Shown in pieces: positions 1-64,000 of a stretch of DNA of 64,000 bases (the stretch's first letter is position 1; each line of letters starts with the position of its first letter). The translations under genes were made by a program, and so were the position numbers. The notes beneath the pieces were generated by a model. That model did not search any database, had not been told where the DNA came from, and saw only the letters and a program-made list of their open reading frames with translations. Origin of the DNA: Escherichia phage AV123. The DNA lies in sequence record OR352953.1; one strand, given 5' to 3'.

Positions 1-64
1 CAAGGTGCAATATAAACTGTCAAAAGATTATGATTTTACTTTGACATTTATTTCATAAAACCGC

Positions 65-125
65 TTGCAATACTGCAAAAATAAAGTAAACTGTATTCAT
101 CAAGGCGGTGGAATAGCCCACCGCC
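65..125 (+). promoter_or_regulatory. putative early promoter followed by 5' GC hairpin (ggcggtgg-aatagc-ccaccgcc, ~104-125)
   Basis: TTGCAA/TAAACT-like hexamers; perfect 8-bp stem hairpin ~23 nt upstream of ATG 149; same architecture as downstream cassettes. Confidence 0.35.
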
Positions 126-148
126 TAACAAAGAGAAGAGGAAACATC

Positions 149-319
149 ATGATCACTTTCGCTACCCGTGAAGCCGCTCGCAACGTTGCACGTAAAGTTA
201 ACGCCGCCAACCTGGGCGCTACGCTTAAAGCCCCGGTAAAAGATGAATCAGGTAAATGGATCTTCCCTGGTCTGCGTCACGCTGATAAGCTGGGAACGTT
301 AACGCTAAAAAATAAATAA
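149..319 (+). CDS. hypothetical small early protein (56 aa)
   Basis: in-frame internal start of track ORF 65..319; AAGAG-type RBS after hairpin. Confidence 0.5.
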   Translation: MITFATREAARNVARKVNAANLGATLKAPVKDESGKWIFPGLRHADKLGTLTLKNK

Positions 320-326
320 AATCCGC

Positions 327-385
327 TTGACAGTAGCATCATTTATAAGTAAAGTAACAACAACGGCGGGAAATGGTTTCCCGCC
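327..385 (+). promoter_or_regulatory. early promoter-hairpin cassette (-35 TTGACA 327-332, -10 TAAAGT, hairpin GGCGGGAAA-TGG-TTTCCCGCC 365-385)
   Basis: sigma70-like hexamers with 17-nt spacer; 9-bp perfect stem starting ~10 nt after -10; followed by AAAGAG RBS and ATG 406. Confidence 0.55.
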
Positions 386-405
386 ATCAATAAAGAGATA
401 AGATC

Positions 406-765
406 ATGAAATCAGTAAAAGCAATTAAAACTTACATTGTGTCGGCTATTTCTTTTGATGGTACTACAACCGAAAAAGAAAAGATCACCGAACTGATGCG
501 CCGTTTTAACTCTGAATACTGGTATCCCGATAATCAAAAACGTTACAATTATAACGTGATCAAGGCGATAGCCTCATGGTTACAAGGTTTACCGTCAGAC
601 ATTAACATCGCCTTTGATTATAACGAGATTGATCATTTATTAATTGAATGGAAGTACATAAAAGAAACAAGCAAAGAAACAACCGTTACCCGTGAGCGGG
701 AAAATTATTGGTTATATATTGCAAGCATGATCGTAATCCTGGCAAAACAGCATAACGTGGCGTAA
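406..765 (+). CDS. hypothetical protein (119 aa)
   Basis: track ORF; preceded by promoter-hairpin-RBS cassette. Confidence 0.6.
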   Translation: MKSVKAIKTYIVSAISFDGTTTEKEKITELMRRFNSEYWYPDNQKRYNYNVIKAIASWLQGLPSDINIAFDYNEIDHLLIEWKYIKETSKETTVTRERENYWLYIASMIVILAKQHNVA

Positions 766-780
766 TTAAGAGGAAGAAAC

Positions 781-918
781 ATGAACGCATCACAGCAGAT
801 CGAAAAATTCAACCGCAGCAAGGCGCGTAAAGATTGGAACGAAGAGATCACCAAAAAAGGCGACAAGCGGAACAAAACAAAGAGAGATCGCAGCACAAAA
901 AGATACTGGAACGAATAA
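781..918 (+). CDS. hypothetical small basic protein (45 aa)
   Basis: ATG 781 with AAGAGGAAG RBS; K/R-rich; immediately followed by terminator. Confidence 0.4.
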   Translation: MNASQQIEKFNRSKARKDWNEEITKKGDKRNKTKRDRSTKRYWNE

Positions 919-923
919 CAAAA

Positions 924-947
924 AAGGGCGCAATAAGCGCCCTTTTA
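924..947 (+). terminator. rho-independent terminator (GGGCGC-AATAA-GCGCCC + TTTT)
   Basis: GC stem and T-tract directly after stop at 918. Confidence 0.6.
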
Positions 948-1037
948 GCTTATATAGAGGCTTGTTACCCATAGGCAATGGTAACGCCAGGATAAGCCTA
1001 TAAATCAACGTTAGACGGCTTTACAGGAGCTTTAAAA

Positions 1038-1220
1038 ATGAAATTAGACGAAATAAGCAAGGCACTAGCCCAGGGGCAAAGGTTATGCGCCCGATATCGT
1101 GATCAATATGGCTTCATAACTAGCGGCGTGATCCTGGGGATTGAAGGCAATAAGATTTTTATTGACACGTTGAAAAACGTTGTATATAGTGACAATATAA
1201 TCTCAATAAAACATATATGA
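1038..1220 (+). CDS. hypothetical protein (60 aa)
   Basis: track ORF; CAGGAG RBS upstream. Confidence 0.5.
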   Translation: MKLDEISKALAQGQRLCARYRDQYGFITSGVILGIEGNKIFIDTLKNVVYSDNIISIKHI

Positions 1221-1228
1221 GGCAAGAA

Positions 1229-1630
1229 ATGAAAAAATTATTGATCGCTGGTTTAATCTCTTTTGGCATGGTTGGAACATCTAGCGCGGCGATATCCTCC
1301 ACAGTAGCAGAATTAAGCGCCGTTGATGCAATGGAAAACGTCATGCTTATTAATAATGCGATCCCCGATGAAATCATGGAGGATTCACACATGATCGCTT
1401 ATGGTGCTGTTACACAACTAACGGCAAAAATAGATAAATCTATTGTTAACGGCTTAAATGAAGATGTGCCATGTGAAATTATTACCAGTGTGCTGACTAC
1501 TCAAAATTTTACGCCGTGGTTAAAAAGTATTCAAAAAGTACACAGTACAGCCGCAGATCGTAGCAATGAAAAACTAGTGTCAGCACTTGCAACGTATACC
1601 CTAGCAAAATGCACCGAGATAAAAGATTGA
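1229..1630 (+). CDS. hypothetical secreted/periplasmic protein with N-terminal signal peptide (133 aa)
   Basis: MKKLLIAGLISFGMVGTSSAA signal-like N-terminus; in-frame start inside track ORF 1217..1630. Confidence 0.55.
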   Translation: MKKLLIAGLISFGMVGTSSAAISSTVAELSAVDAMENVMLINNAIPDEIMEDSHMIAYGAVTQLTAKIDKSIVNGLNEDVPCEIITSVLTTQNFTPWLKSIQKVHSTAADRSNEKLVSALATYTLAKCTEIKD

Positions 1631-1677
1631 CAACATAGAAAGCACGTTATAAGATACACACAACAAAGGAGAACTAC

Positions 1678-1980
1678 ATGAACGGCATAGCTAAAACGTT
1701 TTTTCTTTTTTCTGGTGTAAATGATCCATCAATAAAAGTCGATAGTGTAAAAGAAAACAATACTATCACCGCTAAATTGTTTCAAGATGAAACAAATAAC
1801 GTGCTAATCATTAATCTTAAAGAAATAACGAAAGGTTATTATACTATTGCTTACCATGCAATCTATCGTGCTGGTACTAGTGAGGAAGTGCAAACAAGCA
1901 ACAACGAAAGCGCGGCACTACCTGGTGATCTGGTGCTGGGCGTTATCAGTTTAATTGTCAATGATTTTTTTAAGGAGTAA
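1678..1980 (+). CDS. hypothetical protein (100 aa)
   Basis: track ORF; AAGGAG RBS. Confidence 0.55.
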   Translation: MNGIAKTFFLFSGVNDPSIKVDSVKENNTITAKLFQDETNNVLIINLKEITKGYYTIAYHAIYRAGTSEEVQTSNNESAALPGDLVLGVISLIVNDFFKE

Positions 1981-1984
1981 AACC

Positions 1985-2080
1985 ATGCCCTATTTACATT
2001 TATTTTTCGGTATCTTATTGACAGGATCTTTTTTCTTCTGTATGCTTGTTTCTATTGTAAACCACGTTTTAAGACATTAA
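1985..2080 (+). CDS. small hydrophobic membrane peptide (31 aa)
   Basis: ATG 1985 with AAGGAG 8 nt upstream; MPYLHLFFGILLTGSFFFCMLVSIV is a single TM-like segment. Confidence 0.35.
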   Translation: MPYLHLFFGILLTGSFFFCMLVSIVNHVLRH

Positions 2081-2089
2081 GGAAACAGC

Positions 2090-2209
2090 ATGAAAATTAT
2101 TCCCGTACAATATAGCGTAATAAATCCAGCATACGAGGAAGGAAGGAAAACAAGCATGGCTTTATGTTGTATTGCTACTATAGCCATGTTGTTATACATT
2201 GTGTTTTAA
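2090..2209 (+). CDS. small membrane peptide (39 aa)
   Basis: ATG 2090 with AAGGAAACAG RBS-like; hydrophobic C-terminus. Confidence 0.35.
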   Translation: MKIIPVQYSVINPAYEEGRKTSMALCCIATIAMLLYIVF

Positions 2210-2309
2210 TAGGTTTTATAGTTGTACGCTTTAAAGGCTTGACAATTTTTTGTTATGCTTTAAACTATATCTTGAAAACGGCAAAGGCCGCAAACAAAAG
2301 GGTAAAATT

Positions 2310-2633
2310 ATGAAATCTGTGATCGGTGTTTATTTGGATAACTCTGATTTTTTCTATCATCGCGCGCGTTTACTTGATGCTATTGAAATGATAGAATCAG
2401 GCTTTAAAGAGTATCGCCTTGCACATGATGACCTGGAAGCATTACAGGGCAATAGTGTTTTTACATTGCAAGCGAAAGCACTATGCAAAAGCCGGATCGA
2501 GATTGCAAGTAAAAAGATACAACGCGGCATGTCCTGGTTGCGCACCGCAGAAATCAACATGGGGCAATGGTACGGCGAAAACTTAGAAAATAAACGCACT
2601 TTTGTAAATGTAGAAAATCTTAAAGATTATTGA
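2310..2633 (+). CDS. hypothetical protein (107 aa)
   Basis: in-frame internal ATG of track ORF 2250..2633; TTGACA promoter-like hexamer upstream. Confidence 0.5.
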   Translation: MKSVIGVYLDNSDFFYHRARLLDAIEMIESGFKEYRLAHDDLEALQGNSVFTLQAKALCKSRIEIASKKIQRGMSWLRTAEINMGQWYGENLENKRTFVNVENLKDY

Positions 2634-2695
2634 TTGACAGCACACCTAACAGATAGTATATTGTATCTCATAGAGCGGGGAAATGGTTTCCCCGC
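2634..2695 (+). promoter_or_regulatory. early promoter-hairpin cassette (-35 TTGACA 2634-2639, -10 TATATT, hairpin GCGGGGAAA-TGG-TTTCCCCGC 2675-2695)
   Basis: 17-nt spacer; hairpin nearly identical to 365-385. Confidence 0.55.
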
Positions 2696-2715
2696 CTTAA
2701 CAGAAGAGATAAGCT

Positions 2716-3000
2716 ATGAAGATCACAAAAGCACTTTCCAACTATGCAGCACGTCGCGGATTATGTTTAACCGTTGAAAATTTAGGGAAAGAAGATTTTT
2801 TGTGCTTTTGGGAGCTTGAGAATGATAATGAGTGGATCTTCTCTTATTCTATCTGCGAAGATCAAAACGGTTGTTTATTAACCTGGCGCGGTAATATCTA
2901 TCTACCGGAAGAAATCAAAGAAGAATTACCAGGCACGATCATGACTGAGAAACAGCTTAAGGAAGTGATCAATTTTGTAGGGCAAAACATTAAAAAATAA
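2716..3000 (+). CDS. hypothetical protein (94 aa)
   Basis: track ORF; cassette upstream. Confidence 0.6.
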   Translation: MKITKALSNYAARRGLCLTVENLGKEDFLCFWELENDNEWIFSYSICEDQNGCLLTWRGNIYLPEEIKEELPGTIMTEKQLKEVINFVGQNIKK

Positions 3001-3001
3001 T

Positions 3002-3061
3002 TTGACACTAGGCAAACAACGTAGTAAAGTTTATCACATAGGGCGGGAAATGGTTTCCCGC
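3002..3061 (+). promoter_or_regulatory. early promoter-hairpin cassette (-35 TTGACA 3002-3007, -10 TAAAGT, hairpin GGCGGGAAA-TGG-TTTCCCGC 3042-3061)
   Basis: same hexamers, spacing and hairpin as other cassettes. Confidence 0.55.
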
Positions 3062-3084
3062 TCACAACAGAAGAGAAACAAATC

Positions 3085-3255
3085 ATGATCCCAACTATGT
3101 TTTATGTATCGCGCAAAGGTCACAATATTTTTTGGTCTGAAGATTTAAATGAAGCCATGACGTTTGCCCGTGATCGTGTTGCTATCGGTGGCGTTAACAT
3201 TACTGTAACCGATGAAAACGGCATTGAATACTATAACGGCGACGATGAAGAGTAA
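3085..3255 (+). CDS. hypothetical protein (56 aa)
   Basis: ATG 3085 after cassette and AGAAGAG RBS-like; below the 60-aa cut-off of the ORF track. Confidence 0.5.
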   Translation: MIPTMFYVSRKGHNIFWSEDLNEAMTFARDRVAIGGVNITVTDENGIEYYNGDDEE

Positions 3256-3262
3256 TTAATAA

Positions 3263-3283
3263 GGCGGGGGAGTATTCCCCGCC
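3263..3283 (+). promoter_or_regulatory. intercistronic GC hairpin (GGCGGGGGA-GTA-TTCCCCGCC) without recognisable promoter
   Basis: perfect inverted repeat between stop 3255 and ATG 3303. Confidence 0.45.
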
Positions 3284-3302
3284 GTCAATAAAGAGGTAAA
3301 TC

Positions 3303-3572
3303 ATGAAAATATCTTTGGACGTTGCAATCAAGGCCATTGAATCCGGTTACACCCTGGTAAAAGATGATAAGGCTAAAACCGTGCACCACGTTAACAAGGA
3401 AACAGGCGAAAGCATGATCACATATAAAACCGCCTATTTTCTCCAATCAGTAGCAGATCCGCGCGTACAACGCCAGGTTACGGCGGCTATTGCTAAAAAA
3501 TTATGTGCTTTACAGGGTACAAGTTTTAACGAGATCGCCCCGTGTTTTGACTGGTCGAGCTTGAAAAAATAG
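3303..3572 (+). CDS. hypothetical protein (89 aa)
   Basis: track ORF; AAAGAGG RBS. Confidence 0.6.
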   Translation: MKISLDVAIKAIESGYTLVKDDKAKTVHHVNKETGESMITYKTAYFLQSVADPRVQRQVTAAIAKKLCALQGTSFNEIAPCFDWSSLKK

Positions 3573-3573
3573 T

Positions 3574-3629
3574 TTGACAACAATTATAAATCGGGTAGAA
3601 TGTATTTCGTAGGGCGGCAATAGTGCCGC
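3574..3629 (+). promoter_or_regulatory. early promoter-hairpin cassette (-35 TTGACA 3574-3579, -10 TAGAAT, hairpin GCGGCA-ATAG-TGCCGC 3614-3629)
   Basis: sigma70-like hexamers; hairpin variant. Confidence 0.5.
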
Positions 3630-3652
3630 TCACAACTAAAAGAGAAATCAGC

Positions 3653-3847
3653 ATGGCGCTTAAAAAACTAACAAGCAATACTCGTTGGGATGAAATCGAC
3701 GGAGAAGTTTACATTTTCGCCCGTAAACCAGGTGATCAAAAATGGTCTAAGGCTTTTACTTGCCACCCTGCAACAATAGACCTGATAAAAAGGGAAGGTT
3801 TACGTGAAGCGGTAGCAAGAAGTTTACTGATCCCTTATAAAAAATAG
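3653..3847 (+). CDS. hypothetical protein (64 aa)
   Basis: in-frame ATG inside track ORF 3623..3847, placed after the hairpin and AAAAGAG RBS. Confidence 0.55.
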   Translation: MALKKLTSNTRWDEIDGEVYIFARKPGDQKWSKAFTCHPATIDLIKREGLREAVARSLLIPYKK

Positions 3848-3910
3848 TTTGACAATACGCGGTTATCTGGTAAAGTGTACGACATAGGGCGGGGCAATAA
3901 GGCAACGCCC
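3848..3910 (+). promoter_or_regulatory. early promoter-hairpin cassette (-35 TTGACA 3848-3853, -10 TAAAGT, imperfect GC hairpin 3887-3910)
   Basis: hexamers with 17-nt spacer; GGGCG...CGCCC stem. Confidence 0.45.
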
Positions 3911-3928
3911 ATTAATGAGGGTAGAATC

Positions 3929-4033
3929 ATGTTAGAGAAAATTTTCACGGTTGTAATAGTTGGCCTGGCGTTATCGGTTGGATTGGTTGCAACTATGGCT
4001 AACATGATCCTATCTTCCCACGGTATTGGATAA
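3929..4033 (+). CDS. small membrane peptide (34 aa)
   Basis: ATG 3929 after GAGGG RBS-like; MLEKIFTVVIVGLALSVGLVATMANMIL is hydrophobic. Confidence 0.4.
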   Translation: MLEKIFTVVIVGLALSVGLVATMANMILSSHGIG

Positions 4034-4043
4034 GGTGAATCAA

Positions 4044-4259
4044 ATGATCACGAATAAGACAGGTAAAACAGAATTTTTACGCGGCTTGCAAATAGGTAAA
4101 CCTGAGATCTGGCATTGCACTAAATCCGCGCATAATGAAATGAAAGATTTTACCGCTACTTTACAACGTGTTAAAATATCTATCACGCAGAAAAAAGCCT
4201 TGTTAGTAGTAGAAAACGAGATACCGCAAACCATTATTATTGTCGAGCGTACAGCATGA
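4044..4259 (+). CDS. hypothetical protein (71 aa)
   Basis: in-frame ATG of track ORF 4026..4259 with AAGGTGA RBS. Confidence 0.5.
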   Translation: MITNKTGKTEFLRGLQIGKPEIWHCTKSAHNEMKDFTATLQRVKISITQKKALLVVENEIPQTIIIVERTA

Positions 4260-4642
4260 AAACTGAAATCATTATTGAAATCATCAACGGTTATAAAGAA
4301 GCCTTTATTTTTGCTGAATCAGCCAGGGATCATGAAGGCTATTTTATTGATAACTTAGACGATTATGATTTTTCAGATCAAGCCCATCAGCGGATCATTC
4401 ATGACGTAGCGGCTTATTGTGATGCCAATGATGCTGCTATCTCTGAGGCAATGAGCGACGGCGCTACAGCAAACCAGATCGGGAATGATTTACATTTTAC
4501 CCGTAACGGTCACGGCGTAGGCTTTTGGGATCGCCCTGAAATATACACTACTAACACCGCCAACCGCCTAACAAATGCAGCTAAATTAATGCCATCGGTG
4601 CATGCTTACATTGGTGAAGATAATTTGATTTATATTGAATAA
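4256..4642 (+). CDS. hypothetical acidic protein (128 aa)
   Basis: track ORF; ATGA start/stop overlap with upstream gene. Confidence 0.55.
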   Translation: MKTEIIIEIINGYKEAFIFAESARDHEGYFIDNLDDYDFSDQAHQRIIHDVAAYCDANDAAISEAMSDGATANQIGNDLHFTRNGHGVGFWDRPEIYTTNTANRLTNAAKLMPSVHAYIGEDNLIYIE

Positions 4643-4648
4643 AAAGTA

Positions 4649-4707
4649 TTGACACCGATCCCCAATATGTTATTATTTACCACGTAGGCGGGAAATGGTT
4701 TCCCGCC
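4649..4707 (+). promoter_or_regulatory. early promoter-hairpin cassette (-35 TTGACA 4649-4654, -10 TATTAT, hairpin GGCGGGAAA-TGG-TTTCCCGCC 4687-4707)
   Basis: hairpin identical to 365-385. Confidence 0.55.
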
Positions 4708-4730
4708 AGGTAATCAAAAAGGTAAATACT

Positions 4731-5120
4731 ATGCGCAACCTGGTTTCTGTTTCTAACGTTGAAAAATTCCAATCTTTACAGGGTATCGTTAACAACGTAG
4801 CGCCTTTTTTAGTCAATGGCTTGATTGCAAAGATGAAAAATAAACATCATGCGGCATGGTCTGCTTACTGCTTTGATAATGATGAAAAAGCGGCTGAAAT
4901 GATGTTAAATATGCTGTTAGACAGTGTAGAATCATCTTTACCGGAAAACATCGCAGAAGAGATCACCTATCGTTATAATATGGCGATCACTTACCAGGAG
5001 GTTGCGCAATTTAATATGATGGATGATGACGAACAACAGGATCAGGAAATGTTCTGGGAGTATGCAGATCGTCAATCGGCTTTTGATGAAAAGTTAGCGA
5101 TGTATTATAACGAATATTAA
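4731..5120 (+). CDS. hypothetical protein (129 aa)
   Basis: in-frame ATG of track ORF 4695..5120 located after the hairpin. Confidence 0.55.
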   Translation: MRNLVSVSNVEKFQSLQGIVNNVAPFLVNGLIAKMKNKHHAAWSAYCFDNDEKAAEMMLNMLLDSVESSLPENIAEEITYRYNMAITYQEVAQFNMMDDDEQQDQEMFWEYADRQSAFDEKLAMYYNEY

Positions 5121-5133
5121 TACACGGTAAAAG

Positions 5134-5162
5134 AAAGGGGCGCACTAAGCGCCCTTTTTTGT
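5134..5162 (+). terminator. rho-independent terminator (GGGCGC-ACTAA-GCGCCC + TTTTTT)
   Basis: GC stem plus T-run after stop 5120; same family as 924-947. Confidence 0.65.
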
Positions 5163-5504
5163 ATTCTTTTTCACAATGGAAGCGACACGTAAAGAATAGG
5201 CGTAAAGGTGGCGTAAAACCATCTAAAACCGACTGTAACCGCTTAAACAAGGTAGGAATGATTAATCACCTTACCAGGATGAAAAAGCTGTTATAAAGCT
5301 ATCTAGAGCGTTTAAAGCACATAGGAAATAATTTGCTTTTTATCTTGCCTTTTATCCTGCTTTTGATTATTATTATGGAACGGGCGGCACCTGGGGACAG
5401 GGGAAGATAATCACCGGAAGATCCCGCTATATATTAATAGCTAATACCTATCAAACAACAAAACATCAAAGGAATAAACTATCAAATCTTTACAATCCTA
5501 CCTA

Positions 5505-5564
5505 TTGACACCGGATCGCCCTTATACTAAGATGTATCACGTAAGGCGGGAAGTGGTTTCCCGC
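5505..5564 (+). promoter_or_regulatory. early promoter-hairpin cassette (-35 TTGACA 5505-5510, -10 TAAGAT, hairpin GGCGGGAAG-TGG-TTTCCCGC 5545-5564)
   Basis: same architecture as other cassettes. Confidence 0.55.
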
Positions 5565-5583
5565 TCAATATAGGAATCATATC

Positions 5584-5814
5584 ATGATCGAACAAATTAA
5601 ACGCGCTGAAGCTATTAACGGCAATGTGATCTATTCTGTCAGCAATAACGAAAAAGGCGTACCCTATGCAGCGGTGATAGTACAGCCTGACGGTGATTAT
5701 TGGTTTACTGTATACGGATCTTATTCTTTTGGGCGTCCAGTACATGATAAAATTTTGAAAGTAGCTAATCCCACTGGGAAGAATATCACAGTAGAAAAAT
5801 TTTTTGAAAAATAA
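5584..5814 (+). CDS. hypothetical protein (76 aa)
   Basis: track ORF after cassette. Confidence 0.6.
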   Translation: MIEQIKRAEAINGNVIYSVSNNEKGVPYAAVIVQPDGDYWFTVYGSYSFGRPVHDKILKVANPTGKNITVEKFFEK

Positions 5815-5889
5815 CTTGCTTTATAGCCTCTGTTAACTTATAGTTATCGTGTAGGGCAAACAATTTTAAACGGTAAACGAGGAATCACC

Positions 5890-6273
5890 ATGAGCAATAT
5901 CATCAACCTGGCGGCTACTGTAAACGGTAAAGACTTTAACGGCGCTGTAGACCGTGATCCTATGTGGTGCTTGTCAGTGTTTAAAGGTGACTTGGTTGAA
6001 GTTAGAACAACCGAAGGGTATAGCGATGATTATAAATGCGAGATCCATTTACACAACTGGTACACGGGTAAAACTTATGCACTGAATCATGCGTTTATCG
6101 GCAAGGTTGAATATAGAGAAATGATCGACGAAGAAACGGGGCAAGATTTTAGCGAGCATGTTTATATTCGTTCAGAAACATTAGCCGAACGTTTGATCGA
6201 GAAAATGAAAGCAAAAAATAAAATTAATTTATCTCATTGGATTGATATAACAAACGATCCAGCTTATCAGTAA
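5890..6273 (+). CDS. hypothetical protein (127 aa)
   Basis: track ORF; GAGGAA RBS. Confidence 0.6.
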   Translation: MSNIINLAATVNGKDFNGAVDRDPMWCLSVFKGDLVEVRTTEGYSDDYKCEIHLHNWYTGKTYALNHAFIGKVEYREMIDEETGQDFSEHVYIRSETLAERLIEKMKAKNKINLSHWIDITNDPAYQ

Positions 6274-6287
6274 ATAACATTTCAAAC

Positions 6288-6316
6288 AAGGGCGCTTATT
6301 GCGCCCTTTCTTTTTA
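6288..6316 (+). terminator. rho-independent terminator (AGGGCGC-TTATT-GCGCCCT + TTTCTTTTT)
   Basis: GC stem plus T-run; third member of the GGGCGC terminator family. Confidence 0.65.
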
Positions 6317-6520
6317 CCTAAATAAAGATGATAGCTTTTACCTATCAAAAACGTTCACCGAAAAAAGTGAATAGATCGCGGTATCGAGCTAATCAAGGAG
6401 CAGATGAACAACCATACCATGAAGATCATAAGGCGCTTACAACGTGTTTTAGACCGCTTATTTTTAATTTCTTCATGTAATTACCTGGCAAAAACAGCCT
6501 TTTTCTTGTCTTTCCTCTTA

Positions 6521-6600
6521 AATGATAATCATTCTTATTTATAGCTGATTATTTATGCAATAAATTGCATAATGCAATAATGAGAATCATTCTTAACTTA
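6521..6600. repeat. direct repeats AATGA(T/G)AATCATTCTTA (x2, ~57 bp apart) flanking palindrome ATGCAAT-AA-ATTGCAT
   Basis: seen directly in sequence; motif resembles Fur-box hexamer arrays. Confidence 0.5.
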
Positions 6601-6974
6601 AGACCATCTAACCTATAAAATAATAAGTTATCTAACTAAATTAAAACTAATTATCTCACCTTTATTTATAACTTACTGTTACTATCTCATTGATAACATT
6701 GTATTAAACAATAATAACTAATATAAATCATTACTAAGCTAAATATAATCTATCTAACCCTTAAAACTACAATTATAATCTATCGAATTGTTGCACAAAG
6801 TAACTATTAAATTGTTAGTAACATTACTAAATAATTCACATCCTATCTATTTATGATCTAATCTTTACCTTCCTATCTATTACTTAGATAATCATTTCAT
6901 ACAGTAACCATTTCATGTAGTAATCATTCCATACAATAACTATAACAAGAAATATAATTCGCAAGCGTATCATT

Positions 6975-7147
6975 AGCAGCCTATGCCGGACACATAGGCG
7001 GCTAATAATAACGCAACTACACACCCCACATAATAACCATCACCGATAGTTATTATTTGTGCTTATGTAGCTTGCAACAATTGCAAGCGCAACAATATAC
7101 TAGGGTATATTGTATCCCTTACATTGTTGCGGTGCGTTATTATTAGC
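6975..7147. other. nested multi-hairpin element (candidate structured ncRNA or replication/packaging element)
   Basis: outer 12-bp pairing TAATAATAACGC (7003-7014) with GCGTTATTATTA (7134-7145) enclosing perfect hairpins ATAATAAC/GTTATTAT, GCTTGCAA/TTGCAAGC and ACAATATAC/GTATATTGT; GCCTATG/CATAGGC hairpin just upstream (6979-6999). Confidence 0.4.
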
Positions 7148-7436
7148 TAATGTTTAGAACATTGGCTATAATATAAGCTATCCAATAATAAACATGGTGA
7201 ATAATGACACTGATGATCATAATGCGCCACCCTCCAGGGGGCGCTATGTGAACACAAAGAAATCTTTCTTGTCAAGAAAAATATCACCATTATTGCGCAA
7301 AATTATTTATATCTGAATAGATGATTTTTCATACTATTGCCCCCTTGATTATTACCATTTGTTGAGCCTACTTTCTTAAAAGCGCAATAAAATAGAATTA
7401 TATTGATTTTTAGTCGGTTTTATAGTACAGAAAGTA

Positions 7437-7458
7437 TGCAAATGATAATCATTATCAG
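7437..7458. promoter_or_regulatory. Fur-box-like operator (AATGATAATCATTATC)
   Basis: 16 contiguous nt identical to the 3' part of the enterobacterial Fur consensus GATAATGATAATCATTATC; related copies at 6521, 6578 and 7624-7654. Confidence 0.3.
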
Positions 7459-7773
7459 CTATCTTCCACGGGTGGCACTATTTCACACCAGATCATTTCA
7501 TTTGGCAAGGTGTATATAGATGTTTAGACTTGCCAAGCCATTGATTTCCTTAGAATTTATCTGTTTTGTTGTGAGTAGTACCTTTCTTGCTTAGAAAATA
7601 ATCAAAAGTCTTATAAGTCATTGAATGATAATACAAATGATAATTATTCTCATTGATATTTGAGGGGGACGGTCGGCAGAAATCGGGGGGTGCTGAAAAT
7701 CGCGTTAAGCACCTCTCGCAAGCGAGCAGTATTTTGCGGCAAGTTATTGATATTATTGACTTTACGCTTATGA

Positions 7774-7881
7774 AAAGGGGGTGTGTCGAAATAAATCGGG
7801 TATACCGGAAAATTTTTGTGGCATAGATATTTATTTGTCTATATTATGTACAAAGGGGTGTGTTAAAAATAATAGGTATAT
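7774..7881. repeat. two ~30-bp direct repeats AAGGGG(G)TGTGT-N-AAATAA-N-GGTATA
   Basis: copies at ~7774-7804 and ~7852-7881 upstream of first gene of next block. Confidence 0.45.
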
Positions 7882-8013
7882 ATAGAATAATTGATAGGGA
7901 ATATCTATACTAATTCCTCCATTAATGATATTCCTATGCTACTGCTCTTGTAATAGATGAAAAGACGCTGTATGATGTGTGGCATGAAACGTAAACTTAT
8001 AAAGGAGTCTGAT

Positions 8014-8379
8014 ATGTGTGTTCCTCTTAGCAGTCCACTGCTGTTAGAATTTTACAAAGCATGGATGCAAGATCATTCCTCAATGCATCGTGAGAATGTT
8101 GGTTTGTGTATTTGCCTTATGGATTATCTGGCAACCACTATGTCAAAGAAAAAACCTACGCGAGAAGATATAGAACATTTCAAAATGGTTCGCAGTAAAA
8201 CGCTGGAAGAGATGAAATTGCAATTCACGTGTGCTGGGCTATCCTCCTTCCTGCCCTTTAATGATGATCTTCTGTGTTATGAAGATGAAGGTAAGAAACA
8301 TTCTTGCCATACTAACCCAGGGAGATTGCAGTGGGTGAAAGACAGACTCGAAGATGCAAATAATGCTTGCATTGAATAG
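8014..8379 (+). CDS. hypothetical protein, paralogue family A (LLxFY ... GLCxCLxDxL ... HPFN ... RxQWVxDR)
   Basis: in-frame ATG of track ORF 7957..8379 with AAGGAG RBS; shares motifs with 10160..10528 and 11152..11736. Confidence 0.55.
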   Translation: MCVPLSSPLLLEFYKAWMQDHSSMHRENVGLCICLMDYLATTMSKKKPTREDIEHFKMVRSKTLEEMKLQFTCAGLSSFLPFNDDLLCYEDEGKKHSCHTNPGRLQWVKDRLEDANNACIE

Positions 8380-8449
8380 AAATGCCTGTACACTGTGTTC
8401 CATAAGATATGCAATATCGCGCATAACAAACTACTAATGAGAGGTGTAA

Positions 8450-8767
8450 ATGAGAACCTTAGCTTTGTATATTGATCCTCACTCCATTCGAGAAATGCGA
8501 GATGTACAACAGGATTATGAATTCTACCCAGAAATTTGTGAACGCTATGAAACTATTCTTAGTTCTGTAGAAGATCCAGATACTAGTGAAACAGGTGTTT
8601 CCCACTTACTGTGGATGTTGAATGAAATTCAGGATGGGTGTAATGATATGTCTGAAACCAAACGCCATCGTTGGCTAGGCTATATTCAGGGTGTTATGGT
8701 TATGAAAAACCTTATTACAGTGAATGATGAACGTAATGCTACACGCCCCGTCTTTAATGGAGCATAA
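8450..8767 (+). CDS. hypothetical protein (105 aa)
   Basis: track ORF; GAGAGG RBS. Confidence 0.55.
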   Translation: MRTLALYIDPHSIREMRDVQQDYEFYPEICERYETILSSVEDPDTSETGVSHLLWMLNEIQDGCNDMSETKRHRWLGYIQGVMVMKNLITVNDERNATRPVFNGA

Positions 8768-8768
8768 C

Positions 8769-8984
8769 ATGAAAAGCATTCAGGTGTGTATTGAAAATAA
8801 TTGTGGTTATCTGGGATTGACACATGTTGCTTTCCCTCTTATGTTAGATGCCGATATCGCTTACAGCGGAGTTGCTTATGTGTCATTCAAGACAATGAGC
8901 CAAGTACCTGGCTGGAAGTGGGAAGTAGTTGATGTTGTTGAAGGAGAAGACTATGTTTTCCTTCCACACGAATATACTGTTTAA
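8769..8984 (+). CDS. hypothetical protein (71 aa)
   Basis: in-frame ATG of track ORF 8724..8984 directly after upstream stop. Confidence 0.5.
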   Translation: MKSIQVCIENNCGYLGLTHVAFPLMLDADIAYSGVAYVSFKTMSQVPGWKWEVVDVVEGEDYVFLPHEYTV

Positions 8985-8998
8985 AAGAGGAAAAGAAG

Positions 8999-9175
8999 AT
9001 GGATAAAGAGACTACTGTGTACTTAGTAACAAAGAATACCCCAGGCTGGAGCCAATGCAGCACTGTACCTTACAAAATCTGTGCAACACTAGAACTAGCA
9101 CAACGTGCAGAAGCAGAAGTGAATGCCATGCAATACAGCTATGGTGAAATCATTCCTTTTACTCTTGAACAATAA
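8999..9175 (+). CDS. hypothetical protein (58 aa)
   Basis: ATG 8999 with AAGAGGAAAAG RBS; not in track (<60 aa). Confidence 0.45.
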   Translation: MDKETTVYLVTKNTPGWSQCSTVPYKICATLELAQRAEAEVNAMQYSYGEIIPFTLEQ

Positions 9176-9186
9176 GGAGTTGTGTA

Positions 9187-9639
9187 ATGTTTGAAATTGG
9201 TAAAGTGTATCGTTTTAAAAACCCATCTTATATCCGTAAGTTTGCTAACGTGTCTGAGTGCAATAGCAGGATTGCTTCTTTTTTAGGTGATTCCTATTTT
9301 CGTGTATTAGATGTGGATGATTGGTATGGTGTCACTGCTTTGCAATCCTTAGCAGGAGAACAAGAAATTATCGCTCAAAATGAAGGAGACTTTCTTCAGT
9401 GTTACACGTTGCTTGCAAAAAGTGAGTTTGAGTATTTTGTAGAAGTTTTAGAGGAAGCACCAAAAAGTAAACACGAAGAGAAATACCTGCTTGTAGTGGA
9501 TGGAGTTCCGATCATGGAAACCATCTCCCGTGAGGAAGTTGAAAAAGAGGCGAAACGTTACAAGCTGAATCGTACACAGAGTGTAGTTGAAGTCTATTCT
9601 CTTGTTGGTGTTGCAGATATTAGTGTGAACATTGTATAA
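9187..9639 (+). CDS. hypothetical protein (150 aa)
   Basis: track ORF; AAGGAG RBS. Confidence 0.6.
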   Translation: MFEIGKVYRFKNPSYIRKFANVSECNSRIASFLGDSYFRVLDVDDWYGVTALQSLAGEQEIIAQNEGDFLQCYTLLAKSEFEYFVEVLEEAPKSKHEEKYLLVVDGVPIMETISREEVEKEAKRYKLNRTQSVVEVYSLVGVADISVNIV

Positions 9640-9850
9640 TATATGTGTAATGACAGATACATTCTTCGTGTATCTGATAAGTCCCCTATGTTTGACTGGC
9701 GGGCTGGTGGCTACTAGCTCCGATGCAAGGTCTGACAGACGTGGAAAAGGAGGCTTATGTGTATACAAAAGAAGAGATAGAAAGTAGCCTTTATTTGACA
9801 GATAACATTAAGAATGGTATCTTTGAGTGTAAATTGAAAGGAGAGGAAGA

Positions 9851-10150
9851 ATGACTATTACAGAAAAACTGCGCTGTATTGCAAAGCAAAGTGGAGAAGG
9901 CTTATGGTTTCCTATTGAGGAAATTATTCAGGACTGTTATGATCAGGCTAAGACTGGCAAATACTCCAAAGCATTTAAACCATCTGTTTTCGGTTTGGAT
10001 GATTATCCAAAAAATGAACAAGCAAAGAAACGACAAGTTGATTTGATTGATCTGGCTATGGAAGCACTACGAGAGCATGGACTTAGTAAGGTGTATGCTT
10101 TAAACACCAAAGAGGGCTTTGTAGATTCAGTGATCGTAGACTGGTATTAA
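9851..10150 (+). CDS. hypothetical protein (99 aa)
   Basis: track ORF; AGGAGAGG RBS; TTGACA promoter-like hexamer at ~9797. Confidence 0.6.
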
Positions 10151-10159
10151 GGAGAAGTC

Positions 10160-10528
10160 ATGCAAGAGAATAGTAAAGTGTGTAGCATGAAAAGCAGCCC
10201 CTATTTGCTACAATTTTATGAGTGGTGGTTAGAACAAGAAGATACAAACTTTAGCAAAAAGCATTATGGTCTTTGCACGTGTCTTGTAGACTTCTTATAC
10301 AATATTGCTTGGATAAAAGATGTTGAGAATGTAGCAAACCTCCAGTCCTCTGTACGAGAGGAAATGAAGGAACAGTTTAAGAAAGCGGGTTTGAACCATT
10401 TACACCCATTTAATACAGATTTCTCACATTACTTTACGGAAACAGAGTTAGGCATTGCACACCTTAACAAAGAACGTGTACAATGGGTGATTGATCGTAT
10501 TCGTGATATGGAGGAATACAATGGTTAA
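10160..10528 (+). CDS. hypothetical protein, paralogue family A
   Basis: track ORF; AAGGAG RBS; motifs LLQFY, GLCTCLVDFL, HPFN, RVQWVIDR shared with 8014 and 11152 genes. Confidence 0.6.
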   Translation: MQENSKVCSMKSSPYLLQFYEWWLEQEDTNFSKKHYGLCTCLVDFLYNIAWIKDVENVANLQSSVREEMKEQFKKAGLNHLHPFNTDFSHYFTETELGIAHLNKERVQWVIDRIRDMEEYNG

Positions 10529-10739
10529 GTTTAAAACTTTCTGTGCGATTACTGTTTGCCTTATTCTTGCATACGTGTTATTCTCTGGTATCGTTCGTTT
10601 AGGCGAGTATATGGCAAGAGAAGCTCGTGAAAGTGCAGCTAAAAAAGAACAGTGTATTGTGTTCAAGCATCAAAGAGATGCTGAAAAGTTTCTCGCACTT
10701 GATTGTAATCGCTATGTATCTTATCAAATGTATGAGTAA
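10521..10739 (+). CDS. small single-pass membrane protein, paralogue family B
   Basis: in-frame ATG with GGAGGA RBS; TM segment then EQCIVFKHQRDAEKFL, similar to 15233..15457. Confidence 0.55.
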   Translation: MVKFKTFCAITVCLILAYVLFSGIVRLGEYMAREARESAAKKEQCIVFKHQRDAEKFLALDCNRYVSYQMYE

Positions 10740-10748
10740 GGAGGATTT

Positions 10749-10973
10749 ATGGTAAAACGTCTGGAATGGGATGCGTGTACTGCTCACGCTTGTCACTGTG
10801 ATATTGTTGAAGACCCTAATGGAGAAATGGTGTATTATGAGGATTACGAAGCATTGCATAATGCTGTGATCGCTTTACTGGATGATATTAGCTCACGCTA
10901 TCCAGGACAACAGTTTACGTGTCCACATATCCAACTGTTAGCCAAACTTACGGAGTATCCAAGTGTTCCATAG
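10749..10973 (+). CDS. hypothetical protein, paralogue family C (CDIV-DP-G ... DY)
   Basis: track ORF; AAGGAGG RBS; N-terminal region similar to 16109..16381. Confidence 0.55.
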   Translation: MVKRLEWDACTAHACHCDIVEDPNGEMVYYEDYEALHNAVIALLDDISSRYPGQQFTCPHIQLLAKLTEYPSVP

Positions 10974-11151
10974 TATGGGTATCCCTGAACAACTGCTATT
11001 TATTGTAGGATTAGTAGGTTTATTGGCGGCTGGCGCTAAAGCCGCTTCTCACACGCATCACATAATGTTAAGATTTCTATTCCTACTCCCTTCTATCCTT
11101 GTATTATTAGTCATACTGATTGATAACATTTTTCACAATTAAGGAGAGGCT

Positions 11152-11736
11152 ATGAGTAAAGTTATACCAAGCAGTTATGAATTATTACAGTTTTATGTGT
11201 ATTATATAGACTGGGTTAGTAGATCGAATGTTAAAGACAATGCGATGTTTAGTAAAAACATCTGTTTAACAGAAAGTATCTTCCGTTACTGGCACACAGG
11301 TAGAAAGTGTACACACAGTGAAGCTATGCGCATTGTAGGAGAATATCTGGAGCAATTGCAAAAAGCAGAGCTACCTGTCCTTCACCCATTCAATGAATCT
11401 AAAGAAGAATTAGAACAAGAATGTAGGGAAGGTAAGTGCCATTTGAATGAAAAACGTATCGAATGGGTGAGGCAACGTTTAGCCGATGCAGGGAATCCTC
11501 CTAGTGACTCTGACTATACGTGGTATGATGTAGAGGGTTTAGTTCAAGGTTTTGAGGCTTGTGCTATAGGTAATACCAACTTTGCCAAAGTTTTATGCGA
11601 GGTTTATGATCTGGCAGATAAAATCCGAAATCACGGATGGAAACAAGAGCATAAAGAATCATATGAACGCCTTGACAAGATTTTCAAACAGATCTATTCT
11701 AACCACAAAGAGATGTTCCAAATGGAGGATGTGTAA
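11152..11736 (+). CDS. hypothetical protein, paralogue family A (longer, 194 aa)
   Basis: track ORF; AAGGAGAGG RBS; LLQFY, HPFN, RIEWVRQR motifs. Confidence 0.6.
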   Translation: MSKVIPSSYELLQFYVYYIDWVSRSNVKDNAMFSKNICLTESIFRYWHTGRKCTHSEAMRIVGEYLEQLQKAELPVLHPFNESKEELEQECREGKCHLNEKRIEWVRQRLADAGNPPSDSDYTWYDVEGLVQGFEACAIGNTNFAKVLCEVYDLADKIRNHGWKQEHKESYERLDKIFKQIYSNHKEMFQMEDV

Positions 11737-12422
11737 TGAAAGAGATTATGTTTGAAGGGCATCGTTACGAAGTTCCAGACAATGCAAATTTCATGGCTCG
11801 TGATATCACTGGAGATGTGTTCTGGTTTGAAGATGAACCTGTGTTTTCTTCGAACAAACACTGGTTTTCACAACAATCTTCTTCGGAAAATATGACTTTT
11901 GGCTACGTAGAGCCTAAAGTGCGCTGCAAAGCAGCTTCTTCTTTGGTAAAAATTTCCCAAGATGATCAAGAAAATACTCCAGATGTTGTTAGTGCACTAC
12001 TGAAATACATTGCAGAACTTGAGAATAAAATTAAAGAAGCAGAAACTAAGGTGAAAGCACGATCAGCCATCATTGAAGCTATGTCTGAACGTATCTTAGA
12101 GCTAGAAGATTTGTGTGGAGAGGCTTATCAAGTGGTCGGTGCACTGGCTTATGAAGCACAAATGTTTGAAACTTCAGAACAAGTTTCACATATGTTAGAT
12201 AATTTAAGTGAATGTAAAATGATTCATGATGATGTATTGCCATTTTGTTGCAATGTTAACAAAACAGAGCAAACAGAAGATTCAGAAACAGTTTATGTTC
12301 CGCTGATGTGTGTTCCAGATCATTTAAAAGGTGTATTCTCTTGTAAATGGTCACTGTTGAGCGTTACTAATTGTGGTGAAAACTATTCTGCCAACATTGA
12401 ATTGCTAAAACACGTTAAATAA
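11736..12422 (+). CDS. hypothetical protein (228 aa) with central coiled-coil-like segment
   Basis: track ORF; ATGA overlap with upstream gene. Confidence 0.6.
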   Translation: MKEIMFEGHRYEVPDNANFMARDITGDVFWFEDEPVFSSNKHWFSQQSSSENMTFGYVEPKVRCKAASSLVKISQDDQENTPDVVSALLKYIAELENKIKEAETKVKARSAIIEAMSERILELEDLCGEAYQVVGALAYEAQMFETSEQVSHMLDNLSECKMIHDDVLPFCCNVNKTEQTEDSETVYVPLMCVPDHLKGVFSCKWSLLSVTNCGENYSANIELLKHVK

Positions 12423-12432
12423 GGAGAGTAAT

Positions 12433-12837
12433 ATGTGGTCTGTTAAAATCAAATATAATGCGCAGTATTATGGTGGAAAGCCTTACGAAGTTGTTATTTG
12501 TGACTGTATCTCTAAAGAAGTTGCACAGCTTTGTGGCACTGGTGTTAGTGAAGCTATGAACAAAATGCATAACTCGACTGTGCGTTACCTGGATCAAGAT
12601 ATTCCAGAAGATGTAAATGACTATGCTTACGAAGTTATTTACAGTGAAGGTAAGAAGCTCTCTATTGAAGATGCACTTAAAGCACTACCTGCTATGTGCA
12701 GCCCAACACCAGAAGCAGTTAAAGAGATTTTACCAGAATCCAACCCCGATGAATATGCCTCTATGGTTGCTTCAGACATGTGGAATCTCTGTCGAGAAAC
12801 TATGATTAAAAATCTTGTGGAAATGGCGCATGAGTAA
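12433..12837 (+). CDS. hypothetical protein (134 aa)
   Basis: track ORF; AAGGAGAG RBS. Confidence 0.6.
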   Translation: MWSVKIKYNAQYYGGKPYEVVICDCISKEVAQLCGTGVSEAMNKMHNSTVRYLDQDIPEDVNDYAYEVIYSEGKKLSIEDALKALPAMCSPTPEAVKEILPESNPDEYASMVASDMWNLCRETMIKNLVEMAHE

Positions 12838-13048
12838 AACACACTTTATACATCCGTTTGATCCAAAGAACAAGGCGGTTATACACCGCCGTTGGACTGA
12901 AACGCGCATTACAAAATGTCCTGTGCCAGCAGCACAGGAATATAACAAAACATATAAAGCAGAATTTGTGGAGTACACCTTTGTAAATAACAAAGGGAAG
13001 GAGGTTTATGTTCCAGAATACTGCCTTTGGATAAAATGGGAGGAATAA
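12830..13048 (+). CDS. hypothetical protein (72 aa)
   Basis: in-frame ATG of track ORF 12815..13048. Confidence 0.45.
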   Translation: MSKTHFIHPFDPKNKAVIHRRWTETRITKCPVPAAQEYNKTYKAEFVEYTFVNNKGKEVYVPEYCLWIKWEE

Positions 13049-13215
13049 TGCAAACATTTTTTATCGACAAGTTCAATAAAAGTATGAATACGTGGATGGC
13101 AACATTCACTATGCAATTTGCGTCATTTAAAGAAGCTCAAGAATGGTGCGATCAACACAAGGATTTTGATTTTTACTATCAAGTTAATGCAAACCTTTCT
13201 CCAGAGGAGAAATAA
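13048..13215 (+). CDS. hypothetical protein (55 aa)
   Basis: in-frame ATG of track ORF 13027..13215 with GGGAGG RBS. Confidence 0.45.
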   Translation: MQTFFIDKFNKSMNTWMATFTMQFASFKEAQEWCDQHKDFDFYYQVNANLSPEEK

Positions 13216-13216
13216 T

Positions 13217-13561
13217 ATGTTGGCTGATATTGAAATCCTTATGTACCGACAAGGTATGATCAAAATGTGGCTAGATTCTTTTAGCAACATATACTGCACA
13301 GTACGATCAGCAGACGAGCGTAAAACGCTTATTTTATCTGCTATTGTTGACAAACAACGTTTCTTCAAAGAAGTTTTGCAAACAGGCTTCTCCGATGCAG
13401 GAGTAGAGATTGCAACGCTTAGTCTTGGAGTGCTGTCTTACTTGGAATCCGTTGTTTTATATGTCTTCTCTTTAGAAGAACACTTGCAATTCAAAGCATT
13501 AAAACTTATCTTAGATGCTGCAATTGACATAGAACAAAATCGAATTGATTCTTTTGAATAA
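13217..13561 (+). CDS. hypothetical protein (114 aa)
   Basis: in-frame ATG of track ORF 13118..13561 with GAGGAG RBS. Confidence 0.5.
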   Translation: MLADIEILMYRQGMIKMWLDSFSNIYCTVRSADERKTLILSAIVDKQRFFKEVLQTGFSDAGVEIATLSLGVLSYLESVVLYVFSLEEHLQFKALKLILDAAIDIEQNRIDSFE

Positions 13562-13577
13562 AAATAAGGAGGAAACT

Positions 13578-14036
13578 ATGCAAGAGGTTAAACATTATCC
13601 ACATGGTCGTAGTTTTGTAGCTGTATGGCATGTTCCTGCTCGTAATGAACTATTTTGTGCATCTTTTCATTACAAAGATGGACAATATTTCACCTATGAC
13701 GAAACGATGGATGATTTTATCCCAGAGTGCGATCATGGGTATACACCAATGTTCTTTAAACGTATGAAAGCTCGTTTCTTCGTTACAGATGTTGATGGTG
13801 AACCTACTTGGCACATCGAAGAAGATTGGCAAGATTCTGTAGATATTAAAGAAGCCCCAGAATGGGCTACATTACTGGTACACGTCAAAACCCCTACTCT
13901 TGACGTTATGGCGTGGGTTAATCATGATGATACCCATTACCAATACATAAATGGTAGCACAGAGATTTCTGGTGAGATTATTGGTCGTTGGAAGCCTACG
14001 AATCAGGTTGCTATTGTCGGGTATAAGACAGTATAA
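13578..14036 (+). CDS. hypothetical protein (152 aa)
   Basis: in-frame ATG of track ORF 13545..14036 with AAGGAGG RBS. Confidence 0.6.
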   Translation: MQEVKHYPHGRSFVAVWHVPARNELFCASFHYKDGQYFTYDETMDDFIPECDHGYTPMFFKRMKARFFVTDVDGEPTWHIEEDWQDSVDIKEAPEWATLLVHVKTPTLDVMAWVNHDDTHYQYINGSTEISGEIIGRWKPTNQVAIVGYKTV

Positions 14037-14037
14037 T

Positions 14038-14232
14038 ATGAAAAATAGTGTAGATTGGGATGATTTATCCGATTTTGAAAAATGGTTCTTAGGTAGTGGT
14101 TGTTATGCAGATGGGGATCTCGAAAGAGATCCTTCTGGAAATTACATTATGCCATTAACCCAAGGTTTTTATGAGTGCTGGTGCGCAGCACAAAACAACG
14201 TACTGAATAAGGAGACAACACAATGCAATTAA
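14038..14232 (+). CDS. hypothetical protein (64 aa)
   Basis: in-frame ATG of track ORF 13951..14232 immediately after upstream stop. Confidence 0.45.
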   Translation: MKNSVDWDDLSDFEKWFLGSGCYADGDLERDPSGNYIMPLTQGFYECWCAAQNNVLNKETTQCN

Positions 14233-14462
14233 ACATCGGACAACCAATTTTTGATGCAGATACTGGTCAATATGCAGTGATTGTTGCTCGTATGAGCGGT
14301 GATGACCTTATTGTTTCAGAACTACTCGGATCAGATCCGCAACTGCGCGTAGTATGTGATCTATATCTTCGAGACGAAAGTGATCGCATTGCACTGAAAG
14401 AAGATGGTATGCTCTACTATACCTGGACTAGAGATCCTGGGGTAACGGAGGTAGAGGTATAA
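14223..14462 (+). CDS. hypothetical protein (79 aa)
   Basis: track ORF; AAGGAG RBS. Confidence 0.55.
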   Translation: MQLNIGQPIFDADTGQYAVIVARMSGDDLIVSELLGSDPQLRVVCDLYLRDESDRIALKEDGMLYYTWTRDPGVTEVEV

Positions 14463-14761
14463 TGGTAAGGAATAGGGGTTTACATAAAAGAAGACACCTT
14501 ACTTACTGGCATCGTAAAGTACATGAACCTGTATCAAAGAAAGAATGGCAATATCTGCCTTATGGGAAGGAGCGAAGAAAGTATCTGTTAGCTCACTTAA
14601 GGGTACATGGTTCTCTTCCTGTTAACAGTAAGTGGCAATTGCAAACAGCTTATGACGAAGATATGAAATATCTGTTAAAGAGAGGCATTATTTGCCTTGT
14701 TAAGATCGGACGATGGAAATCTCGTCAATCTTATATCGTACTTAAACAGGAGAAACGATGA
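14462..14761 (+). CDS. hypothetical highly basic protein (99 aa), possible nucleic-acid binding
   Basis: track ORF; K/R/H-rich composition. Confidence 0.5.
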   Translation: MVRNRGLHKRRHLTYWHRKVHEPVSKKEWQYLPYGKERRKYLLAHLRVHGSLPVNSKWQLQTAYDEDMKYLLKRGIICLVKIGRWKSRQSYIVLKQEKR

Positions 14762-15009
14762 ATATCAAAGATGTTGTAGCATACGTAGAAGATGAAGTTA
14801 AAAACCATACAAGTTTACTGAAAGTAATGGTTGTGGTTAAAGATGGTATTGGACAAGTAAACGTACAACATGTCTTATCTGACACTGTATACAATGTGTT
14901 TGAATGTAAAGAAACACCTCATGGAGTACGTGTGGTTTATATTGATAACAATTTCAAAGAATGTGTGAGACATACCTTAGAAAATGAACTAAGGATCACA
15001 ATCTTATGA
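14758..15009 (+). CDS. hypothetical protein (83 aa)
   Basis: track ORF; ATGA overlap. Confidence 0.5.
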   Translation: MNIKDVVAYVEDEVKNHTSLLKVMVVVKDGIGQVNVQHVLSDTVYNVFECKETPHGVRVVYIDNNFKECVRHTLENELRITIL

Positions 15010-15179
15010 GTTATTATGTTGTACCTTATGCCAATAAGTGGAGAGTAAGAGAAACTTGTTTTCTATTCTCCTGGTGGGCTACGTTCGGAGATGGTTGTGG
15101 AAATGATACAGGAAAGCCTGTAGAGTACGACACAAAAGAAGAATGTGAACAATGGATAAAATTAACACAAAGATGTTGA
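15006..15179 (+). CDS. hypothetical protein (57 aa)
   Basis: ATG 15006 overlapping upstream stop (ATGA); not in track (<60 aa). Confidence 0.4.
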   Translation: MSYYVVPYANKWRVRETCFLFSWWATFGDGCGNDTGKPVEYDTKEECEQWIKLTQRC

Positions 15180-15232
15180 CACGATCTTAACTTCTTGTTA
15201 GTATCAATGTGTACTAACGATAAGGAGGGTTT

Positions 15233-15457
15233 ATGAAGTCTGTAAACAAGTTGCAACAATTTTTGTTATCAACAGCAATCTTTTTGCTTTTGTTAATTGG
15301 TATTCTGTATGGTGCATCTAACTTATACAATCTACATAGTGATGTAGAACAGAATAAAGAGAAGTGCATCATTCTAAAACACAAGAAACAAGCAGAAGAT
15401 TTCTTAAAGAATAAGTGTTACAACTACATTGATTATGAGGAGACAAACAATGATTAA
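15233..15457 (+). CDS. small single-pass membrane protein, paralogue family B
   Basis: track ORF; AAGGAGGG RBS; TTGACA promoter ~15176; EKCIILKHKKQAEDFL motif shared with 10521 gene. Confidence 0.6.
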   Translation: MKSVNKLQQFLLSTAIFLLLLIGILYGASNLYNLHSDVEQNKEKCIILKHKKQAEDFLKNKCYNYIDYEETNND

Positions 15458-15692
15458 AGAATTAGGTATGCGAGTATACAGTGAGTGGACTCCAAGCAAT
15501 GGCCCAGGAGTTGTTGCAGCTAAATGTATCAATGGTCGTATTGAGTACCTGGAAGGGTATGAAGATAATGAAGAGTTAGTAGATTATGCTAAATCTTTTA
15601 TTGAAGATGATACAGACTTTATTGTATTATATGATACAGGAGAGTTAGAGTATGGATATGATGGAGATGGGGATATCTTTGAACTTCAATAA
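15450..15692 (+). CDS. hypothetical acidic protein (80 aa)
   Basis: in-frame ATG of track ORF 15429..15692 with GAGGAG RBS. Confidence 0.5.
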   Translation: MIKELGMRVYSEWTPSNGPGVVAAKCINGRIEYLEGYEDNEELVDYAKSFIEDDTDFIVLYDTGELEYGYDGDGDIFELQ

Positions 15693-15899
15693 GAGTAGTA
15701 AGTAAGGTATAAAGAGTATATAGTTAGTTATAGAGTTAGTAACATTACATATACTCTTTCCATGTATAACATGGAATATTCTCTACCTCGCTATCGCTCG
15801 GTATATAAGATTAGGGTAGCATGTTTTTTACGAAAAGTAAAACTGTTTATACCGATTGATAGCAGGTTTTTAATAGATTCTATCTATGAGGAGTAGAAA

Positions 15900-16118
15900 G
15901 TGTACAAATTATATAAAGGAAAAGATAAGTTTACGGGTAATACATCTGGTTTCTATGTAACACCACGTGGCGTTGCCGTATTTGATTGGATTCCTGGTAC
16001 TCCAGATCGTGAAATGATCTCTCTTGTAAAACTGTCGGAACAAGAGTACACTTACGGTGACATTACAACATTCTATTCTCGTGCAGAAAATCCAAAACTG
16101 ATTGCGGAGTGGGAATAA
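15900..16118 (+). CDS. hypothetical protein (72 aa), GTG start
   Basis: track ORF; GAGGAG RBS; long inverted repeat AAAGAGTATAT/ATATACTCTTT in upstream spacer. Confidence 0.5.
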   Translation: MYKLYKGKDKFTGNTSGFYVTPRGVAVFDWIPGTPDREMISLVKLSEQEYTYGDITTFYSRAENPKLIAEWE

Positions 16119-16381
16119 TGGTTACACGATATGATTTAGAGGTGTACAGCCAAGGTGCTGCTGGTCAATGTGATATTGTACCAGATCCAGAAGGAGACTA
16201 TGTTCTTCTTGCTGATTACAACAAGCTAGAAGAAAGACTTCTGGCTGTGTATGCTAAAGAGAACAAAACAATCTGTCCTTATTGCAATGGAATGGGTTGG
16301 GTTGTTGCAGATGTTGGACAAATGTATGAATGTGTGCCTTGTAAAACCACAGGATTTATTGAAAAGGATACTGACAAATGA
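16109..16381 (+). CDS. hypothetical protein, paralogue family C, C-terminal CxxC...CxxC zinc-ribbon
   Basis: track ORF; CDIVPDPEGDY motif shared with 10749 gene; CPYC and CVPC pairs. Confidence 0.55.
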   Translation: MGIMVTRYDLEVYSQGAAGQCDIVPDPEGDYVLLADYNKLEERLLAVYAKENKTICPYCNGMGWVVADVGQMYECVPCKTTGFIEKDTDK

Positions 16382-16626
16382 CTGTAGCAGATAAAATGAG
16401 AGAACTGGCAGAAAACGCAGAACTTAACAAAGCAAAGGAGAGTTTACAAAATATCTACGCGTATATTGAGAGAGCAGCTAAAGATGGAGACAGAGAAGTT
16501 GCTATATACACGCTTTATCCAACTTTCGCAAAAGTTAGCTTGGATGCTGAAGGTTTTTCAACTTTTATTGATACAGAAACATCTCATTACGATGAAAACT
16601 TTACTCGAATAGTTATTCGATGGTAA
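16378..16626 (+). CDS. hypothetical protein (82 aa)
   Basis: track ORF; ATGA overlap. Confidence 0.5.
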   Translation: MTVADKMRELAENAELNKAKESLQNIYAYIERAAKDGDREVAIYTLYPTFAKVSLDAEGFSTFIDTETSHYDENFTRIVIRW

Positions 16627-16731
16627 ATTTCTGATATTTATGCGCCCTGGCTACCTGGGCGTAATAAATTCAGCTTATATTTGATCCGCGCCTTCGGCGC
16701 TTAGGCAAAGCCACGCCACACAGGAGAGTTT

Positions 16732-17142
16732 ATGTTCAAATGGTTAAAAGAGTTTCTAACATCTTTGGCAGAACCTAAGCAAGATGTTATTAAAAGCTCT
16801 ATCACAGGAAAACCGCTTGTTATAGTTACAGGCGGTTTTGGTCATGGGTTTTCTCTTAAACAAACAGATATAGGTTTACAGGGATCTTTGATTAGTTTTA
16901 GAATCACCCAACTAGGAGATAATAGACAAACAATCTTAGACCTTTTCAATGGGGAATTTGATGACTATTTATCCAAGAGTGGTAAAGAACGTCTGATCGA
17001 GCATATAAAACACCGCTATGAGCATGGTGGTTACTACTTAGATACAAAACGTAATGCACAAGGTGATCTTGACATAGTTCGTATAGCGTGGGATAATGAA
17101 TTTAAAACTAAACTTGGTAAACTTCTGGAGGAGTTATGGTAA
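16732..17142 (+). CDS. hypothetical protein (136 aa)
   Basis: track ORF; CAGGAG RBS; GC hairpins in upstream spacer. Confidence 0.6.
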   Translation: MFKWLKEFLTSLAEPKQDVIKSSITGKPLVIVTGGFGHGFSLKQTDIGLQGSLISFRITQLGDNRQTILDLFNGEFDDYLSKSGKERLIEHIKHRYEHGGYYLDTKRNAQGDLDIVRIAWDNEFKTKLGKLLEELW

Positions 17143-17318
17143 ATATTAAAACAGGTGATATTGTACGTCTTGCCAGTGAAGAAATGTTAATGACTGTAAT
17201 GGTATCTACCTATGATACTTGCGAAGTGGTATGGTTTGATGTTAATGAACAACTACAGAAAGCTACATTTGATAAACGTATGCTTCGTAAAGTTGAAGAA
17301 GTGAAGGAGGAAGAATAA
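17136..17318 (+). CDS. hypothetical protein (60 aa)
   Basis: track ORF. Confidence 0.45.
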   Translation: MVNIKTGDIVRLASEEMLMTVMVSTYDTCEVVWFDVNEQLQKATFDKRMLRKVEEVKEEE

Positions 17319-17319
17319 T

Positions 17320-17532
17320 ATGACAATGTTGCTTCGTATGTTTGTGTTTCTTATGTTCTGGATTATCGTTGGTAACGGTATTGTGTTTTTGATTTTTCCT
17401 GAAGTAATGACAGGTAATGAAAATAAGGCAGTGCCTTACATTATGCTTATCGGTTACGGTATTGGTACACTTGGATTACTGTTTGCTGACTGGTTAGTCA
17501 ATACTTTGTTCTCTAAGTACAGGAACAACTAA
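17320..17532 (+). CDS. small membrane protein with two TM-like segments (70 aa)
   Basis: track ORF; AAGGAGG RBS; hydrophobic. Confidence 0.55.
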   Translation: MTMLLRMFVFLMFWIIVGNGIVFLIFPEVMTGNENKAVPYIMLIGYGIGTLGLLFADWLVNTLFSKYRNN

Positions 17533-17533
17533 T

Positions 17534-17806
17534 ATGTCGGAAAAATTACCTAATGTTTTCTTTTGTTTTGTAGATTGTGTTACACAAGAAATTATAGTTG
17601 ACGAAGAAGGTATGTTTACTTATTTTGCATCTGAAGAAGAGGCAAAACTATCAGCTATGAAATGTATAAGCCAATTGTCAGTACCTGCTGTCAACAGGTT
17701 CGGTATTGCACAGGTGTATAAAACAGTAACAGAGTTTACACCAGATCGAAAACTAACTTTTCTTAACGTTCACTTTGTTTGTAAGTTTAGTGAACTACGA
17801 CATTAA
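17534..17806 (+). CDS. hypothetical protein (90 aa)
   Basis: track ORF. Confidence 0.5.
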   Translation: MSEKLPNVFFCFVDCVTQEIIVDEEGMFTYFASEEEAKLSAMKCISQLSVPAVNRFGIAQVYKTVTEFTPDRKLTFLNVHFVCKFSELRH

Positions 17807-17819
17807 ATCAGGAGTAAAA

Positions 17820-18419
17820 ATGAAAGAATATTGGAGTGGTGAGAAGGGCTTACTAAAGCCAGGAATGCTTTTGCGAGTGAAGAACATGTTGATCACACAA
17901 GATTACATAATGCCTAATCCTGGAGCATTAGTAGAATTCCTTACTGCGCGAGATCAACCTGGGGTTGGTGAAATGTGGATAGTAACGTGGATATCTCTCG
18001 ATGGTAAATTGCGCGTTGCTCCTATTGACCCAAAACACCTAGAATCTCCTTACGCCAGTATTGATCCTCGGATCATAGATTTGGCTAGAGTTTATAAAGC
18101 TCGTACTGGTGTAGAATTAAATGTGGAAATTTTAAATCAATGTATTGACTTCTTACCGGAAAAAGTGCATAATGCACAACAAGAAGGTAACGGTTTAGAA
18201 GTTGTTCTTCTTAATGATGGGATGTTCTCTGGTTTGGCATCCGTAGATTTTCCAATAACATTAAGATTGTTACCTGGAGAATATGTACTGGATGAAGATA
18301 CTATTGCTATATCCTCTAAAATTTTAGAACTCATTCCAGGTGCAAGGTGTGTTGGTGATACATCTTCCTTGCTGTTTACTCTGAATGAAGAAGCCATTAT
18401 AGTTAAAAAGGAGAAGTAA
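17820..18419 (+). CDS. hypothetical protein (199 aa)
   Basis: in-frame ATG of track ORF 17775..18419 with AGGAG RBS. Confidence 0.6.
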   Translation: MKEYWSGEKGLLKPGMLLRVKNMLITQDYIMPNPGALVEFLTARDQPGVGEMWIVTWISLDGKLRVAPIDPKHLESPYASIDPRIIDLARVYKARTGVELNVEILNQCIDFLPEKVHNAQQEGNGLEVVLLNDGMFSGLASVDFPITLRLLPGEYVLDEDTIAISSKILELIPGARCVGDTSSLLFTLNEEAIIVKKEK

Positions 18420-18524
18420 ATGATGACGTTTATTGTTGGTGTTGTTGTTGGTTATTTTGGTCACAAGTACCAGGATGTTATCATCGCTAAAGTTGACGAA
18501 GTAATCGAAAAATTTAAACACTAA
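18420..18524 (+). CDS. small membrane peptide (34 aa)
   Basis: ATG 18420 with AAGGAGAAG RBS; hydrophobic N-terminus. Confidence 0.4.
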   Translation: MMTFIVGVVVGYFGHKYQDVIIAKVDEVIEKFKH

Positions 18525-18575
18525 TTTTTTAAAAGGCTGTACTGCTGTGCAGCCTATCTTTCAAAGGAGAGTAAA

Positions 18576-18749
18576 ATGTTCAAAGATACCAATTATAAAT
18601 GTGTACATTGTGGTAAATCTTTTGGTGATCACAAAGCTAAAACATTCAATTGTCCACGAAAAGGGCGGGGTAGCTTTAAAGGTTTTAATCCATCCCACGT
18701 TTATTCTCCCAACTACGAGAAACCAGAAGAAGAAAAATTTGTAATCTGA
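18576..18749 (+). CDS. small zinc-finger-like protein (57 aa)
   Basis: ATG 18576 with AAAGGAGAG RBS; CVHCGK...CPRK motif; preferred over overlapping track ORF 18547..18744. Confidence 0.5.
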   Translation: MFKDTNYKCVHCGKSFGDHKAKTFNCPRKGRGSFKGFNPSHVYSPNYEKPEEEKFVI

Positions 18750-18758
18750 GGAGGCAAT

Positions 18759-19046
18759 ATGGAACTAGTGCAAGAAGTTTATGAAAAACTGAAAGAAGAG
18801 AATCTTGATTGGCCTGAACATGCTCTTATTGTCGTCAAAGATACTAATGGTGAAATAAAATTCTCAAGTGTAAGTGAAGATGATGTTGTTTTAAGTCCTA
18901 CAGGATATTATATGAGAGGTGTTACGTGTCTATTCAACACCAAAGTGTATCCTGAAATTAAACTTAGTTACGGTGAACCTGATCATCCAGAAATCGTTAC
19001 ACGTAATGAATATGAAAATTATTATTTTGCTCGTGAAAGCAAATAA
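18759..19046 (+). CDS. hypothetical protein (95 aa)
   Basis: track ORF; GAGGAGG RBS. Confidence 0.6.
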   Translation: MELVQEVYEKLKEENLDWPEHALIVVKDTNGEIKFSSVSEDDVVLSPTGYYMRGVTCLFNTKVYPEIKLSYGEPDHPEIVTRNEYENYYFARESK

Positions 19047-19054
19047 GGAAAACT

Positions 19055-19378
19055 ATGCAAAAAATAAACACTGGTTCTCGTCATAAACAGAAGCAAACAA
19101 AAGCAAGGGTATCTTATGTTGACAACTCTTGTTATAATTTCAAAAATGTTAAAGAAGTTATCATTGATGAAAAAGAAGGTTTGATTCACATTTCATCTGA
19201 ACGTTTGAAAGGTAGTGTTACTCTTCGTGAGAATGTATCTATACCTATGAAAGTTGTGGCTACACTCTGTGTTGATAAACCAGATGTTGTTAACTACTAT
19301 GTGTTCCGTGATAGTTGTATTTCATTACATAATAAGATTTTTAAATCTTCGCACGTTAAAACAAAACACATTGTATAA
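19055..19378 (+). CDS. hypothetical protein (107 aa)
   Basis: track ORF. Confidence 0.55.
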   Translation: MQKINTGSRHKQKQTKARVSYVDNSCYNFKNVKEVIIDEKEGLIHISSERLKGSVTLRENVSIPMKVVATLCVDKPDVVNYYVFRDSCISLHNKIFKSSHVKTKHIV

Positions 19379-19384
19379 CACATA

Positions 19385-19408
19385 AACCCGCTTCGGCGGG
19401 TTTTCTTG
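19385..19408 (+). terminator. rho-independent terminator (CCCGC-TTCG-GCGGG + TTTT)
   Basis: tetraloop hairpin and T-tract after stop 19378. Confidence 0.65.
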
Positions 19409-19452
19409 TATGTGTGTTTTTATTTGTCTTAGCATAAACAATAGGAGGTATT

Positions 19453-19674
19453 ATGTCTGTAGTTGTAGAAGGTAGTATTGGTTTCTTAGTAGATAACCCT
19501 CACCCTTTCGTGGTTAAGGTTCATATTCAAGAAAAGGTAAGCAACAATACGTGGTTGTGCTTGTTAGATAGTAAGATACACTCTTATACAGAGGTTTATC
19601 TTCATACTTGGCAAATTGGTACGATAACAGCAGAGGATGAATTGATAATTGAATTATATGAACGAGATCTATAG
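19453..19674 (+). CDS. hypothetical protein (73 aa)
   Basis: track ORF; TAGGAGG RBS. Confidence 0.55.
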   Translation: MSVVVEGSIGFLVDNPHPFVVKVHIQEKVSNNTWLCLLDSKIHSYTEVYLHTWQIGTITAEDELIIELYERDL

Positions 19675-19754
19675 ATGACTTTACTAGAGAGTATCGTAGT
19701 GTTAATCATCTTTATCATTGTTGTCATAGGATATTTTACAGAGGACTAAAATAA

Positions 19755-19788
19755 AGCCCCTAGAATCACTTCTAGGGGCTTTTGTTTG
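19755..19788. terminator. bidirectional terminator hairpin (AGCCCCTAGAA-TCAC-TTCTAGGGGCT + TTTGTTTG) at convergence of + and - gene blocks
   Basis: 11-bp perfect stem with T-run; lies between last + gene and first - gene. Confidence 0.6.
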
Positions 19789-19849
19789 CATTAGATAGGG
19801 AAACGTATTACTAAAATAAAAAGTGCGTTAGAATGCGTTACAGGAGGTT

Positions 19850-20107
19850 TTAGGAATGCATAAAATCTTCTTCAGGGCAGGTTGAGAGATAAGAGATGCA
19901 CGTTGGGACAACAACAACATTATCTTTAAGGTTTGCAACCAAGCCTTTTGTAATTCCAGCCACTGCTCCGTTAATATCTGCTTGACGGATACCAAAACCT
20001 TGTTGTGCGGATAGATAACAAAATCCCTCACCTTTCTGTTGATTATTATTGAAGTAATAAACGTAGTGCATCATAAAATGGTCTTTAACGATTTGTTCTG
20101 TGGTCAT
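19850..20107 (-). CDS. hypothetical protein (85 aa)
   Basis: track ORF; AGGAG RBS on minus strand. Confidence 0.55.
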   Translation of the reverse strand: MTTEQIVKDHFMMHYVYYFNNNQQKGEGFCYLSAQQGFGIRQADINGAVAGITKGLVANLKDNVVVVPTCISYLSTCPEEDFMHS

Positions 20108-20125
20108 AATATTCTCCTATAAGAA

Positions 20126-20143
20126 AAGGGGCTTTCGCCCCTT
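20126..20143 (-). terminator. intergenic GC hairpin AAGGGGCTTTCGCCCCTT (terminator-like, TTCG tetraloop)
   Basis: same 18-mer recurs at 31411 and 44498. Confidence 0.5.
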
Positions 20144-20150
20144 GGTCAAG

Positions 20151-20963
20151 TTACTTAGTCAAATGATCTTCTATCATTTTTATGAAAGCAGGATTGCTAA
20201 AAGCATCTGCTGCCTTTTCTCTATAAACAAAGACTCCTCTATCTTCGTAAAGAAGAGTTTCTTCGTAATTAATTCCTGGGTTAACAACAATCATTTTTGT
20301 ACCCATAGTAAGTGCAGGGAATAATTCCCAATTAAAATTGATAACTTGGTTTGAACATCCTACTACAACAACCAAATCTTGCATGGTCAAAGTATCAAAC
20401 AAGTGAGCCATATCTGCATACAAAGGTGCAGCCTCACCAAAAAATACAACATTAGGCTTCACCCAGTTATAATCATCTATGTTTATACTATTGTAACCAA
20501 TGTCTACCAGTGTTTTGTAATCTCCAGGATGCATACGGTAAACTACTTCAGGGAGATACCCGTGCACGTGAATAACAGAATCCCTGTCCACACCTGCTCG
20601 CTCTAGTAGATCATCGACGTTTGTTGTCAAGTTTACTACTTGGTTAGGATATTCCTTAAACCACTTTGCTATTTGAATATGTGCAGCATTAGGTTGTACA
20701 TCTTTAAGCTCAACACGTCTTTTGTTATAAAATTCGTGTGTTTTGGCATATAAGTCCATACCGTTCTCGTCTACACCACCGACCACTGGAAGATCTGGAG
20801 ATGTTCTCACACGATAACCTGCTTGGAAAGCTCCAATATCGCAGACCTCTTCTAAGTCATATTCTTCCCATAAGGCACGACCACTATCTGTGTCTGTTCG
20901 GAACGTTCGAATCCCACTGTCTGCACTTAAACCTGCGCCACTAACAAAAATTACTCTTCGCAT
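20151..20963 (-). CDS. Sir2-family (sirtuin-like) NAD+-dependent protein (270 aa)
   Basis: GAGLSADSGIRTFR (cf. sirtuin GAGIS..SGIPDFR), TTNVDDL (cf. TQNIDGL), HVHG catalytic His, VVFFGE, VVVGCS; no CxxC zinc module seen. Confidence 0.7.
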   Translation of the reverse strand: MRRVIFVSGAGLSADSGIRTFRTDTDSGRALWEEYDLEEVCDIGAFQAGYRVRTSPDLPVVGGVDENGMDLYAKTHEFYNKRRVELKDVQPNAAHIQIAKWFKEYPNQVVNLTTNVDDLLERAGVDRDSVIHVHGYLPEVVYRMHPGDYKTLVDIGYNSINIDDYNWVKPNVVFFGEAAPLYADMAHLFDTLTMQDLVVVVGCSNQVINFNWELFPALTMGTKMIVVNPGINYEETLLYEDRGVFVYREKAADAFSNPAFIKMIEDHLTK

Positions 20964-20974
20964 TCAATATCCTC

Positions 20975-21520
20975 TTAGTAATCATCATCCCAAGAAGATG
21001 CGTCGTAACGCTCTTCCTCTTCGAAATCCCAATTAATTTCTACTCCAAAATCTAAAAACAATTTAACAATGTTTTCTGTAGAGTAGTATTTATCATAAGC
21101 ATTAGCTAGTTCCCAATACTTGTCACTCAATTTTTTATATTTAGGATCATTATAGTCATAATCTACTTTATAACCATAATCATACATCTCTTGTTCAGCT
21201 TTAAGCATAGCTTCTGGTGTAAGAAGATTAGGGAACGGACGATTTCTTTCTTTTAACTTAGAAGCAATCCAGTTTGCAACATTCGCCACTTCACCATCTC
21301 GATTATCACCTAAACAACTTGCATAATCTCCATCTTCGTAAGTGCCTAAATCCCCACTAACTTCATGTACAATAGACGAATACGATCCACACGTTTCACA
21401 ATCTGAAAAAGTGTCTACTGTTGTAATATCAATAGATAAAACTGGTAAAGCCATAGCTTCTTTCACACAAGCCTCCTCATATAATAACATGTCATCAAAA
21501 CCCATATATCCTCCAGACAA
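20975..21520 (-). CDS. hypothetical acidic protein (181 aa)
   Basis: track ORF; D/E/Y-rich. Confidence 0.5.
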   Translation of the reverse strand: MSGGYMGFDDMLLYEEACVKEAMALPVLSIDITTVDTFSDCETCGSYSSIVHEVSGDLGTYEDGDYASCLGDNRDGEVANVANWIASKLKERNRPFPNLLTPEAMLKAEQEMYDYGYKVDYDYNDPKYKKLSDKYWELANAYDKYYSTENIVKLFLDFGVEINWDFEEEERYDASSWDDDY

Positions 21521-21559
21521 ATAAAGCCCCTGCTTGGGGCTTTGGTTAAGTTTTACGGA

Positions 21560-22171
21560 TTATACCAGACTTTTAAGGTACTTGTCAAGGGCTTCTTGAT
21601 CACCTTGACAAACATAGCAACGGAAGTCTTGAGCAGAAGGTTCTTTGTCCTCGTCCCAATCCCAATAGACAGTACCTTTATAGCGTGAGCCTGGGAACTC
21701 GAAGTATGCCACATGAGTAATATGGTGTGGGCCACCCCAAAATTCTGTAAAAGTAAATTGAGGATACGCTGCTTTAACTGTATTCTCAAACCAAGTTTTA
21801 CGATCTAATGCTTCGTTTATAAAATAAGCATGGCGTTCCATTTCATCCCAATCTTTCCAAACGCATTTTTCATCCAGAGAAAAAACAAAATCTTCACTGT
21901 TAAAATCGTCTGTATCTGATTCCAAAATATCATAATCATGTGCACTAGGTATCCACCATCCAGCTTCTAATAGTGCTTTTGCAGGTACAAAACCTTTTTC
22001 AGCATATTGATCAAATTCTTTTACTCTACGTACAGTGCAGTATTCATCTTCACCACCAATGTCCAGTAGACAAGCACCTTTGCGTCTTGCTGCAAGACCA
22101 TGTGTATCAAAAACTACAACACTACCTTCACCGTCTTCACGATCTACTTGATATGCAACTTTTTGAGTCAT
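21560..22171 (-). CDS. hypothetical protein (203 aa)
   Basis: track ORF. Confidence 0.55.
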   Translation of the reverse strand: MTQKVAYQVDREDGEGSVVVFDTHGLAARRKGACLLDIGGEDEYCTVRRVKEFDQYAEKGFVPAKALLEAGWWIPSAHDYDILESDTDDFNSEDFVFSLDEKCVWKDWDEMERHAYFINEALDRKTWFENTVKAAYPQFTFTEFWGGPHHITHVAYFEFPGSRYKGTVYWDWDEDKEPSAQDFRCYVCQGDQEALDKYLKSLV

Positions 22172-22294
22172 ATTACCCCCAATGTATATGGGAAATTAAC
22201 CAAAAGATAAATTCCCAAAAACACCAACCAAGAAAAGTTAATGGAATTATAAAGGCTATCAGAGCAGTCTTCCAGCCTTTCCACAATGTTTCCA

Positions 22295-23284
22295 CTATTC
22301 CTCCATACATTTAAGAATATGTGCAATGACAGGTATAGTCCAACCGTTACCTAACATCTTATATGCTTGTGTGTTACTACTCACTTTAAAGTAGTCATCT
22401 GGCACACCTTGCAAACGGCAACACTCTTTAACGGTTAACTTTCTATAATGTACGCCTTCACTCAATTTTTCAAAAGCATCTAAATATCTTCCAGGTGGAA
22501 TGTAAGCTAATAGTACGTCTTTCGGCACAGTCGTGAGGCAACGAGTTTTTTCACTGTCCTGAACTTCCAAACAATGTACCAAACGATCAGTTTTAGATGT
22601 ACTACGTTTGCCATTTTCATTAATTCTACGCCCATATATTGCTGCTGGATAAAAAACCAGTTGTCTGCGACTCTTTTCAAAATACTGTTCTATATTGCCA
22701 CCTTTGGCATAATTTGCATCTATGCAATAAGCCTTATCTCTGTCTACAATACTATCATCTTCAATGATATCTTGCAATACTTCATTGGTAATCTCCCAGG
22801 GTTTTATTTCCCAGTTGCACCAGTATAAACGTTGTCTATTCTGTGCCGTGAAATCTGCGGAGTTAATGAATACGGGATCAACACCTAAGTAACTTGTGAT
22901 CACGTTTTCCCACTCCACTTTCATCTTAACGTTTTCAAGCATGAACTTAACATTAGGGTTAAACTTTTTAATATGTTCAAGAATTTCAACATATTCGAAG
23001 AATAGCTTAGATCGCGGATCTTGAAAGTTCAAACCCTTACCAGAAGAAGAGAAGCCTTGACACGGACTACCACCTAACAAAAGATCAATTTCTCCCCACG
23101 GGATATCCCATTCTCTCCATTTTGTAACATCACCTAACTGAATAATATCTGGAAAATTTGCTTGGCTTTCAGCTATGGCAAATTTGTCTAATTCTGAAGC
23201 ATAATATGTATCTACTTCAATACCTGCACTTTTTAGCGCAAGCATTCCTCCTGACATACCATCAAAAAGACTTAAAACTTTCAT
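22295..23284 (-). CDS. DNA (cytosine-5)-methyltransferase (329 aa)
   Basis: FDGMSGG (AdoMet motif I), GGSPCQGFS (PCQ catalytic motif IV), ENV motif. Confidence 0.8.
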   Translation of the reverse strand: MKVLSLFDGMSGGMLALKSAGIEVDTYYASELDKFAIAESQANFPDIIQLGDVTKWREWDIPWGEIDLLLGGSPCQGFSSSGKGLNFQDPRSKLFFEYVEILEHIKKFNPNVKFMLENVKMKVEWENVITSYLGVDPVFINSADFTAQNRQRLYWCNWEIKPWEITNEVLQDIIEDDSIVDRDKAYCIDANYAKGGNIEQYFEKSRRQLVFYPAAIYGRRINENGKRSTSKTDRLVHCLEVQDSEKTRCLTTVPKDVLLAYIPPGRYLDAFEKLSEGVHYRKLTVKECCRLQGVPDDYFKVSSNTQAYKMLGNGWTIPVIAHILKCMEE

Positions 23285-23286
23285 TA

Positions 23287-23697
23287 TTACTTCTTCTCCT
23301 TAACACTAGCTGGTAATTCTGCCTTGAGGCAGAAGTTTAAACGGTAAGCCTCATTCTCATTTAAAAGTACAGATTCACACGATAACCAGAACAAGAGATC
23401 CTCAATACTAGGACTGTTAAGCCAACAGTGCAGAAGAGAATGTTGTTCTATATCAATGTAATTTAGTAACAAGGCTTGTAAGGCGTAACTAGTTCCTGTC
23501 GTTTTTGCTTTTTCAAGGATGATATTGTGTTTATTAACAACTTTCTTCCTAAGACCAAACCATTTATTAACAACAACAGTCTCTTCTTGTAGTTGTTTTC
23601 TTATTTTCTCACATTCTTTAACTACAATCTGCATCTTATCCACTGCTGATTGAAGTTGTTCTTTTGTTGGGTTTACAAAATAATCACTATAATACAT
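23287..23697 (-). CDS. hypothetical protein (136 aa)
   Basis: track ORF. Confidence 0.5.
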   Translation of the reverse strand: MYYSDYFVNPTKEQLQSAVDKMQIVVKECEKIRKQLQEETVVVNKWFGLRKKVVNKHNIILEKAKTTGTSYALQALLLNYIDIEQHSLLHCWLNSPSIEDLLFWLSCESVLLNENEAYRLNFCLKAELPASVKEKK

Positions 23698-23745
23698 GCT
23701 AATCTCCTCTTCTGTTTTTCTGTAGTTTATTCGAAAAAACTGGTG

Positions 23746-23768
23746 TTGTCAACAAAAAACCCGCCGAA
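23746..23768 (-). terminator. terminator hairpin (AACCCGC-TTCG-GCGGGTT + T-run on minus strand)
   Basis: GC tetraloop hairpin between 23780 gene and 23697 gene. Confidence 0.55.
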
Positions 23769-23779
23769 GCGGGTTTATA

Positions 23780-24037
23780 TTATTCTACAGGAACTTCTTC
23801 ACCAAAAGAAACTTCTAAACGGAATGCTTTACTTTCAATACACTCACTACCTTTTAGAAAATCAAATTGCACTATAGACTGACTTAATAGGATAGATAGA
23901 ATCACATCGCAATCTTCACTAGGAGCTAGATGTTTGTATTCTTCCTTCAAGGTAACATCATAAAAACATAAATCCCCTACTCCTAGTTCATCCCATCCTT
24001 CCCACGCATCTACAAAGTTAAACTCTAAACCTTTCAT
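23780..24037 (-). CDS. hypothetical protein (85 aa)
   Basis: track ORF. Confidence 0.5.
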   Translation of the reverse strand: MKGLEFNFVDAWEGWDELGVGDLCFYDVTLKEEYKHLAPSEDCDVILSILLSQSIVQFDFLKGSECIESKAFRLEVSFGEEVPVE

Positions 24038-24558
24038 ACAACCTCCTCGTAGTTGTTATTGTGTTTTACTGTCTCAACATACAATAAAGATTCCATCTGT
24101 AATACATTACCAGAAATAATAAACCCATAAGCCATTTCAGATGTGTCTATATCATATGCCCCGTCTTCCGGTTTAGCAAAGTGTAAAACTATTTCATCCG
24201 GGTTTTCTTCATCCCATAGTTTAGAAATTTTCCGAACCAGAATGTTAGCTAAAATAGTTGACATTCGGGATAAAGCTGTATCCTCATATCTTTTAAAACC
24301 TAGCCAATAGAGGTTAAGAATTTCTACTTCTTCTTGTGTTAAGTTTTTGTCTAAAGTAATCAGATCTGTAGAGCACGGCGTTTTTGTTGAACCTACTGTT
24401 ACAAAACCTGGAGTGTTATGAAAAACAATCTTAACTTTATCACGTATAAAGTTTAAACCTTGTGCCTCAACTATATATTGTATTGTAGGTACAATATCGT
24501 TTGTTACATCAATAAAACTATCTTTAATGACGCTTATATTATTTCTGGACAAGACCAT
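24034..24558 (-). CDS. hypothetical protein (174 aa)
   Basis: track ORF. Confidence 0.55.
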   Translation of the reverse strand: MVLSRNNISVIKDSFIDVTNDIVPTIQYIVEAQGLNFIRDKVKIVFHNTPGFVTVGSTKTPCSTDLITLDKNLTQEEVEILNLYWLGFKRYEDTALSRMSTILANILVRKISKLWDEENPDEIVLHFAKPEDGAYDIDTSEMAYGFIISGNVLQMESLLYVETVKHNNNYEEVV

Positions 24559-25117
24559 TCTCCTCTAAAATAGGCTTAATAAACTCGAAAATTTGTTTTT
24601 TACTTTTACCTCTAATATTAAAACAAGGAACATTAAACTTTTTAGCCAACATCCAAGCTGTTCTTGTACCACCTAAAGGATCTCCATTTTTATCTGTATT
24701 TGCACAAGCTAAAAGAAAACAAGATGGTTTTGGATTCTCAAGATCTCTGCCAAGAACTTGGTGGATATTCCTTTGATGTAATTTTTTAGCACCTTGAGAT
24801 AATCTGTCCCAAGCCGGATGCAATTCTTTTGCATATTGTAAGGTTAAAGCATAGTTTACACTATCTGGTCTGTCAAGAACAATAACCTCTCCCTCTATTT
24901 CATTACCTTTAAACGAGAGCCAAGGGATGTATATTTCTTTCTTTGTATTGTTCCCACTATCATATACCCCGCATTCAAATGCGGAATCTGCACCTTCTGC
25001 TTTACCAGATCGCAAAATGAACCATGTAGATAACCATTTTGCAACAGATACCATAGTATCCCATTCTTCGTCTGTAATATCTCTGCTACCAACACCTGTG
25101 TAGAATAAATCGCTCAT
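24539..25117 (-). CDS. SLOG-superfamily (DprA/LOG-like) Rossmann-fold protein, tentative (192 aa)
   Basis: internal ATG with AAGGAG RBS; YTGVGSR ... SGKAEGADSAFE ... GDPLGGTRTAWM resemble DprA/LOG glycine-rich motifs; assignment by eye only. Confidence 0.35.
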   Translation of the reverse strand: MSDLFYTGVGSRDITDEEWDTMVSVAKWLSTWFILRSGKAEGADSAFECGVYDSGNNTKKEIYIPWLSFKGNEIEGEVIVLDRPDSVNYALTLQYAKELHPAWDRLSQGAKKLHQRNIHQVLGRDLENPKPSCFLLACANTDKNGDPLGGTRTAWMLAKKFNVPCFNIRGKSKKQIFEFIKPILEENGLVQK

Positions 25118-25127
25118 GGTTTTCTCC

Positions 25128-25448
25128 TTAACAAGTAATATTGGGAGTAACAATTGGATTAACAATTGGAGTAATAGGGTACGTAAACCAAGGGCTTCCA
25201 ATTTCCCAAGGATTATAAGGTCTACGAGGATCAAATGGGGGAGTTACTTCAGGCTTTTTCCAAATCTCCGCTAGTTGTTTCTTCCATTTATCCCTTGCTG
25301 TCTCATTATCTTCATCCAACTGTTCATCATTATCTTTTATTTCTGGTTTTGGAAATAAAAGCTCTTTGACTAACTCAACATCTTCCGTCTCAATAGTAGT
25401 TTCTTTCGTAAGTTCTCCTACTGTTTCTTTAATTGTGATTTTATACAT
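25128..25448 (-). CDS. hypothetical protein (106 aa)
   Basis: track ORF. Confidence 0.5.
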   Translation of the reverse strand: MYKITIKETVGELTKETTIETEDVELVKELLFPKPEIKDNDEQLDEDNETARDKWKKQLAEIWKKPEVTPPFDPRRPYNPWEIGSPWFTYPITPIVNPIVTPNITC

Positions 25449-26194
25449 TAGTCCTCCTCTAAAGTAGAATAAAATTGTAACGTATTTGAATCATCAAAAT
25501 ATGCAAAGGTTAAATTACCATTGAAGCAAGATCCTGTGTCCATATATACCCTATTACTGCTAATCACAGGTTTAGGAACATAAGAATGCCCGTGAAATAC
25601 ATAATCTACTCCTGAAACCCTAGGAAGAAGAATTCCTTCAAGTGCGCAATCTATCATATCACGATCCCACATTAAAGATTCTGTGAATCGAGAAACTTGC
25701 TCTTTATTCATATTCAAACAAAATGGCAAAACTTCTGTCACTGGTAAATGTTCCAAAACTGAAGGATACCCACCGTGAATAAAGCCTAGTTTCATATTAC
25801 GATAATTGACAACAAGTACAACAGGTAAATCTTCTAGCATCAAAGCAAGAGCAGTTGCACCCTCTTCTCCACACTCGTCTAGAACTGTATGGCCTCCGTT
25901 CTGAAACCAACATTCGTAATATCGTCTATCACCTTCTAGCAACCCTTTAATCATCATATCTTCATGATTTCCACGAATACCATAACGATTTAGCTTTCTG
26001 GTGAATTCAACAACACAACGAAAATTCTGCTTGCCGCGATCTGTAAGATCTCCTAAAGATACAACAACATCTTGATCTCGGATACCTAAAGTATTAACAC
26101 CTTTCTGGTACAAATCAAAGCAACCATGTAAATCACCAATAATAAACAGGTCTTGATCATCTTTTACACTAATTTCTTGATATACTAGCATCAA
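25448..26194 (-). CDS. PPP-family Ser/Thr protein phosphatase (lambda-phosphatase-like metallophosphoesterase)
   Basis: GDLHGCFD, GDLTDRG, GNHED signature motifs. Confidence 0.75.
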   Translation of the reverse strand: MMLVYQEISVKDDQDLFIIGDLHGCFDLYQKGVNTLGIRDQDVVVSLGDLTDRGKQNFRCVVEFTRKLNRYGIRGNHEDMMIKGLLEGDRRYYECWFQNGGHTVLDECGEEGATALALMLEDLPVVLVVNYRNMKLGFIHGGYPSVLEHLPVTEVLPFCLNMNKEQVSRFTESLMWDRDMIDCALEGILLPRVSGVDYVFHGHSYVPKPVISSNRVYMDTGSCFNGNLTFAYFDDSNTLQFYSTLEED

Positions 26195-26517
26195 CTCTCC
26201 TCAAAATCCATAAGTATAAAGATATTAACTTTACCTTCTATATTATGTTCTACAACAAGATCTGCAAATTCTTTGTAGGCTTTTTCTTCTATTTGTTCAA
26301 TGTGAGACGCTACATCTTTGTATATAGCGTCACCATCTACTTTAACAAGGAGGAATAGAGATCTTACTTCAATCTCTTTATTTTTGCGGGGTAGAAAATC
26401 GACGGCTTCTTGTATACGCCAGCCGAGATACCCTGGAGTCCTTTGAATATCCTCCAAATGACTTTCTAAGATTTCCCTTCCTTTGTCTATTAAAGCCTGT
26501 TCTGTCGTTATTTTCAT
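26191..26517 (-). CDS. hypothetical protein (108 aa)
   Basis: track ORF. Confidence 0.5.
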   Translation of the reverse strand: MKITTEQALIDKGREILESHLEDIQRTPGYLGWRIQEAVDFLPRKNKEIEVRSLFLLVKVDGDAIYKDVASHIEQIEEKAYKEFADLVVEHNIEGKVNIFILMDFEES

Positions 26518-26527
26518 CCCCTTCTCC

Positions 26528-27100
26528 TTAATGTGTTAATGAAACTGCGTAGCTAAACACAGGTTCAGATATTACATCGGCTACAGTAATAAAAACGTCT
26601 TCGTCTTGAGTTGTTTCTACACGACATACAGTTACACCATTCACCACAAATTCAACGCAATGTGGAATATCTTCACAAACGAAGGTAGTGTAAGTAACAC
26701 CCAAAGCATCATACAAAGATTTAACAGTGTTTGCAAGTGCCGCAGTTTCTTCTTTTTCTGAGACAATGAATGCTGTAACAATAAGATTGTTTGCATAGTT
26801 TAAACTGTCCTCTATAGCCAATGATTTACAAGGTAGTAATGCAAAATATTTACCTGGTTTAATCAGACCTGCTTCCCATTGATTCAAAATTGCCTGGGAT
26901 GGTTTAGTAATATAAAACAGATTTTCACTTGGGTTATCAATATTACTTCTGGCGATACAACGTGAAGGATTATTAATATCAAATACATGATCAAAATCTA
27001 CACAAACAGGTAAACTGAAAGGTGTGAATTTTTTACCTAATAATCCTATGGCTGATAATATGTTTGCTGTGCTTATCTTCCCGTTAAAAGCTAAACGCAT
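26528..27100 (-). CDS. hypothetical protein (190 aa)
   Basis: track ORF. Confidence 0.55.
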   Translation of the reverse strand: MRLAFNGKISTANILSAIGLLGKKFTPFSLPVCVDFDHVFDINNPSRCIARSNIDNPSENLFYITKPSQAILNQWEAGLIKPGKYFALLPCKSLAIEDSLNYANNLIVTAFIVSEKEETAALANTVKSLYDALGVTYTTFVCEDIPHCVEFVVNGVTVCRVETTQDEDVFITVADVISEPVFSYAVSLTH

Positions 27101-27111
27101 ACTTAACTCCT

Positions 27112-27315
27112 TTAACTAGCAACCGTAACTTCCGAACTTTCTTCTTTCGTACTGTCTACGATATGCCTGGTGGCAATATACGAGACTTGCCAGTTACCAT
27201 CTGGTGTAGTCTCAATAAGTACCCTATCTACTTCGAGAAAATGCAAAAATTCAACCATCGCTCGCTTCGATAGGAATTGTTTTTTAACAGTCTCCTCAAA
27301 AGATTGAACTGCCAT
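27112..27315 (-). CDS. hypothetical protein (67 aa)
   Basis: track ORF. Confidence 0.45.
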   Translation of the reverse strand: MAVQSFEETVKKQFLSKRAMVEFLHFLEVDRVLIETTPDGNWQVSYIATRHIVDSTKEESSEVTVAS

Positions 27316-27324
27316 GTTTCCTCC

Positions 27325-27987
27325 TTATTTAATATTCAATTTTGCACAAAGACGTTGTACCGCTTTGGCATCGAACAAACTCCCACGAATAGTTCTCTTT
27401 CCTGATTCATTCAGATGCTTTGCAATCGTCATATATGGCGTTTTACAAGCTCTGTATGCAACTAAAGAATCTTTTAAAGAAAGCGCAAACTCTCTTGAGC
27501 GTTTTGCTTCTTCCGTTTTCGTATAATCTGTTCTTTTGTATTTAGGGTTTGCTGCACCAAGAAGCGTTCCCTTCGCTTTTGCTACCTTAAGGCTCTTCTT
27601 AACACGATCAGATATTGCACGAGCCTCTTCTTCTGCCAGAACTGCTAAAATATTTATTATCATATTTTCAGCGGAGGGCATAGTTGCTATTCGTACATTA
27701 ATCATCTCTAATAAGGTTGCAACAGAGGCTGTGTTACGTCCAAGACGGTCAACCTTAGCAACAACAAGTGTAGCACCTGTTTCTTTGCAAAGATTAACAG
27801 CTTTTACAAGCTCTCTACGTTGCTTCCAATCGCCTTTACCCGAATAAAACTCTGCAAAGCTACCTACAATAGTATAATTTTCTTGTGAATCCAGGAAGCG
27901 TTGAATATCTGCTTCCTGTGATTCTATACCATACTGGTTGCCTTGTTGTTTCTTCTTAGAAAGTCGATGATATAGTACAAACTTCAT
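27325..27987 (-). CDS. small serine recombinase (resolvase/invertase family, 220 aa)
   Basis: N-terminal YHRLSK with catalytic Ser, VAKVDRLGRN motif, C-terminal HTH-like segment. Confidence 0.75.
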   Translation of the reverse strand: MKFVLYHRLSKKKQQGNQYGIESQEADIQRFLDSQENYTIVGSFAEFYSGKGDWKQRRELVKAVNLCKETGATLVVAKVDRLGRNTASVATLLEMINVRIATMPSAENMIINILAVLAEEEARAISDRVKKSLKVAKAKGTLLGAANPKYKRTDYTKTEEAKRSREFALSLKDSLVAYRACKTPYMTIAKHLNESGKRTIRGSLFDAKAVQRLCAKLNIK

Positions 27988-28044
27988 AATACCCTCCTGT
28001 TCTGTTACAGGAAGTATGCACTACCTTAATGTTAAAGTCAACAG

Positions 28045-28248
28045 TTAAGTAGTGGTAATATCATCCTCTTGAATACTAGGGTCAACTTCTGCAAAGATAG
28101 CCTCTACAGGAATTTCTTCACCTGCTATTCTAGAAAGAAGCACTGAACCAATAGCTTTTGCGTGTTCTTCGGATTCCGCATAAACATTAGTTCCTGTGTC
28201 TTTTTTCTTAGTTTCGTTAAAATATACCAGATAGTAATTGTATGCCAT
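28045..28248 (-). CDS. hypothetical protein (67 aa)
   Basis: track ORF. Confidence 0.45.
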   Translation of the reverse strand: MAYNYYLVYFNETKKKDTGTNVYAESEEHAKAIGSVLLSRIAGEEIPVEAIFAEVDPSIQEDDITTT

Positions 28249-28499
28249 TATTCATCCCAATCGCCGTTACGAGCACTTTCAAGAACCTTGACAACTTCTG
28301 CATACTCTACAGCTAAACCAGCACATACTTCAGCTTGTTTTGCAATTGCTTGTTTAAAGAACATAGCGATTGCAACACTCTGTGTTGTGTGAATGTTATC
28401 TGCTTTAGTTGATACATGAAGATCAAAATCTTCTTCATCAAAGGTGAGTTCCATAGTAACAATAAATTTCTCGGTCATAAAAATGCTCCTCTTAAACAA
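28248..28499 (-). CDS. hypothetical protein (83 aa)
   Basis: track ORF. Confidence 0.45.
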   Translation of the reverse strand: MFKRSIFMTEKFIVTMELTFDEEDFDLHVSTKADNIHTTQSVAIAMFFKQAIAKQAEVCAGLAVEYAEVVKVLESARNGDWDE

Positions 28500-29001
28500 A
28501 ATAGAAAGGTTGAGTTAAACCCAGCCTGTTTTTTGGGTCGTAGACGTACCAAGCATATGCTGTCTTATCAGTACCACCTGCAACAAAAGATGGTCGTTCA
28601 GAAAGAACAATTAAATTTGTTGGTGGATTCTGTTTATGGAATTCCCTTCGTTTAATAGACTCTAGGAACCCAAGACGCAACAAGTATATGCAAACGTCTG
28701 CTTCTTTTAAGCTCTTTTGCAAGAACTCAAGTGCAAGTTTGAATGGGGGATTTGTGATTATAATATCCGGCTTAGTATGCCATTCGTGGTTAAAATAATC
28801 TTTCCCTTCTTCTAACTCACAATATTCTGATCCTTCTGGAAAATGTTGATAAATTGCAGCAGCAGCGCCTTTACACGGTTCTGCAAAAATAAAACCTTCT
28901 TCTTTAAGGTTATTAAAATCTATTACACTAAATAATGCATTTATACATTTTTGTGGAGTAGGATAGTAATCAGTTGGTGGACGATCATACTTATTTGCCA
29001 C
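28492..29001 (-). CDS. phage N6-adenine (or N4-cytosine) DNA methyltransferase (169 aa)
   Basis: DYYPTP N-terminal motif and NPPF catalytic motif IV. Confidence 0.7.
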   Translation of the reverse strand: MANKYDRPPTDYYPTPQKCINALFSVIDFNNLKEEGFIFAEPCKGAAAAIYQHFPEGSEYCELEEGKDYFNHEWHTKPDIIITNPPFKLALEFLQKSLKEADVCIYLLRLGFLESIKRREFHKQNPPTNLIVLSERPSFVAGGTDKTAYAWYVYDPKNRLGLTQPFYFV

Positions 29002-29419
29002 TACTTAAAATCTCCTCTTTTGTGATTTCAGGGTCTTCTTCAAAAACCATAATATCTCTTAAGAACGTTAATTCTTCCATAGATACTGGTATTGTATCTT
29101 CTTCTGTTTTTCGTTTACATAAATCGTCAAGAAAGTTTTTAAAGTTTTCTGACAAATCGTAAAATTTTAACAGTTGATAATCACAGGAGGAGATCCTATC
29201 TAGTTCTAACATTCTTTCTAAGATATTTTCTGTGTTGCCGTACAACACACGAACTTCTCCGAAAGGGTTAACTGAATATTGTGAAGTTCTGAACCATCCC
29301 TTTTTAGATACAGTGTAACGCTGTTCTGCTAAACTTTCAATAAAATTTTTAGCTCTTTTACAGTTTTGTTCTAAAGAGTAGTAGGCTTTTTCTACAAAGG
29401 TTACAGGTACTGGTAACAT
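28991..29419 (-). CDS. hypothetical protein (142 aa)
   Basis: track ORF. Confidence 0.5.
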   Translation of the reverse strand: MLPVPVTFVEKAYYSLEQNCKRAKNFIESLAEQRYTVSKKGWFRTSQYSVNPFGEVRVLYGNTENILERMLELDRISSCDYQLLKFYDLSENFKNFLDDLCKRKTEEDTIPVSMEELTFLRDIMVFEEDPEITKEEILSSGK

Positions 29420-29459
29420 ATCTCCTCCTAATAACCCCCTTGCGGGGGTTTATACTAGA

Positions 29460-30113
29460 TTAATTATCAGAGGACACTTTATCAAGTTTTTCAGAGACTG
29501 TCAATACTTTTTCTTGTGATTCTTTCATTTCTGCTAAAATACTTTCAGCTTCATCACTATCAGGATCACCAGTCAACAGCATACTAATTAGTTGCTCCTT
29601 GCTGAAGTTCAGAATATCTTCCGCTGTTAACTCCAGTTGTTCTTCGATCTCTTCGATAAAAGTTTCACCGCCTGAAAAAGCATCTCGCAGTTTTGCAACT
29701 TCCATCGCTTCTTCTGGGGTTGCCCCAGCGTCTAAAGCTGCTAAAGCAAAATCTGCCCCACTACCAACAGCATAATAATCTTCAGTTAAAGGATATGCTC
29801 GCGTTGGATTGTTACCCTCGTGCATATAAATTTTACCGTCTGGGTGAACAACTAATGCCACAAACTCTTCATCTTCTTTATCAGGATCTGACTGGATCAC
29901 CAAACCTGGGATTGTCTCTTGTGCTGCTTGGCATTGTAAGTTTTGTTCGAACCAAGAAAAGAAAGTCAGGATAGAAGACAGACGTCCTGCACCACCAACA
30001 AGGTAATCCCCAATTTTACGCACTTTCTTGAAATTTAAAGTGTCTACACGACTACCTACTGTTACTTTACCATCAGATAGAATTTTGTTATGTGTTGCAA
30101 TAATTGTTGTCAT
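29460..30113 (-). CDS. HslV-like Ntn-hydrolase peptidase with acidic C-terminal extension (217 aa)
   Basis: MTTIIA N-terminus (Thr nucleophile after Met), NFKKVRKI, VGGAG, AVGSGADFALAA align with E. coli HslV motifs; AGGAGG RBS. Confidence 0.65.
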   Translation of the reverse strand: MTTIIATHNKILSDGKVTVGSRVDTLNFKKVRKIGDYLVGGAGRLSSILTFFSWFEQNLQCQAAQETIPGLVIQSDPDKEDEEFVALVVHPDGKIYMHEGNNPTRAYPLTEDYYAVGSGADFALAALDAGATPEEAMEVAKLRDAFSGGETFIEEIEEQLELTAEDILNFSKEQLISMLLTGDPDSDEAESILAEMKESQEKVLTVSEKLDKVSSDN

Positions 30114-30604
30114 TGTACTTCCTCCTGTAGTGTTTTAAGGACTGCTTTACCACCGCTTACATATTTACGGAGGTAATCAATAGCTCTTAGTGTTTCTTTA
30201 TCCACAAGAATTTTATTAGTTCTTGTCAATGGATGATTCAGTAAGTCACTGCAATTTCTTACTAACATAGATTTCTTGTGAAAGATACTGCTAAGAAAAA
30301 GAAGTTTAGAATCTTCTTCATCAATCAGGAGTAATTCTGAATTAGACCCAGCTACATTTATTATACACTCAAACAAGCCTTCTTGACTATCAGATAATTC
30401 CTGGTAATATTTAGTTAGCCAATCCTCTCCTTTTAACCAACTAAAAAACATCTGAACTTTTTGCAAAGTTGTCATGTTCTCTAAACGAAGAGATATTTCT
30501 TTTTCAATCTTGTCAATATAAATCTGTCTAAACTCATTCGGCTTAACTAAGCCAGCTTGATAGCATTCATCAATACCATTGCGATCAATCTCAATTAGCG
30601 TCAT
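30110..30604 (-). CDS. hypothetical protein (164 aa)
   Basis: track ORF. Confidence 0.55.
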   Translation of the reverse strand: MTLIEIDRNGIDECYQAGLVKPNEFRQIYIDKIEKEISLRLENMTTLQKVQMFFSWLKGEDWLTKYYQELSDSQEGLFECIINVAGSNSELLLIDEEDSKLLFLSSIFHKKSMLVRNCSDLLNHPLTRTNKILVDKETLRAIDYLRKYVSGGKAVLKTLQEEVQ

Positions 30605-30640
30605 TTAACCTCCATAATAGGCATCCTTGCCTTGTAATTA

Positions 30641-31393
30641 TTAATATACTTCCGTGATGAACTGAGACAAACGGGAACGTTGGTTATCAGCAGTTGTCAT
30701 TTCAACATAACCAATAAAATCTACAATAGCTTCCCTTTCTCCTTCTTCGTTAATAGGAACAACACGATCTAACAAATCACCTAACCCGTTAGCTCTTCGT
30801 TTAATTGCATATGTTTGATTAACATCGCCCATAATGACAATACGTGTATTAAGACCTGCTCGCTCAAGGAGAAGTTTTACTGTGTTTGGTGACATAAGTT
30901 GAACTTCATCAATAAGAATAATGCTGTTATCCCACGTAGCACCTAGTGCATAGTTCGGAATATTAAGTTCAATTTTGCCACTTGCAATATCGTTTTCCAA
31001 TTTATTTGCAGTCATAAACTGTTGGAAAATTCTTTTAGTTGACTCGTAGTGTGCTGCTAGTTTATCAGTCTTATCTCCAGATAAGAAACCGATTTGGTCA
31101 TCACCTACTTCTGTCGGGTTTTTAAGGAAAATCAACTTTCTGAAGTCACCAGCTTTAAGCATTTGCAATGCTTTCCATAGTGCTGTTGTCGTTTTTCCTG
31201 TTCCTGCTGGGGCATTAACAATGGTTAAATCATTCCAAACCATGCTTCTTACAATAGCTTCTTGATTCCCAACAGGGGTAAATTCATCAAGACGGTAATC
31301 ATCATTTCCTACTGCTTTAGCCGCATAACGACTGGCACGTTTGTCATCATTGGCTGTTGATTGACGACGAGCCTTTGCGGTTTTATTTCCCAT
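30641..31393 (-). CDS. phoH: PhoH-like P-loop ATPase
   Basis: APAGTGKTT Walker A and PhoH-like overall layout. Confidence 0.8.
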   Translation of the reverse strand: MGNKTAKARRQSTANDDKRASRYAAKAVGNDDYRLDEFTPVGNQEAIVRSMVWNDLTIVNAPAGTGKTTTALWKALQMLKAGDFRKLIFLKNPTEVGDDQIGFLSGDKTDKLAAHYESTKRIFQQFMTANKLENDIASGKIELNIPNYALGATWDNSIILIDEVQLMSPNTVKLLLERAGLNTRIVIMGDVNQTYAIKRRANGLGDLLDRVVPINEEGEREAIVDFIGYVEMTTADNQRSRLSQFITEVY

Positions 31394-31410
31394 GTTTGCA
31401 CTCCTTATAA

Positions 31411-31429
31411 AAGGGGCTTTCGCCCCTTT
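31411..31429 (-). terminator. intergenic GC hairpin AAGGGGCTTTCGCCCCTT (terminator-like)
   Basis: identical to hairpin at 20126 and 44498; T-runs on both sides. Confidence 0.5.
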
Positions 31430-31431
31430 GT

Positions 31432-31932
31432 TTAGTTATAAGCGTCTAATGTTCCAGTTTTAAGCACCTGAATTACACGCTCTGCGCGATTAGGCGTTTG
31501 GCGATACCATTTACTTTTACGTAAATTTATAGAGGCTTGAGTATAATATGAATTACTCACTAAAGTCAAGCTATTTTTGAAAGATTCTGCACCTTTCAAT
31601 CCCATTTGAAATACCATATTAATAATAGCCATTTTACGATTAGGACTTACTTTATCGTAAATAGGAGATAATATGGTGCTTGAATGGATTTGTTGTATCG
31701 CTTTCTTTACGTCACTCTCAAAGATTCTTCTAGCTTCCGCTTCAGTAATAACTCCATTGGTTTTTCTACCTACTAAGTTATCAAGAATGCGTATAGCTTC
31801 TGCTTTATCTTTGAGTTTTGTCAGAAGGTGTCCAATACCAACTGTCCAATACCCTTCGGTATCAGGATATACAGTTAGCTTTAGTCCTTCATCAAAACGT
31901 AACATATCAAACACATCAACTACTTTAGCCAT
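31432..31932 (-). CDS. e: T4-type lysozyme (endolysin, glycoside hydrolase family 24)
   Basis: MLRFDEGLKLTVYPDTEGYWTVGIGHLL, INMVFQMG and SKWYRQTPNRA closely match T4 lysozyme. Confidence 0.9.
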   Translation of the reverse strand: MAKVVDVFDMLRFDEGLKLTVYPDTEGYWTVGIGHLLTKLKDKAEAIRILDNLVGRKTNGVITEAEARRIFESDVKKAIQQIHSSTILSPIYDKVSPNRKMAIINMVFQMGLKGAESFKNSLTLVSNSYYTQASINLRKSKWYRQTPNRAERVIQVLKTGTLDAYN

Positions 31933-31944
31933 GTTTTCCTTATA

Positions 31945-32088
31945 TTAGTCGCCCTCCCCATGATCTAGCTCTTGAAACAGTAGGTGTTCAGGAGACATTT
32001 CACGTTTAGGCTTCGTCTTTTTAGTTTGGGACTTAAGCTCTGTTGCCAAAGCACGAGAAAAGATCTTACGTTTCTGTTTACCTTTCAT
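31945..32088 (-). CDS. hypothetical small basic protein (47 aa)
   Basis: ATG with GGAG RBS on minus strand; not in track (<60 aa). Confidence 0.4.
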   Translation of the reverse strand: MKGKQKRKIFSRALATELKSQTKKTKPKREMSPEHLLFQELDHGEGD

Positions 32089-32092
32089 ATTG

Positions 32093-32359
32093 TTACTCCG
32101 CAATCTGAGCCATGAATTCACGTAGTTCAGAAAAACCTCCTACGTGGGTTAGCTGTTCACCATCTTCCACAAAAATCTGAGGAAATGTGCGTGGTAGAAC
32201 ACCTGTTTTCTCTACAACCAGATTCTGAATCTGATCTAAAGAATAGTCTTCATCTAAGGTAAGATATTTAAAATCCTGTTCACGCTGTTCTAGTAGAATC
32301 TTAGCGTTAGTGCAGAAAGGACAATTTGGTTTACCGTAGATAATAAAATTCATTTTCAC
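32093..32359 (-). CDS. glutaredoxin-like protein (NrdC/NrdH-type redoxin)
   Basis: CPFC active-site motif near N-terminus; 88 aa; adjacent to nucleotide-metabolism genes. Confidence 0.7.
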   Translation of the reverse strand: MKMNFIIYGKPNCPFCTNAKILLEQREQDFKYLTLDEDYSLDQIQNLVVEKTGVLPRTFPQIFVEDGEQLTHVGGFSELREFMAQIAE

Positions 32360-33186
32360 TCCTTGTTTAAAAGTATAGTTAAAGTTCTTACAATACCGCT
32401 ATCAACACTTCGCGGATTTAAAGTAGGATCTGTTTTTAAATAAGATGTTGCTGGTCTGACTGCTTTGGAATTATAGGTTGAAGCAGATACAGGATTAACT
32501 GTAACAGACAAATCTACAACAAGAAATATCTTTCGTGCAAAATCATACCAAGAAATATAATCTGCACCTGCATAGTGTACAATTTTACTATTTACACCAT
32601 CTTTTACAAGTTTAAAAATTGTTTCTGCAAGATCAGGTGCATAAGTAGGACATGATAAATGATCACATACTACATTAAATTCTTTTTGACCACCGTTGTA
32701 GCGTTCCAACATAGTTTTCAAAAAGTTATGTCCAAATTCACTATAAACAGAAGCTGTTCTGATAATAAGTGCTGTAGGACAAACTGTTTGTACTAAAGTT
32801 TCACCTAATTGTTTACTGTAACCGTAGGTGTTCAAGGGGTTTGTTTTACTATCTTCTGTGCCAGCAACATGCCCATCAAAAACATAGTCTGTTGAAATAT
32901 GTACAAACTGTATCAGTAAATCATTACATGCTTTGGCAATGTTTGTTGCACCGTATGCATTAACATTTATACAGGTGTTAACATCTTCTTCAGCTTTATC
33001 TACTGCCGTGTAAGCCGCACAATTCACAACAACATCAGGCACATGCTGTACAAGACTATTCATAACATCTTTAAAGTTGGTAATGTCTACATCACTTGCT
33101 TCAATCAAAATAACATCTTCGGGCGCAACTTTTGCCAAAGACTGTCCTAATTGACCTTTTGAACCAAAGATTAAAAATTTTGTCAA
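32356..33186 (-). CDS. rmlD: dTDP-4-dehydrorhamnose reductase
   Basis: N-terminal FGSKGQLG Rossmann motif; operon context with rmlC/A/B. Confidence 0.75.
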   Translation of the reverse strand: MTKFLIFGSKGQLGQSLAKVAPEDVILIEASDVDITNFKDVMNSLVQHVPDVVVNCAAYTAVDKAEEDVNTCINVNAYGATNIAKACNDLLIQFVHISTDYVFDGHVAGTEDSKTNPLNTYGYSKQLGETLVQTVCPTALIIRTASVYSEFGHNFLKTMLERYNGGQKEFNVVCDHLSCPTYAPDLAETIFKLVKDGVNSKIVHYAGADYISWYDFARKIFLVVDLSVTVNPVSASTYNSKAVRPATSYLKTDPTLNPRSVDSGIVRTLTILLNKE

Positions 33187-33737
33187 AATATGATCTCCTT
33201 TAGTGTTTTGGCTTGCTGATCTTTTTGTGACAAGATAGGTTTAAAATTAATATCATTAAAGATTAAATCAAAACCCCAATCAATATTGATATCTGGATCA
33301 TTCCACGCAAGACTACACTCTGAAGTCGGATCGTAATACTCTGTACATTTATATTCAAAATCAGCAATGTCACTAATCACAACAAAGCCATGAGCGAAAC
33401 CAGGAGGAATCCAAAATTGTGTTTTATTCTTTTCAGATAAGAGAACACCTACCCATTCTCCAAATGTTGGACTACCAACCCTAATATCTACAGCAACATC
33501 ATAAACTTCACCACGAACACAACGTACTAACTTCCCTTGTGGGTTTTTCTTTTGAAAATGAAGCCCACGTAGAACTCCTCGAATAGAACGTGAATGGTTG
33601 TCTTGGACAAAGTTTTGTTTACCTATGTATTGATCATATAAAGCCTGATTAAAACTTTCTAAGAAAAAACCACGTTCATCTCCGTAAACGTCAGGTTGAA
33701 TGATCAACAAATCTTCGATTTTTGTTGCTTGAATCAT
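33183..33737 (-). CDS. rmlC: dTDP-4-dehydrorhamnose 3,5-epimerase
   Basis: 184-aa cupin-size protein between rmlD and rmlA; RGLHFQ-like motif. Confidence 0.7.
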   Translation of the reverse strand: MIQATKIEDLLIIQPDVYGDERGFFLESFNQALYDQYIGKQNFVQDNHSRSIRGVLRGLHFQKKNPQGKLVRCVRGEVYDVAVDIRVGSPTFGEWVGVLLSEKNKTQFWIPPGFAHGFVVISDIADFEYKCTEYYDPTSECSLAWNDPDINIDWGFDLIFNDINFKPILSQKDQQAKTLKEIIF

Positions 33738-33749
33738 TTAATTCCCCCT

Positions 33750-34619
33750 TTATTTTAATTTAAGTAAATACTTACCGTAGTCTGTTTTACTTAAAACCTC
33801 TCCAGAACTTTTTACAGAGTCTAAAGTAATCCATTCATTTTTAAAAGCAATCTCTTCCAGGCATGCAACCTTCATACCTTGTTGCTTTTCTATTGCATGA
33901 ACAAATTGAGATGCTTCCATAAGACTTTCATGTGTTCCTGTATCCAGCCAAGTGAAACCTCTTCCTAGTTTACAGACACGTAAAGCCTTTTCTTTCCAGT
34001 ACATATCATTTATATCTGTAATCTCTAACTCCCCTCTAGCAGAAGGTTTAACGCTTTTAGCTTTCTGTATAACAGAATTATCGTAAAAGTACAAGCCTGT
34101 GATTGCATAGTTGCTTTTTGGTGCTTTTGGTTTTTCTTCAATACTCACCACTGTACCTTCAGAATCAAACTCAACAACACCAAATCTTTCAGGATCATTT
34201 ACGTGATACCCAAAAATATTAGCTCCACCATTCTTCTCAATATGTTCTTTAGCAGAATCTAAAATGCTACCAAAACTCTGACCAAAGAATAAATTATCAC
34301 CTAGCACAAGTGCTACAGAATCTTCACCAATAAAGTTCTCACCAATAATAAACGCTTCTGCTAAACCTCTTGGGCTATCCTGTATTGCATACTGTAGGGA
34401 AATACCAAAAGAGGAACCATCACCTAGAAGATTTACAAAATTAATTTGATCTTCTGGTGTTGTAATTATTAGTATTTCCCTAATTCCAGAAAGCATTAGG
34501 ACAGAGAGTGGATAATAAATCATAGGCTTATCATAAATTGGTAATAGTTGTTTACTAACCCCTTTAGTAACTGGGTAAAGTCTTGTTCCACTACCACCTG
34601 CTAAGATAATACCTTTCAT
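33750..34619 (-). CDS. rmlA: glucose-1-phosphate thymidylyltransferase
   Basis: [19 protein letters not shown]-terminal signature. Confidence 0.85.
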
Positions 34620-34627
34620 ACTCCTCC

Positions 34628-35617
34628 TTAAACTTTATTTTCCCACCACTCTTTGTTATCTACATACCAATCAATGGTTGAATAAAGTTTTTCTTCAAAT
34701 GTGCCTTTAGCTTTCCACCCTAATTCCTTTTCAATCTTATAAGGATTCACTTCATATCTTAGATCATGTCCAGGTCTATCTGTAACCATCTCAATTAGGC
34801 TACAAGCATCTGTTTCAGATGGATACACCGCATCCATATAATCACAAATCATATAGATTACATCAATATTAGTTCTAGGGTTTCTGCTCCCAATATTATA
34901 TGTTTCTCCAGATTTGCCTTTAGTTACTACTAGGTGTAATGCTTCTGCGTGATCGTCAACGTATAACCAGTCTCTTACTTGAAGACCATTGCCATAAACA
35001 GGGATTGGTTTATTCATCAAGATATTTGTTATCGTTTTAGGTATTAGTTTTTCTGGATGATGATATGCTCCAAAATTATTTGAACAATTTGTTATAACTG
35101 TCGGAATACCATAAGTACGATGCCACGCTCTTACCAAATGATCGCTTGCTGCCTTAGATGCAGCATATGGACTACTTGGCTTATAAGGATTCTGTTCTGT
35201 AAACGGATAATCCCCTTCTTCCATATCACCATATACTTCATCTGTTGAAATATGATGGAACATTTTAAGATTTGATTTATCTCCCATTAAACGAACAGCT
35301 TCTAGGAGATTAAATGTCCCAACAATATTTGAATTTATAAAAACACTCGGTGATGCTATTGAATTATCTACGTGACTTTCTGCTGCAAGATGCATTATAT
35401 AATCTGGATTAACATCTGCCACAATCTTAGCAGTTAACTGCGCATTTGTCAAGTCAACACGACAAAACTTTACATTGGGTGTTTCTGATAAATTTCTAGG
35501 GTCTGAAGCGTAACCCCATTTATCTATAACGTAAATATCATTTTTAGTATTTTTAGCCAGGAAACGAACTACCGCACTTCCAATAAAGCCTAAACCACCT
35601 GTTACTAAGTATTTCAT
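34628..35617 (-). CDS. rmlB: dTDP-glucose 4,6-dehydratase
   Basis: [20 protein letters not shown]-binding motif; SDR-type layout. Confidence 0.85.
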
Positions 35618-35811
35618 TTAGTCTCCTTCCAATTATTCCCTTCAGTAAAAATAATACCTTCATAAAACAACCATCTGGAACCTTTTTCAACAGGAACAGG
35701 AAGCTCTTCTTCAGTAAAGTTATAAACCTCTCTAGCATCTTCTAAAAGTGATGCAAATGTTTTTGGACTTACTGTTACGCGAGGAGCATTGATCAGTTGA
35801 TCTAGCATCAT
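35614..35811 (-). CDS. hypothetical protein (65 aa)
   Basis: internal ATG of track ORF with AAGGAGG RBS. Confidence 0.45.
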   Translation of the reverse strand: MMLDQLINAPRVTVSPKTFASLLEDAREVYNFTEEELPVPVEKGSRWLFYEGIIFTEGNNWKETK

Positions 35812-35824
35812 TCTACTATCCTCC

Positions 35825-36151
35825 TTACCAAACGTGTTGAGAAATAATAGTTTCCGTTTCAATGTTATATTTTTCAAGAAGTTGTGCATAGGCTTCTTTT
35901 GCATTCTTATTTAGTTGCTCAAGATCTACAGCTACACTTCCTTCGCCACCTTCTAAATAAATGCCATATATGCAATAAGATTCATCAGCGTCATAGAAAG
36001 GAGAGATACGACTTAAATCAAGACCTTCTTGTAAGAACCAGTTAAAATCTCCATCAAATTCTTCTTCAATTCTAGGATCTTCTCCTACAGCCTCTTCCCA
36101 TTTATTAAAAGGCGCACCCTGTAACATACGCCATTCAATATTAGTTCCCAT
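35825..36151 (-). CDS. hypothetical protein (108 aa)
   Basis: internal ATG of track ORF 35825..36259 with GAGGAGG RBS. Confidence 0.5.
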   Translation of the reverse strand: MGTNIEWRMLQGAPFNKWEEAVGEDPRIEEEFDGDFNWFLQEGLDLSRISPFYDADESYCIYGIYLEGGEGSVAVDLEQLNKNAKEAYAQLLEKYNIETETIISQHVW

Positions 36152-36289
36152 TATCTTCCTCCTCTTCTTTTTCTTCCGTATGAACGAAACATAAACCGTT
36201 ACAATTCCAACAAGGAATAAATTGTTCCATACTAACAATAAAATTCCCAGTGCCACCACAGACAGGACAAATACTTACATCATCCATTA

Positions 36290-36496
36290 TTAAAGCTCCT
36301 CAATCTTTTCTAACATCTGTTTTAACTCGTTCTCTGTTAACAGAATTTCTGTGATACCATCATAAGTTTCTACCATCAGAGTAAAACATTTTTCCCCATC
36401 TGAACACACAAAAGCGCCACCTTCATCTTCTGTTAAGTCAGAATTAATATCTACATCAACAAAATCAATCATCTTTTTCTCCTTTGATAATTTCAA
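36290..36496 (-). CDS. hypothetical protein (68 aa)
   Basis: track ORF. Confidence 0.45.
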   Translation of the reverse strand: MKLSKEKKMIDFVDVDINSDLTEDEGGAFVCSDGEKCFTLMVETYDGITEILLTENELKQMLEKIEEL

Positions 36497-36683
36497 ACTT
36501 GGCTACACCATTAACTATGATATGACCGCAAGACATAACTCCTAGCCAATGATCACCATTCTTTTTTAAACGTTTGCCGTAAACATCACAGAAACCATTC
36601 TGTAATTCGGAAGCCTCGTAAGAGGCTCCCTTTTCGAAAACGTCTTTGAAGTCAGAAATTAATCCAACACAAAGTAGTTTCAT
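36465..36683 (-). CDS. hypothetical protein (72 aa)
   Basis: track ORF. Confidence 0.45.
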   Translation of the reverse strand: MKLLCVGLISDFKDVFEKGASYEASELQNGFCDVYGKRLKKNGDHWLGVMSCGHIIVNGVAKFEIIKGEKDD

Positions 36684-37768
36684 TAAAAGTCTAACTCCTC
36701 GTCATCACTTACATCTTTATTTGCTGAATTCAGTTTGTAAGCTGTAATTTGGATCTCCTGTGCTGCTGCTTGAATTTGATCTGGGTTTAACCAAACATCC
36801 ATCCAAGGCAGTGGACTTTTCTTCGGTGCACGGAATTTGTGTTTCATTTTCAGTCTGCGATAGATAGGTGCAGCATTGAAGTAAACCCAAAGTTTGAACA
36901 ACTCTGCGTTACCACCAACGATAACCCTTCCTTCACTAAACAGATAGTCACACCAATCTTCCTCTTGTCCAACTACCGTGTCAAGAATTTCTGTCAGAAC
37001 GTCGATATTATCTTCGTATACTTTTCTCCAAACAGGATCTTTCAGCAGTGCATCAATAATAGCATAATCCATTTTAACGTGCAATAGTTCATCCAACATA
37101 ATTTTTTGAATGAGTTTAGCTGCACCTACAAACAATTGCTGCTCTGCTAAGGCAAATGTTGCAGCAAAAGAGGAGATGAACTGAATACCTTCCAGACCGA
37201 TAAGTGCAATCATTCCTTTCAGGATCAGTAGACGAAGGTTATCATCCTTCTCAATCAGACCTAGAGCATATTTATGTCCTGCCTCTGCCAGATCACTCAT
37301 TATCTCTTCAACTATACCCATCCTCTGGAAGATTCTTTCATTCTCCATGATCTGATCGATAACTTCATTTGGATTAGGGATACACTGACGAATAATTTCA
37401 GAATATGTTAAAGCGTGTAAAACTTCCATTTCTGATTGCTTCATCATCATTGCACATGCTTCGTTGTTGCTTAAAAATGGTGCAAACAAAGTGATGATTG
37501 ATTTAGCAAGTGAATCATTTTCCCATTGGAAAGATAGGTTTTTGATCATAACATCATAGTTGCTTTTAGAACAAGCTACGAAATCTTTTCGTGTCTGATC
37601 TAAGTTTACTTCGTTTTCATCCCAATCTTGCTGTTTTTGTAGTTTGTACAGACGATGCATTTCTGGGTATGTTACGTTAATAGAATCAAAAATACCTAAC
37701 TGTTCGCCCAAAAATACAGGGTAGAAACCTTCTTTGTAAGTGTCGTTGTATAAATTAATTGCTGCCAT
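36683..37768 (-). CDS. nrdB: ribonucleotide reductase class Ia beta subunit
   Basis: 361-aa ORF immediately downstream of nrdA in the same orientation; call rests on size and gene order, no motif checked by eye; no intron interruption. Confidence 0.8.
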   Translation of the reverse strand: MAAINLYNDTYKEGFYPVFLGEQLGIFDSINVTYPEMHRLYKLQKQQDWDENEVNLDQTRKDFVACSKSNYDVMIKNLSFQWENDSLAKSIITLFAPFLSNNEACAMMMKQSEMEVLHALTYSEIIRQCIPNPNEVIDQIMENERIFQRMGIVEEIMSDLAEAGHKYALGLIEKDDNLRLLILKGMIALIGLEGIQFISSFAATFALAEQQLFVGAAKLIQKIMLDELLHVKMDYAIIDALLKDPVWRKVYEDNIDVLTEILDTVVGQEEDWCDYLFSEGRVIVGGNAELFKLWVYFNAAPIYRRLKMKHKFRAPKKSPLPWMDVWLNPDQIQAAAQEIQITAYKLNSANKDVSDDEELDF

Positions 37769-38090
37769 TTAAATCCTCCACAATATCACACATTGCTTTT
37801 ATTGTATCAATGTGTTCTCTCTCCATACCATTCTCTATGTAAGCCTTCTCTAATGCGTTCCATACACTCTTTGTGAGTAGTACAGTAACCTCTCCCTCAT
37901 ATCTTGCCCTGGTTAAAGCATACCAGGTAGCTTCGGGATCATTGGAAGCCCATATTTCAACACTGGAAAATTGAAAACCTGCAATATGATGACAACACCA
38001 ATCGAATGTAAAATCTTTACTATCTACCAGTGTATAATTGCCCCAACGCCTTTGTGGTGTTGCCCCAGGTAATACAACTAATGTAGGCAT
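37755..38090 (-). CDS. hypothetical protein between nrdA and nrdB (111 aa)
   Basis: internal ATG of track ORF with AAGGAGG RBS. Confidence 0.5.
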   Translation of the reverse strand: MPTLVVLPGATPQRRWGNYTLVDSKDFTFDWCCHHIAGFQFSSVEIWASNDPEATWYALTRARYEGEVTVLLTKSVWNALEKAYIENGMEREHIDTIKAMCDIVEDLNGSN

Positions 38091-38131
38091 ATTCCTCCTT
38101 AAGAAATGGGGGACAAAGCCCCCTAGCTTCA

Positions 38132-40393
38132 TTACATCTTACAAGCCTCACAACCGGATTCTTCATCCTCTTGAGCGAGTGAGGTTGCTGATTTTGTTCG
38201 ACTATTTAGATAGTACAAAGATTTACCACCAAGTTTTGCAAACTGAAGGATATATTGCATTTCTGATTTAATGGATAAACGACCACCTTCCATCTTAGAA
38301 TAGTCAATCCACTTGTCACATGATGCACCTTGATCTAAGAATTTAGTCAACAGTCCATATGCTTCAGCCATATCTTTATCTGGCGTATCCCAAGCCGATT
38401 GGTAAATATCTTTTAGTTTATCGTAATCTGGCACAATAAACAAGACATTACCTTTTTGGCTTTGTTTATAAACTATAGTATCACGTACAGGATACACAGA
38501 GTTAGTCGTATTACTTACAAGACTACTGGACTCATTCGGAGCAATAGCTGCTAATACACTATTTCGGATACCACCTTGTGCAATTATATCTTGTCGTAAA
38601 CCTTCCCAATCCATTTTAAGTTTAAAATTGCCAATATCGTCTACAGCTTTAGCGTAGGTATCAATAGGCAACCATCCTTCAGGCCATTTGGTTTTATGCA
38701 TCCATTCTGCATTACCTTTCTCTTTTGCCAAACGAAGAGAAGCTCTTGCTAACCAGTAATAATGTCTTTCTGCTAATTCGTGAATTAGTTTTTTGCCGTA
38801 AGGATCTGAATAAGTAACAAAATTACTTGCCAGATAATGTGCCAGGTTTGTAATACCTACACCGATAGACCTACGTGCTTTAGCAGTGATTTCGTTATGT
38901 TTAAACGGATACTGCATTGTTTCAATAACATTATCAATAGTTAGAACGGTATAATATGCAACATCTTCATATTCTTCTGGTGTAACACGACCAGCTACAA
39001 TAGAAGACAGGAAACATAATGCCAATTCTTGATCTTCTGTATTCTCACCTGTGAAAAGATCAGTCATACTGTGAAATGCTTTCGTAGGCAAGAAAATTTC
39101 TTGGCACAAGTTTGACTGATAAATAACATCCTTAAACGGAGTATGCTTATTAGCATTATCCGCAAAGAACATATAAATACGTCCTGTCTCTGCTCTTTGT
39201 GTAATAATTTCTGCCAGAAGATCTCGTGCTTTTACAAACTTCTTCTTAATTCGTTTGCGACTAACTTTTTCATATACTTCTTCAAACTCTTCCTCGCTTT
39301 TATAAAGCGCCTCATAGAGTTCTGGTGCTTCGTCATAACTAACTAGCATCCAATCTTTACCTTTTGCTGCACGGCGCAGGAAAGCATTGTTTACTACGAT
39401 AGAGTAATCAAGTTTATCTACTCGTTTTTCACTAACAGTAGTTGGGTTTTTCAAACGTACCAGATCTTCAAAATCAGGTTCTAATATTGTAAACGTTACT
39501 GTTGCACTTCCACCACGACTTGCTTGTTTTGATGCTCCAACACTTGTCTCCATCCATTTCAGATATGGTAAAAGACCACCGTGAACAATACGGTTGTTCT
39601 TAACACCTTGTCCTGTAGCACGGGTTTGGAGGTTAACACCAATACCTGCATTATTCAATGTATATTCATGAGCAAGATAGTTAGCAATTGCTAAAGATTC
39701 TGCTGTATCATCTGCTCTAAACAGACAACAAGAAGCACTACCTTTAATCTTAGTACGCAACGTTGTTAAATAAGGTGATGGTAAATTAATCTTAAGATCA
39801 CTTACGTAGGTATATAGACGTTTAATGTCTTCTACTCTGCGATCTTTTGGTTGGATTTCCATTACCTTCATTGCTACACCAATGAATAAAAATTGTGGTG
39901 ATTCAAAAACCACATCATTGATCGCATCTTTCACAAGATACTTATCAACCATCTGGCGCAGTACGGAATAACCATAAGTTAGGTTTTTATCATGATTGAT
40001 AATTTTACCAATCTCAATAATTTCTTCTTCTGTATAATTCATTTTCCCCCAATAGCCTTTACTTACAGACATATTGTAGAAATCCAGGAGGGAGGGGATA
40101 TTGTGATATCCCCCATGAGCCTGTTTATAGATCATACCAAGAAGTAACCGACCTGCCATATCACTATATGCCTGATCTTTCTTATCAATACATGCTGCTA
40201 TCATAGCTTTATGTAAATCACGAGTAGGCACACCGTCGTAACAACGTTTAACAGCTTCGAGTTCGATTTCAGACCAATTTAATTTACCAGCAGCAAACTC
40301 TGACCATTTACGAAGTTTTTCTGGATTAAATTCTTCTTTCTTGCCGTTTGTTTTTGTTACATAACGGATAGATTTGCTTAGATACTGAGTCAC
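38132..40393 (-). CDS. nrdA: ribonucleotide reductase class Ia alpha subunit (GTG start)
   Basis: 753-aa ORF upstream of nrdB, size typical of class Ia alpha subunit; call rests on size and gene order, no motif checked by eye. Confidence 0.85.
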   Translation of the reverse strand: MTQYLSKSIRYVTKTNGKKEEFNPEKLRKWSEFAAGKLNWSEIELEAVKRCYDGVPTRDLHKAMIAACIDKKDQAYSDMAGRLLLGMIYKQAHGGYHNIPSLLDFYNMSVSKGYWGKMNYTEEEIIEIGKIINHDKNLTYGYSVLRQMVDKYLVKDAINDVVFESPQFLFIGVAMKVMEIQPKDRRVEDIKRLYTYVSDLKINLPSPYLTTLRTKIKGSASCCLFRADDTAESLAIANYLAHEYTLNNAGIGVNLQTRATGQGVKNNRIVHGGLLPYLKWMETSVGASKQASRGGSATVTFTILEPDFEDLVRLKNPTTVSEKRVDKLDYSIVVNNAFLRRAAKGKDWMLVSYDEAPELYEALYKSEEEFEEVYEKVSRKRIKKKFVKARDLLAEIITQRAETGRIYMFFADNANKHTPFKDVIYQSNLCQEIFLPTKAFHSMTDLFTGENTEDQELALCFLSSIVAGRVTPEEYEDVAYYTVLTIDNVIETMQYPFKHNEITAKARRSIGVGITNLAHYLASNFVTYSDPYGKKLIHELAERHYYWLARASLRLAKEKGNAEWMHKTKWPEGWLPIDTYAKAVDDIGNFKLKMDWEGLRQDIIAQGGIRNSVLAAIAPNESSSLVSNTTNSVYPVRDTIVYKQSQKGNVLFIVPDYDKLKDIYQSAWDTPDKDMAEAYGLLTKFLDQGASCDKWIDYSKMEGGRLSIKSEMQYILQFAKLGGKSLYYLNSRTKSATSLAQEDEESGCEACKM

Positions 40394-40404
40394 TTCCTCT
40401 CCTA

Positions 40405-40653
40405 TTAATTGTGCATGTTTAGAACATCTACATCATAACCGCCACGCATCTCATTATATAAGCCATTTGCGTATAGAAAACCTTCAAAATGATCTATACC
40501 TTCAAAACCTTTTGCCTTTGCTTTGCGGTCTGCTTCTTGTCTTTTTGGGGATAATCTTTTAGATGTATCAAGGATAACTGTTACATTGCAACCTAATGTT
40601 TCATCAAAATAGACTTCAATTTCACAGCCTTCATATTTATTACTTTCTGTCAT
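40405..40653 (-). CDS. hypothetical protein (82 aa)
   Basis: ATG (MTESNKYEG) with GAGAGG RBS; track ORF begins at upstream TTG. Confidence 0.45.
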   Translation of the reverse strand: MTESNKYEGCEIEVYFDETLGCNVTVILDTSKRLSPKRQEADRKAKAKGFEGIDHFEGFLYANGLYNEMRGGYDVDVLNMHN

Positions 40654-40665
40654 TTGGCCTCTCAA

Positions 40666-41076
40666 TTAGAATTCAGAATCATCATCTCGTGATGGATCAT
40701 GTTCATTTCCGAAGTCTTCCATTTTGATATGAGAGCTACCCCAACCTGTAAAATCTTCTTCTCCAAAGTGCAAAATATCTACACCTTGATAGATTCGCTT
40801 ATATTTATAGTCTTGTCGAACTGGGAAAGTATACAATGTAGTATTTGCAAACACCACACGTCGATTGTTGTTACTACGAATATTAACACCACGTTCTACT
40901 GTATAATGTCCATCGGTAGACATACCAAGCATTACTAATGCTGCTCTCAATGTAGTGTTATGATACTCGTGAGGAATTTTTCCTCCGTGCTTTTTAGCCA
41001 TTTCTTTCCAGATCGGTGTAGCCTTAATGGTAGACATACTTACGGTCGCCCAAATGGTTGTATTAATTAGTGACAT
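40666..41076 (-). CDS. hypothetical protein (136 aa)
   Basis: track ORF. Confidence 0.5.
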   Translation of the reverse strand: MSLINTTIWATVSMSTIKATPIWKEMAKKHGGKIPHEYHNTTLRAALVMLGMSTDGHYTVERGVNIRSNNNRRVVFANTTLYTFPVRQDYKYKRIYQGVDILHFGEEDFTGWGSSHIKMEDFGNEHDPSRDDDSEF

Positions 41077-41173
41077 AAATTCTCCTTCTCTCTTTTAAGG
41101 AGAGCATAGCTCTCCTAACGTTAGCCTATACTACACGAATCTCAATTAAAAGTCAACTATAATTTTAAGTTGA

Positions 41174-42145
41174 TCACCATTTTGTATGGTTAGTCAAAAG
41201 TTGACGATGTTGAATCCAACCACAGAAGTTTCCACTCCACAAACGATGTTTACGATCCATATGTGTAATACCTTCTTCCCAAGAAGTAGGGAACGGAGGA
41301 ATATTAATACCACCTTTCTGTTGTTTTAATCCTGACAAATCCATTTCTTTCATTGGTGTTGCCTGGTGTTCAAACGGAGATGCATGTACCTTCTGTCCAG
41401 ACAGCAAACGAGAATAGATATCCAATGCTTTATCTTTAGTATCATTCAATTTACGATAACTTACCTGAGCGCAACAAGAAGCTGAGATAGCTTTTGCTTC
41501 ATCTTCTGTCAACATTTTCTCGTTGGAGAAGGTTTCACCCAAGAAATAACGGATCATACCAGTTTCTGGATCTCGATCACGATTAACGTAAGGTGTATGC
41601 CATTCCCCTGGGAAAAGAAGATATGGTTCAGAAGATTCATACAATTTTTTAATTTCTTTAGCAAGAGCCTCAATAGTAGGATCTGCATCAGCATCTACGC
41701 GCAACCACAAGAAGTTTTCTAGCTCTGTAGTGGTTACTACAGTCTTCATACGCTGGAATGGTTCTAGTAGGCGGTTTGCAACCTGTTTATGATAACCAGC
41801 AAGGGCAAACTCTTCTGCAAAACGTGCAGCACTTAGCGCAGCCAAGTCCCACCATTCTTTTGCAGTGTAACCTGCATCAATCAGGGCATCGTGATCTGTG
41901 CCTTTATCTTGCATACCTGGTTGGTTAGCACCAAAACGATAAGGACGTGCTGGAGATTGCCGTACCATTTCAATTAGAGTTTTAACAGGGATAGCTCGAC
42001 TTGATGCGGCATTACGAGAAAACAAACGATGCGTCATCAATTCAGAGTGAATGATTCGAGGATATTCAAGTTCAAAGGTAACAATATCCTTACCTTCAGA
42101 TGTTTGAGAGTGTGCAATAATTTTTGCTGAAATAGAATTTGTCAT
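41174..42145 (-). CDS. thyX: flavin-dependent thymidylate synthase
   Basis: THRLFSRNAASSRA matches ThyX RHRxxxxxxxS signature region. Confidence 0.65.
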   Translation of the reverse strand: MTNSISAKIIAHSQTSEGKDIVTFELEYPRIIHSELMTHRLFSRNAASSRAIPVKTLIEMVRQSPARPYRFGANQPGMQDKGTDHDALIDAGYTAKEWWDLAALSAARFAEEFALAGYHKQVANRLLEPFQRMKTVVTTTELENFLWLRVDADADPTIEALAKEIKKLYESSEPYLLFPGEWHTPYVNRDRDPETGMIRYFLGETFSNEKMLTEDEAKAISASCCAQVSYRKLNDTKDKALDIYSRLLSGQKVHASPFEHQATPMKEMDLSGLKQQKGGINIPPFPTSWEEGITHMDRKHRLWSGNFCGWIQHRQLLTNHTKW

Positions 42146-42154
42146 TATTTCTCC

Positions 42155-42745
42155 TTAAGGTAGTAAAATACTTTCAATTTCTTCCCACTGATTATCTAAA
42201 CCAGTGATAATTACATTAGGAAGTTTCTTTAACTCTTCCAAGTATGGATCTTCGTAAATAGTGTTGAAATATATTTTCAACGTTTCATCTGGAAATAGGA
42301 CAAGATTTTCAGCCCTATCGTCAATAGTTACGTCGCAAGGTAATAAGTATTTTTCTTTTGTTGCGAAAAAGCCATTACCAGATGTTCTACTAAAGTCCAC
42401 TTTATCTAAAGATCGTGTTACGTGTCTATATTTAGAACTAAGGTGTCCACCCTTAGTGTGGCTTGCTATAGATATATTAGCTCCATTTGCAATTATACGA
42501 TGAACAACATCTGTACTATTAGGTACTACTCCCATAGTATCATATAGATGTTGGTTATCCCAAAAAGAGTAAGGATCTACACCAAATTGCTTTTTAAAAT
42601 CAGGAAAATATTTCGTAATATCATAATGCACAGTCTTTTGTGTCTTATCAAACTTGATATTAGATCTACTTACCGCATTTAACCAACTCAACCATTCTAC
42701 ATCGGCAGGGGCTATTACTAAATCCCAATCACATACTAGACGCAT
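42155..42745 (-). CDS. HAD-superfamily 5'(3')-deoxyribonucleotidase-like protein, tentative
   Basis: internal ATG with CAGGAG RBS; N-terminal DxD (CDWDLV) and C-terminal TIDDR motifs. Confidence 0.35.
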   Translation of the reverse strand: MRLVCDWDLVIAPADVEWLSWLNAVSRSNIKFDKTQKTVHYDITKYFPDFKKQFGVDPYSFWDNQHLYDTMGVVPNSTDVVHRIIANGANISIASHTKGGHLSSKYRHVTRSLDKVDFSRTSGNGFFATKEKYLLPCDVTIDDRAENLVLFPDETLKIYFNTIYEDPYLEELKKLPNVIITGLDNQWEEIESILLP

Positions 42746-43292
42746 TATTTCTCCTGTTATAACATTTTCTACACATTGTTTCGTAAATGTCTTCTCCTCC
42801 AATAACAATCTGTTCTTTAGAGTCGATAAGTCTAGCATTGAAAATAGCTTTTCTTCCACATTTACAAATGCTTTTCAATTCTGTAATTGAATCTGCTATG
42901 GCTAATAACCGTTCAGAACCTTCAAACAATTCTGTAGCAAAATCTGTTTTAAGCCCATAACAGAATACAGGAATATCGTAATTATCTACCACATCTCCAA
43001 GAATGTCAACCATATCTTTAGTTAGGAATTGTGATTCGTCCACAAATACTGCATCTACTGGATTTTCTTTAAGTTGTGTATAAATTTCCAGCATATCTTC
43101 TTTTGTTTTAACTGGTTTTGCTTCCTCTTTAATACCTATCCTAGAAGCAATAGCACAACCAGATCTGGTATCTAAAGCTGAAGTTAAAAGAAGAACTTTC
43201 ATATTTCTTTCTTTATAGTTCCAAGCTGTTTGTAGCAGATGTGTGCTTTTACCACTGTTCATCGGACTATATCGGAAATAAAGTTTAGCCAT
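42729..43292 (-). CDS. tdk: thymidine kinase
   Basis: SPMNSGKST P-loop and C-terminal CxxC zinc motif. Confidence 0.85.
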   Translation of the reverse strand: MAKLYFRYSPMNSGKSTHLLQTAWNYKERNMKVLLLTSALDTRSGCAIASRIGIKEEAKPVKTKEDMLEIYTQLKENPVDAVFVDESQFLTKDMVDILGDVVDNYDIPVFCYGLKTDFATELFEGSERLLAIADSITELKSICKCGRKAIFNARLIDSKEQIVIGGEDIYETMCRKCYNRRNNASSM

Positions 43293-43337
43293 ATTTTCTC
43301 CTCTAACGCTCCCATTTGTGGGAGCGATAATACTTTA

Positions 43338-43913
43338 TTATTTCTCTTCGTCAAGAAGAATTTTTACTATTTGTTTTCTTCGCTTACTTACTGTACTTTC
43401 TGGTGAAATTCCGCGCTTCGTTAGCCAATTTTTATCCTTTTTAGACTGGCATAAAGCTATCGCTTCCTTCTCCGCTTTTGCTTCCCTGAATGTCATATCG
43501 TGCTTGTCAGCATAAGCCAGGATAGCGTTACACTGCTTACAAACTACACGCAGGTCGTCTTCTGTTACGTACAATAAGCGTAAAACAAAACTTGGAATAT
43601 CTTCATAACAGGTTAATGTACCTGCTGCATTAATATGGTCTACTTGAAAGTCTTTCATACCTCCTGTATGTCCACACAATTCACATTTACAATTCCAAAC
43701 CTGTTTCGGTTTGCCTGTTTTCTTATCTAAGACTATATTTCCATCTTTATCCAACCTATCCGCTTTAAATCGTACAGATTGGATCTTTTTTATCTTATTC
43801 GGGTGTCTCACCCATGCTTTCCTTAAGCAACCCCTTAAATATGTATAAAAGGCTGCTTGAGTTTTCCAAGGTGTTCCATCTCCCCAAATAACTTTAGGTT
43901 CTTTATTTTCCAA
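43338..43913 (-). CDS. HNH-family endonuclease (possible free-standing homing endonuclease)
   Basis: CELCGH ... DHI ... CKQCN spacing typical of HNH nuclease. Confidence 0.5.
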   Translation of the reverse strand: MENKEPKVIWGDGTPWKTQAAFYTYLRGCLRKAWVRHPNKIKKIQSVRFKADRLDKDGNIVLDKKTGKPKQVWNCKCELCGHTGGMKDFQVDHINAAGTLTCYEDIPSFVLRLLYVTEDDLRVVCKQCNAILAYADKHDMTFREAKAEKEAIALCQSKKDKNWLTKRGISPESTVSKRRKQIVKILLDEEK

Positions 43914-44097
43914 TAGTGCTCACCTTTTTAGCTACATAATCTCCTGGTGGAATGTTATATTTAAAGAAAAGCATACGGTCTAAACCAGCCTTACACATGT
44001 TTTCTGGGATTGTGATTGTATATAAGAGTTTATCTCCACGTTTATTGTATATTTTATATACTTCACCCTCTCCGTATTGTTTACCGTGAGAAGCCAT
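43903..44097 (-). CDS. hypothetical protein (64 aa)
   Basis: track ORF. Confidence 0.4.
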   Translation of the reverse strand: MASHGKQYGEGEVYKIYNKRGDKLLYTITIPENMCKAGLDRMLFFKYNIPPGDYVAKKVSTIGK

Positions 44098-44482
44098 CTA
44101 CGCTCTCCTTCAATGTTTCAATAGCATCTGCTGCTTCAATATACTTACCTTTGTACATTGCTTTTAAAGCCTTACGAACAAGATCATCGTCTGTGTATAA
44201 ATCAATTAGCTGATTAGCTAACTCAATTTTTACAGGATTTTTTAAGTTAGGGTAGGCTTCATACAACATATTGTAATACTTATCACTTAATTCTTTTTCA
44301 ATATGAATAACGTGAATCGCTTTGTTTAGGTTGATCACACGATCACCTTTGTTTCGACAAGCATACTTAGCTAACTTAGTGAAACAAGGAGTTGCACCAA
44401 TTAGATATGCAAGTTCCAAAGGTTGCATACGCATACGTTTGTAGTGATCACCATCAATTTGAATATCCAGTGCTGTAGTCAT
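44081..44482 (-). CDS. hypothetical protein (133 aa)
   Basis: track ORF; GGAGG RBS. Confidence 0.55.
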   Translation of the reverse strand: MTTALDIQIDGDHYKRMRMQPLELAYLIGATPCFTKLAKYACRNKGDRVINLNKAIHVIHIEKELSDKYYNMLYEAYPNLKNPVKIELANQLIDLYTDDDLVRKALKAMYKGKYIEAADAIETLKESVDGFSR

Positions 44483-44497
44483 AAATCCTCCAAAAAT

Positions 44498-44520
44498 AAA
44501 GGGGCTTTCGCCCCTTTTTT
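44498..44520 (-). terminator. intergenic GC hairpin AAAGGGGCTTTCGCCCCTTTTTT (terminator-like)
   Basis: third copy of the same hairpin; T-runs on both sides. Confidence 0.55.
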
Positions 44521-44521
44521 A

Positions 44522-45484
44522 TTAAATTCCAATAACAGTGTTTACACGCTTCTCTTTGCTACGCAAATTAACACGTCCACGAGACAGGCTATTACATGAT
44601 GTGCATCTTAGCACTTGGAATGTACTAACCGCTGTTGTGTAAACCTTACCAGGAACAACTTCAAGGTGCTCTTTACCGCAACGAGGACAACGAAGTTTTT
44701 CATCGTCATAGAATGCAGATACGTTAGGATGTTGTGGAATCCATGCACGAAGTTTGATGTAAAGATCTCTAAGAGAAACAACATCACCATCATTGTATGT
44801 TTGCATACGGAAGAAGGCATGTCTATCTCCTTCACAACATGCTTTCCACAAAGGAAAACCTTCATTGTCAAGTTTAAAGTTTTCTGTATCAAAATACAAA
44901 CACATTTCTTTAAGCGCATTAGAAGGTAGTGCAAACTGCTTCTTAGCTGCCTTGAGTGTATCAATTACAACATAATGTGATGGTGGCTCCATACCGTGAA
45001 AAGCAAAACGTTGGTTAATATAAGCCTTATCAAACTTAATACCGTTGTGCGCGATCACAATATCTGCATCGTCAAGCAAGTGCCAGAGATCTTGACATAA
45101 TTCCCAATCATCTGTATGATCTATGTCAAACAAAGGGTAATTGCTAAGGTTCTTACCTTCTACTTCCCCTGTTTCTAAATCAGCAGATGAATAGGAAAGC
45201 AAGTAACCTCGACGAATAACTTGTTCAGGTGCAATAAAGGCTTTGAAACGTGAGAAGCTATACACAATCTCCGGTGCTGTCTCTACGTCAATAATTTTAA
45301 TTACTGGCCCACCTTTATCTTGCGGAGCACCACGATGTGGTGAATTTACACGAGCTAAGTAATCATTTACTGTGCTCTTCTTAGTAGAACTTCCCAACAC
45401 CTCTTGTGCAATCTTACGCGAAGAATAACCTTGTGCTTTCATAGATACAATCAAGGCTTTCTGTTCGTCTGTTAATTTACTCAA
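44522..45484 (-). CDS. DnaQ-like (DEDD) 3'-5' exonuclease with N-terminal HTH and C-terminal zinc ribbon
   Basis: IDVETAPE (Exo I), AHNGIKFD (Exo II), CPRCG/CTSCN. Confidence 0.55.
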   Translation of the reverse strand: MSKLTDEQKALIVSMKAQGYSSRKIAQEVLGSSTKKSTVNDYLARVNSPHRGAPQDKGGPVIKIIDVETAPEIVYSFSRFKAFIAPEQVIRRGYLLSYSSADLETGEVEGKNLSNYPLFDIDHTDDWELCQDLWHLLDDADIVIAHNGIKFDKAYINQRFAFHGMEPPSHYVVIDTLKAAKKQFALPSNALKEMCLYFDTENFKLDNEGFPLWKACCEGDRHAFFRMQTYNDGDVVSLRDLYIKLRAWIPQHPNVSAFYDDEKLRCPRCGKEHLEVVPGKVYTTAVSTFQVLRCTSCNSLSRGRVNLRSKEKRVNTVIGI

Positions 45485-46515
45485 TGTTCCTCCTGCTCTG
45501 AAATATATGCTTGTAGCATACTTTCAAAAGTTGTTTCATCATTCGCCCAACGTTTCATATATACCAACTGAAAAATTGTCTCTATCCATTCATCAGTTGT
45601 CATTTCTACTTCTTCACCATCCCAAGAAGTAAATTTAACGCCATCTGGGAACCATTCATAATACTGATCTTTAACTGTCTGAAAAAGTTCAGCTTGTGTT
45701 TTACATTTGGAAATAAGATTAAAGCAAGTAATATCTCCAAACTTAACATCGAAATCTTGGTAAGGTCGAATACTATCTGTCTTATCACCCATTAGCATTT
45801 GATAAGCTAACCAGTAACTACCCCAACCCTTAACTTCTTTTTTCTTACCTTTTTCTACGATCCAGATATCACCGATAGATTCATCAATCAGAATAACACA
45901 AGGATTTTTATAAACACCATCCTCTTTATAAAAGTTAAAGAGTAAACTTGGTGTATGTAAGCTATCTTTGTCGATAGATGCTACAATATGAGAAAACTTA
46001 CCAGTTTCCTTGTAGGCTTTATACCCTGCATATCCATAGATTTCTAAAGCATCATCTGCCTCAATACCAGTAACAACGTCACCGTTATGTTTTTCAACTA
46101 GATAATCTTTAGTATCTGATAATTGGATTGGTCTTAAATCTGATCGTTCTGATTTATATTCTTTTGGCATTTTGAAAGAATGCCGGAAGGTTTTTCCTAC
46201 CCCGATGACACCGCAATACTTTTGAAGTTTTAGGTGATCCACCATCTGGGTTATTTTTGTCTTTGCAGCTTGAAACGTAAAAGAAATATTCTCTGGGACT
46301 ATTTGAACATCTTTTATTTCAAAATCTTCCTTGGAGAACAACTTCTTACCAGCAGCTTCGCGTTGCGCGTTAAGTGCTCCTAACCATCCTCCAATATTTT
46401 TTGAAGATTTACCCCAAAAATCTGTTCTTGTTTCAAACTCTTTTACATTACCGGAAGCCTTGTGTACAGCGTGGATTTTTCTTTGTTCTAAAGCTGAAGA
46501 CGCTTGGAACGCCAC
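45481..46515 (-). CDS. rnh: RNase H / FEN-family 5'-3' exonuclease
   Basis: GIEADDALE and LMGDKTDSIRP resemble T4 RNase H EADD and GDKKDN motifs. Confidence 0.55.
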   Translation of the reverse strand: MAFQASSALEQRKIHAVHKASGNVKEFETRTDFWGKSSKNIGGWLGALNAQREAAGKKLFSKEDFEIKDVQIVPENISFTFQAAKTKITQMVDHLKLQKYCGVIGVGKTFRHSFKMPKEYKSERSDLRPIQLSDTKDYLVEKHNGDVVTGIEADDALEIYGYAGYKAYKETGKFSHIVASIDKDSLHTPSLLFNFYKEDGVYKNPCVILIDESIGDIWIVEKGKKKEVKGWGSYWLAYQMLMGDKTDSIRPYQDFDVKFGDITCFNLISKCKTQAELFQTVKDQYYEWFPDGVKFTSWDGEEVEMTTDEWIETIFQLVYMKRWANDETTFESMLQAYISEQEEH

Positions 46516-46607
46516 TTGATCGTAGTCTATTGCAAGAATTGTGTTCTCGTCAACATATTTGTGCAGGTCTTCCGGTTGGATTAAAATGTAACCGCTAATA
46601 TTACCTC

Positions 46608-46820
46608 CTATTCATCATCTGAACTCTCTGTTGAGAATGTTCGTGTGTAGGGACACTGACGACTTGCAGAAACCTCTATAACCTTGTCGTACATACCGTT
46701 AGAGTAAAAACAGTATTTTGTACTTCCAGAAACTTGTTCTCCAGAATTAATTAAAGTTATTTGACCAGCATAAGAATAAGAACTTATTACTAAAAGTAAA
46801 CCGACAAGAAGTTTTTTCAT
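46608..46820 (-). CDS. small secreted protein with signal peptide (70 aa)
   Basis: MKKLLVGLLLVISSYSYA signal-like N-terminus; AAGGAG RBS. Confidence 0.55.
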   Translation of the reverse strand: MKKLLVGLLLVISSYSYAGQITLINSGEQVSGSTKYCFYSNGMYDKVIEVSASRQCPYTRTFSTESSDDE

Positions 46821-46895
46821 TGGTGTGTCTCCTTAAAAGCCCACCTAACTAAGTAGGTAGGCATATTAACACATATTAAATTAGTAAGTCAAGTA

Positions 46896-47780
46896 TTATT
46901 TTTGAATAGTTGACTTGATAAGGTCTTGCATAATACCACGGATTTCATTAAAGCACAGAAGGACAGATGCTTCAAAAGATCCTTCTTCGTCGTTAAAGTA
47001 TTTAGGGAATTTAATACCACTCAACTTAAATTCTTTATCAACAATAAAGTTAACGAAACCGTCATATTCCAGGCCAATGGCAACAACGTGCTTACCATCT
47101 TCCATAAGTTCTACTGCACGAGATTCGTAAAGGGATTCTTTACTCCATACAACCACACCTTCAGAATCTTCAAGTTTAATATAATTACCAAGGGTCAGTC
47201 GTTCAGCCTCATGTTCTTCTAAGATGGTATCGAAACCTTTAATAATGGCTTCTTCGTGTACACTAAACGGCAGAACTGGGAAAGTACCCAACACCTCACG
47301 AAGAAACACAGCAATATCTTCACTAATTTTCTTAGTACCATTAAGAACGTAGGTAATACTGTTTTCAGTGTCTACAACAACATAGTTATAGAAATCATCT
47401 GCCTCTGTTTCTGGGAGCAGAGAAAACACGATATCAGCCTCAATTGCTTTTTTACTTTCTTTGTCCAAGAAGAATTCTTTAGTAGGGTTTGCAGCAATAA
47501 ACTCTTGTTCCATCTCTTGAAGTTTTTCATTAAGAATGCGTTTAACTTTTTTCTTGTTAACTTTCTTAACAGATTGCCCTACTTTAATAACCTCTAAACC
47601 AGAGAACACTTTTACATAGGAACCATCATCTTCAAAACGAACAAGACCAATGGTATGTGCTTGTTGACCCTGTGCCACAACAAAATCCAGCGGTTTGTCT
47701 GTTACTGTGTTCAGTGCGGAAATAGACAGACCATCACCAGAAATCAGGGTTACGCAAGATTTGAAATTTTTAGCAAACAT
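46896..47780 (-). CDS. rdgC: RdgC-like recombination-associated protein
   Basis: MFAKNFK start and LREVLGTFPVLPFS align with E. coli RdgC (MLWFKNL ... LRKSLGSLPVVPLS); GAGGAG RBS. Confidence 0.55.
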   Translation of the reverse strand: MFAKNFKSCVTLISGDGLSISALNTVTDKPLDFVVAQGQQAHTIGLVRFEDDGSYVKVFSGLEVIKVGQSVKKVNKKKVKRILNEKLQEMEQEFIAANPTKEFFLDKESKKAIEADIVFSLLPETEADDFYNYVVVDTENSITYVLNGTKKISEDIAVFLREVLGTFPVLPFSVHEEAIIKGFDTILEEHEAERLTLGNYIKLEDSEGVVVWSKESLYESRAVELMEDGKHVVAIGLEYDGFVNFIVDKEFKLSGIKFPKYFNDEEGSFEASVLLCFNEIRGIMQDLIKSTIQK

Positions 47781-47790
47781 AGTTTTCTCC

Positions 47791-48069
47791 TCAAATAACA
47801 ACTACAAAATATTTTACACCATCATATTCGACAATATGATCAGGATATTTAAATCCTTTATAAGATTTACCAAACAGACTAACAGCCTCATTAGCTTTGT
47901 TTTGCGGATTACTCAGCCACTGTTCTTCTGTGTAAAACTTAAACTCTGTTCTCTTACCTTCTTTTTCTAAACCAACAATTTCCTGTGTGATATCTTCAAT
48001 ACCTGCATTCTTCAAGGATTTGATTACCTGACGCAAACCGTGTTTAAAGATATCTTCTGCTGTTAACAT
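47791..48069 (-). CDS. hypothetical protein (92 aa)
   Basis: track ORF. Confidence 0.5.
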   Translation of the reverse strand: MLTAEDIFKHGLRQVIKSLKNAGIEDITQEIVGLEKEGKRTEFKFYTEEQWLSNPQNKANEAVSLFGKSYKGFKYPDHIVEYDGVKYFVVVI

Positions 48070-48082
48070 AATACCTCCAATA

Positions 48083-48098
48083 AGCCCCCGAAGGGGCT
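48083..48098 (-). terminator. intergenic GC hairpin AGCCCC-CGAA-GGGGCT
   Basis: hairpin between two minus-strand genes. Confidence 0.4.
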
Positions 48099-48105
48099 TT
48101 ATTTC

Positions 48106-48828
48106 TTAAGCAATGATTGCTGCGATATTAGGTTTAACAAAGGTAGATGGTTTCATAATTTTACCTTTATCATCAAAGAATACGTACACCTTTTGAACTT
48201 CGTTATATACAGCATGTACCCCAGTATAAGAACCTTCTGCACGATCTTTGCTTCGCATCTCGATAGCATCGCACTCTTTTTCAAGAGCTTCAATAATATC
48301 CTTAGTTTCCCAAATAGCCAGGAGTTGCTTCTTGGTAGGATACTTGGACTCATTGCTATTCAACACTTCACGCATAACCTTCTTCTCGTTATAAACAGAA
48401 CGCACCAAAGTATCTCGTGCCATACGGGTAAGTGTAAGAGACATTAAGGCAAATTGCAAGTCATTTTCTACCATTTTATCAAATTCAATGATAACATCGT
48501 AAATGTTTTCTGCCAGAACATCCCCTGTCGGCATTTCCAGAGCTTTATCAACACCTTCTTTACCAAAGAACATAAATGCCAGGTAGGAGGCTACCACAAA
48601 AATATCTGCTGCTGCATCAAGTAATTCAACGTGATCATTTTCCTGTGCTGCTGCTTGGAACTCTTTAAGTTCTTCTCGTACAAAAGAAAGTTGAGCTTCA
48701 AACATCTCTTGAGTAAATTCTGGAGTTACTCCACCACGTGCCTTAGCATTCCAAGCAACAATTTGATCGGCAGCTTTGATAAAGAAGCTATTGTCCACTT
48801 TTACTTGTTTGAAAAAATTCTCGATCAT
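48106..48828 (-). CDS. MazG-like nucleotide pyrophosphohydrolase, tentative
   Basis: REELKEF ... DHVELLDAAADIFVV resembles the MazG acidic EExxE...D metal-binding motif. Confidence 0.35.
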   Translation of the reverse strand: MIENFFKQVKVDNSFFIKAADQIVAWNAKARGGVTPEFTQEMFEAQLSFVREELKEFQAAAQENDHVELLDAAADIFVVASYLAFMFFGKEGVDKALEMPTGDVLAENIYDVIIEFDKMVENDLQFALMSLTLTRMARDTLVRSVYNEKKVMREVLNSNESKYPTKKQLLAIWETKDIIEALEKECDAIEMRSKDRAEGSYTGVHAVYNEVQKVYVFFDDKGKIMKPSTFVKPNIAAIIA

Positions 48829-48837
48829 TGTTTCTCC

Positions 48838-49017
48838 TTATTTAAAATATTGTTCTAACAAAACACTAATGCGAACTACCGATTCGCCCATATACGCCCC
48901 AGCACAGAGGAAAACAACAAATCTACAAAAATTGCAGTACCATTTGTCCACTGGAAACGAGGCTAACATTATAATTGCAATAGCAATTAACATCATAAGA
49001 ACTGTTACTAATACCAT
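48838..49017 (-). CDS. small membrane protein (59 aa)
   Basis: internal ATG with AAGAGG RBS; hydrophobic N-terminus. Confidence 0.4.
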   Translation of the reverse strand: MVLVTVLMMLIAIAIIMLASFPVDKWYCNFCRFVVFLCAGAYMGESVVRISVLLEQYFK

Positions 49018-49025
49018 ATTACCTC

Positions 49026-50141
49026 TTACTCTGCTGGTTCCCAAGTACCTGGAATCATCTTACGTACACGTACCCCAACAGGCTTAGTAGGAATACCTTC
49101 GTCTGAAAATTCTTCGTACTCAATTTCAACAAATTGACCAATAAGTGTCAAAGCATTTTCTTCTTTACGATAGTTAATGGTTTCATCTGAATCCTTACGC
49201 ATCAGGAATTCGACTACTTTACCATTTTCCATCTCTCCTGTCAATACCCCGTCACCATTTTTATCACGCTTTGCACTTACCACTTTAACTTCAAGCGTCT
49301 GCCGTGGTTTACGTTTAATAACATCATAAGAACGTTTATCAAACTCGTAAACACCTTGTGCGTTACGATACACCACACCTTCCGCTTTCTCACGTAGAGC
49401 TTTTGCATAGAAAGCATCAAACTGCTCTTGGTTTTCAATGTACTCTGTATGTACTACACAAATGAGTTCATCTAAACCCTTATCTTCAACAACTTCTTTT
49501 AGAGCAGCCAAAACTTGAACCCTCTTCTCAAATGGTACAGATGGCACGGGAACATCATATACATAGTATTTAAGAAGCGGAGTGTTAGCATTATGCTTTT
49601 TCCACGCACTATTAATTTGTTGAAGGCTAAGGATACCCAAACCAGCAAAAACTTCACCGTCAAGAGGATGACCAACCACTTCTTTAATGAAGGTTGGAAT
49701 TTCTTCCCAGTGAGGTGGGAGTTTATATACCTCTCCAGCTTTAGATAAACATTCACCTTGCATGTTAATCATTGAACGTAGACCATTCAATTTATATTGT
49801 GCATAACCTGGGAACAAAACACGATCAGCATAATCTTTATAATCCTGACATTTCATGGGTGTAGAAGGAACATGGTTTTCAGCTTCCTCTTTTGTTTTAT
49901 AATACCCATTCTTAAGTTGCTTTGTCCATTTGGCAAGAGCTTCTATTTCAGCTTGTTCTTCTGCTGTTGTTTCATTTGAGCGACCAATATTTTTAGGTTC
50001 TGCCGTATAAGATTTGCTAGTGATCTTTCCACCTAATTGACCATGAGCAACAGTTACAACACTACCTTCGGTATAGACTGACCACTGTCTAATTTTACCT
50101 GTAGAAGTTTTACCATATAATGTAGGATTAGTTTGTTTCAT
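49026..50141 (-). CDS. ATP-dependent DNA ligase (covalent nucleotidyltransferase)
   Basis: motif I KLNGLR (KxNG variant), motif IV EGVVYR, motif V KRK; internal ATG with GGAGG RBS. Confidence 0.6.
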   Translation of the reverse strand: MKQTNPTLYGKTSTGKIRQWSVYTEGSVVTVAHGQLGGKITSKSYTAEPKNIGRSNETTAEEQAEIEALAKWTKQLKNGYYKTKEEAENHVPSTPMKCQDYKDYADRVLFPGYAQYKLNGLRSMINMQGECLSKAGEVYKLPPHWEEIPTFIKEVVGHPLDGEVFAGLGILSLQQINSAWKKHNANTPLLKYYVYDVPVPSVPFEKRVQVLAALKEVVEDKGLDELICVVHTEYIENQEQFDAFYAKALREKAEGVVYRNAQGVYEFDKRSYDVIKRKPRQTLEVKVVSAKRDKNGDGVLTGEMENGKVVEFLMRKDSDETINYRKEENALTLIGQFVEIEYEEFSDEGIPTKPVGVRVRKMIPGTWEPAE

Positions 50142-50331
50142 CTTTAACCTCCAGTTGCGAAAGAACCCATTTAGCCATTTCAATTTCACCGTGTAGTCTG
50201 CCTAGTTCATAGGCATCATCAATATTACCACCAGTGTAATCATCCACCATAAAGTAAGGATCTTCACTACTGTTAGGCGCGTTTGCAATTCTCGTTAGTT
50301 CTTCAATAAATGTCATAGTTAACCTTACCAA
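50128..50331 (-). CDS. hypothetical protein (67 aa)
   Basis: track ORF. Confidence 0.45.
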   Translation of the reverse strand: MVRLTMTFIEELTRIANAPNSSEDPYFMVDDYTGGNIDDAYELGRLHGEIEMAKWVLSQLEVKDETN

Positions 50332-50549
50332 TTATACACAAGAGTTTGAATTTCTTCCATCAAATCTTCAAGATCTGTATCAACATATTCAGAAGATGTT
50401 GCCATAAAGTATGTAATCATTGTGAACCCTTCCGAAGAAAGGGCATCAAGGATATCATTAAACATATCTTCCATTTCAGTATTCTCACCAAATGAAAATA
50501 ACATTTGTTGATCTTCGCTTACACCTTTAACATAGATAGCTGTGCTCAT
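50325..50549 (-). CDS. hypothetical acidic protein (74 aa)
   Basis: track ORF. Confidence 0.45.
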   Translation of the reverse strand: MSTAIYVKGVSEDQQMLFSFGENTEMEDMFNDILDALSSEGFTMITYFMATSSEYVDTDLEDLMEEIQTLVYNW

Positions 50550-50552
50550 ATA

Positions 50553-50852
50553 TTAATCCTTAAGACGTTCATTTAAATCTTCACATTCCAGTGTTAACTC
50601 TGAAACTTGTTCATTCAAACAAGAAACTTCTTCATTTAGATCTGAAATAATGTTTTCTAATGAATCTACTTGATCATCATATGAACGTTTTGTTTCTTCA
50701 AGGTCTTCCATAAGACTATCAATCAAATGCAGCAAAGATAAGATATAGCCGTCTCCTGTTGCGTTCCTCCACTCACTTCCGTAGCGATAAATAATAATTT
50801 CACCATCATCGACTACTGTAAAATACTTACCTTTACCAGAATAAATTTCCAT
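50553..50852 (-). CDS. hypothetical protein with coiled-coil-like C-terminus (99 aa)
   Basis: track ORF. Confidence 0.5.
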   Translation of the reverse strand: MEIYSGKGKYFTVVDDGEIIIYRYGSEWRNATGDGYILSLLHLIDSLMEDLEETKRSYDDQVDSLENIISDLNEEVSCLNEQVSELTLECEDLNERLKD

Positions 50853-50861
50853 AAACTCTCC

Positions 50862-51266
50862 TTATTGTAGCTTAAGTGAACTGCGAAGACGTTCCTCTTG
50901 CTGATCACGAATATGTTGTGGAACCTCATGAATTGAATCGTTACCGTGCCTATTCTCCACAACTAAAGAAATAACTTGATAACCAAACTCTTCAGCAAGA
51001 GTTAAATAAGGTTTAAGTTCTTTTTCTGTAGTAGAGGTATTAGAAACAATAATCTTTTCAACACCATACTGCATATATTTTTGTACTTTGACACGACACC
51101 ATTGGTGTGCTTTATGGATATTCTCTTGTTTCCACTCATACACACCATCTTCAGTGTAGTGGTATTGATCTGCCTCACAAATAGGCCAATGATTTTCAGA
51201 GATAATTTCTGCTACTGTAGATTTACCTGCACCTGAAACACCACGTAAAATGATAAGTTGTTTCAT
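50862..51266 (-). CDS. P-loop kinase, polynucleotide 5'-kinase-like
   Basis: ILRGVSGAGKST Walker A resembles the T4 Pnk kinase-domain N-terminus; adjacent to ligase and phosphoesterase. Confidence 0.5.
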   Translation of the reverse strand: MKQLIILRGVSGAGKSTVAEIISENHWPICEADQYHYTEDGVYEWKQENIHKAHQWCRVKVQKYMQYGVEKIIVSNTSTTEKELKPYLTLAEEFGYQVISLVVENRHGNDSIHEVPQHIRDQQEERLRSSLKLQ

Positions 51267-52199
51267 TTAGCCTCCAAAGAAGTTTTCTATTTCTTTACGT
51301 CGCTCTTGTGGATCGAGAGCAGCCCATTGAGCCTTCGTAAATTTATTTCGAAGCCATTCTAGCAAAGTATAATATTCTTCGTCAACAATTTGTTTAGCAT
51401 TGTTTGGGTTGTCCCAAATCATATCCCACTTCTTATTGCCACCACGCATAAGGAATTTCTTAGCAAGATAGTATGGTGACTTAATCTTTAAGAGTAAGTT
51501 AAACGGATAGTTTGTTTCACGAACAACAAAGCCTTCGTGTCTACAATGTTTAGACATTTCAACAACATCTGAAAATTTAATCATTGGATAAACTTCAGGA
51601 CGTTTAAATTTTGTAATAGATGCAATCCCATCAAGAACACCTTCAGGTAACATGAAACTTGTCCCATCAAGATTTTGAATTCTTGCTCCAATTAAGTATG
51701 CGCCTGGTTCTTCTTCGACAATATGTGGATCAGAAGGATCACAGATTTCAAAAAGGAAAGTTGCTTTTGCACTTTCTGTCCACTTAATGAAATACTCTAT
51801 GTCATCACACTCGGAAACAATACGGTTCTTGGCAATAGTTGCAAAGTCTGATTCTAGGCTTCCTGTTGTTGATACAACAAGTTTCCCTTTGTACACACCT
51901 ACAGATGCCATAAAACCGTTTACTTTACGGACAGCATCTACAAATTCATCTCCTGGAAGATCTGTACCATTCTCAAAACGATTAAAGATTTTAGTAAAAG
52001 GCCAAATAACAACATTGTCTTCTGAGTCAACAACCAACCCACGACAATCTAAAAGTCGTTTGTCAACGTTCCACAAGTTATCCCAGAATACATTGTTTTT
52101 GTATTTAAGTACAGCAAGACCAGCATACTCTCCAGATTTAACTTCTTTTTTATGCACTAAACCTTTTGCAATCAGGTCATCACAATTGAACTTAGCCAC
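51267..52199 (-). CDS. RNA ligase-like nucleotidyltransferase
   Basis: motif I KVNGF (KxNG), motif IV EGFVVR, motif V KIKS. Confidence 0.55.
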   Translation of the reverse strand: MAKFNCDDLIAKGLVHKKEVKSGEYAGLAVLKYKNNVFWDNLWNVDKRLLDCRGLVVDSEDNVVIWPFTKIFNRFENGTDLPGDEFVDAVRKVNGFMASVGVYKGKLVVSTTGSLESDFATIAKNRIVSECDDIEYFIKWTESAKATFLFEICDPSDPHIVEEEPGAYLIGARIQNLDGTSFMLPEGVLDGIASITKFKRPEVYPMIKFSDVVEMSKHCRHEGFVVRETNYPFNLLLKIKSPYYLAKKFLMRGGNKKWDMIWDNPNNAKQIVDEEYYTLLEWLRNKFTKAQWAALDPQERRKEIENFFGG

Positions 52200-52200
52200 C

Positions 52201-52752
52201 TTAATCTCCTTTGATTATCTTATGATGATCTACAACAATAATATCACGCTTACCCATAATAGAGATGATTTCGTCAAAATGCAAGATTTTCCCGTGTGCA
52301 TCCCAACCAACATCCAACATTTTCCCATACAAATGATCAGGGAATGATCCGTGAGAGTGTCCGTGTAGCATGATTGATCCATGCCCTTGTTTATTCCAGG
52401 CAGCCATAGGGTAATGACTTAAGACGAAGAACAGCTTCTGATATTTCACTTCGTCATAATACACAACTTCTCCATACTCTGCAAGCACTTTTCTGTGTTT
52501 ACTGTAATCATGGTTCCCAACACAGTAAGTAATATCCCCTTGGAGACGGGAAGCAATCTTACGGGTATCTTCTTCAGTCCCGAAACAGAAGTCCCCAAGA
52601 TGGTACATCTTTACTCCTGGTGTTGTGGCACATTTATTCCATGCTTCGATCAGTGCTTCTGTCATATGCTCCATATCTTCCCACGGGCGATATTCAGGAG
52701 CAAACTCTCGGATACGTTTGTGCATAAAATGCAAATCACTTGTAATAAACAT
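52201..52752 (-). CDS. calcineurin-like metallophosphoesterase (candidate 2',3'/3'-phosphatase)
   Basis: SDLHF, GDFCFG, GNHD motifs. Confidence 0.7.
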   Translation of the reverse strand: MFITSDLHFMHKRIREFAPEYRPWEDMEHMTEALIEAWNKCATTPGVKMYHLGDFCFGTEEDTRKIASRLQGDITYCVGNHDYSKHRKVLAEYGEVVYYDEVKYQKLFFVLSHYPMAAWNKQGHGSIMLHGHSHGSFPDHLYGKMLDVGWDAHGKILHFDEIISIMGKRDIIVVDHHKIIKGD

Positions 52753-53114
52753 TAGTATAATCCCTCGCTGAATAGTTCACTGTTGTGACCATTTCTTTCG
52801 TAGTTAATTTGTTTGGCGTTATCTGCAATGACATAAGCATCTTTGCGACTCCACCAGTTATAATACTGATCAATAAACCCTTGATTATCAGGTAAGCAAA
52901 ACAGTTTATCGATCAATCCTGCATCTTTTAAAACATTAAGTTGTGCAGATAGTACAGGATTTGCATGCCTAACACAAGGAATAATTAACTCTTCGCCATT
53001 GTTAAGAATATACTTGTTCGCAGCGCAGACTATAACACGTTGAGCATAGTGATCCTCACCAATCCAAGTAAGAGGTTGGTAACAAATATCATGTTGATTA
53101 GTAGCGCACATCAA
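52752..53114 (-). CDS. hypothetical protein (120 aa)
   Basis: track ORF. Confidence 0.5.
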   Translation of the reverse strand: MMCATNQHDICYQPLTWIGEDHYAQRVIVCAANKYILNNGEELIIPCVRHANPVLSAQLNVLKDAGLIDKLFCLPDNQGFIDQYYNWWSRKDAYVIADNAKQINYERNGHNSELFSEGLY

Positions 53115-53269
53115 TTTTCTCCATACTCTTTTAATCTATCAGCGAAAAAACTGTAATCAGGAAGTAAAAGATCATTACTCGTATCGCTACAGTTTTCTTC
53201 CTCTTTATAGATAAAATGCCCTTCATCCTCTTCTTGCTCTGACCAGACTGAGTAATGCATAATACCTAC

Positions 53270-53644
53270 TTAATAGTTAACACGTTTAATTTCAACACCA
53301 TAGGATGAAATAAAATTTTCCTTAGCTAACATATATTTACCAGCAGCAGAAGGATTTGATGTATGAACATAGATAGTTTTAAGAGCATCCCATTCACCAG
53401 CGTACAACATACATTCTACATCTAAGAACGCATGATAGCCTTCTTGATCTTCCCCAAGATCATTATCGAAGTGTATTTCTGAGATATTATTGAAATTATC
53501 TTCATCTGAAACAAAAGATGACCAATCCCCAAAAGATTTTAACCAAATGGCATCCTCATAACCATAATCTTTAGGATCTCTTAAATCGTCTAACCAAAGA
53601 ATTTTAGCCACTATCAACACCCTTCCTGTTTCTCTTCTTTCCAA
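53270..53644 (-). CDS. hypothetical protein (124 aa)
   Basis: track ORF; conserved-looking WLDDLRDP, HFDNDLG, VHTSNP segments of unknown family. Confidence 0.5.
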   Translation of the reverse strand: MERRETGRVLIVAKILWLDDLRDPKDYGYEDAIWLKSFGDWSSFVSDEDNFNNISEIHFDNDLGEDQEGYHAFLDVECMLYAGEWDALKTIYVHTSNPSAAGKYMLAKENFISSYGVEIKRVNY

Positions 53645-53805
53645 GTTTTACCTTTATCTACCAATTGCTTAGAAACAGCAAATCTTTCTCCATTGACATA
53701 AAACAGATAAAGAATAAAGGATTTTCCTATAGTTACAGTATCTACTACTTCTACACGCTTTACACCTTGCATGTATTTGGCTTTACCTGAATAAATAAGG
53801 AACAT
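53614..53805 (-). CDS. hypothetical protein (63 aa)
   Basis: track ORF. Confidence 0.4.
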   Translation of the reverse strand: MFLIYSGKAKYMQGVKRVEVVDTVTIGKSFILYLFYVNGERFAVSKQLVDKGKTWKEEKQEGC

Positions 53806-54083
53806 TATTTATTCCTTTTGTTGTTGATCACATCTAAAGCTGTGTAAGGTTTGTTTGTACCGCTGTATTCAAGAATAATTGGTGCATGTTCATAGACAAA
53901 CTCAAAAGTACCATACACAGAATCTGCAACTGAAATAAGCATTTCAGTGCCTTCATCGTTCTTAATTAATGAAAACATTGCCCCTGGTTTATTGAGCACT
54001 TCATATTTCTTACCTGCTGTCAGCAAACCTGAATACCATTCATTTTGCACAACAGACAAACACTTCAGGTAGGTTTTTCTCAT
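53805..54083 (-). CDS. hypothetical protein (92 aa)
   Basis: track ORF. Confidence 0.5.
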   Translation of the reverse strand: MRKTYLKCLSVVQNEWYSGLLTAGKKYEVLNKPGAMFSLIKNDEGTEMLISVADSVYGTFEFVYEHAPIILEYSGTNKPYTALDVINNKRNK

Positions 54084-54421
54084 TTCTTTTTGCTCCTTCT
54101 TTTAGGCTTCTCGTATAAACCTAACACAGCCGATTCTTTTGCACAAATAGGAACTGATTTCATTCCTCGTTTTTTAGCTTCTGGTAGATTCAAAACCCAC
54201 CAGCCAAACCAATACAATTCATCTTCTGTGAAAGGATCTGCCATAGGATCTGCTTCACGTTCTTCAAATTTAGCAAGAGCTTCTTCTATCTTTTCTATTG
54301 GAGTATCAAAGACAAAAGCCTCTGTGTCAAATTTTTGTTTCTTAGGAGCGGCCTTTGCCGCCCCATCTTTAGATGCGTGCTTTGTTACGGATCGCTTCTT
54401 CGGTGTTTTCGCCATCAACAA
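54080..54421 (-). CDS. hypothetical protein with lysine-rich termini (113 aa)
   Basis: track ORF; KKRS...KKQK and RRSKKK tails. Confidence 0.5.
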   Translation of the reverse strand: MLMAKTPKKRSVTKHASKDGAAKAAPKKQKFDTEAFVFDTPIEKIEEALAKFEEREADPMADPFTEDELYWFGWWVLNLPEAKKRGMKSVPICAKESAVLGLYEKPKRRSKKK

Positions 54422-54608
54422 CCTCCATACGGTGTAAGAAATCTTGCTGGAATCGCCAATACTGTTGACCAGTCCTTACATCTTCGTAGATCACAACAGG
54501 ATCAAATACTTTAGATACACCCGCTGGTTTAGGAAAGCCAACTACACGATATAAACCACCTTTGCTAATACAAGAATATGTTACATCAGTTAAAATTTCT
54601 TTTTTCAT
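54369..54608 (-). CDS. hypothetical protein (79 aa)
   Basis: track ORF. Confidence 0.45.
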   Translation of the reverse strand: MKKEILTDVTYSCISKGGLYRVVGFPKPAGVSKVFDPVVIYEDVRTGQQYWRFQQDFLHRMEVVDGENTEEAIRNKARI

Positions 54609-54802
54609 TTTTTAATAAACTCCAAAACAGGTACGTGATCAGCAGTCAAAGTTACACAATTGTAACTTACCTTTTCAACTTCAGAGAATGCTTCAACCCA
54701 AAGCAAGAAATTCTCTTTAGCTTCTTCATAATTCAATGTTGACTTAACAACATGGAACTCACCAAGAATTACTCTATAGATTGTTTGCATAGTTTGATTC
54801 AT
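54605..54802 (-). CDS. hypothetical protein (65 aa)
   Basis: track ORF. Confidence 0.45.
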   Translation of the reverse strand: MNQTMQTIYRVILGEFHVVKSTLNYEEAKENFLLWVEAFSEVEKVSYNCVTLTADHVPVLEFIKK

Positions 54803-54868
54803 TTATTTTTCCTTTGTTTAAAATGTGTTAAACAATCGCAAATGCTCGTGACGCACTTTGTGATCCCA

Positions 54869-55237
54869 CTAATTAACGTCAGCACTATGATTGTTGAGAG
54901 TATAGGATACTCCATCGCCCAAGTCAACATGAATCTCAACTCCTAACTGTCTTTCTAATGGTAAACGTTTTGAGAATTGATAATTACAAAGTTTGCAATC
55001 TAAGTCAAGCAACTCATGTTTGCTTAAACCTGGGATGATAACTTTGCTCCCCACTGTCCACTCAATACCTTCAAAGTTATCTCTTCTTTTCAAAATGTCA
55101 AGTAAGAAGATGATTTGTTGCCATTCCGTAGACAAGTCTTCTTCATAGAACGCAGAACAAAAAGTTTTATCATCGTAGAAAGCATACATTATGCCTCCAT
55201 CTACTGTTTCACTTCTAACGTAACGTGTGACCCTCAT
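54869..55237 (-). CDS. hypothetical protein (122 aa)
   Basis: track ORF; first gene of the minus-strand block. Confidence 0.55.
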   Translation of the reverse strand: MRVTRYVRSETVDGGIMYAFYDDKTFCSAFYEEDLSTEWQQIIFLLDILKRRDNFEGIEWTVGSKVIIPGLSKHELLDLDCKLCNYQFSKRLPLERQLGVEIHVDLGDGVSYTLNNHSADVN

Positions 55238-55368
55238 TATTCCCTCCTGTATAGCTCTGTAACGAGCTAATGGCCTTTAAGATATGCAATCACCTTACCT
55301 CACAGTAAAACTCGTTACAATCGTTTTTAGGAGGTTTAGGTTGTACTTAAAAATAATCTAAAAAGGTG

Positions 55369-55430
55369 TTGACAAACGCAAAAAAGTATGCTACCCTAAC
55401 CCCCGAAAAACGCCGAGCGCAGCGAGGGGG
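55369..55430 (+). promoter_or_regulatory. promoter (-35 TTGACA 55369-55374, -10 TACCCT) followed by CCCCC...GGGGG hairpin (55400-55430)
   Basis: 17-nt spacer; hairpin begins right after -10; no ORF follows for ~230 nt. Confidence 0.4.
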
Positions 55431-55560
55431 TGTTATCTAATCTTGTGATACATGATCTAACAGACAACTGAGTAGTCTACATATAGCACTATGTTATGTC
55501 TATAATACTAACATACATACTCTATACTAACAATAGATTCTTTATTAATTTTATTATTAA

Positions 55561-55584
55561 TTAAATAATAAATTAAATAATAAA
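55561..55584. repeat. perfect 12-bp tandem duplication TTAAATAATAAA x2 in AT-rich divergent intergenic region
   Basis: seen directly. Confidence 0.6.
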
Positions 55585-55590
55585 TATCTA

Positions 55591-55625
55591 TTGACTTTAG
55601 ATCTATCTGTATGTAGAGTAGAGAA
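55591..55625 (+). promoter_or_regulatory. promoter for Prs-like/NAMPT-like operon (-35 TTGACT, -10 TAGAGT)
   Basis: hexamers with 17-nt spacer ~35 nt upstream of RBS AAGGAG. Confidence 0.5.
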
Positions 55626-55658
55626 CATAAAGTCCTAACTCAACTAAGGAGATAAACA

Positions 55659-62311: not shown

Positions 62312-62581
62312 ATGTATACTTTAAAAGTAATTCGCAAGTTTCCTCAAGAAGAGGAAGTAAGAATTTATAACACCGTACCCTTCGTAGTAAATGAAGAAGA
62401 ATTCTTTTATTGCTTAGAAGATGAAGTAATTATTCAATATCATTGGGAAGGTTACGACAGACAAGATGGTGTTGTAGCTTCTGTGCTTGCTGGTGATAGA
62501 GTGTTATTCATTCACAAGACTGAATCAGCATATCTAATGAATGATAAAGGACAAACTGTTAAAGTAATTAACAGACCATAA
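62312..62581 (+). CDS. hypothetical protein (89 aa)
   Basis: in-frame ATG of track ORF 62258..62581 with CAGGAG RBS. Confidence 0.55.
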   Translation: MYTLKVIRKFPQEEEVRIYNTVPFVVNEEEFFYCLEDEVIIQYHWEGYDRQDGVVASVLAGDRVLFIHKTESAYLMNDKGQTVKVINRP

Positions 62582-62591
62582 AGAATTTTAT

Positions 62592-62620
62592 AAAAACCTC
62601 CTTTTTGGAGGTTTTTTATT
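62592..62620 (+). terminator. rho-independent terminator (AACCTCC-TTTT-GGAGGTT + TTTTTATT)
   Basis: stem-loop and T-run directly after stop 62581. Confidence 0.7.
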
Positions 62621-62687
62621 ATCTATAAAATAAAGATCTTTACAAAACGTATAAAATATGTTATCCTTAAGTAAGGAGGTGCATATT

Positions 62688-62978
62688 ATGCCTAAATTGA
62701 AAAGAGGTCGAGGTAGACCTACAGCCGAAATGCAACAGATTTATGCTATGGATGCTGCACAGGCGCAAGTAAAAGAAATTTTTGCTGGTCGTTATTTAGA
62801 TGCTATGCGTTACATTGCAGATCTTGTTGTAGATGAAAAGGCTTCTGCTAATATTAAGTTGACTGCTTCTAAGATCATCAAAGAACAAGTAGAAGAATGG
62901 CTGGAAGAACATTATGAATCTATGGAAGAAGAAGATATTCTTCCAGAAAATTCTCCCCCTCAAAAAATCGTTATCTAA
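62688..62978 (+). CDS. hypothetical protein with N-terminal KRGRGRP (AT-hook-like) motif (96 aa)
   Basis: in-frame ATG of track ORF 62658..62978 with AAGGAGG RBS. Confidence 0.55.
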   Translation: MPKLKRGRGRPTAEMQQIYAMDAAQAQVKEIFAGRYLDAMRYIADLVVDEKASANIKLTASKIIKEQVEEWLEEHYESMEEEDILPENSPPQKIVI

Positions 62979-63025
62979 TTCTCCTCTCTTGGGAACTTTG
63001 TTCCCCCTCTCCTTGTTAATTAACA

Positions 63026-63056
63026 CCCCTCTCCGAAAGGTTAGGGGGTTTTTTAT
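63026..63056 (+). terminator. rho-independent terminator (CCCCT...AGGGGG + TTTTTTATTTT)
   Basis: GC stem and long T-run after stop 62978. Confidence 0.6.
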
Positions 63057-63116
63057 TTTATACCTATTGCTTTTATATGTGTTTTTATGATATGATTAAT
63101 ACAGGAGGACTATAAA

Positions 63117-63290
63117 ATGAGAAACTATGTAGCTAAACACGATTTTAATAGGGCTTCTTATCACAGAGATAAGAAGAACAGTTATTCGCGTAAATGGGAT
63201 CTGGAGGAAGAGTTAGACTATGATTACAGAAGAACAATGGAAGGAGATTTTGGAGAATGCACAACCGATGGTAGTGAAGAAGATAGTTAA
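63117..63290 (+). CDS. hypothetical protein (57 aa)
   Basis: ATG with ACAGGAGGA RBS; not in track (<60 aa). Confidence 0.45.
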   Translation: MRNYVAKHDFNRASYHRDKKNSYSRKWDLEEELDYDYRRTMEGDFGECTTDGSEEDS

Positions 63291-63325
63291 TAATTCACCA
63301 AATCTGCCTAAAGTAAAATTTAAAG

Positions 63326-63757
63326 ATGATGATACTGACTATGTTAATAAACCTACTGAAGAATAAATGGGTTAGGTATTTTGTTCTTATTATAGCACTG
63401 TTTGGTGGTTTGTATGTTGGTTTAAACAAATTACACGATGATGTGTATGCACAAGGCTACAACGCAGGTGTTGCTAAACAAGAACAAATATTACAACAAA
63501 ACCAAATTAAAGCAAAACAGCAATTCGATATCTTACAAGCAAAAGCAGATTCAGAAAGATCTAAATTGAATGAAAAAATTCATTCATTAACGAAAGAAAG
63601 AAATGATCTTCTTACACAACTGGATAAGAAGAGCAATAACATAACACAAGAGAGAATAGATTATGCGAAAACATCTTCTGGCGCTATGTCTTGTTTTAGC
63701 CCTAATGATGACGGGTTGCGCATCATCAACAACAGCTTCCCAGCCTCTACTGATTGA
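63326..63757 (+). CDS. candidate i-spanin (Rz-like): N-terminal TM helix plus coiled-coil periplasmic domain
   Basis: track ORF; VRYFVLIIALFGGLYVGL TM segment then Q/K/E-rich heptad-like region; true start may be an internal ATG. Confidence 0.5.
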   Translation: MMILTMLINLLKNKWVRYFVLIIALFGGLYVGLNKLHDDVYAQGYNAGVAKQEQILQQNQIKAKQQFDILQAKADSERSKLNEKIHSLTKERNDLLTQLDKKSNNITQERIDYAKTSSGAMSCFSPNDDGLRIINNSFPASTD

Positions 63758-63992
63758 GCAGTGTAAAGCTGTAGCAACACAACAAATAAAAGCCCCTGAT
63801 TCTGTCAGTATGGAAAAACCCTCTACCCCTGTTTTATATACCCCTAATCAAATAAAGAAAGGAGTTACAAGATCAGAGGTAGTTGATAATCAAACTTTAA
63901 ACAACGCTTTGTGGGAAAAAGATAGGATAAAACTTATCAGTTTACAAAACTATATTAAAACATTACAAAGTGAAGGAATAATTTCTAATTAG
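63663..63992 (+). CDS. candidate o-spanin (Rz1-like lipoprotein) overlapping the i-spanin gene out of frame
   Basis: track ORF; signal plus lipobox-like LALMMTGC; starts ~95 nt before the stop of 63326..63757 in another frame. Confidence 0.5.
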   Translation: MRKHLLALCLVLALMMTGCASSTTASQPLLIEQCKAVATQQIKAPDSVSMEKPSTPVLYTPNQIKKGVTRSEVVDNQTLNNALWEKDRIKLISLQNYIKTLQSEGIISN

Positions 63993-64000
63993 GAGGAGAT

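Follow-up and report, generated by a model that had tools for sequence, protein, structure and literature searches.

A predicted RNA end-healing and sealing operon of separate small proteins in Escherichia phage AV123

Introduction

Bacterial anti-phage systems commonly end in the cleavage of tRNA; examples are PrrC, RloC, PARIS, some retrons, and Cas13. Phages respond by supplying replacement tRNAs or by repairing the cut ones. Phage T4 counters PrrC with the kinase-phosphatase Pnkp (pseT) and RNA ligase 1 (Rnl1, gene 63), and the same chemical activities are found in bacterial Pnkp-Hen1. Fungal Trl1 is built as LIG-KIN-CPD. Stand-alone, split LIG and KIN enzymes have been described in Mucorales (PMC10946426, PMC11571804). 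For phages rV5 and Mydo, a sirtuin-linked gene neighborhood was predicted to act in RNA repair (Iyer, Burroughs, Anantharaman, and Aravind 2022, Viruses 14:1977, PMC9503650, section 3.7.3, type 2).

Here we analyzed a window of 64,000 nucleotides from Escherichia phage AV123 (OR352953.1), a Justusliebigvirus sequence with 99.3% identity to Escherichia phage EmilieFrey. The window holds a phosphoesterase-ligase-kinase cassette that is already annotated in GenBank, and its neighborhood has already been published as a prediction for rV5/Mydo. The cassette offers a well-defined and experimentally tractable set of small proteins, whose chemistry may be of the T4 type or of the yeast type.

Gene organization of the locus

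Three separate ORFs abut on the minus strand at 50862-52752. Their positions and their order of transcription (phosphoesterase, ligase, kinase) in the ORF list matched those given by an earlier sequence-only reading of the window, and every motif quoted there (SDLHF, GDFCFG, GNHD, KVNGF, EGFVVR, KIKS, and GVSGAGKST) was found. The features of the window are as follows, in order of the cassette, its upstream genes, its downstream genes, and the more distant genes.

52201-52752, minus strand: metallophosphoesterase, 183 aa (phi92 gp097; MFITSDLHF, LGDFCFG, VGNHD, LHGHSHG)
51267-52199, minus strand: ATP-dependent RNA ligase with an Rnl1/Trl1-type adenylyltransferase domain, 310 aa, GTG start (phi92 gp096; RKVNGF, HEGFVVR, LKIKS)
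50862-51266, minus strand: P-loop kinase assigned to the polynucleotide kinase (PNK) clade, 134 aa (phi92 gp095; RGVSGAGKST)
52752-53111, minus strand: gp098, small conserved protein (PF26092/phrog_839)
53111-53260, minus strand: phi92 gp099, 49-aa acidic ORF between the cREC gene and gp098 (annotated in EmilieFrey, Paula, and phi92)
53270-53611, minus strand: cREC (cyclic-phosphate-processing receiver-like) protein (phi92 gp100; GTG at 53611 as in the EmilieFrey annotation)
49026-50189, minus strand: ATP-dependent DNA ligase (DNA_ligase_A_M 4.3e-11, phrog_114 3e-75)
48106-48828, minus strand: MazG-like nucleotide pyrophosphohydrolase (Pfam PRA-PH 3.2e-7, phrog_671)
20151-20963, minus strand: Sir2-family protein (Pfam SIR2 1.3e-22)
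59145-62200, plus strand: 15 tRNA genes (ARAGORN; in agreement with the phi92 annotation)

The three cassette genes are real, far beyond chance, and they are translationally coupled. The junctions read TAATG between the upstream gene and the phosphoesterase, TAA-G-GTG between the phosphoesterase and the ligase, and TAA-ATG between the ligase and the kinase, and the ribosome-binding site of each cassette gene sits within the gene before it. Coupling extends upstream: gp098 is linked in translation to gp099 on one side and to the phosphoesterase on the other, and its stop codon overlaps the phosphoesterase start. No family match was found for gp099 in our searches.

The cassette forms part of a long stretch of leftward-oriented genes for replication and nucleotide metabolism, with the DNA ligase gene four genes downstream of the kinase and MazG as the final gene of the transcription block. 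The ligase, cREC, kinase, MazG, and phosphoesterase genes are all found within 5.5 kb. A terminator-like hairpin, the sole convincing one, lies after MazG at 48074-48099. The scan for sigma-70 promoters returned 31 sites against 31 expected and thus gave no signal above expectation. The large tRNA array that the sequence-only reading had noticed in the window was recovered by ARAGORN; such an array would be a second route to survive tRNA cleavage.

Phosphoesterase

The product of gp097 matched phrog_547 ("phosphoesterase") with an E-value of 1.3e-54, and its match with Pfam Metallophos_2 reached just 22 bits, which is under the gathering score. The binuclear metal motifs DxH, GD, GNH[DE], H, and GHxH are all present, and the corresponding residues (D6/H8, G53/D54, G79/N80/H81, H113, and G131/H132/H134) show a conservation of 95% or more across 64 homologues, which upholds the earlier assignment of this protein to the metallophosphoesterases. 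A profile built from 19 homologues retrieved aq_1665 (1xm7) at 7e-22, followed by GpdQ, MJ0936, and YfcE, and searches with the same profile against solved sequences gave no match to Pnkp or lambda phosphatase at E ≤ 1. Judged by these matches, the phosphoesterase is aq_1665/Metallophos_2-like and not similar to the lambda-phosphatase-like domain of bacterial Pnkp, so that the likeness to bacterial Pnkp drawn in the earlier reading stands at the superfamily level and not at the level of the family. The closest solved relative, aq_1665, is without known function. We propose that the phosphoesterase may be the healer of 2',3'-cyclic-phosphate or 3'-phosphate ends.

Kinase

The kinase (gp095) scored above the gathering score of Pfam AAA_33 (1.8e-10) and matched phrog_2071 (5e-58) and phrog_505, annotated as "polynucleotide kinase" (1.3e-9). 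Its family profile gave full-length PDB matches with the C. thermocellum Pnkp kinase domain (4.4e-5), Pnkp1 (1.6e-4), and T4 Pnk (8e-4), and it also matched the stand-alone RNA kinase of Rhizopus (6.8e-5); the E-values against PDB profiles are modest, from 4e-5 to 1e-3. A dNMP kinase identity for gp095 was considered and rejected: nucleotide kinases align at the P-loop only, with an E-value of 0.008 or worse in the PDB profile search, and the corresponding PHROG match (9e-5) is likewise confined to the P-loop, compared with 1e-9 for polynucleotide kinase. By its profile matches, the kinase therefore stands nearer to polynucleotide kinases than to kinases of nucleotides or dNMPs, as the sequence-only reading had it.

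The P-loop pattern of the PNK clade, GxxGxGK[ST], is present, with the putative general-base Asp (D33) some 20 residues further on. Residues G14, K15, T17, and D33 are invariant among 74 kinase homologues, and D33 is aligned with D35 of T4 Pnk. In T4 Pnk, R38 lies three residues past this Asp and binds the phosphate of the acceptor nucleotide. The acceptor-binding Arg is absent from the phage AV123 kinase, and position 36 is never predominantly Arg among the 74 homologues, where it is mostly occupied by His (28), Phe (27), Leu (10), or Trp (5). We propose that gp095 acts as a 5'-OH RNA kinase.

Ligase

The ligase (gp096) matched Pfam RNA_lig_T4_1 above the gathering score (1.5e-13) and its PHROG family at 1e-66. 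Homologues are present in more than 600 sequenced phages, including those of Escherichia, Klebsiella, Pseudomonas, Vibrio, Acinetobacter, and other hosts. The alignment to T4 Rnl1 covers about 260 of the 310 ligase residues and pairs K92/G95, E151, E222/G223, and K238/K240 with K99/G102, E159, E227/G228, and K240/K242 of T4 Rnl1. The residues of motifs I, III, IV, and V are invariant in all 80 homologues compared, including the motif I lysine K92, and the ligase belongs to the Rnl1/Trl1 adenylyltransferase clade. The earlier claim of a ligase is thereby borne out, and its likeness to T4 Rnl1 applies to the adenylyltransferase domain but not to the C-terminal tRNA-specificity domain. The T4-type all-helical C-terminal domain (T4 residues 255-374), by which the T4 clade is defined, is missing from the ligase, which ends in a short helical module of its own (66 aa), and the position of T4 Rnl1 K119 is an invariant Thr among the ligase homologues.

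T4 gp63 has a second activity in tail-fiber attachment. PHROG and many sequence records name the ligase family "RNA ligase and tail fiber protein attachment catalyst", and phi92-like phages carry several tail-fiber sets (PMC8594841), so that the ligase might mainly be an attachment factor; alternatively, with the tRNA array 7 kb away, the cassette enzymes might process the phage's own RNAs, for instance in the maturation or recycling of the 15 tRNAs or other transcripts, and not counter host nucleases. However, the tail-fiber label is inherited from T4 gp63, with which the ligase shares only about 18-20% identity, and ARAGORN saw no intron or split tRNA among the phage tRNAs. The strict conservation of the adenylyltransferase residues, together with the fusion to a kinase in some loci (see below), speaks for catalysis on nucleic-acid ends. 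We consider a role in self-processing or attachment quite improbable.

Another set of invariant residues may bear on the kind of RNA end that the ligase reads. H159, K248, and R252 are conserved in 80 of 80 homologues, on par with the catalytic residues, whereas the colinear residues of T4 Rnl1 are Ile, His, and Ser. H159 lies at +8 from the motif III Glu, and K248 and R252 lie at +8 and +12 from the second motif V Lys. In the fungal enzyme CthLIG, the triad that binds the terminal 2'-phosphate (His227, Arg334, and Arg337) is found at +9, +9, and +12 (PMC6379707, PMC11404444). By spacing relative to the published numbering, H159, K248, and R252 may thus mimic the fungal 2'-phosphate-binding triad. 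Motif IV reads EGFVVR in the ligase and EGFVIR in the fungal enzyme, and the structural model of the ligase is equally close to Trl1-LIG and T4 Rnl1. However, the correspondence of the triad is one of spacing alone, its +8 residue is a Lys and not an Arg, and T4 Rnl1 has His250 and Lys253 close by. The ligase family profile did not reach Trl1 at an E-value of 10 or better. It is conceivable, although we think it unlikely, that the ligase represents an uncharacterized branch of the Rnl1/Trl1 clade with a short C-terminal module that would read 3'-OH,2'-phosphate ends via H159, K248, and R252, in a repair pathway of the fungal and plant route.

Conserved linkage across phage loci

Homologues of the cassette proteins number in the thousands. 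Linkage was examined in 80 metagenomic phage loci from IMG/VR with ligase homologues of 40-98% identity, in which neighbors within 8 kb were recorded. A kinase gene was found near the ligase in 75 of these loci and a phosphoesterase gene in 64; exceptions to a shared strand were rare. The most frequent gene orders were phosphoesterase-ligase-kinase (36 loci), kinase-ligase-phosphoesterase (22 loci), and kinase-ligase (14 loci). In 12 loci, the kinase and ligase were fused into one polypeptide of ~430 aa with both AAA_33 and RNA_lig_T4_1 domains. Kinase and ligase occurred without a phosphoesterase in 14 loci; in the one such locus inspected (L064, with a fused kinase-ligase), no substitute 3'-end healer was recognizable.

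Among the 8-kb neighbors of the RNA ligase gene were a DNA ligase gene in 43 of the 80 loci and MazG in 13. Together with the ATP-dependent DNA ligase four genes downstream in phage AV123 and a block full of DNA-metabolism genes, this linkage is what would be expected if the kinase and phosphoesterase served the nearby DNA ligase by healing 5'-OH and 3'-phosphate ends in DNA repair or replication, and not in RNA repair. DNA is also a substrate of T4 Pnkp, and mammalian PNKP heals DNA ends. Even so, we give DNA-end healing very little credence as the function of the cassette.

Accessory genes

The product of gp100 matched Pfam cREC_REC (PF20274) at 3.9e-13, with 50.3 bits where the gathering score is 27. 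A comparison of 13 homologues showed conservation of the receiver-type acidic residues D8, D9, D49, and D51, and also of R11. A role of cREC in cyclic-phosphate processing has been predicted (PMC7824862, PMC9503650). Because the cREC gene sits two genes upstream, the cassette is larger than the three genes of the sequence-only reading, which was right about the three separate abutting genes but did not count the cREC gene in the same operon. A cREC gene was found near the ligase in 12 of the 80 loci, and cREC is a lineage-specific accessory of the cassette.

The small protein gp098 matched phrog_839 (1.3e-46), and PF26092 is found in its homologues; in one source it bears the name "putative anti-restriction nuclease". 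A profile search against 1.8 billion representatives gave 1025 matches, and ten longer relatives scanned with Pfam yielded nothing informative. The AF2 model had a pLDDT of 70, and Foldseek searches against PDB found no match at E ≤ 0.001. Since just 3 of the 80 ligase loci, the distant L075 among them, also have gp098, it was not counted as a core part, and its membership of the cassette is uncertain.

A sirtuin gene adjoins the cassette in 11 of the 80 loci, all rV5-like, and Mydo also has a sirtuin beside it. A sirtuin within the AV123 operon was looked for and rejected, with zero Sir2 matches among the operon ORFs. The only Sir2 gene of the window, at 20151-20963, was found by tblastn with the sirtuin of locus L007 as query (57% identity, E = 9e-108); it is a homologue of the sirtuin that neighbors the kinase in rV5-like phages, but lies here 30 kb from the cassette.

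These accessory genes bring up the question of whether the chemistry might be of the yeast type, with sealing that depends on a 2'-phosphate, as it does for tRNA ligases of fungi and plants, followed by NAD+-dependent removal of the 2'-phosphate from the junction. In such a pathway, cREC may open the cyclic phosphate and leave a 3'-OH,2'-phosphate end, or the phosphoesterase may do so as a cyclic phosphodiesterase only; the clean-up may fall to the phage sirtuin, in the manner of Tpt1/KptA, or to the host KptA. The triad-like residues and motif IV of the ligase, the cREC gene in the operon, and the sirtuin gene in the genome would fit this pathway, as would the NAMPT and PRPP synthetase genes recorded among the 8-kb neighbors in 39 and 33 of the 80 loci, respectively, and this role for the sirtuin was proposed by Iyer et al. 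(2022, PMC9503650). However, cREC and the sirtuin are limited to rV5/phi92-like phages, and the sirtuin gene of phage AV123 is distant from the cassette. The phosphoesterase, which fits full dephosphorylation, accompanies the ligase far more widely, and the linkage of NAMPT and PRPP synthetase may just mean a common region of auxiliary genes. On balance, we regard yeast-type chemistry as doubtful. If true, it would be the first case of fungal/plant-route chemistry in a bacterial virus, and it would provide bacteria with a physiological origin for RNA junctions that carry a 2'-phosphate. To our knowledge, bacterial Tpt1/KptA enzymes have no known substrate.

Proposed function

The cassette is probably an operon that heals and seals RNA ends in the manner of T4 Pnkp/Rnl1, made of separate small proteins. 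In this T4-type scheme, the metallophosphoesterase would strip the cyclic or 3' phosphate, and cREC, a predicted opener of the cyclic phosphate, may assist it in the phi92-like lineage. The P-loop kinase would add a phosphate to the 5'-OH end, and the Rnl1-type ligase would adenylylate itself on Lys92, transfer the AMP to the 5'-phosphate, and seal the break. The profile, structure, and synteny tests support the heal-and-seal function proposed in the sequence-only reading, with an RNA substrate that we infer. The cREC gene in the operon, the 15 tRNA genes nearby, and the published RNA-repair prediction for rV5 and Mydo also speak for it. Points against it are the lack of the T4 Rnl1 C-terminal domain, of K119, and of the acceptor-binding Arg of T4 Pnk, the modest PDB profile E-values of the kinase, the phosphoesterase's distance from Pnkp phosphatase, the 14 loci without a phosphoesterase, and the frequent DNA ligase neighbor. 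The cassette most likely mends tRNAs cut by host defenses, where the substrate, the end chemistry, and the counter-defense role are what we infer from the comparisons above. Our literature searches found no experiment or biochemistry on any member of the ligase, kinase, or phosphoesterase families, and no experimental report of the module rescuing the growth of phi92-like phages on tRNA-cleaving hosts.

Comparison with known systems

The cassette has the same three activities as the T4 pair of Pnkp and Rnl1. The ligase resembles T4 Rnl1 in the adenylyltransferase domain, including the N-terminal subdomain and all catalytic residues, and the kinase shares with T4 Pnk the PNK clade, the P-loop, and the general-base Asp. 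The two systems differ in their architecture. T4 joins the kinase and phosphatase in one protein and has its ligase gene at a separate site, whereas the cassette consists of three genes in one operon; the T4 phosphatase is a HAD domain, whereas that of the cassette is a binuclear metallophosphoesterase; and T4 Rnl1 has a 120-aa tRNA-specificity domain in place of the 66-aa C-terminal module. Neither K119 of T4 Rnl1 nor R38 of T4 Pnk is conserved in the cassette proteins.

The neighborhood of rV5 and Mydo is the same module as published for sister lineages, with an orthologous T4-like tRNA ligase, cREC, small kinase, MazG, and calcineurin-like phosphoesterase, and with DNA ligase and NAMPT/PRS genes nearby. 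In contrast to rV5/Mydo, which have the sirtuin in the neighborhood and cREC between the ligase and the kinase, phage AV123 has its sirtuin gene far outside the operon and cREC upstream of the phosphoesterase, and gp098 and gp099 are extra small genes. The phosphoesterase was described as "occasional" by Iyer et al. (2022, PMC9503650), whereas in our wider phage set it was present in four fifths of the loci (64/80).

Bacterial Pnkp-Hen1 unites the same trio of kinase, metallophosphoesterase, and ligase in C. thermocellum Pnkp, with a metallophosphoesterase as the 3'-end healer, and the kinase domain of this protein is the top solved relative of the cassette kinase. Fungal Trl1 shares motif IV, EGFV[VI]R, with the cassette ligase. 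However, Trl1 uses a 2H cyclic phosphodiesterase where the cassette has a metallophosphoesterase and cREC, and the C-terminal module of the cassette ligase is shorter than the five-helix C-domain of Trl1. The split organization of the cassette is common to the stand-alone ligase and kinase enzymes of Mucorales.

A translationally coupled three-gene operon

The sequence-only reading had proposed a split RNA repair cassette of three minus-strand genes. The ORF listing contained exactly these three at the same coordinates, with every motif string quoted for their products:
52201-52752, minus strand, phosphoesterase (gp097), 183 aa
51267-52199, minus strand, RNA ligase (gp096), 310 aa, GTG start
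50862-51266, minus strand, kinase (gp095), 134 aa

The gene names are those of their counterparts, in 5'->3' transcription order, in phage phi92 (genus Justusliebigvirus, Stephanstirmvirinae), which is 97% identical to the region; Escherichia phage EmilieFrey (Bas61) is 99.3% identical over 3.2 kb. Existing GenBank labels are "putative phosphoesterase", "RNA ligase" and "polynucleotide kinase" or "ATPase", and the phi92 and Paula records label the ligase "putative RNA ligase / RNA repair". Read on the minus strand, the stop codon of the preceding gene overlaps the phosphoesterase start (TAATG), one base separates the phosphoesterase stop from the ligase GTG, and the kinase ATG directly abuts the ligase stop. 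Each start has a GGAG-type ribosome binding site inside the preceding gene. These junctions show that the cassette genes are translationally coupled.

The ligase belongs with two tRNA-ligase clades

Residues 52-244 of gp096 matched Pfam RNA_lig_T4_1 (1.5e-13, above the gathering score), and the protein matched phrog_562 (1e-66). A search of solved structures with the single sequence gave no match, and the sole match of an 18-member profile was T4 RNA ligase 1 (1.6e-9). Counted from the printed profile alignment, which has an offset of one, R53, K70, F72, K92, G95, E151, E222, G223, K238 and K240 of gp096 pair with T4 R54, K75, F77, K99, G102, E159, E227, G228, K240 and K242. In T4, these residues are the ones that contact ATP or are essential (PMC6379707). 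T4 mutational work likewise marks them as such. All were invariant in 80/80 homologues (40-98% identity) except F72, which is Phe or Tyr; this includes K92, the motif I lysine on which the ligase assignment had been staked. The AlphaFold model was confident (pLDDT 90.7), and its top Foldseek matches were T4 Rnl1 and the fungal Trl1 ligase domain (Trl1-LIG; E about 1e-12 to 1e-13). Based on the profile, residue conservation and Foldseek ranking, gp096 is a ligase of the Rnl1 and Trl1 clades. Self-RNA processing and tail-fibre attachment are less likely alternatives to RNA repair; the tail-fibre label of such proteins comes from T4 gp63, with which identity is about 19%.

Three further residues, H159 (in D157-P158-H159), K248 and R252, were as invariant as the catalytic ones. 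H159 lies +8 from the motif III Glu. K248 and R252 belong to the first helix past motif V, at +8 and +12 from the second Lys of that motif. Fungal Trl1-LIG binds its obligatory 2'-phosphate through a triad of His227, Arg334 and Arg337, spaced at +9, +9 and +12 (PMC6379707, PMC11404444). The colinear residues of T4 Rnl1 are Ile167, His250 and Ser254, counted by hand beyond the end of the alignment. The motif IV sequence is EGFVVR in gp096, EGFVIR in fungal Trl1-LIG and EGYVAV in T4 Rnl1.

Kinase and phosphoesterase

The kinase matched Pfam AAA_33 (1.8e-10), phrog_2071 "ATPase" (5e-58) and phrog_505 "polynucleotide kinase" (1.3e-9). Against solved structures, a 20-member profile matched the Clostridium thermocellum Pnkp kinase domain over its full length (4.4e-5), the Rhizopus kinase 9d8a in two short stretches (6.8e-5), Capnocytophaga Pnkp1 (1.6e-4) and T4 Pnk (8e-4). 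The most likely identity of structure 9d8a is the Mucorales RNA 5'-OH kinase, a stand-alone enzyme of tRNA splicing (PMC11571804). Nucleotide kinases ranked below these and matched the P-loop only, as did the dNMP and thymidylate kinases of PHROG, so the dNMP kinase reading finds no sequence support and polynucleotide kinase is the probable activity. G14, K15, T17 and D33 were invariant among 74 homologues. D33 aligns with D35, the general base of T4 Pnk; three residues further on, where T4 Pnk has R38, the family has His, Phe, Leu or Trp.

The phosphoesterase matched phrog_547 (1.3e-54) and, in Pfam, only Metallophos_2, below threshold. A 19-homologue profile found Aquifex aq_1665 (1xm7) as its best match (7e-22), followed by GpdQ, MJ0936 and YfcE. 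The metal-binding motifs D6/H8, D54, N80/H81, H113 and H132/H134 were conserved in 64 homologues, suggesting that the enzyme is very likely catalytically active. It had been likened to the phosphatase of bacterial Pnkp. The likeness holds for the binuclear metallophosphoesterase superfamily and goes no closer, since the profile search of solved structures matched no lambda phosphatase and no Pnkp phosphatase domain.

A conserved core in many phage lineages

We searched six-frame ORFs of 80 IMG/VR loci carrying a ligase homologue with two-round HMMs. A kinase lay within 8 kb of the ligase in 75 loci (same strand in 74) and a phosphoesterase in 64 (same strand in 63). The orders were phosphoesterase-ligase-kinase (36), kinase-ligase-phosphoesterase (22), kinase-ligase (14) and others (8); gene order varies, and the association has therefore outlived rearrangement. 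In 12/80 loci (L049, L050, L059-L068), kinase and ligase form a Rosetta-stone fusion, a single ORF of about 430 aa with AAA_33 and RNA_lig_T4_1 (e.g., L066, 574-1872). The fusion loci had no phosphoesterase within 8 kb, and no replacement phosphatase could be made out in L064. Isolate phage records with the ligase family numbered 606, including rV5-, phi92- and phAPEC8-like phages, Pakpunavirus, and Pseudomonas syringae, Vibrio, Aeromonas and Acinetobacter phages. Pseudomonas phage K5 has the layout phosphoesterase ... RNA ligase - "ATPase" - PRPP synthetase - NAMPT. Several records named "Campylobacter phage" (MG065639, MG065650, MG065690 and others; genomes about 145 kb) had 86-96% protein identity to the coliphage genes, and their host labels look doubtful.

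Neighbouring genes

Other genes of interest in the window were:
20151-20963, minus strand, Sir2-family gene
49026-50189, minus strand, ATP-dependent DNA ligase, four genes downstream of the kinase
52752-53111, minus strand, gp098, 119 aa (PF26092/phrog_839)
53270-53611, minus strand, cREC protein (PF20274, 3.9e-13)
55659-56552, plus strand, PRPP synthetase
56624-58357, plus strand, nicotinamide phosphoribosyltransferase (NAMPT, NAD salvage)
59145-62200, plus strand, array of 15 tRNA genes (ARAGORN)

The three-gene extent first proposed stands for the core, but the same tightly packed operon also includes cREC, two genes upstream of the phosphoesterase, with its receiver-type aspartates conserved among homologues. 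This domain was predicted by the Aravind group to process cyclic phosphates (PMC7824862, PMC9503650). A 49-aa acidic ORF and gp098 separate cREC from the phosphoesterase. The gp098 gene is translationally coupled to the phosphoesterase gene, and its product has the invariant motifs RxxVCAANxY, RH, QGFIDQ and LFSExLY. A profile search found 1025 remote homologues, in which the domain is often the C-terminal portion of longer proteins without a Pfam match; a fold search gave no match. At the distant locus L075, a gp098 homologue (7184-7453; 39% identity) lies just upstream of the ligase. The Sir2-family product is 57% identical to the sirtuin beside the kinase in rV5-like phages; its gene lies 30 kb from the cassette, where the leftward gene block has its other end. 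At both ends of this 36-kb block (about 20000 and about 56000), the sign of the GC skew switches together with the coding strand. A 329-aa ORF (22295-23284, minus strand), read from translation, has FDGMSGG and PCQGFS, typical of C5 cytosine DNA methyltransferases.

Near the ligase, cREC occurred in 12, sirtuin in 11 and MazG in 13 of the 80 loci; these look like lineage-specific additions to the trio, which holds as the core. Homologues of the PRPP synthetase and NAMPT genes, which here diverge from the operon, lay no more than 8 kb from the ligase in 33/80 and 39/80 loci; Proteus phage Mydo and Pseudomonas phage K5 are among the examples.

The candidate triad and the fungal-like motif IV, taken with cREC, the sirtuin and the NAD-salvage neighbours, allow a yeast-type pathway. 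Here, sealing by the ligase would use an end bearing a 2'-phosphate, which an NAD+-dependent step would take off afterwards, the role that Iyer et al. proposed for the sirtuin (PMC9503650). We consider this unlikely, as the triad corresponds in spacing alone and the phosphoesterase accompanies the ligase far more widely than cREC or sirtuin does. Alternatively, the cassette could heal DNA ends for the ATP-dependent DNA ligase, whose homologues lay within 8 kb, always on the same strand, in 43/80 loci; however, they were never adjacent to the RNA ligase, the fold of which is distant from DNA ligases.

Proposed repair mechanism

The gene models, families, conserved catalytic residues, linkage and fusion are established here, and repair of RNA, probably tRNA, is the most likely function inferred. 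The phosphoesterase would clear the 3' end, perhaps once cREC has opened the cyclic phosphate, the kinase would phosphorylate the 5' end, and the ligase would seal the break via a Lys92-AMP intermediate. Such a cassette may serve in counter-defence, with which the tRNA array is consistent, without proving it. The array includes Lys(UUU), Tyr(GUA), Asn(GUU), Gln(UUG) and Thr(UGU), and two of its genes have a CAT anticodon. Known anticodon nucleases attack isoacceptors for Lys, Tyr, Asn and Gln.

Comparison with known systems

We found no paper with experimental characterisation of these proteins. The cassette is already known as a prediction, since it features both in the public annotation of these phages and in a comparative-genomics paper. 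Our study adds that the ligase, kinase and phosphoesterase trio is a conserved core in many phage lineages, that kinase-ligase fusions exist, that the phosphoesterase falls in the aq_1665 group, and that the ligase may carry a 2'-phosphate triad worth enzyme assays. It also places gp096 as a relative equidistant from Rnl1 and Trl1. T4 Rnl1 has a C-terminal domain that gives tRNA specificity and defines Rnl1 proper, whereas gp096 lacks such a domain and has just 66 residues of short helices after motif V, into which no alignment reaches; in addition, an invariant Thr takes the place of T4 K119 in the gp096 family. For phages rV5 and Mydo, the Aravind group has reported a neighbourhood that they class as "type 2" (PMC9503650), and the Mydo record displays the published layout. 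All members of this neighbourhood lie within 5.5 kb in the window, except the sirtuin.

Follow-up and report, generated by a model that had tools for sequence, protein, structure and literature searches.

A probable two-component spanin encoded by overlapping genes in a phi92-like coliphage

Two-component spanin genes have been assigned by Kongari et al. 2018 (PMC6139136) to three architectures: an 'embedded' class, in which the o-spanin gene lies wholly within the i-spanin gene (lambda, T7); an 'overlapped' class of the P2 lysB/lysC type, in which the start of the o-spanin gene is inside the i-spanin gene and its end lies past the i-spanin stop; and a 'separated' class without gene overlap (T4). 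Phages phi92 and phAPEC8 constitute a two-member 'Overlapped' family in that study's table of i-spanins as well as in its table of o-spanins (Tables 3 and 4). Table S4 of the same paper lists phi92 as 'ovl', with the i-spanin at 55669-56101, the o-spanin at 56006-56336, an overlap of 95 and a frame of +1, and its supplement describes the phi92 i-spanin as a protein of 143 aa with one coiled coil at residues 54-115 (supplementary file 4) and the o-spanin as one of 109 aa with a mature part of 91 aa. A spanin complex is also mentioned in the paper on phage BME3 (PMC12210895). No experiments on the phi92-type spanin family were found in the literature searched, and the assignments, including those of PMC6139136, are bioinformatic.

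Here we examine a 64,000-nucleotide stretch of the Escherichia phage AV123 genome (OR352953.1; the window), in which an i-spanin gene and an overlapping o-spanin gene had been predicted from the sequence. Both ORFs exist at exactly the coordinates originally assigned to them, on the plus strand and with ATG starts, and the proposed overlap is borne out, the downstream ORF being read in the +1 frame relative to 63326..63757. The two genes and the segment they share are as follows.

63326..63757, plus strand: predicted i-spanin gene, 143 aa, phrog_4297; equivalent to phi92 gp118, annotated 'Rz-like spanin'
63663..63992, plus strand: predicted o-spanin gene, 109-aa precursor and 91-aa mature lipoprotein, phrog_1267
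63663..63757, plus strand: dual-coding overlap of 95 nt, with the o-spanin read in the +1 frame of the i-spanin

We consider it very probable that this pair is a two-component spanin of a phi92-like (Justusliebigvirus) coliphage with overlapped architecture. The criteria used are those of Summer 2007 and Kongari 2018, which call for an o-spanin gene that is embedded in, overlaps or immediately follows the i-spanin gene; here the genes overlap by 95 nt in the +1 register. Measured in i-spanin gene lengths, the o-spanin gene runs from 0.78 to 1.54, a layout of the P2 lysB/lysC type, and it stops at 63992, 235 nt beyond the end of the i-spanin gene at 63757, so that the architecture is overlapped and not embedded in the manner of lambda Rz/Rz1.

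The pair is already known, being the phi92 overlapped spanin catalogued in 2018, and in that sense it is an ordinary one. With the BLAST offset that places window position 62600 at phi92 54944, the coordinates of PMC6139136 map exactly onto 63326-63757 and 63663-63992, and the i-spanin ORF and the o-spanin ORF correspond to phi92 55670-56101 and 56007-56336, respectively. Over the pair the window differs from phi92 at 7 of 667 nt; the o-spanin proteins are 100% identical, and the i-spanin is near-identical to its phi92 counterpart, with some amino-acid differences, and 50% identical to the phAPEC8 protein. Membership of the phi92/phAPEC8 family was taken to require a minimum of 40% identity to members across 40% or more of the periplasmic domain, or a significant PHROG match, and on this basis both proteins belong to it; the i-spanin matches phrog_4297 'Rz-like spanin' (E 1.9e-40) and the o-spanin matches phrog_1267 'Rz-like spanin' (E 2e-20). 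A Pfam scan of both proteins returned no spanin family (Rz/Phage_lysis, Rz1) at E up to 1, and the NCBIfam model P2_Rz1 (NF038368) gave E 0.18 and 12 bits, below its cut-off of 27, so that membership in the spanin sequence families tested is not established. Weak Pfam and NCBIfam matches of the i-spanin (DUF7934 and others) reflect coiled-coil composition and were set aside. Profile searches of the PDB with both proteins gave no significant homologue, the i-spanin yielding only sub-threshold matches to coiled-coil proteins.

The genomic background had been predicted to be T4-like, which proved mistaken: the window derives from a phi92-like myovirus of the genus Justusliebigvirus (Stephanstirmvirinae), with 99% DNA identity, and not from a member of the Straboviridae. 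Over 62600..64000 the identity to phi92-like coliphages (arall, JLBYU50, alia, BME3 and phi92, among others) is 99.2-99.6%. The initial impression of a T4-like phage is probably explained by T4-flavoured genes such as the endolysin gene at 31432..31932, on the opposite strand and 31 kb from the spanin genes, whose product is a T4-lysozyme-like muramidase (PF00959, E 5e-12). The gene order at the locus is a block of 15 tRNA genes, gp114, gp115, gp116, gp117, i-spanin and o-spanin, followed by the large terminase gene, which starts at about 64001, just past the end of the window, as seen by alignment with phi92 and BME3. The spanin genes thus lie between the tRNA block and the terminase gene, with no adjoining holin or endolysin.

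Within this neighborhood the small ORF gp117 (63220..63366) may also be a real gene, although we regard this as a weaker second lead; if so, gp116, gp117, i-spanin and o-spanin would form a four-gene chain in which each gene overlaps the next in the +1 frame. A scan of 62200..64000 for promoter consensus sequences gave no excess over shuffled sequences (5 vs 6.2). One good terminator-like hairpin was seen in a scan of the same region, at 62592..62616 upstream of gp115; it is not decisive for spanin expression.

By tblastn, each of the two spanin proteins was found in 135 phage records. Six diverged relatives were compared with the window in detail: Citrobacter phage Tr1, Klebsiella phages phi1_175008, 05F01, FBKp34 and KP13-16, and E. 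coli phage phAPEC8. All seven lineages have this ORF pair in the +1 register with an overlap of 80-95 nt, and neither the lipobox Gly-Cys nor one periplasmic Cys in each protein varies among them, down to about 35% identity. The invariant periplasmic residues, C123 of the i-spanin and C34 of the o-spanin, are candidate homotypic disulfide residues, such as the spanin criteria look for.

The upstream ORF had been described as encoding an N-terminal transmembrane helix and then a long coiled-coil-like region, and a transmembrane helix leading into a long helix is what Kyte-Doolittle analysis and a single-sequence AF2 model show. AF2 models of both proteins were built in this way, and secondary structure alone was drawn from them. 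There is one hydrophobic stretch, residues 15-36, in which the best 19-residue Kyte-Doolittle window, WVRYFVLIIALFGGLYVGL, scores 1.84; windows exceeding 1.6 are found only within residues 15-37, and K12, K14 and R17 flank the segment on its N-terminal, cytoplasmic side. In the model, residues 14-120 form a single continuous helix (pLDDT 86-98), the periplasmic part of which is about 85 residues long, and the 23-residue tail that follows is of low confidence. Heptad contrast peaks at about residues 54-110. The i-spanin thus agrees with the description in the criteria of a small protein that has one transmembrane domain, at the N terminus, and whose periplasmic domain is mostly helical or coiled-coil. 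No obvious hinge was seen in the modeled helix; a hairpin-collapse model would require one. The features of the protein are these.

63368..63433, plus strand: predicted i-spanin transmembrane anchor, about residues 15-36 (Kyte-Doolittle; helical in the AF2 model)
63434..63685, plus strand: predicted i-spanin periplasmic helical or coiled-coil domain, about residues 37-120 (AF2, heptad contrast)
63662..63754, plus strand: i-spanin conserved C-terminal tail, residues 113-143, YAKTSSGAMSCFSPNDDGLRIINNSFPASTD (alignment of relatives)
63692-63694, plus strand: i-spanin invariant Cys123 (i-spanin alignment)

The i-spanin alignment has 18 invariant columns, including C123; in the tail the invariant residues are Y113, K115, G119, C123, S137 and P139. 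The first ATG, at 63326, is supported as the i-spanin start because the N-terminal extension it provides, with the pattern ILTxLxxLxxNK, is conserved in the relatives. No strong Shine-Dalgarno sequence was found before the i-spanin start. The alternative start at 63341, as used for BME3, is less likely given the conservation of the N-terminal ILTxLxxL.

A signal sequence with a lipobox-like MMTGC had been noted in the downstream ORF, and a signal peptide with the lipobox MMTG-C is indeed present. The N-terminus MRKHLLALCLVLALMMTGC satisfies a lipoprotein rule of the PROSITE PS51257 type, with the Cys at position 19. Because the +2 residue is Ala, the o-spanin lacks the Asp inner-membrane retention signal, and across the seven lineages this residue is A, S, T or N. 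The protein thus carries a signal peptide and a lipobox Cys with no retention residue at +2, as the spanin criteria ask of an outer-membrane lipoprotein. In the AF2 model the signal peptide is helical, residues 20-68 are mostly of low confidence and largely non-helical apart from a short helix at 27-38, and residues 70-103 form a C-terminal helix with a pLDDT of about 90; the mature protein, with 5 prolines in 91 residues, is partly helical. Its features are listed here.

63650..63654, plus strand: Shine-Dalgarno-like GAGAG, 8 nt upstream of the o-spanin ATG and within the i-spanin coding sequence
63663..63719, plus strand: predicted lipoprotein signal peptide and lipobox, MRKHLLALCLVLALMMTG followed by Cys; Cys19 at 63717-63719, Ala at +2
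63762-63764, plus strand: o-spanin invariant Cys34, upstream of the C-terminal helix
63870..63971, plus strand: predicted o-spanin C-terminal helix, residues 70-103, the segment common to rV5-type o-spanins

The o-spanin alignment contains 24 invariant columns, including G18-C19, C34 and a block in the C-terminal helix. In the N-terminal part of the protein the invariant residues are M1, K3, L14, G18 and C19, and in the C-terminal helix they are N80, N81, L83, W84, D87, R88, L94, Q95, Y97 and L101.

Topology signals, secondary structure, conservation and dual coding can be read directly from the window and its relatives, and the steps of the mechanism that we propose are modeled on the lambda Rz/Rz1, T4 PseT.3/PseT.2 and P2 LysB/LysC paradigms as summarized in PMC6139136. 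The two proteins are almost certainly the inner-membrane and outer-membrane partners of a spanin, whose role would be to disrupt the outer membrane at host lysis. The i-spanin would sit in the inner membrane as a type II protein, the N terminus facing the inside and the C terminus the outside. The o-spanin would be acylated at Cys19, and the Lol pathway would carry it to the outer membrane's inner leaflet, a sorting that we propose because there is no Asp at +2. Each subunit may form a homodimer through its single invariant periplasmic cysteine (C123 in the i-spanin, C34 in the o-spanin), and the C-terminal parts of the two proteins are envisaged to bind each other, giving a bridge that would span the periplasm through the murein mesh. 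Degradation of the peptidoglycan by the T4-lysozyme-like endolysin would then leave the complexes free to move and collapse, and their collapse would lead to fusion of the inner and outer membranes as the last step of lysis.

A membrane protein and an outer-membrane lipoprotein might instead serve some other role, such as superinfection exclusion, receptor masking like that of the T5 Llp and Cor lipoproteins, or control of lysis timing. The remoteness of the genes from the endolysin gene, and from any holin gene that was identified, fits such a role, as does the want of a Pfam or NCBIfam spanin match above threshold, and the assignment in PMC6139136 was itself made by criteria and not by assay. 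We nevertheless judge it improbable, given that every structural hallmark of a spanin is present (a type II coiled-coil protein, an overlapping lipoprotein gene and periplasmic cysteines), and that large myoviruses normally have their lysis genes scattered, as in T4, whose spanin genes also lie away from holin and endolysin (PMC6139136). Moreover, the window holds no better spanin candidate, the sole other ORF with a lipoprotein signal being at about the level expected by chance.

That level comes from a six-frame scan of the 64-kb window for lipoprotein signals, in which all starts of each ORF of 50 aa or more were considered and which identified two ORFs against 0.93 expected in shuffled sequence. 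The only one besides the o-spanin ORF is at 12772..12993 on the minus strand, with a TTG start and 73 aa. With two found and about one expected by chance, the lipobox alone is statistically unremarkable and was rejected as stand-alone evidence; we rely instead on position and conservation. That roughly one lipoprotein-like signal is expected by chance among the six-frame ORFs of 64 kb lends some substance to the view that the downstream ORF is an untranslated +1 ORF arisen by chance, with a coincidental lipobox, and that only the 143-aa protein is real, and it is in keeping with this view that the ORF is unannotated in the phi92 RefSeq and in many other records and is begun after the signal peptide in others. 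The comparative data make this a very unlikely account. Seven lineages, with identities as low as 37%, keep the ORF open and share its start context, and 24 of its residues are invariant; its position and its conservation in these lineages indicate that it is more than a chance occurrence. The o-spanin is also better conserved than the i-spanin: against Tr1, phi1_175008 and phAPEC8, the closer relatives, identity is about 66% for the former and about 50% for the latter.

Substitution patterns point in the same direction. Outside the overlap pN is well below pS in both spanin genes, and in the 235-nt non-overlapping part of the o-spanin gene pN is 0.21-0.30 vs a pS of 0.70-0.80. Inside the overlap pS is reduced in both frames, to 0.09-0.37 vs 0.57-0.89 outside, in comparisons with Tr1, phi1_175008 and phAPEC8; in 05F01, the most divergent of the four relatives compared, the depression is not clearly visible. 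A depressed pS in both frames is the signature expected of two translated frames that constrain each other, and these alignments show directly that both frames are, as judged from the substitution estimates, under purifying selection. One frame of the overlap specifies the i-spanin's conserved C-terminal tail, SCFxPNDDGLxIINxSFP, and the signal peptide and lipobox of the o-spanin are read from the other.

The missing annotation of the ORF in public records is explained by a known bias of gene callers against overlapping o-spanin genes (PMC6139136), for which faulty annotation is a general problem according to the same paper. BME3 and EmilieFrey carry the labels i-spanin and o-spanin for the pair, and the label given in phi92, alia, Eryne and other records is 'Rz-like spanin'. 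An o-spanin CDS is missing from the phi92 RefSeq, and in BME3, Eryne and EmilieFrey the o-spanin begins at MMTGC or MTGC, without the signal peptide needed for its export; in the Justusliebigvirus GenBank records that we checked, the o-spanin signal peptide is truncated or omitted. The correct o-spanin start is the ATG at 63663, equivalent to phi92 56007, and in this respect the original prediction, which included the signal peptide, improves on the starts given in several GenBank records. A purine-rich GAG(A/G)G-like element occurs at an equal distance before the o-spanin start in the relatives. No Shine-Dalgarno-like element was found before the internal ATGs at 63705 and 63708, which are the starts in some GenBank records, and we reject both, as the signal peptide is lost with them and such an element is lacking. 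The main value of the analysis lies in annotation quality, through correction of the o-spanin start in Justusliebigvirus records, with little significance beyond that; what it adds to the literature is the remote homology to the rV5 spanins described below, the dual coding of conserved segments and the o-spanin annotation errors.

The arrangement had been taken originally for an embedded, lambda-like Rz/Rz1 pair arisen in a T4-like genome, a reading that retains practically no credibility: an o-spanin in the +1 frame, as in lambda, and several T4-flavoured genes in the window, including the T4-lysozyme-like endolysin gene, speak for it, but it is refuted by the coordinates, which make a pair with this extension beyond the i-spanin stop overlapped by definition, and by taxonomy, the phage being a Justusliebigvirus and no relative of T4, and Pfam reveals no sequence match to lambda Rz or Rz1. 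The 'embedded-type' label was thus wrong, phi92 itself being filed under 'Overlapped' in PMC6139136, and since architecture and background were both misclassified, the surprise of a lambda arrangement in a T4 background disappears. The part of the interpretation that stands is the pair itself, an i-spanin and an o-spanin lipoprotein encoded by overlapping genes.

Among known systems, those of phi92 and phAPEC8 (PMC6139136) are the same genes; phi92 agrees with the window in protein lengths (143 and 109 aa), in the overlap of 95 nt and in the +1 frame, and there is no substantial difference. P2 LysB/LysC is the experimentally tested prototype of the overlapped architecture, and it resembles the window pair in that the 3' part of the i-spanin gene contains the start of the o-spanin gene, which is in the +1 frame and passes the i-spanin stop. 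The predicted proteins of the window also match the P2 pattern of an i-spanin anchored by an N-terminal transmembrane segment, with a helical domain in the periplasm, and an o-spanin that is a lipoprotein of the outer membrane. The two systems have no detectable sequence relationship (NCBIfam P2_Rz1, 12 bits), and whereas the P2 spanin genes form part of a lysis cassette, those of the window lie between tRNA genes and the terminase gene. The overlap in the window is also shorter than the 146 nt of the P2-family phage PsP3 (PMC6139136, Table S4).

With lambda Rz/Rz1 the window pair shares the presumed membrane-fusion mechanism, the +1 register and periplasmic cysteines for homodimer disulfides. 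Lambda Rz1 is wholly embedded in Rz, however, and its mature form of 40 aa is proline-rich and without helices, whereas the window o-spanin is partly overlapped, has 91 aa when mature, bears a predicted C-terminal helix and belongs to a pair with no Pfam Rz/Rz1 match. T4 and the window phage are both large myoviruses with spanin genes far from the endolysin gene, and T4 PseT.2 and the window o-spanin are both comparatively large, with a predicted C-terminal helix (PMC6139136, Fig. 8 legend). They differ in that the T4 spanin genes are separated, that PseT.3 has no periplasmic Cys and PseT.2 has two, and that the virus families are not the same; no sequence relationship of the window spanins to PseT.3/PseT.2 was detected.

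The most informative comparison from an evolutionary viewpoint is with the spanins of phage rV5, gp068/gp067 (Vequintavirinae), which are classed as separated and are remote homologues of the window pair by hhalign. With rV5-family sequences taken from phage 2_JES-2013, the i-spanin profile built from the seven sequences matched the rV5-family i-spanin with 96.7% probability (E 4e-10, 126 columns), and the o-spanin matched its rV5-family counterpart with 95.4% probability (E 1.9e-8) in the C-terminal helix only, the signal peptides and N-terminal linkers failing to align. The rV5-family i-spanin has a Ser at the position aligned with Cys123 of the window protein. Synteny is the same, rV5 having a tRNA block, gp069 (the homologue of phi92 gp114), i-spanin, o-spanin and large terminase in that order, although the rV5 spanin genes overlap by only 4 nt. 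Remote homology and the same gene position suggest that these are probably orthologous spanins with different architectures in two sister subfamilies, and we lean slightly toward the view that the phi92-type overlapped and rV5-type separated pairs are positional orthologues and that the rV5/phi92 supergroup records an architecture switch. Kongari et al. (PMC6139136) described architecture transitions in three other families, in which the i-spanin C-terminus encoded by the overlap has diverged; in the phi92-type pair, unlike those mixed-architecture families, the overlap encodes a conserved i-spanin tail. If the orthology is true, it would add one more to the known transitions between spanin architectures, a modest evolutionary point.

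Immediately ahead of the gene for the i-spanin, the predicted inner-membrane half of the spanin pair, lie two reading frames named here as in the related phage phi92:

63117..63290, plus strand, gp116, its 3' half overlapped by gp117
63220..63366, plus strand, gp117, a small ORF of 48 aa

The gp117 ORF also extends 41 nt into the i-spanin gene. It is described in the phi92 annotation as having 'weak Prodigal statistics', and PHROG profile comparison gave no match for it. Among the diverged relatives compared at the spanin locus, the open frame is kept in Tr1, phi1_175008 and phAPEC8, with the conserved peptide ..EEIL.NAQPM.VKKIVNNSP.LPKVKF..; the ORF is absent from the three loci of 05F01, FBKp34 and KP13-16. 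Over the 31 nt from the gp116 stop to the i-spanin ATG, differences in the gp117 frame fall mainly at third codon positions (2/1/9 versus Tr1 and 3/1/5 versus phAPEC8). Judged from these sequence comparisons, gp117 is probably a real gene, and if so, gp116, gp117, the i-spanin gene and the o-spanin gene would form a four-gene chain with a +1-frame overlap at each junction.

The o-spanin, a lipoprotein precursor, is treated unevenly in public records. Its CDS starts at internal Met codons (MMTGC.. or MTGC..) in PP239276 (BME3), PQ529420 (Eryne) and MZ501063 (EmilieFrey), corresponding to positions 63705 and 63708 of the window as opposed to 63663, and the signal peptide is lost in these CDSs because the start is so placed. 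The phi92 RefSeq record, NC_023693, has no o-spanin CDS. Several records, including MG065639, MG065656 and MG065650, bear the label 'Campylobacter phage' (A150, C3, B15) and name Campylobacter jejuni as host; in the phage collection matches their spanin genes are identical or nearly identical to those of E. coli Justusliebigvirus and Phapecoctavirus phages. These host labels look doubtful.

Three further features lie upstream of gp115:

59145..62200, plus strand, block of 15 tRNA genes, directly upstream of the region from gp114 through the spanins to the terminase gene
62592..62616, plus strand, strong terminator-like hairpin directly after gp114, a 10-bp stem (AAAAACCTCC/GGAGGTTTTT) and then a T-rich tail
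62639..62667, weak sigma-70-like site, 3' of the hairpin and before gp115

The hairpin and the sigma-70-like site may mark the beginning of a transcription unit that includes the spanins and the terminase gene. The records of phages Paula and PATM carry a 'terminator' feature, annotated by others, inside the matched stretch. Justusliebigvirus records differ in tRNA gene number and order; BME3, for example, has an additional tRNA-Met and lacks the tRNA-Ile in this stretch.

Two features elsewhere in the window bear on lipoproteins and lysis:

12772..12993, minus strand, ORF of 73 aa with a TTG start and a lipoprotein-like signal
31432..31932, minus strand, T4-lysozyme-like endolysin of 166 aa (PF00959, E 5e-12)

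In a six-frame scan of the 64-kb window, the former has the sole lipoprotein-like signal besides the o-spanin, and it is probably a chance match, since shuffled sequence gives about one expected match. The lysis genes of AV123 are scattered, as 31 kb separate the endolysin gene from the spanin pair, which is on the opposite strand; for BME3, two small class II holin candidates have been proposed elsewhere in the genome (PMC12210895).
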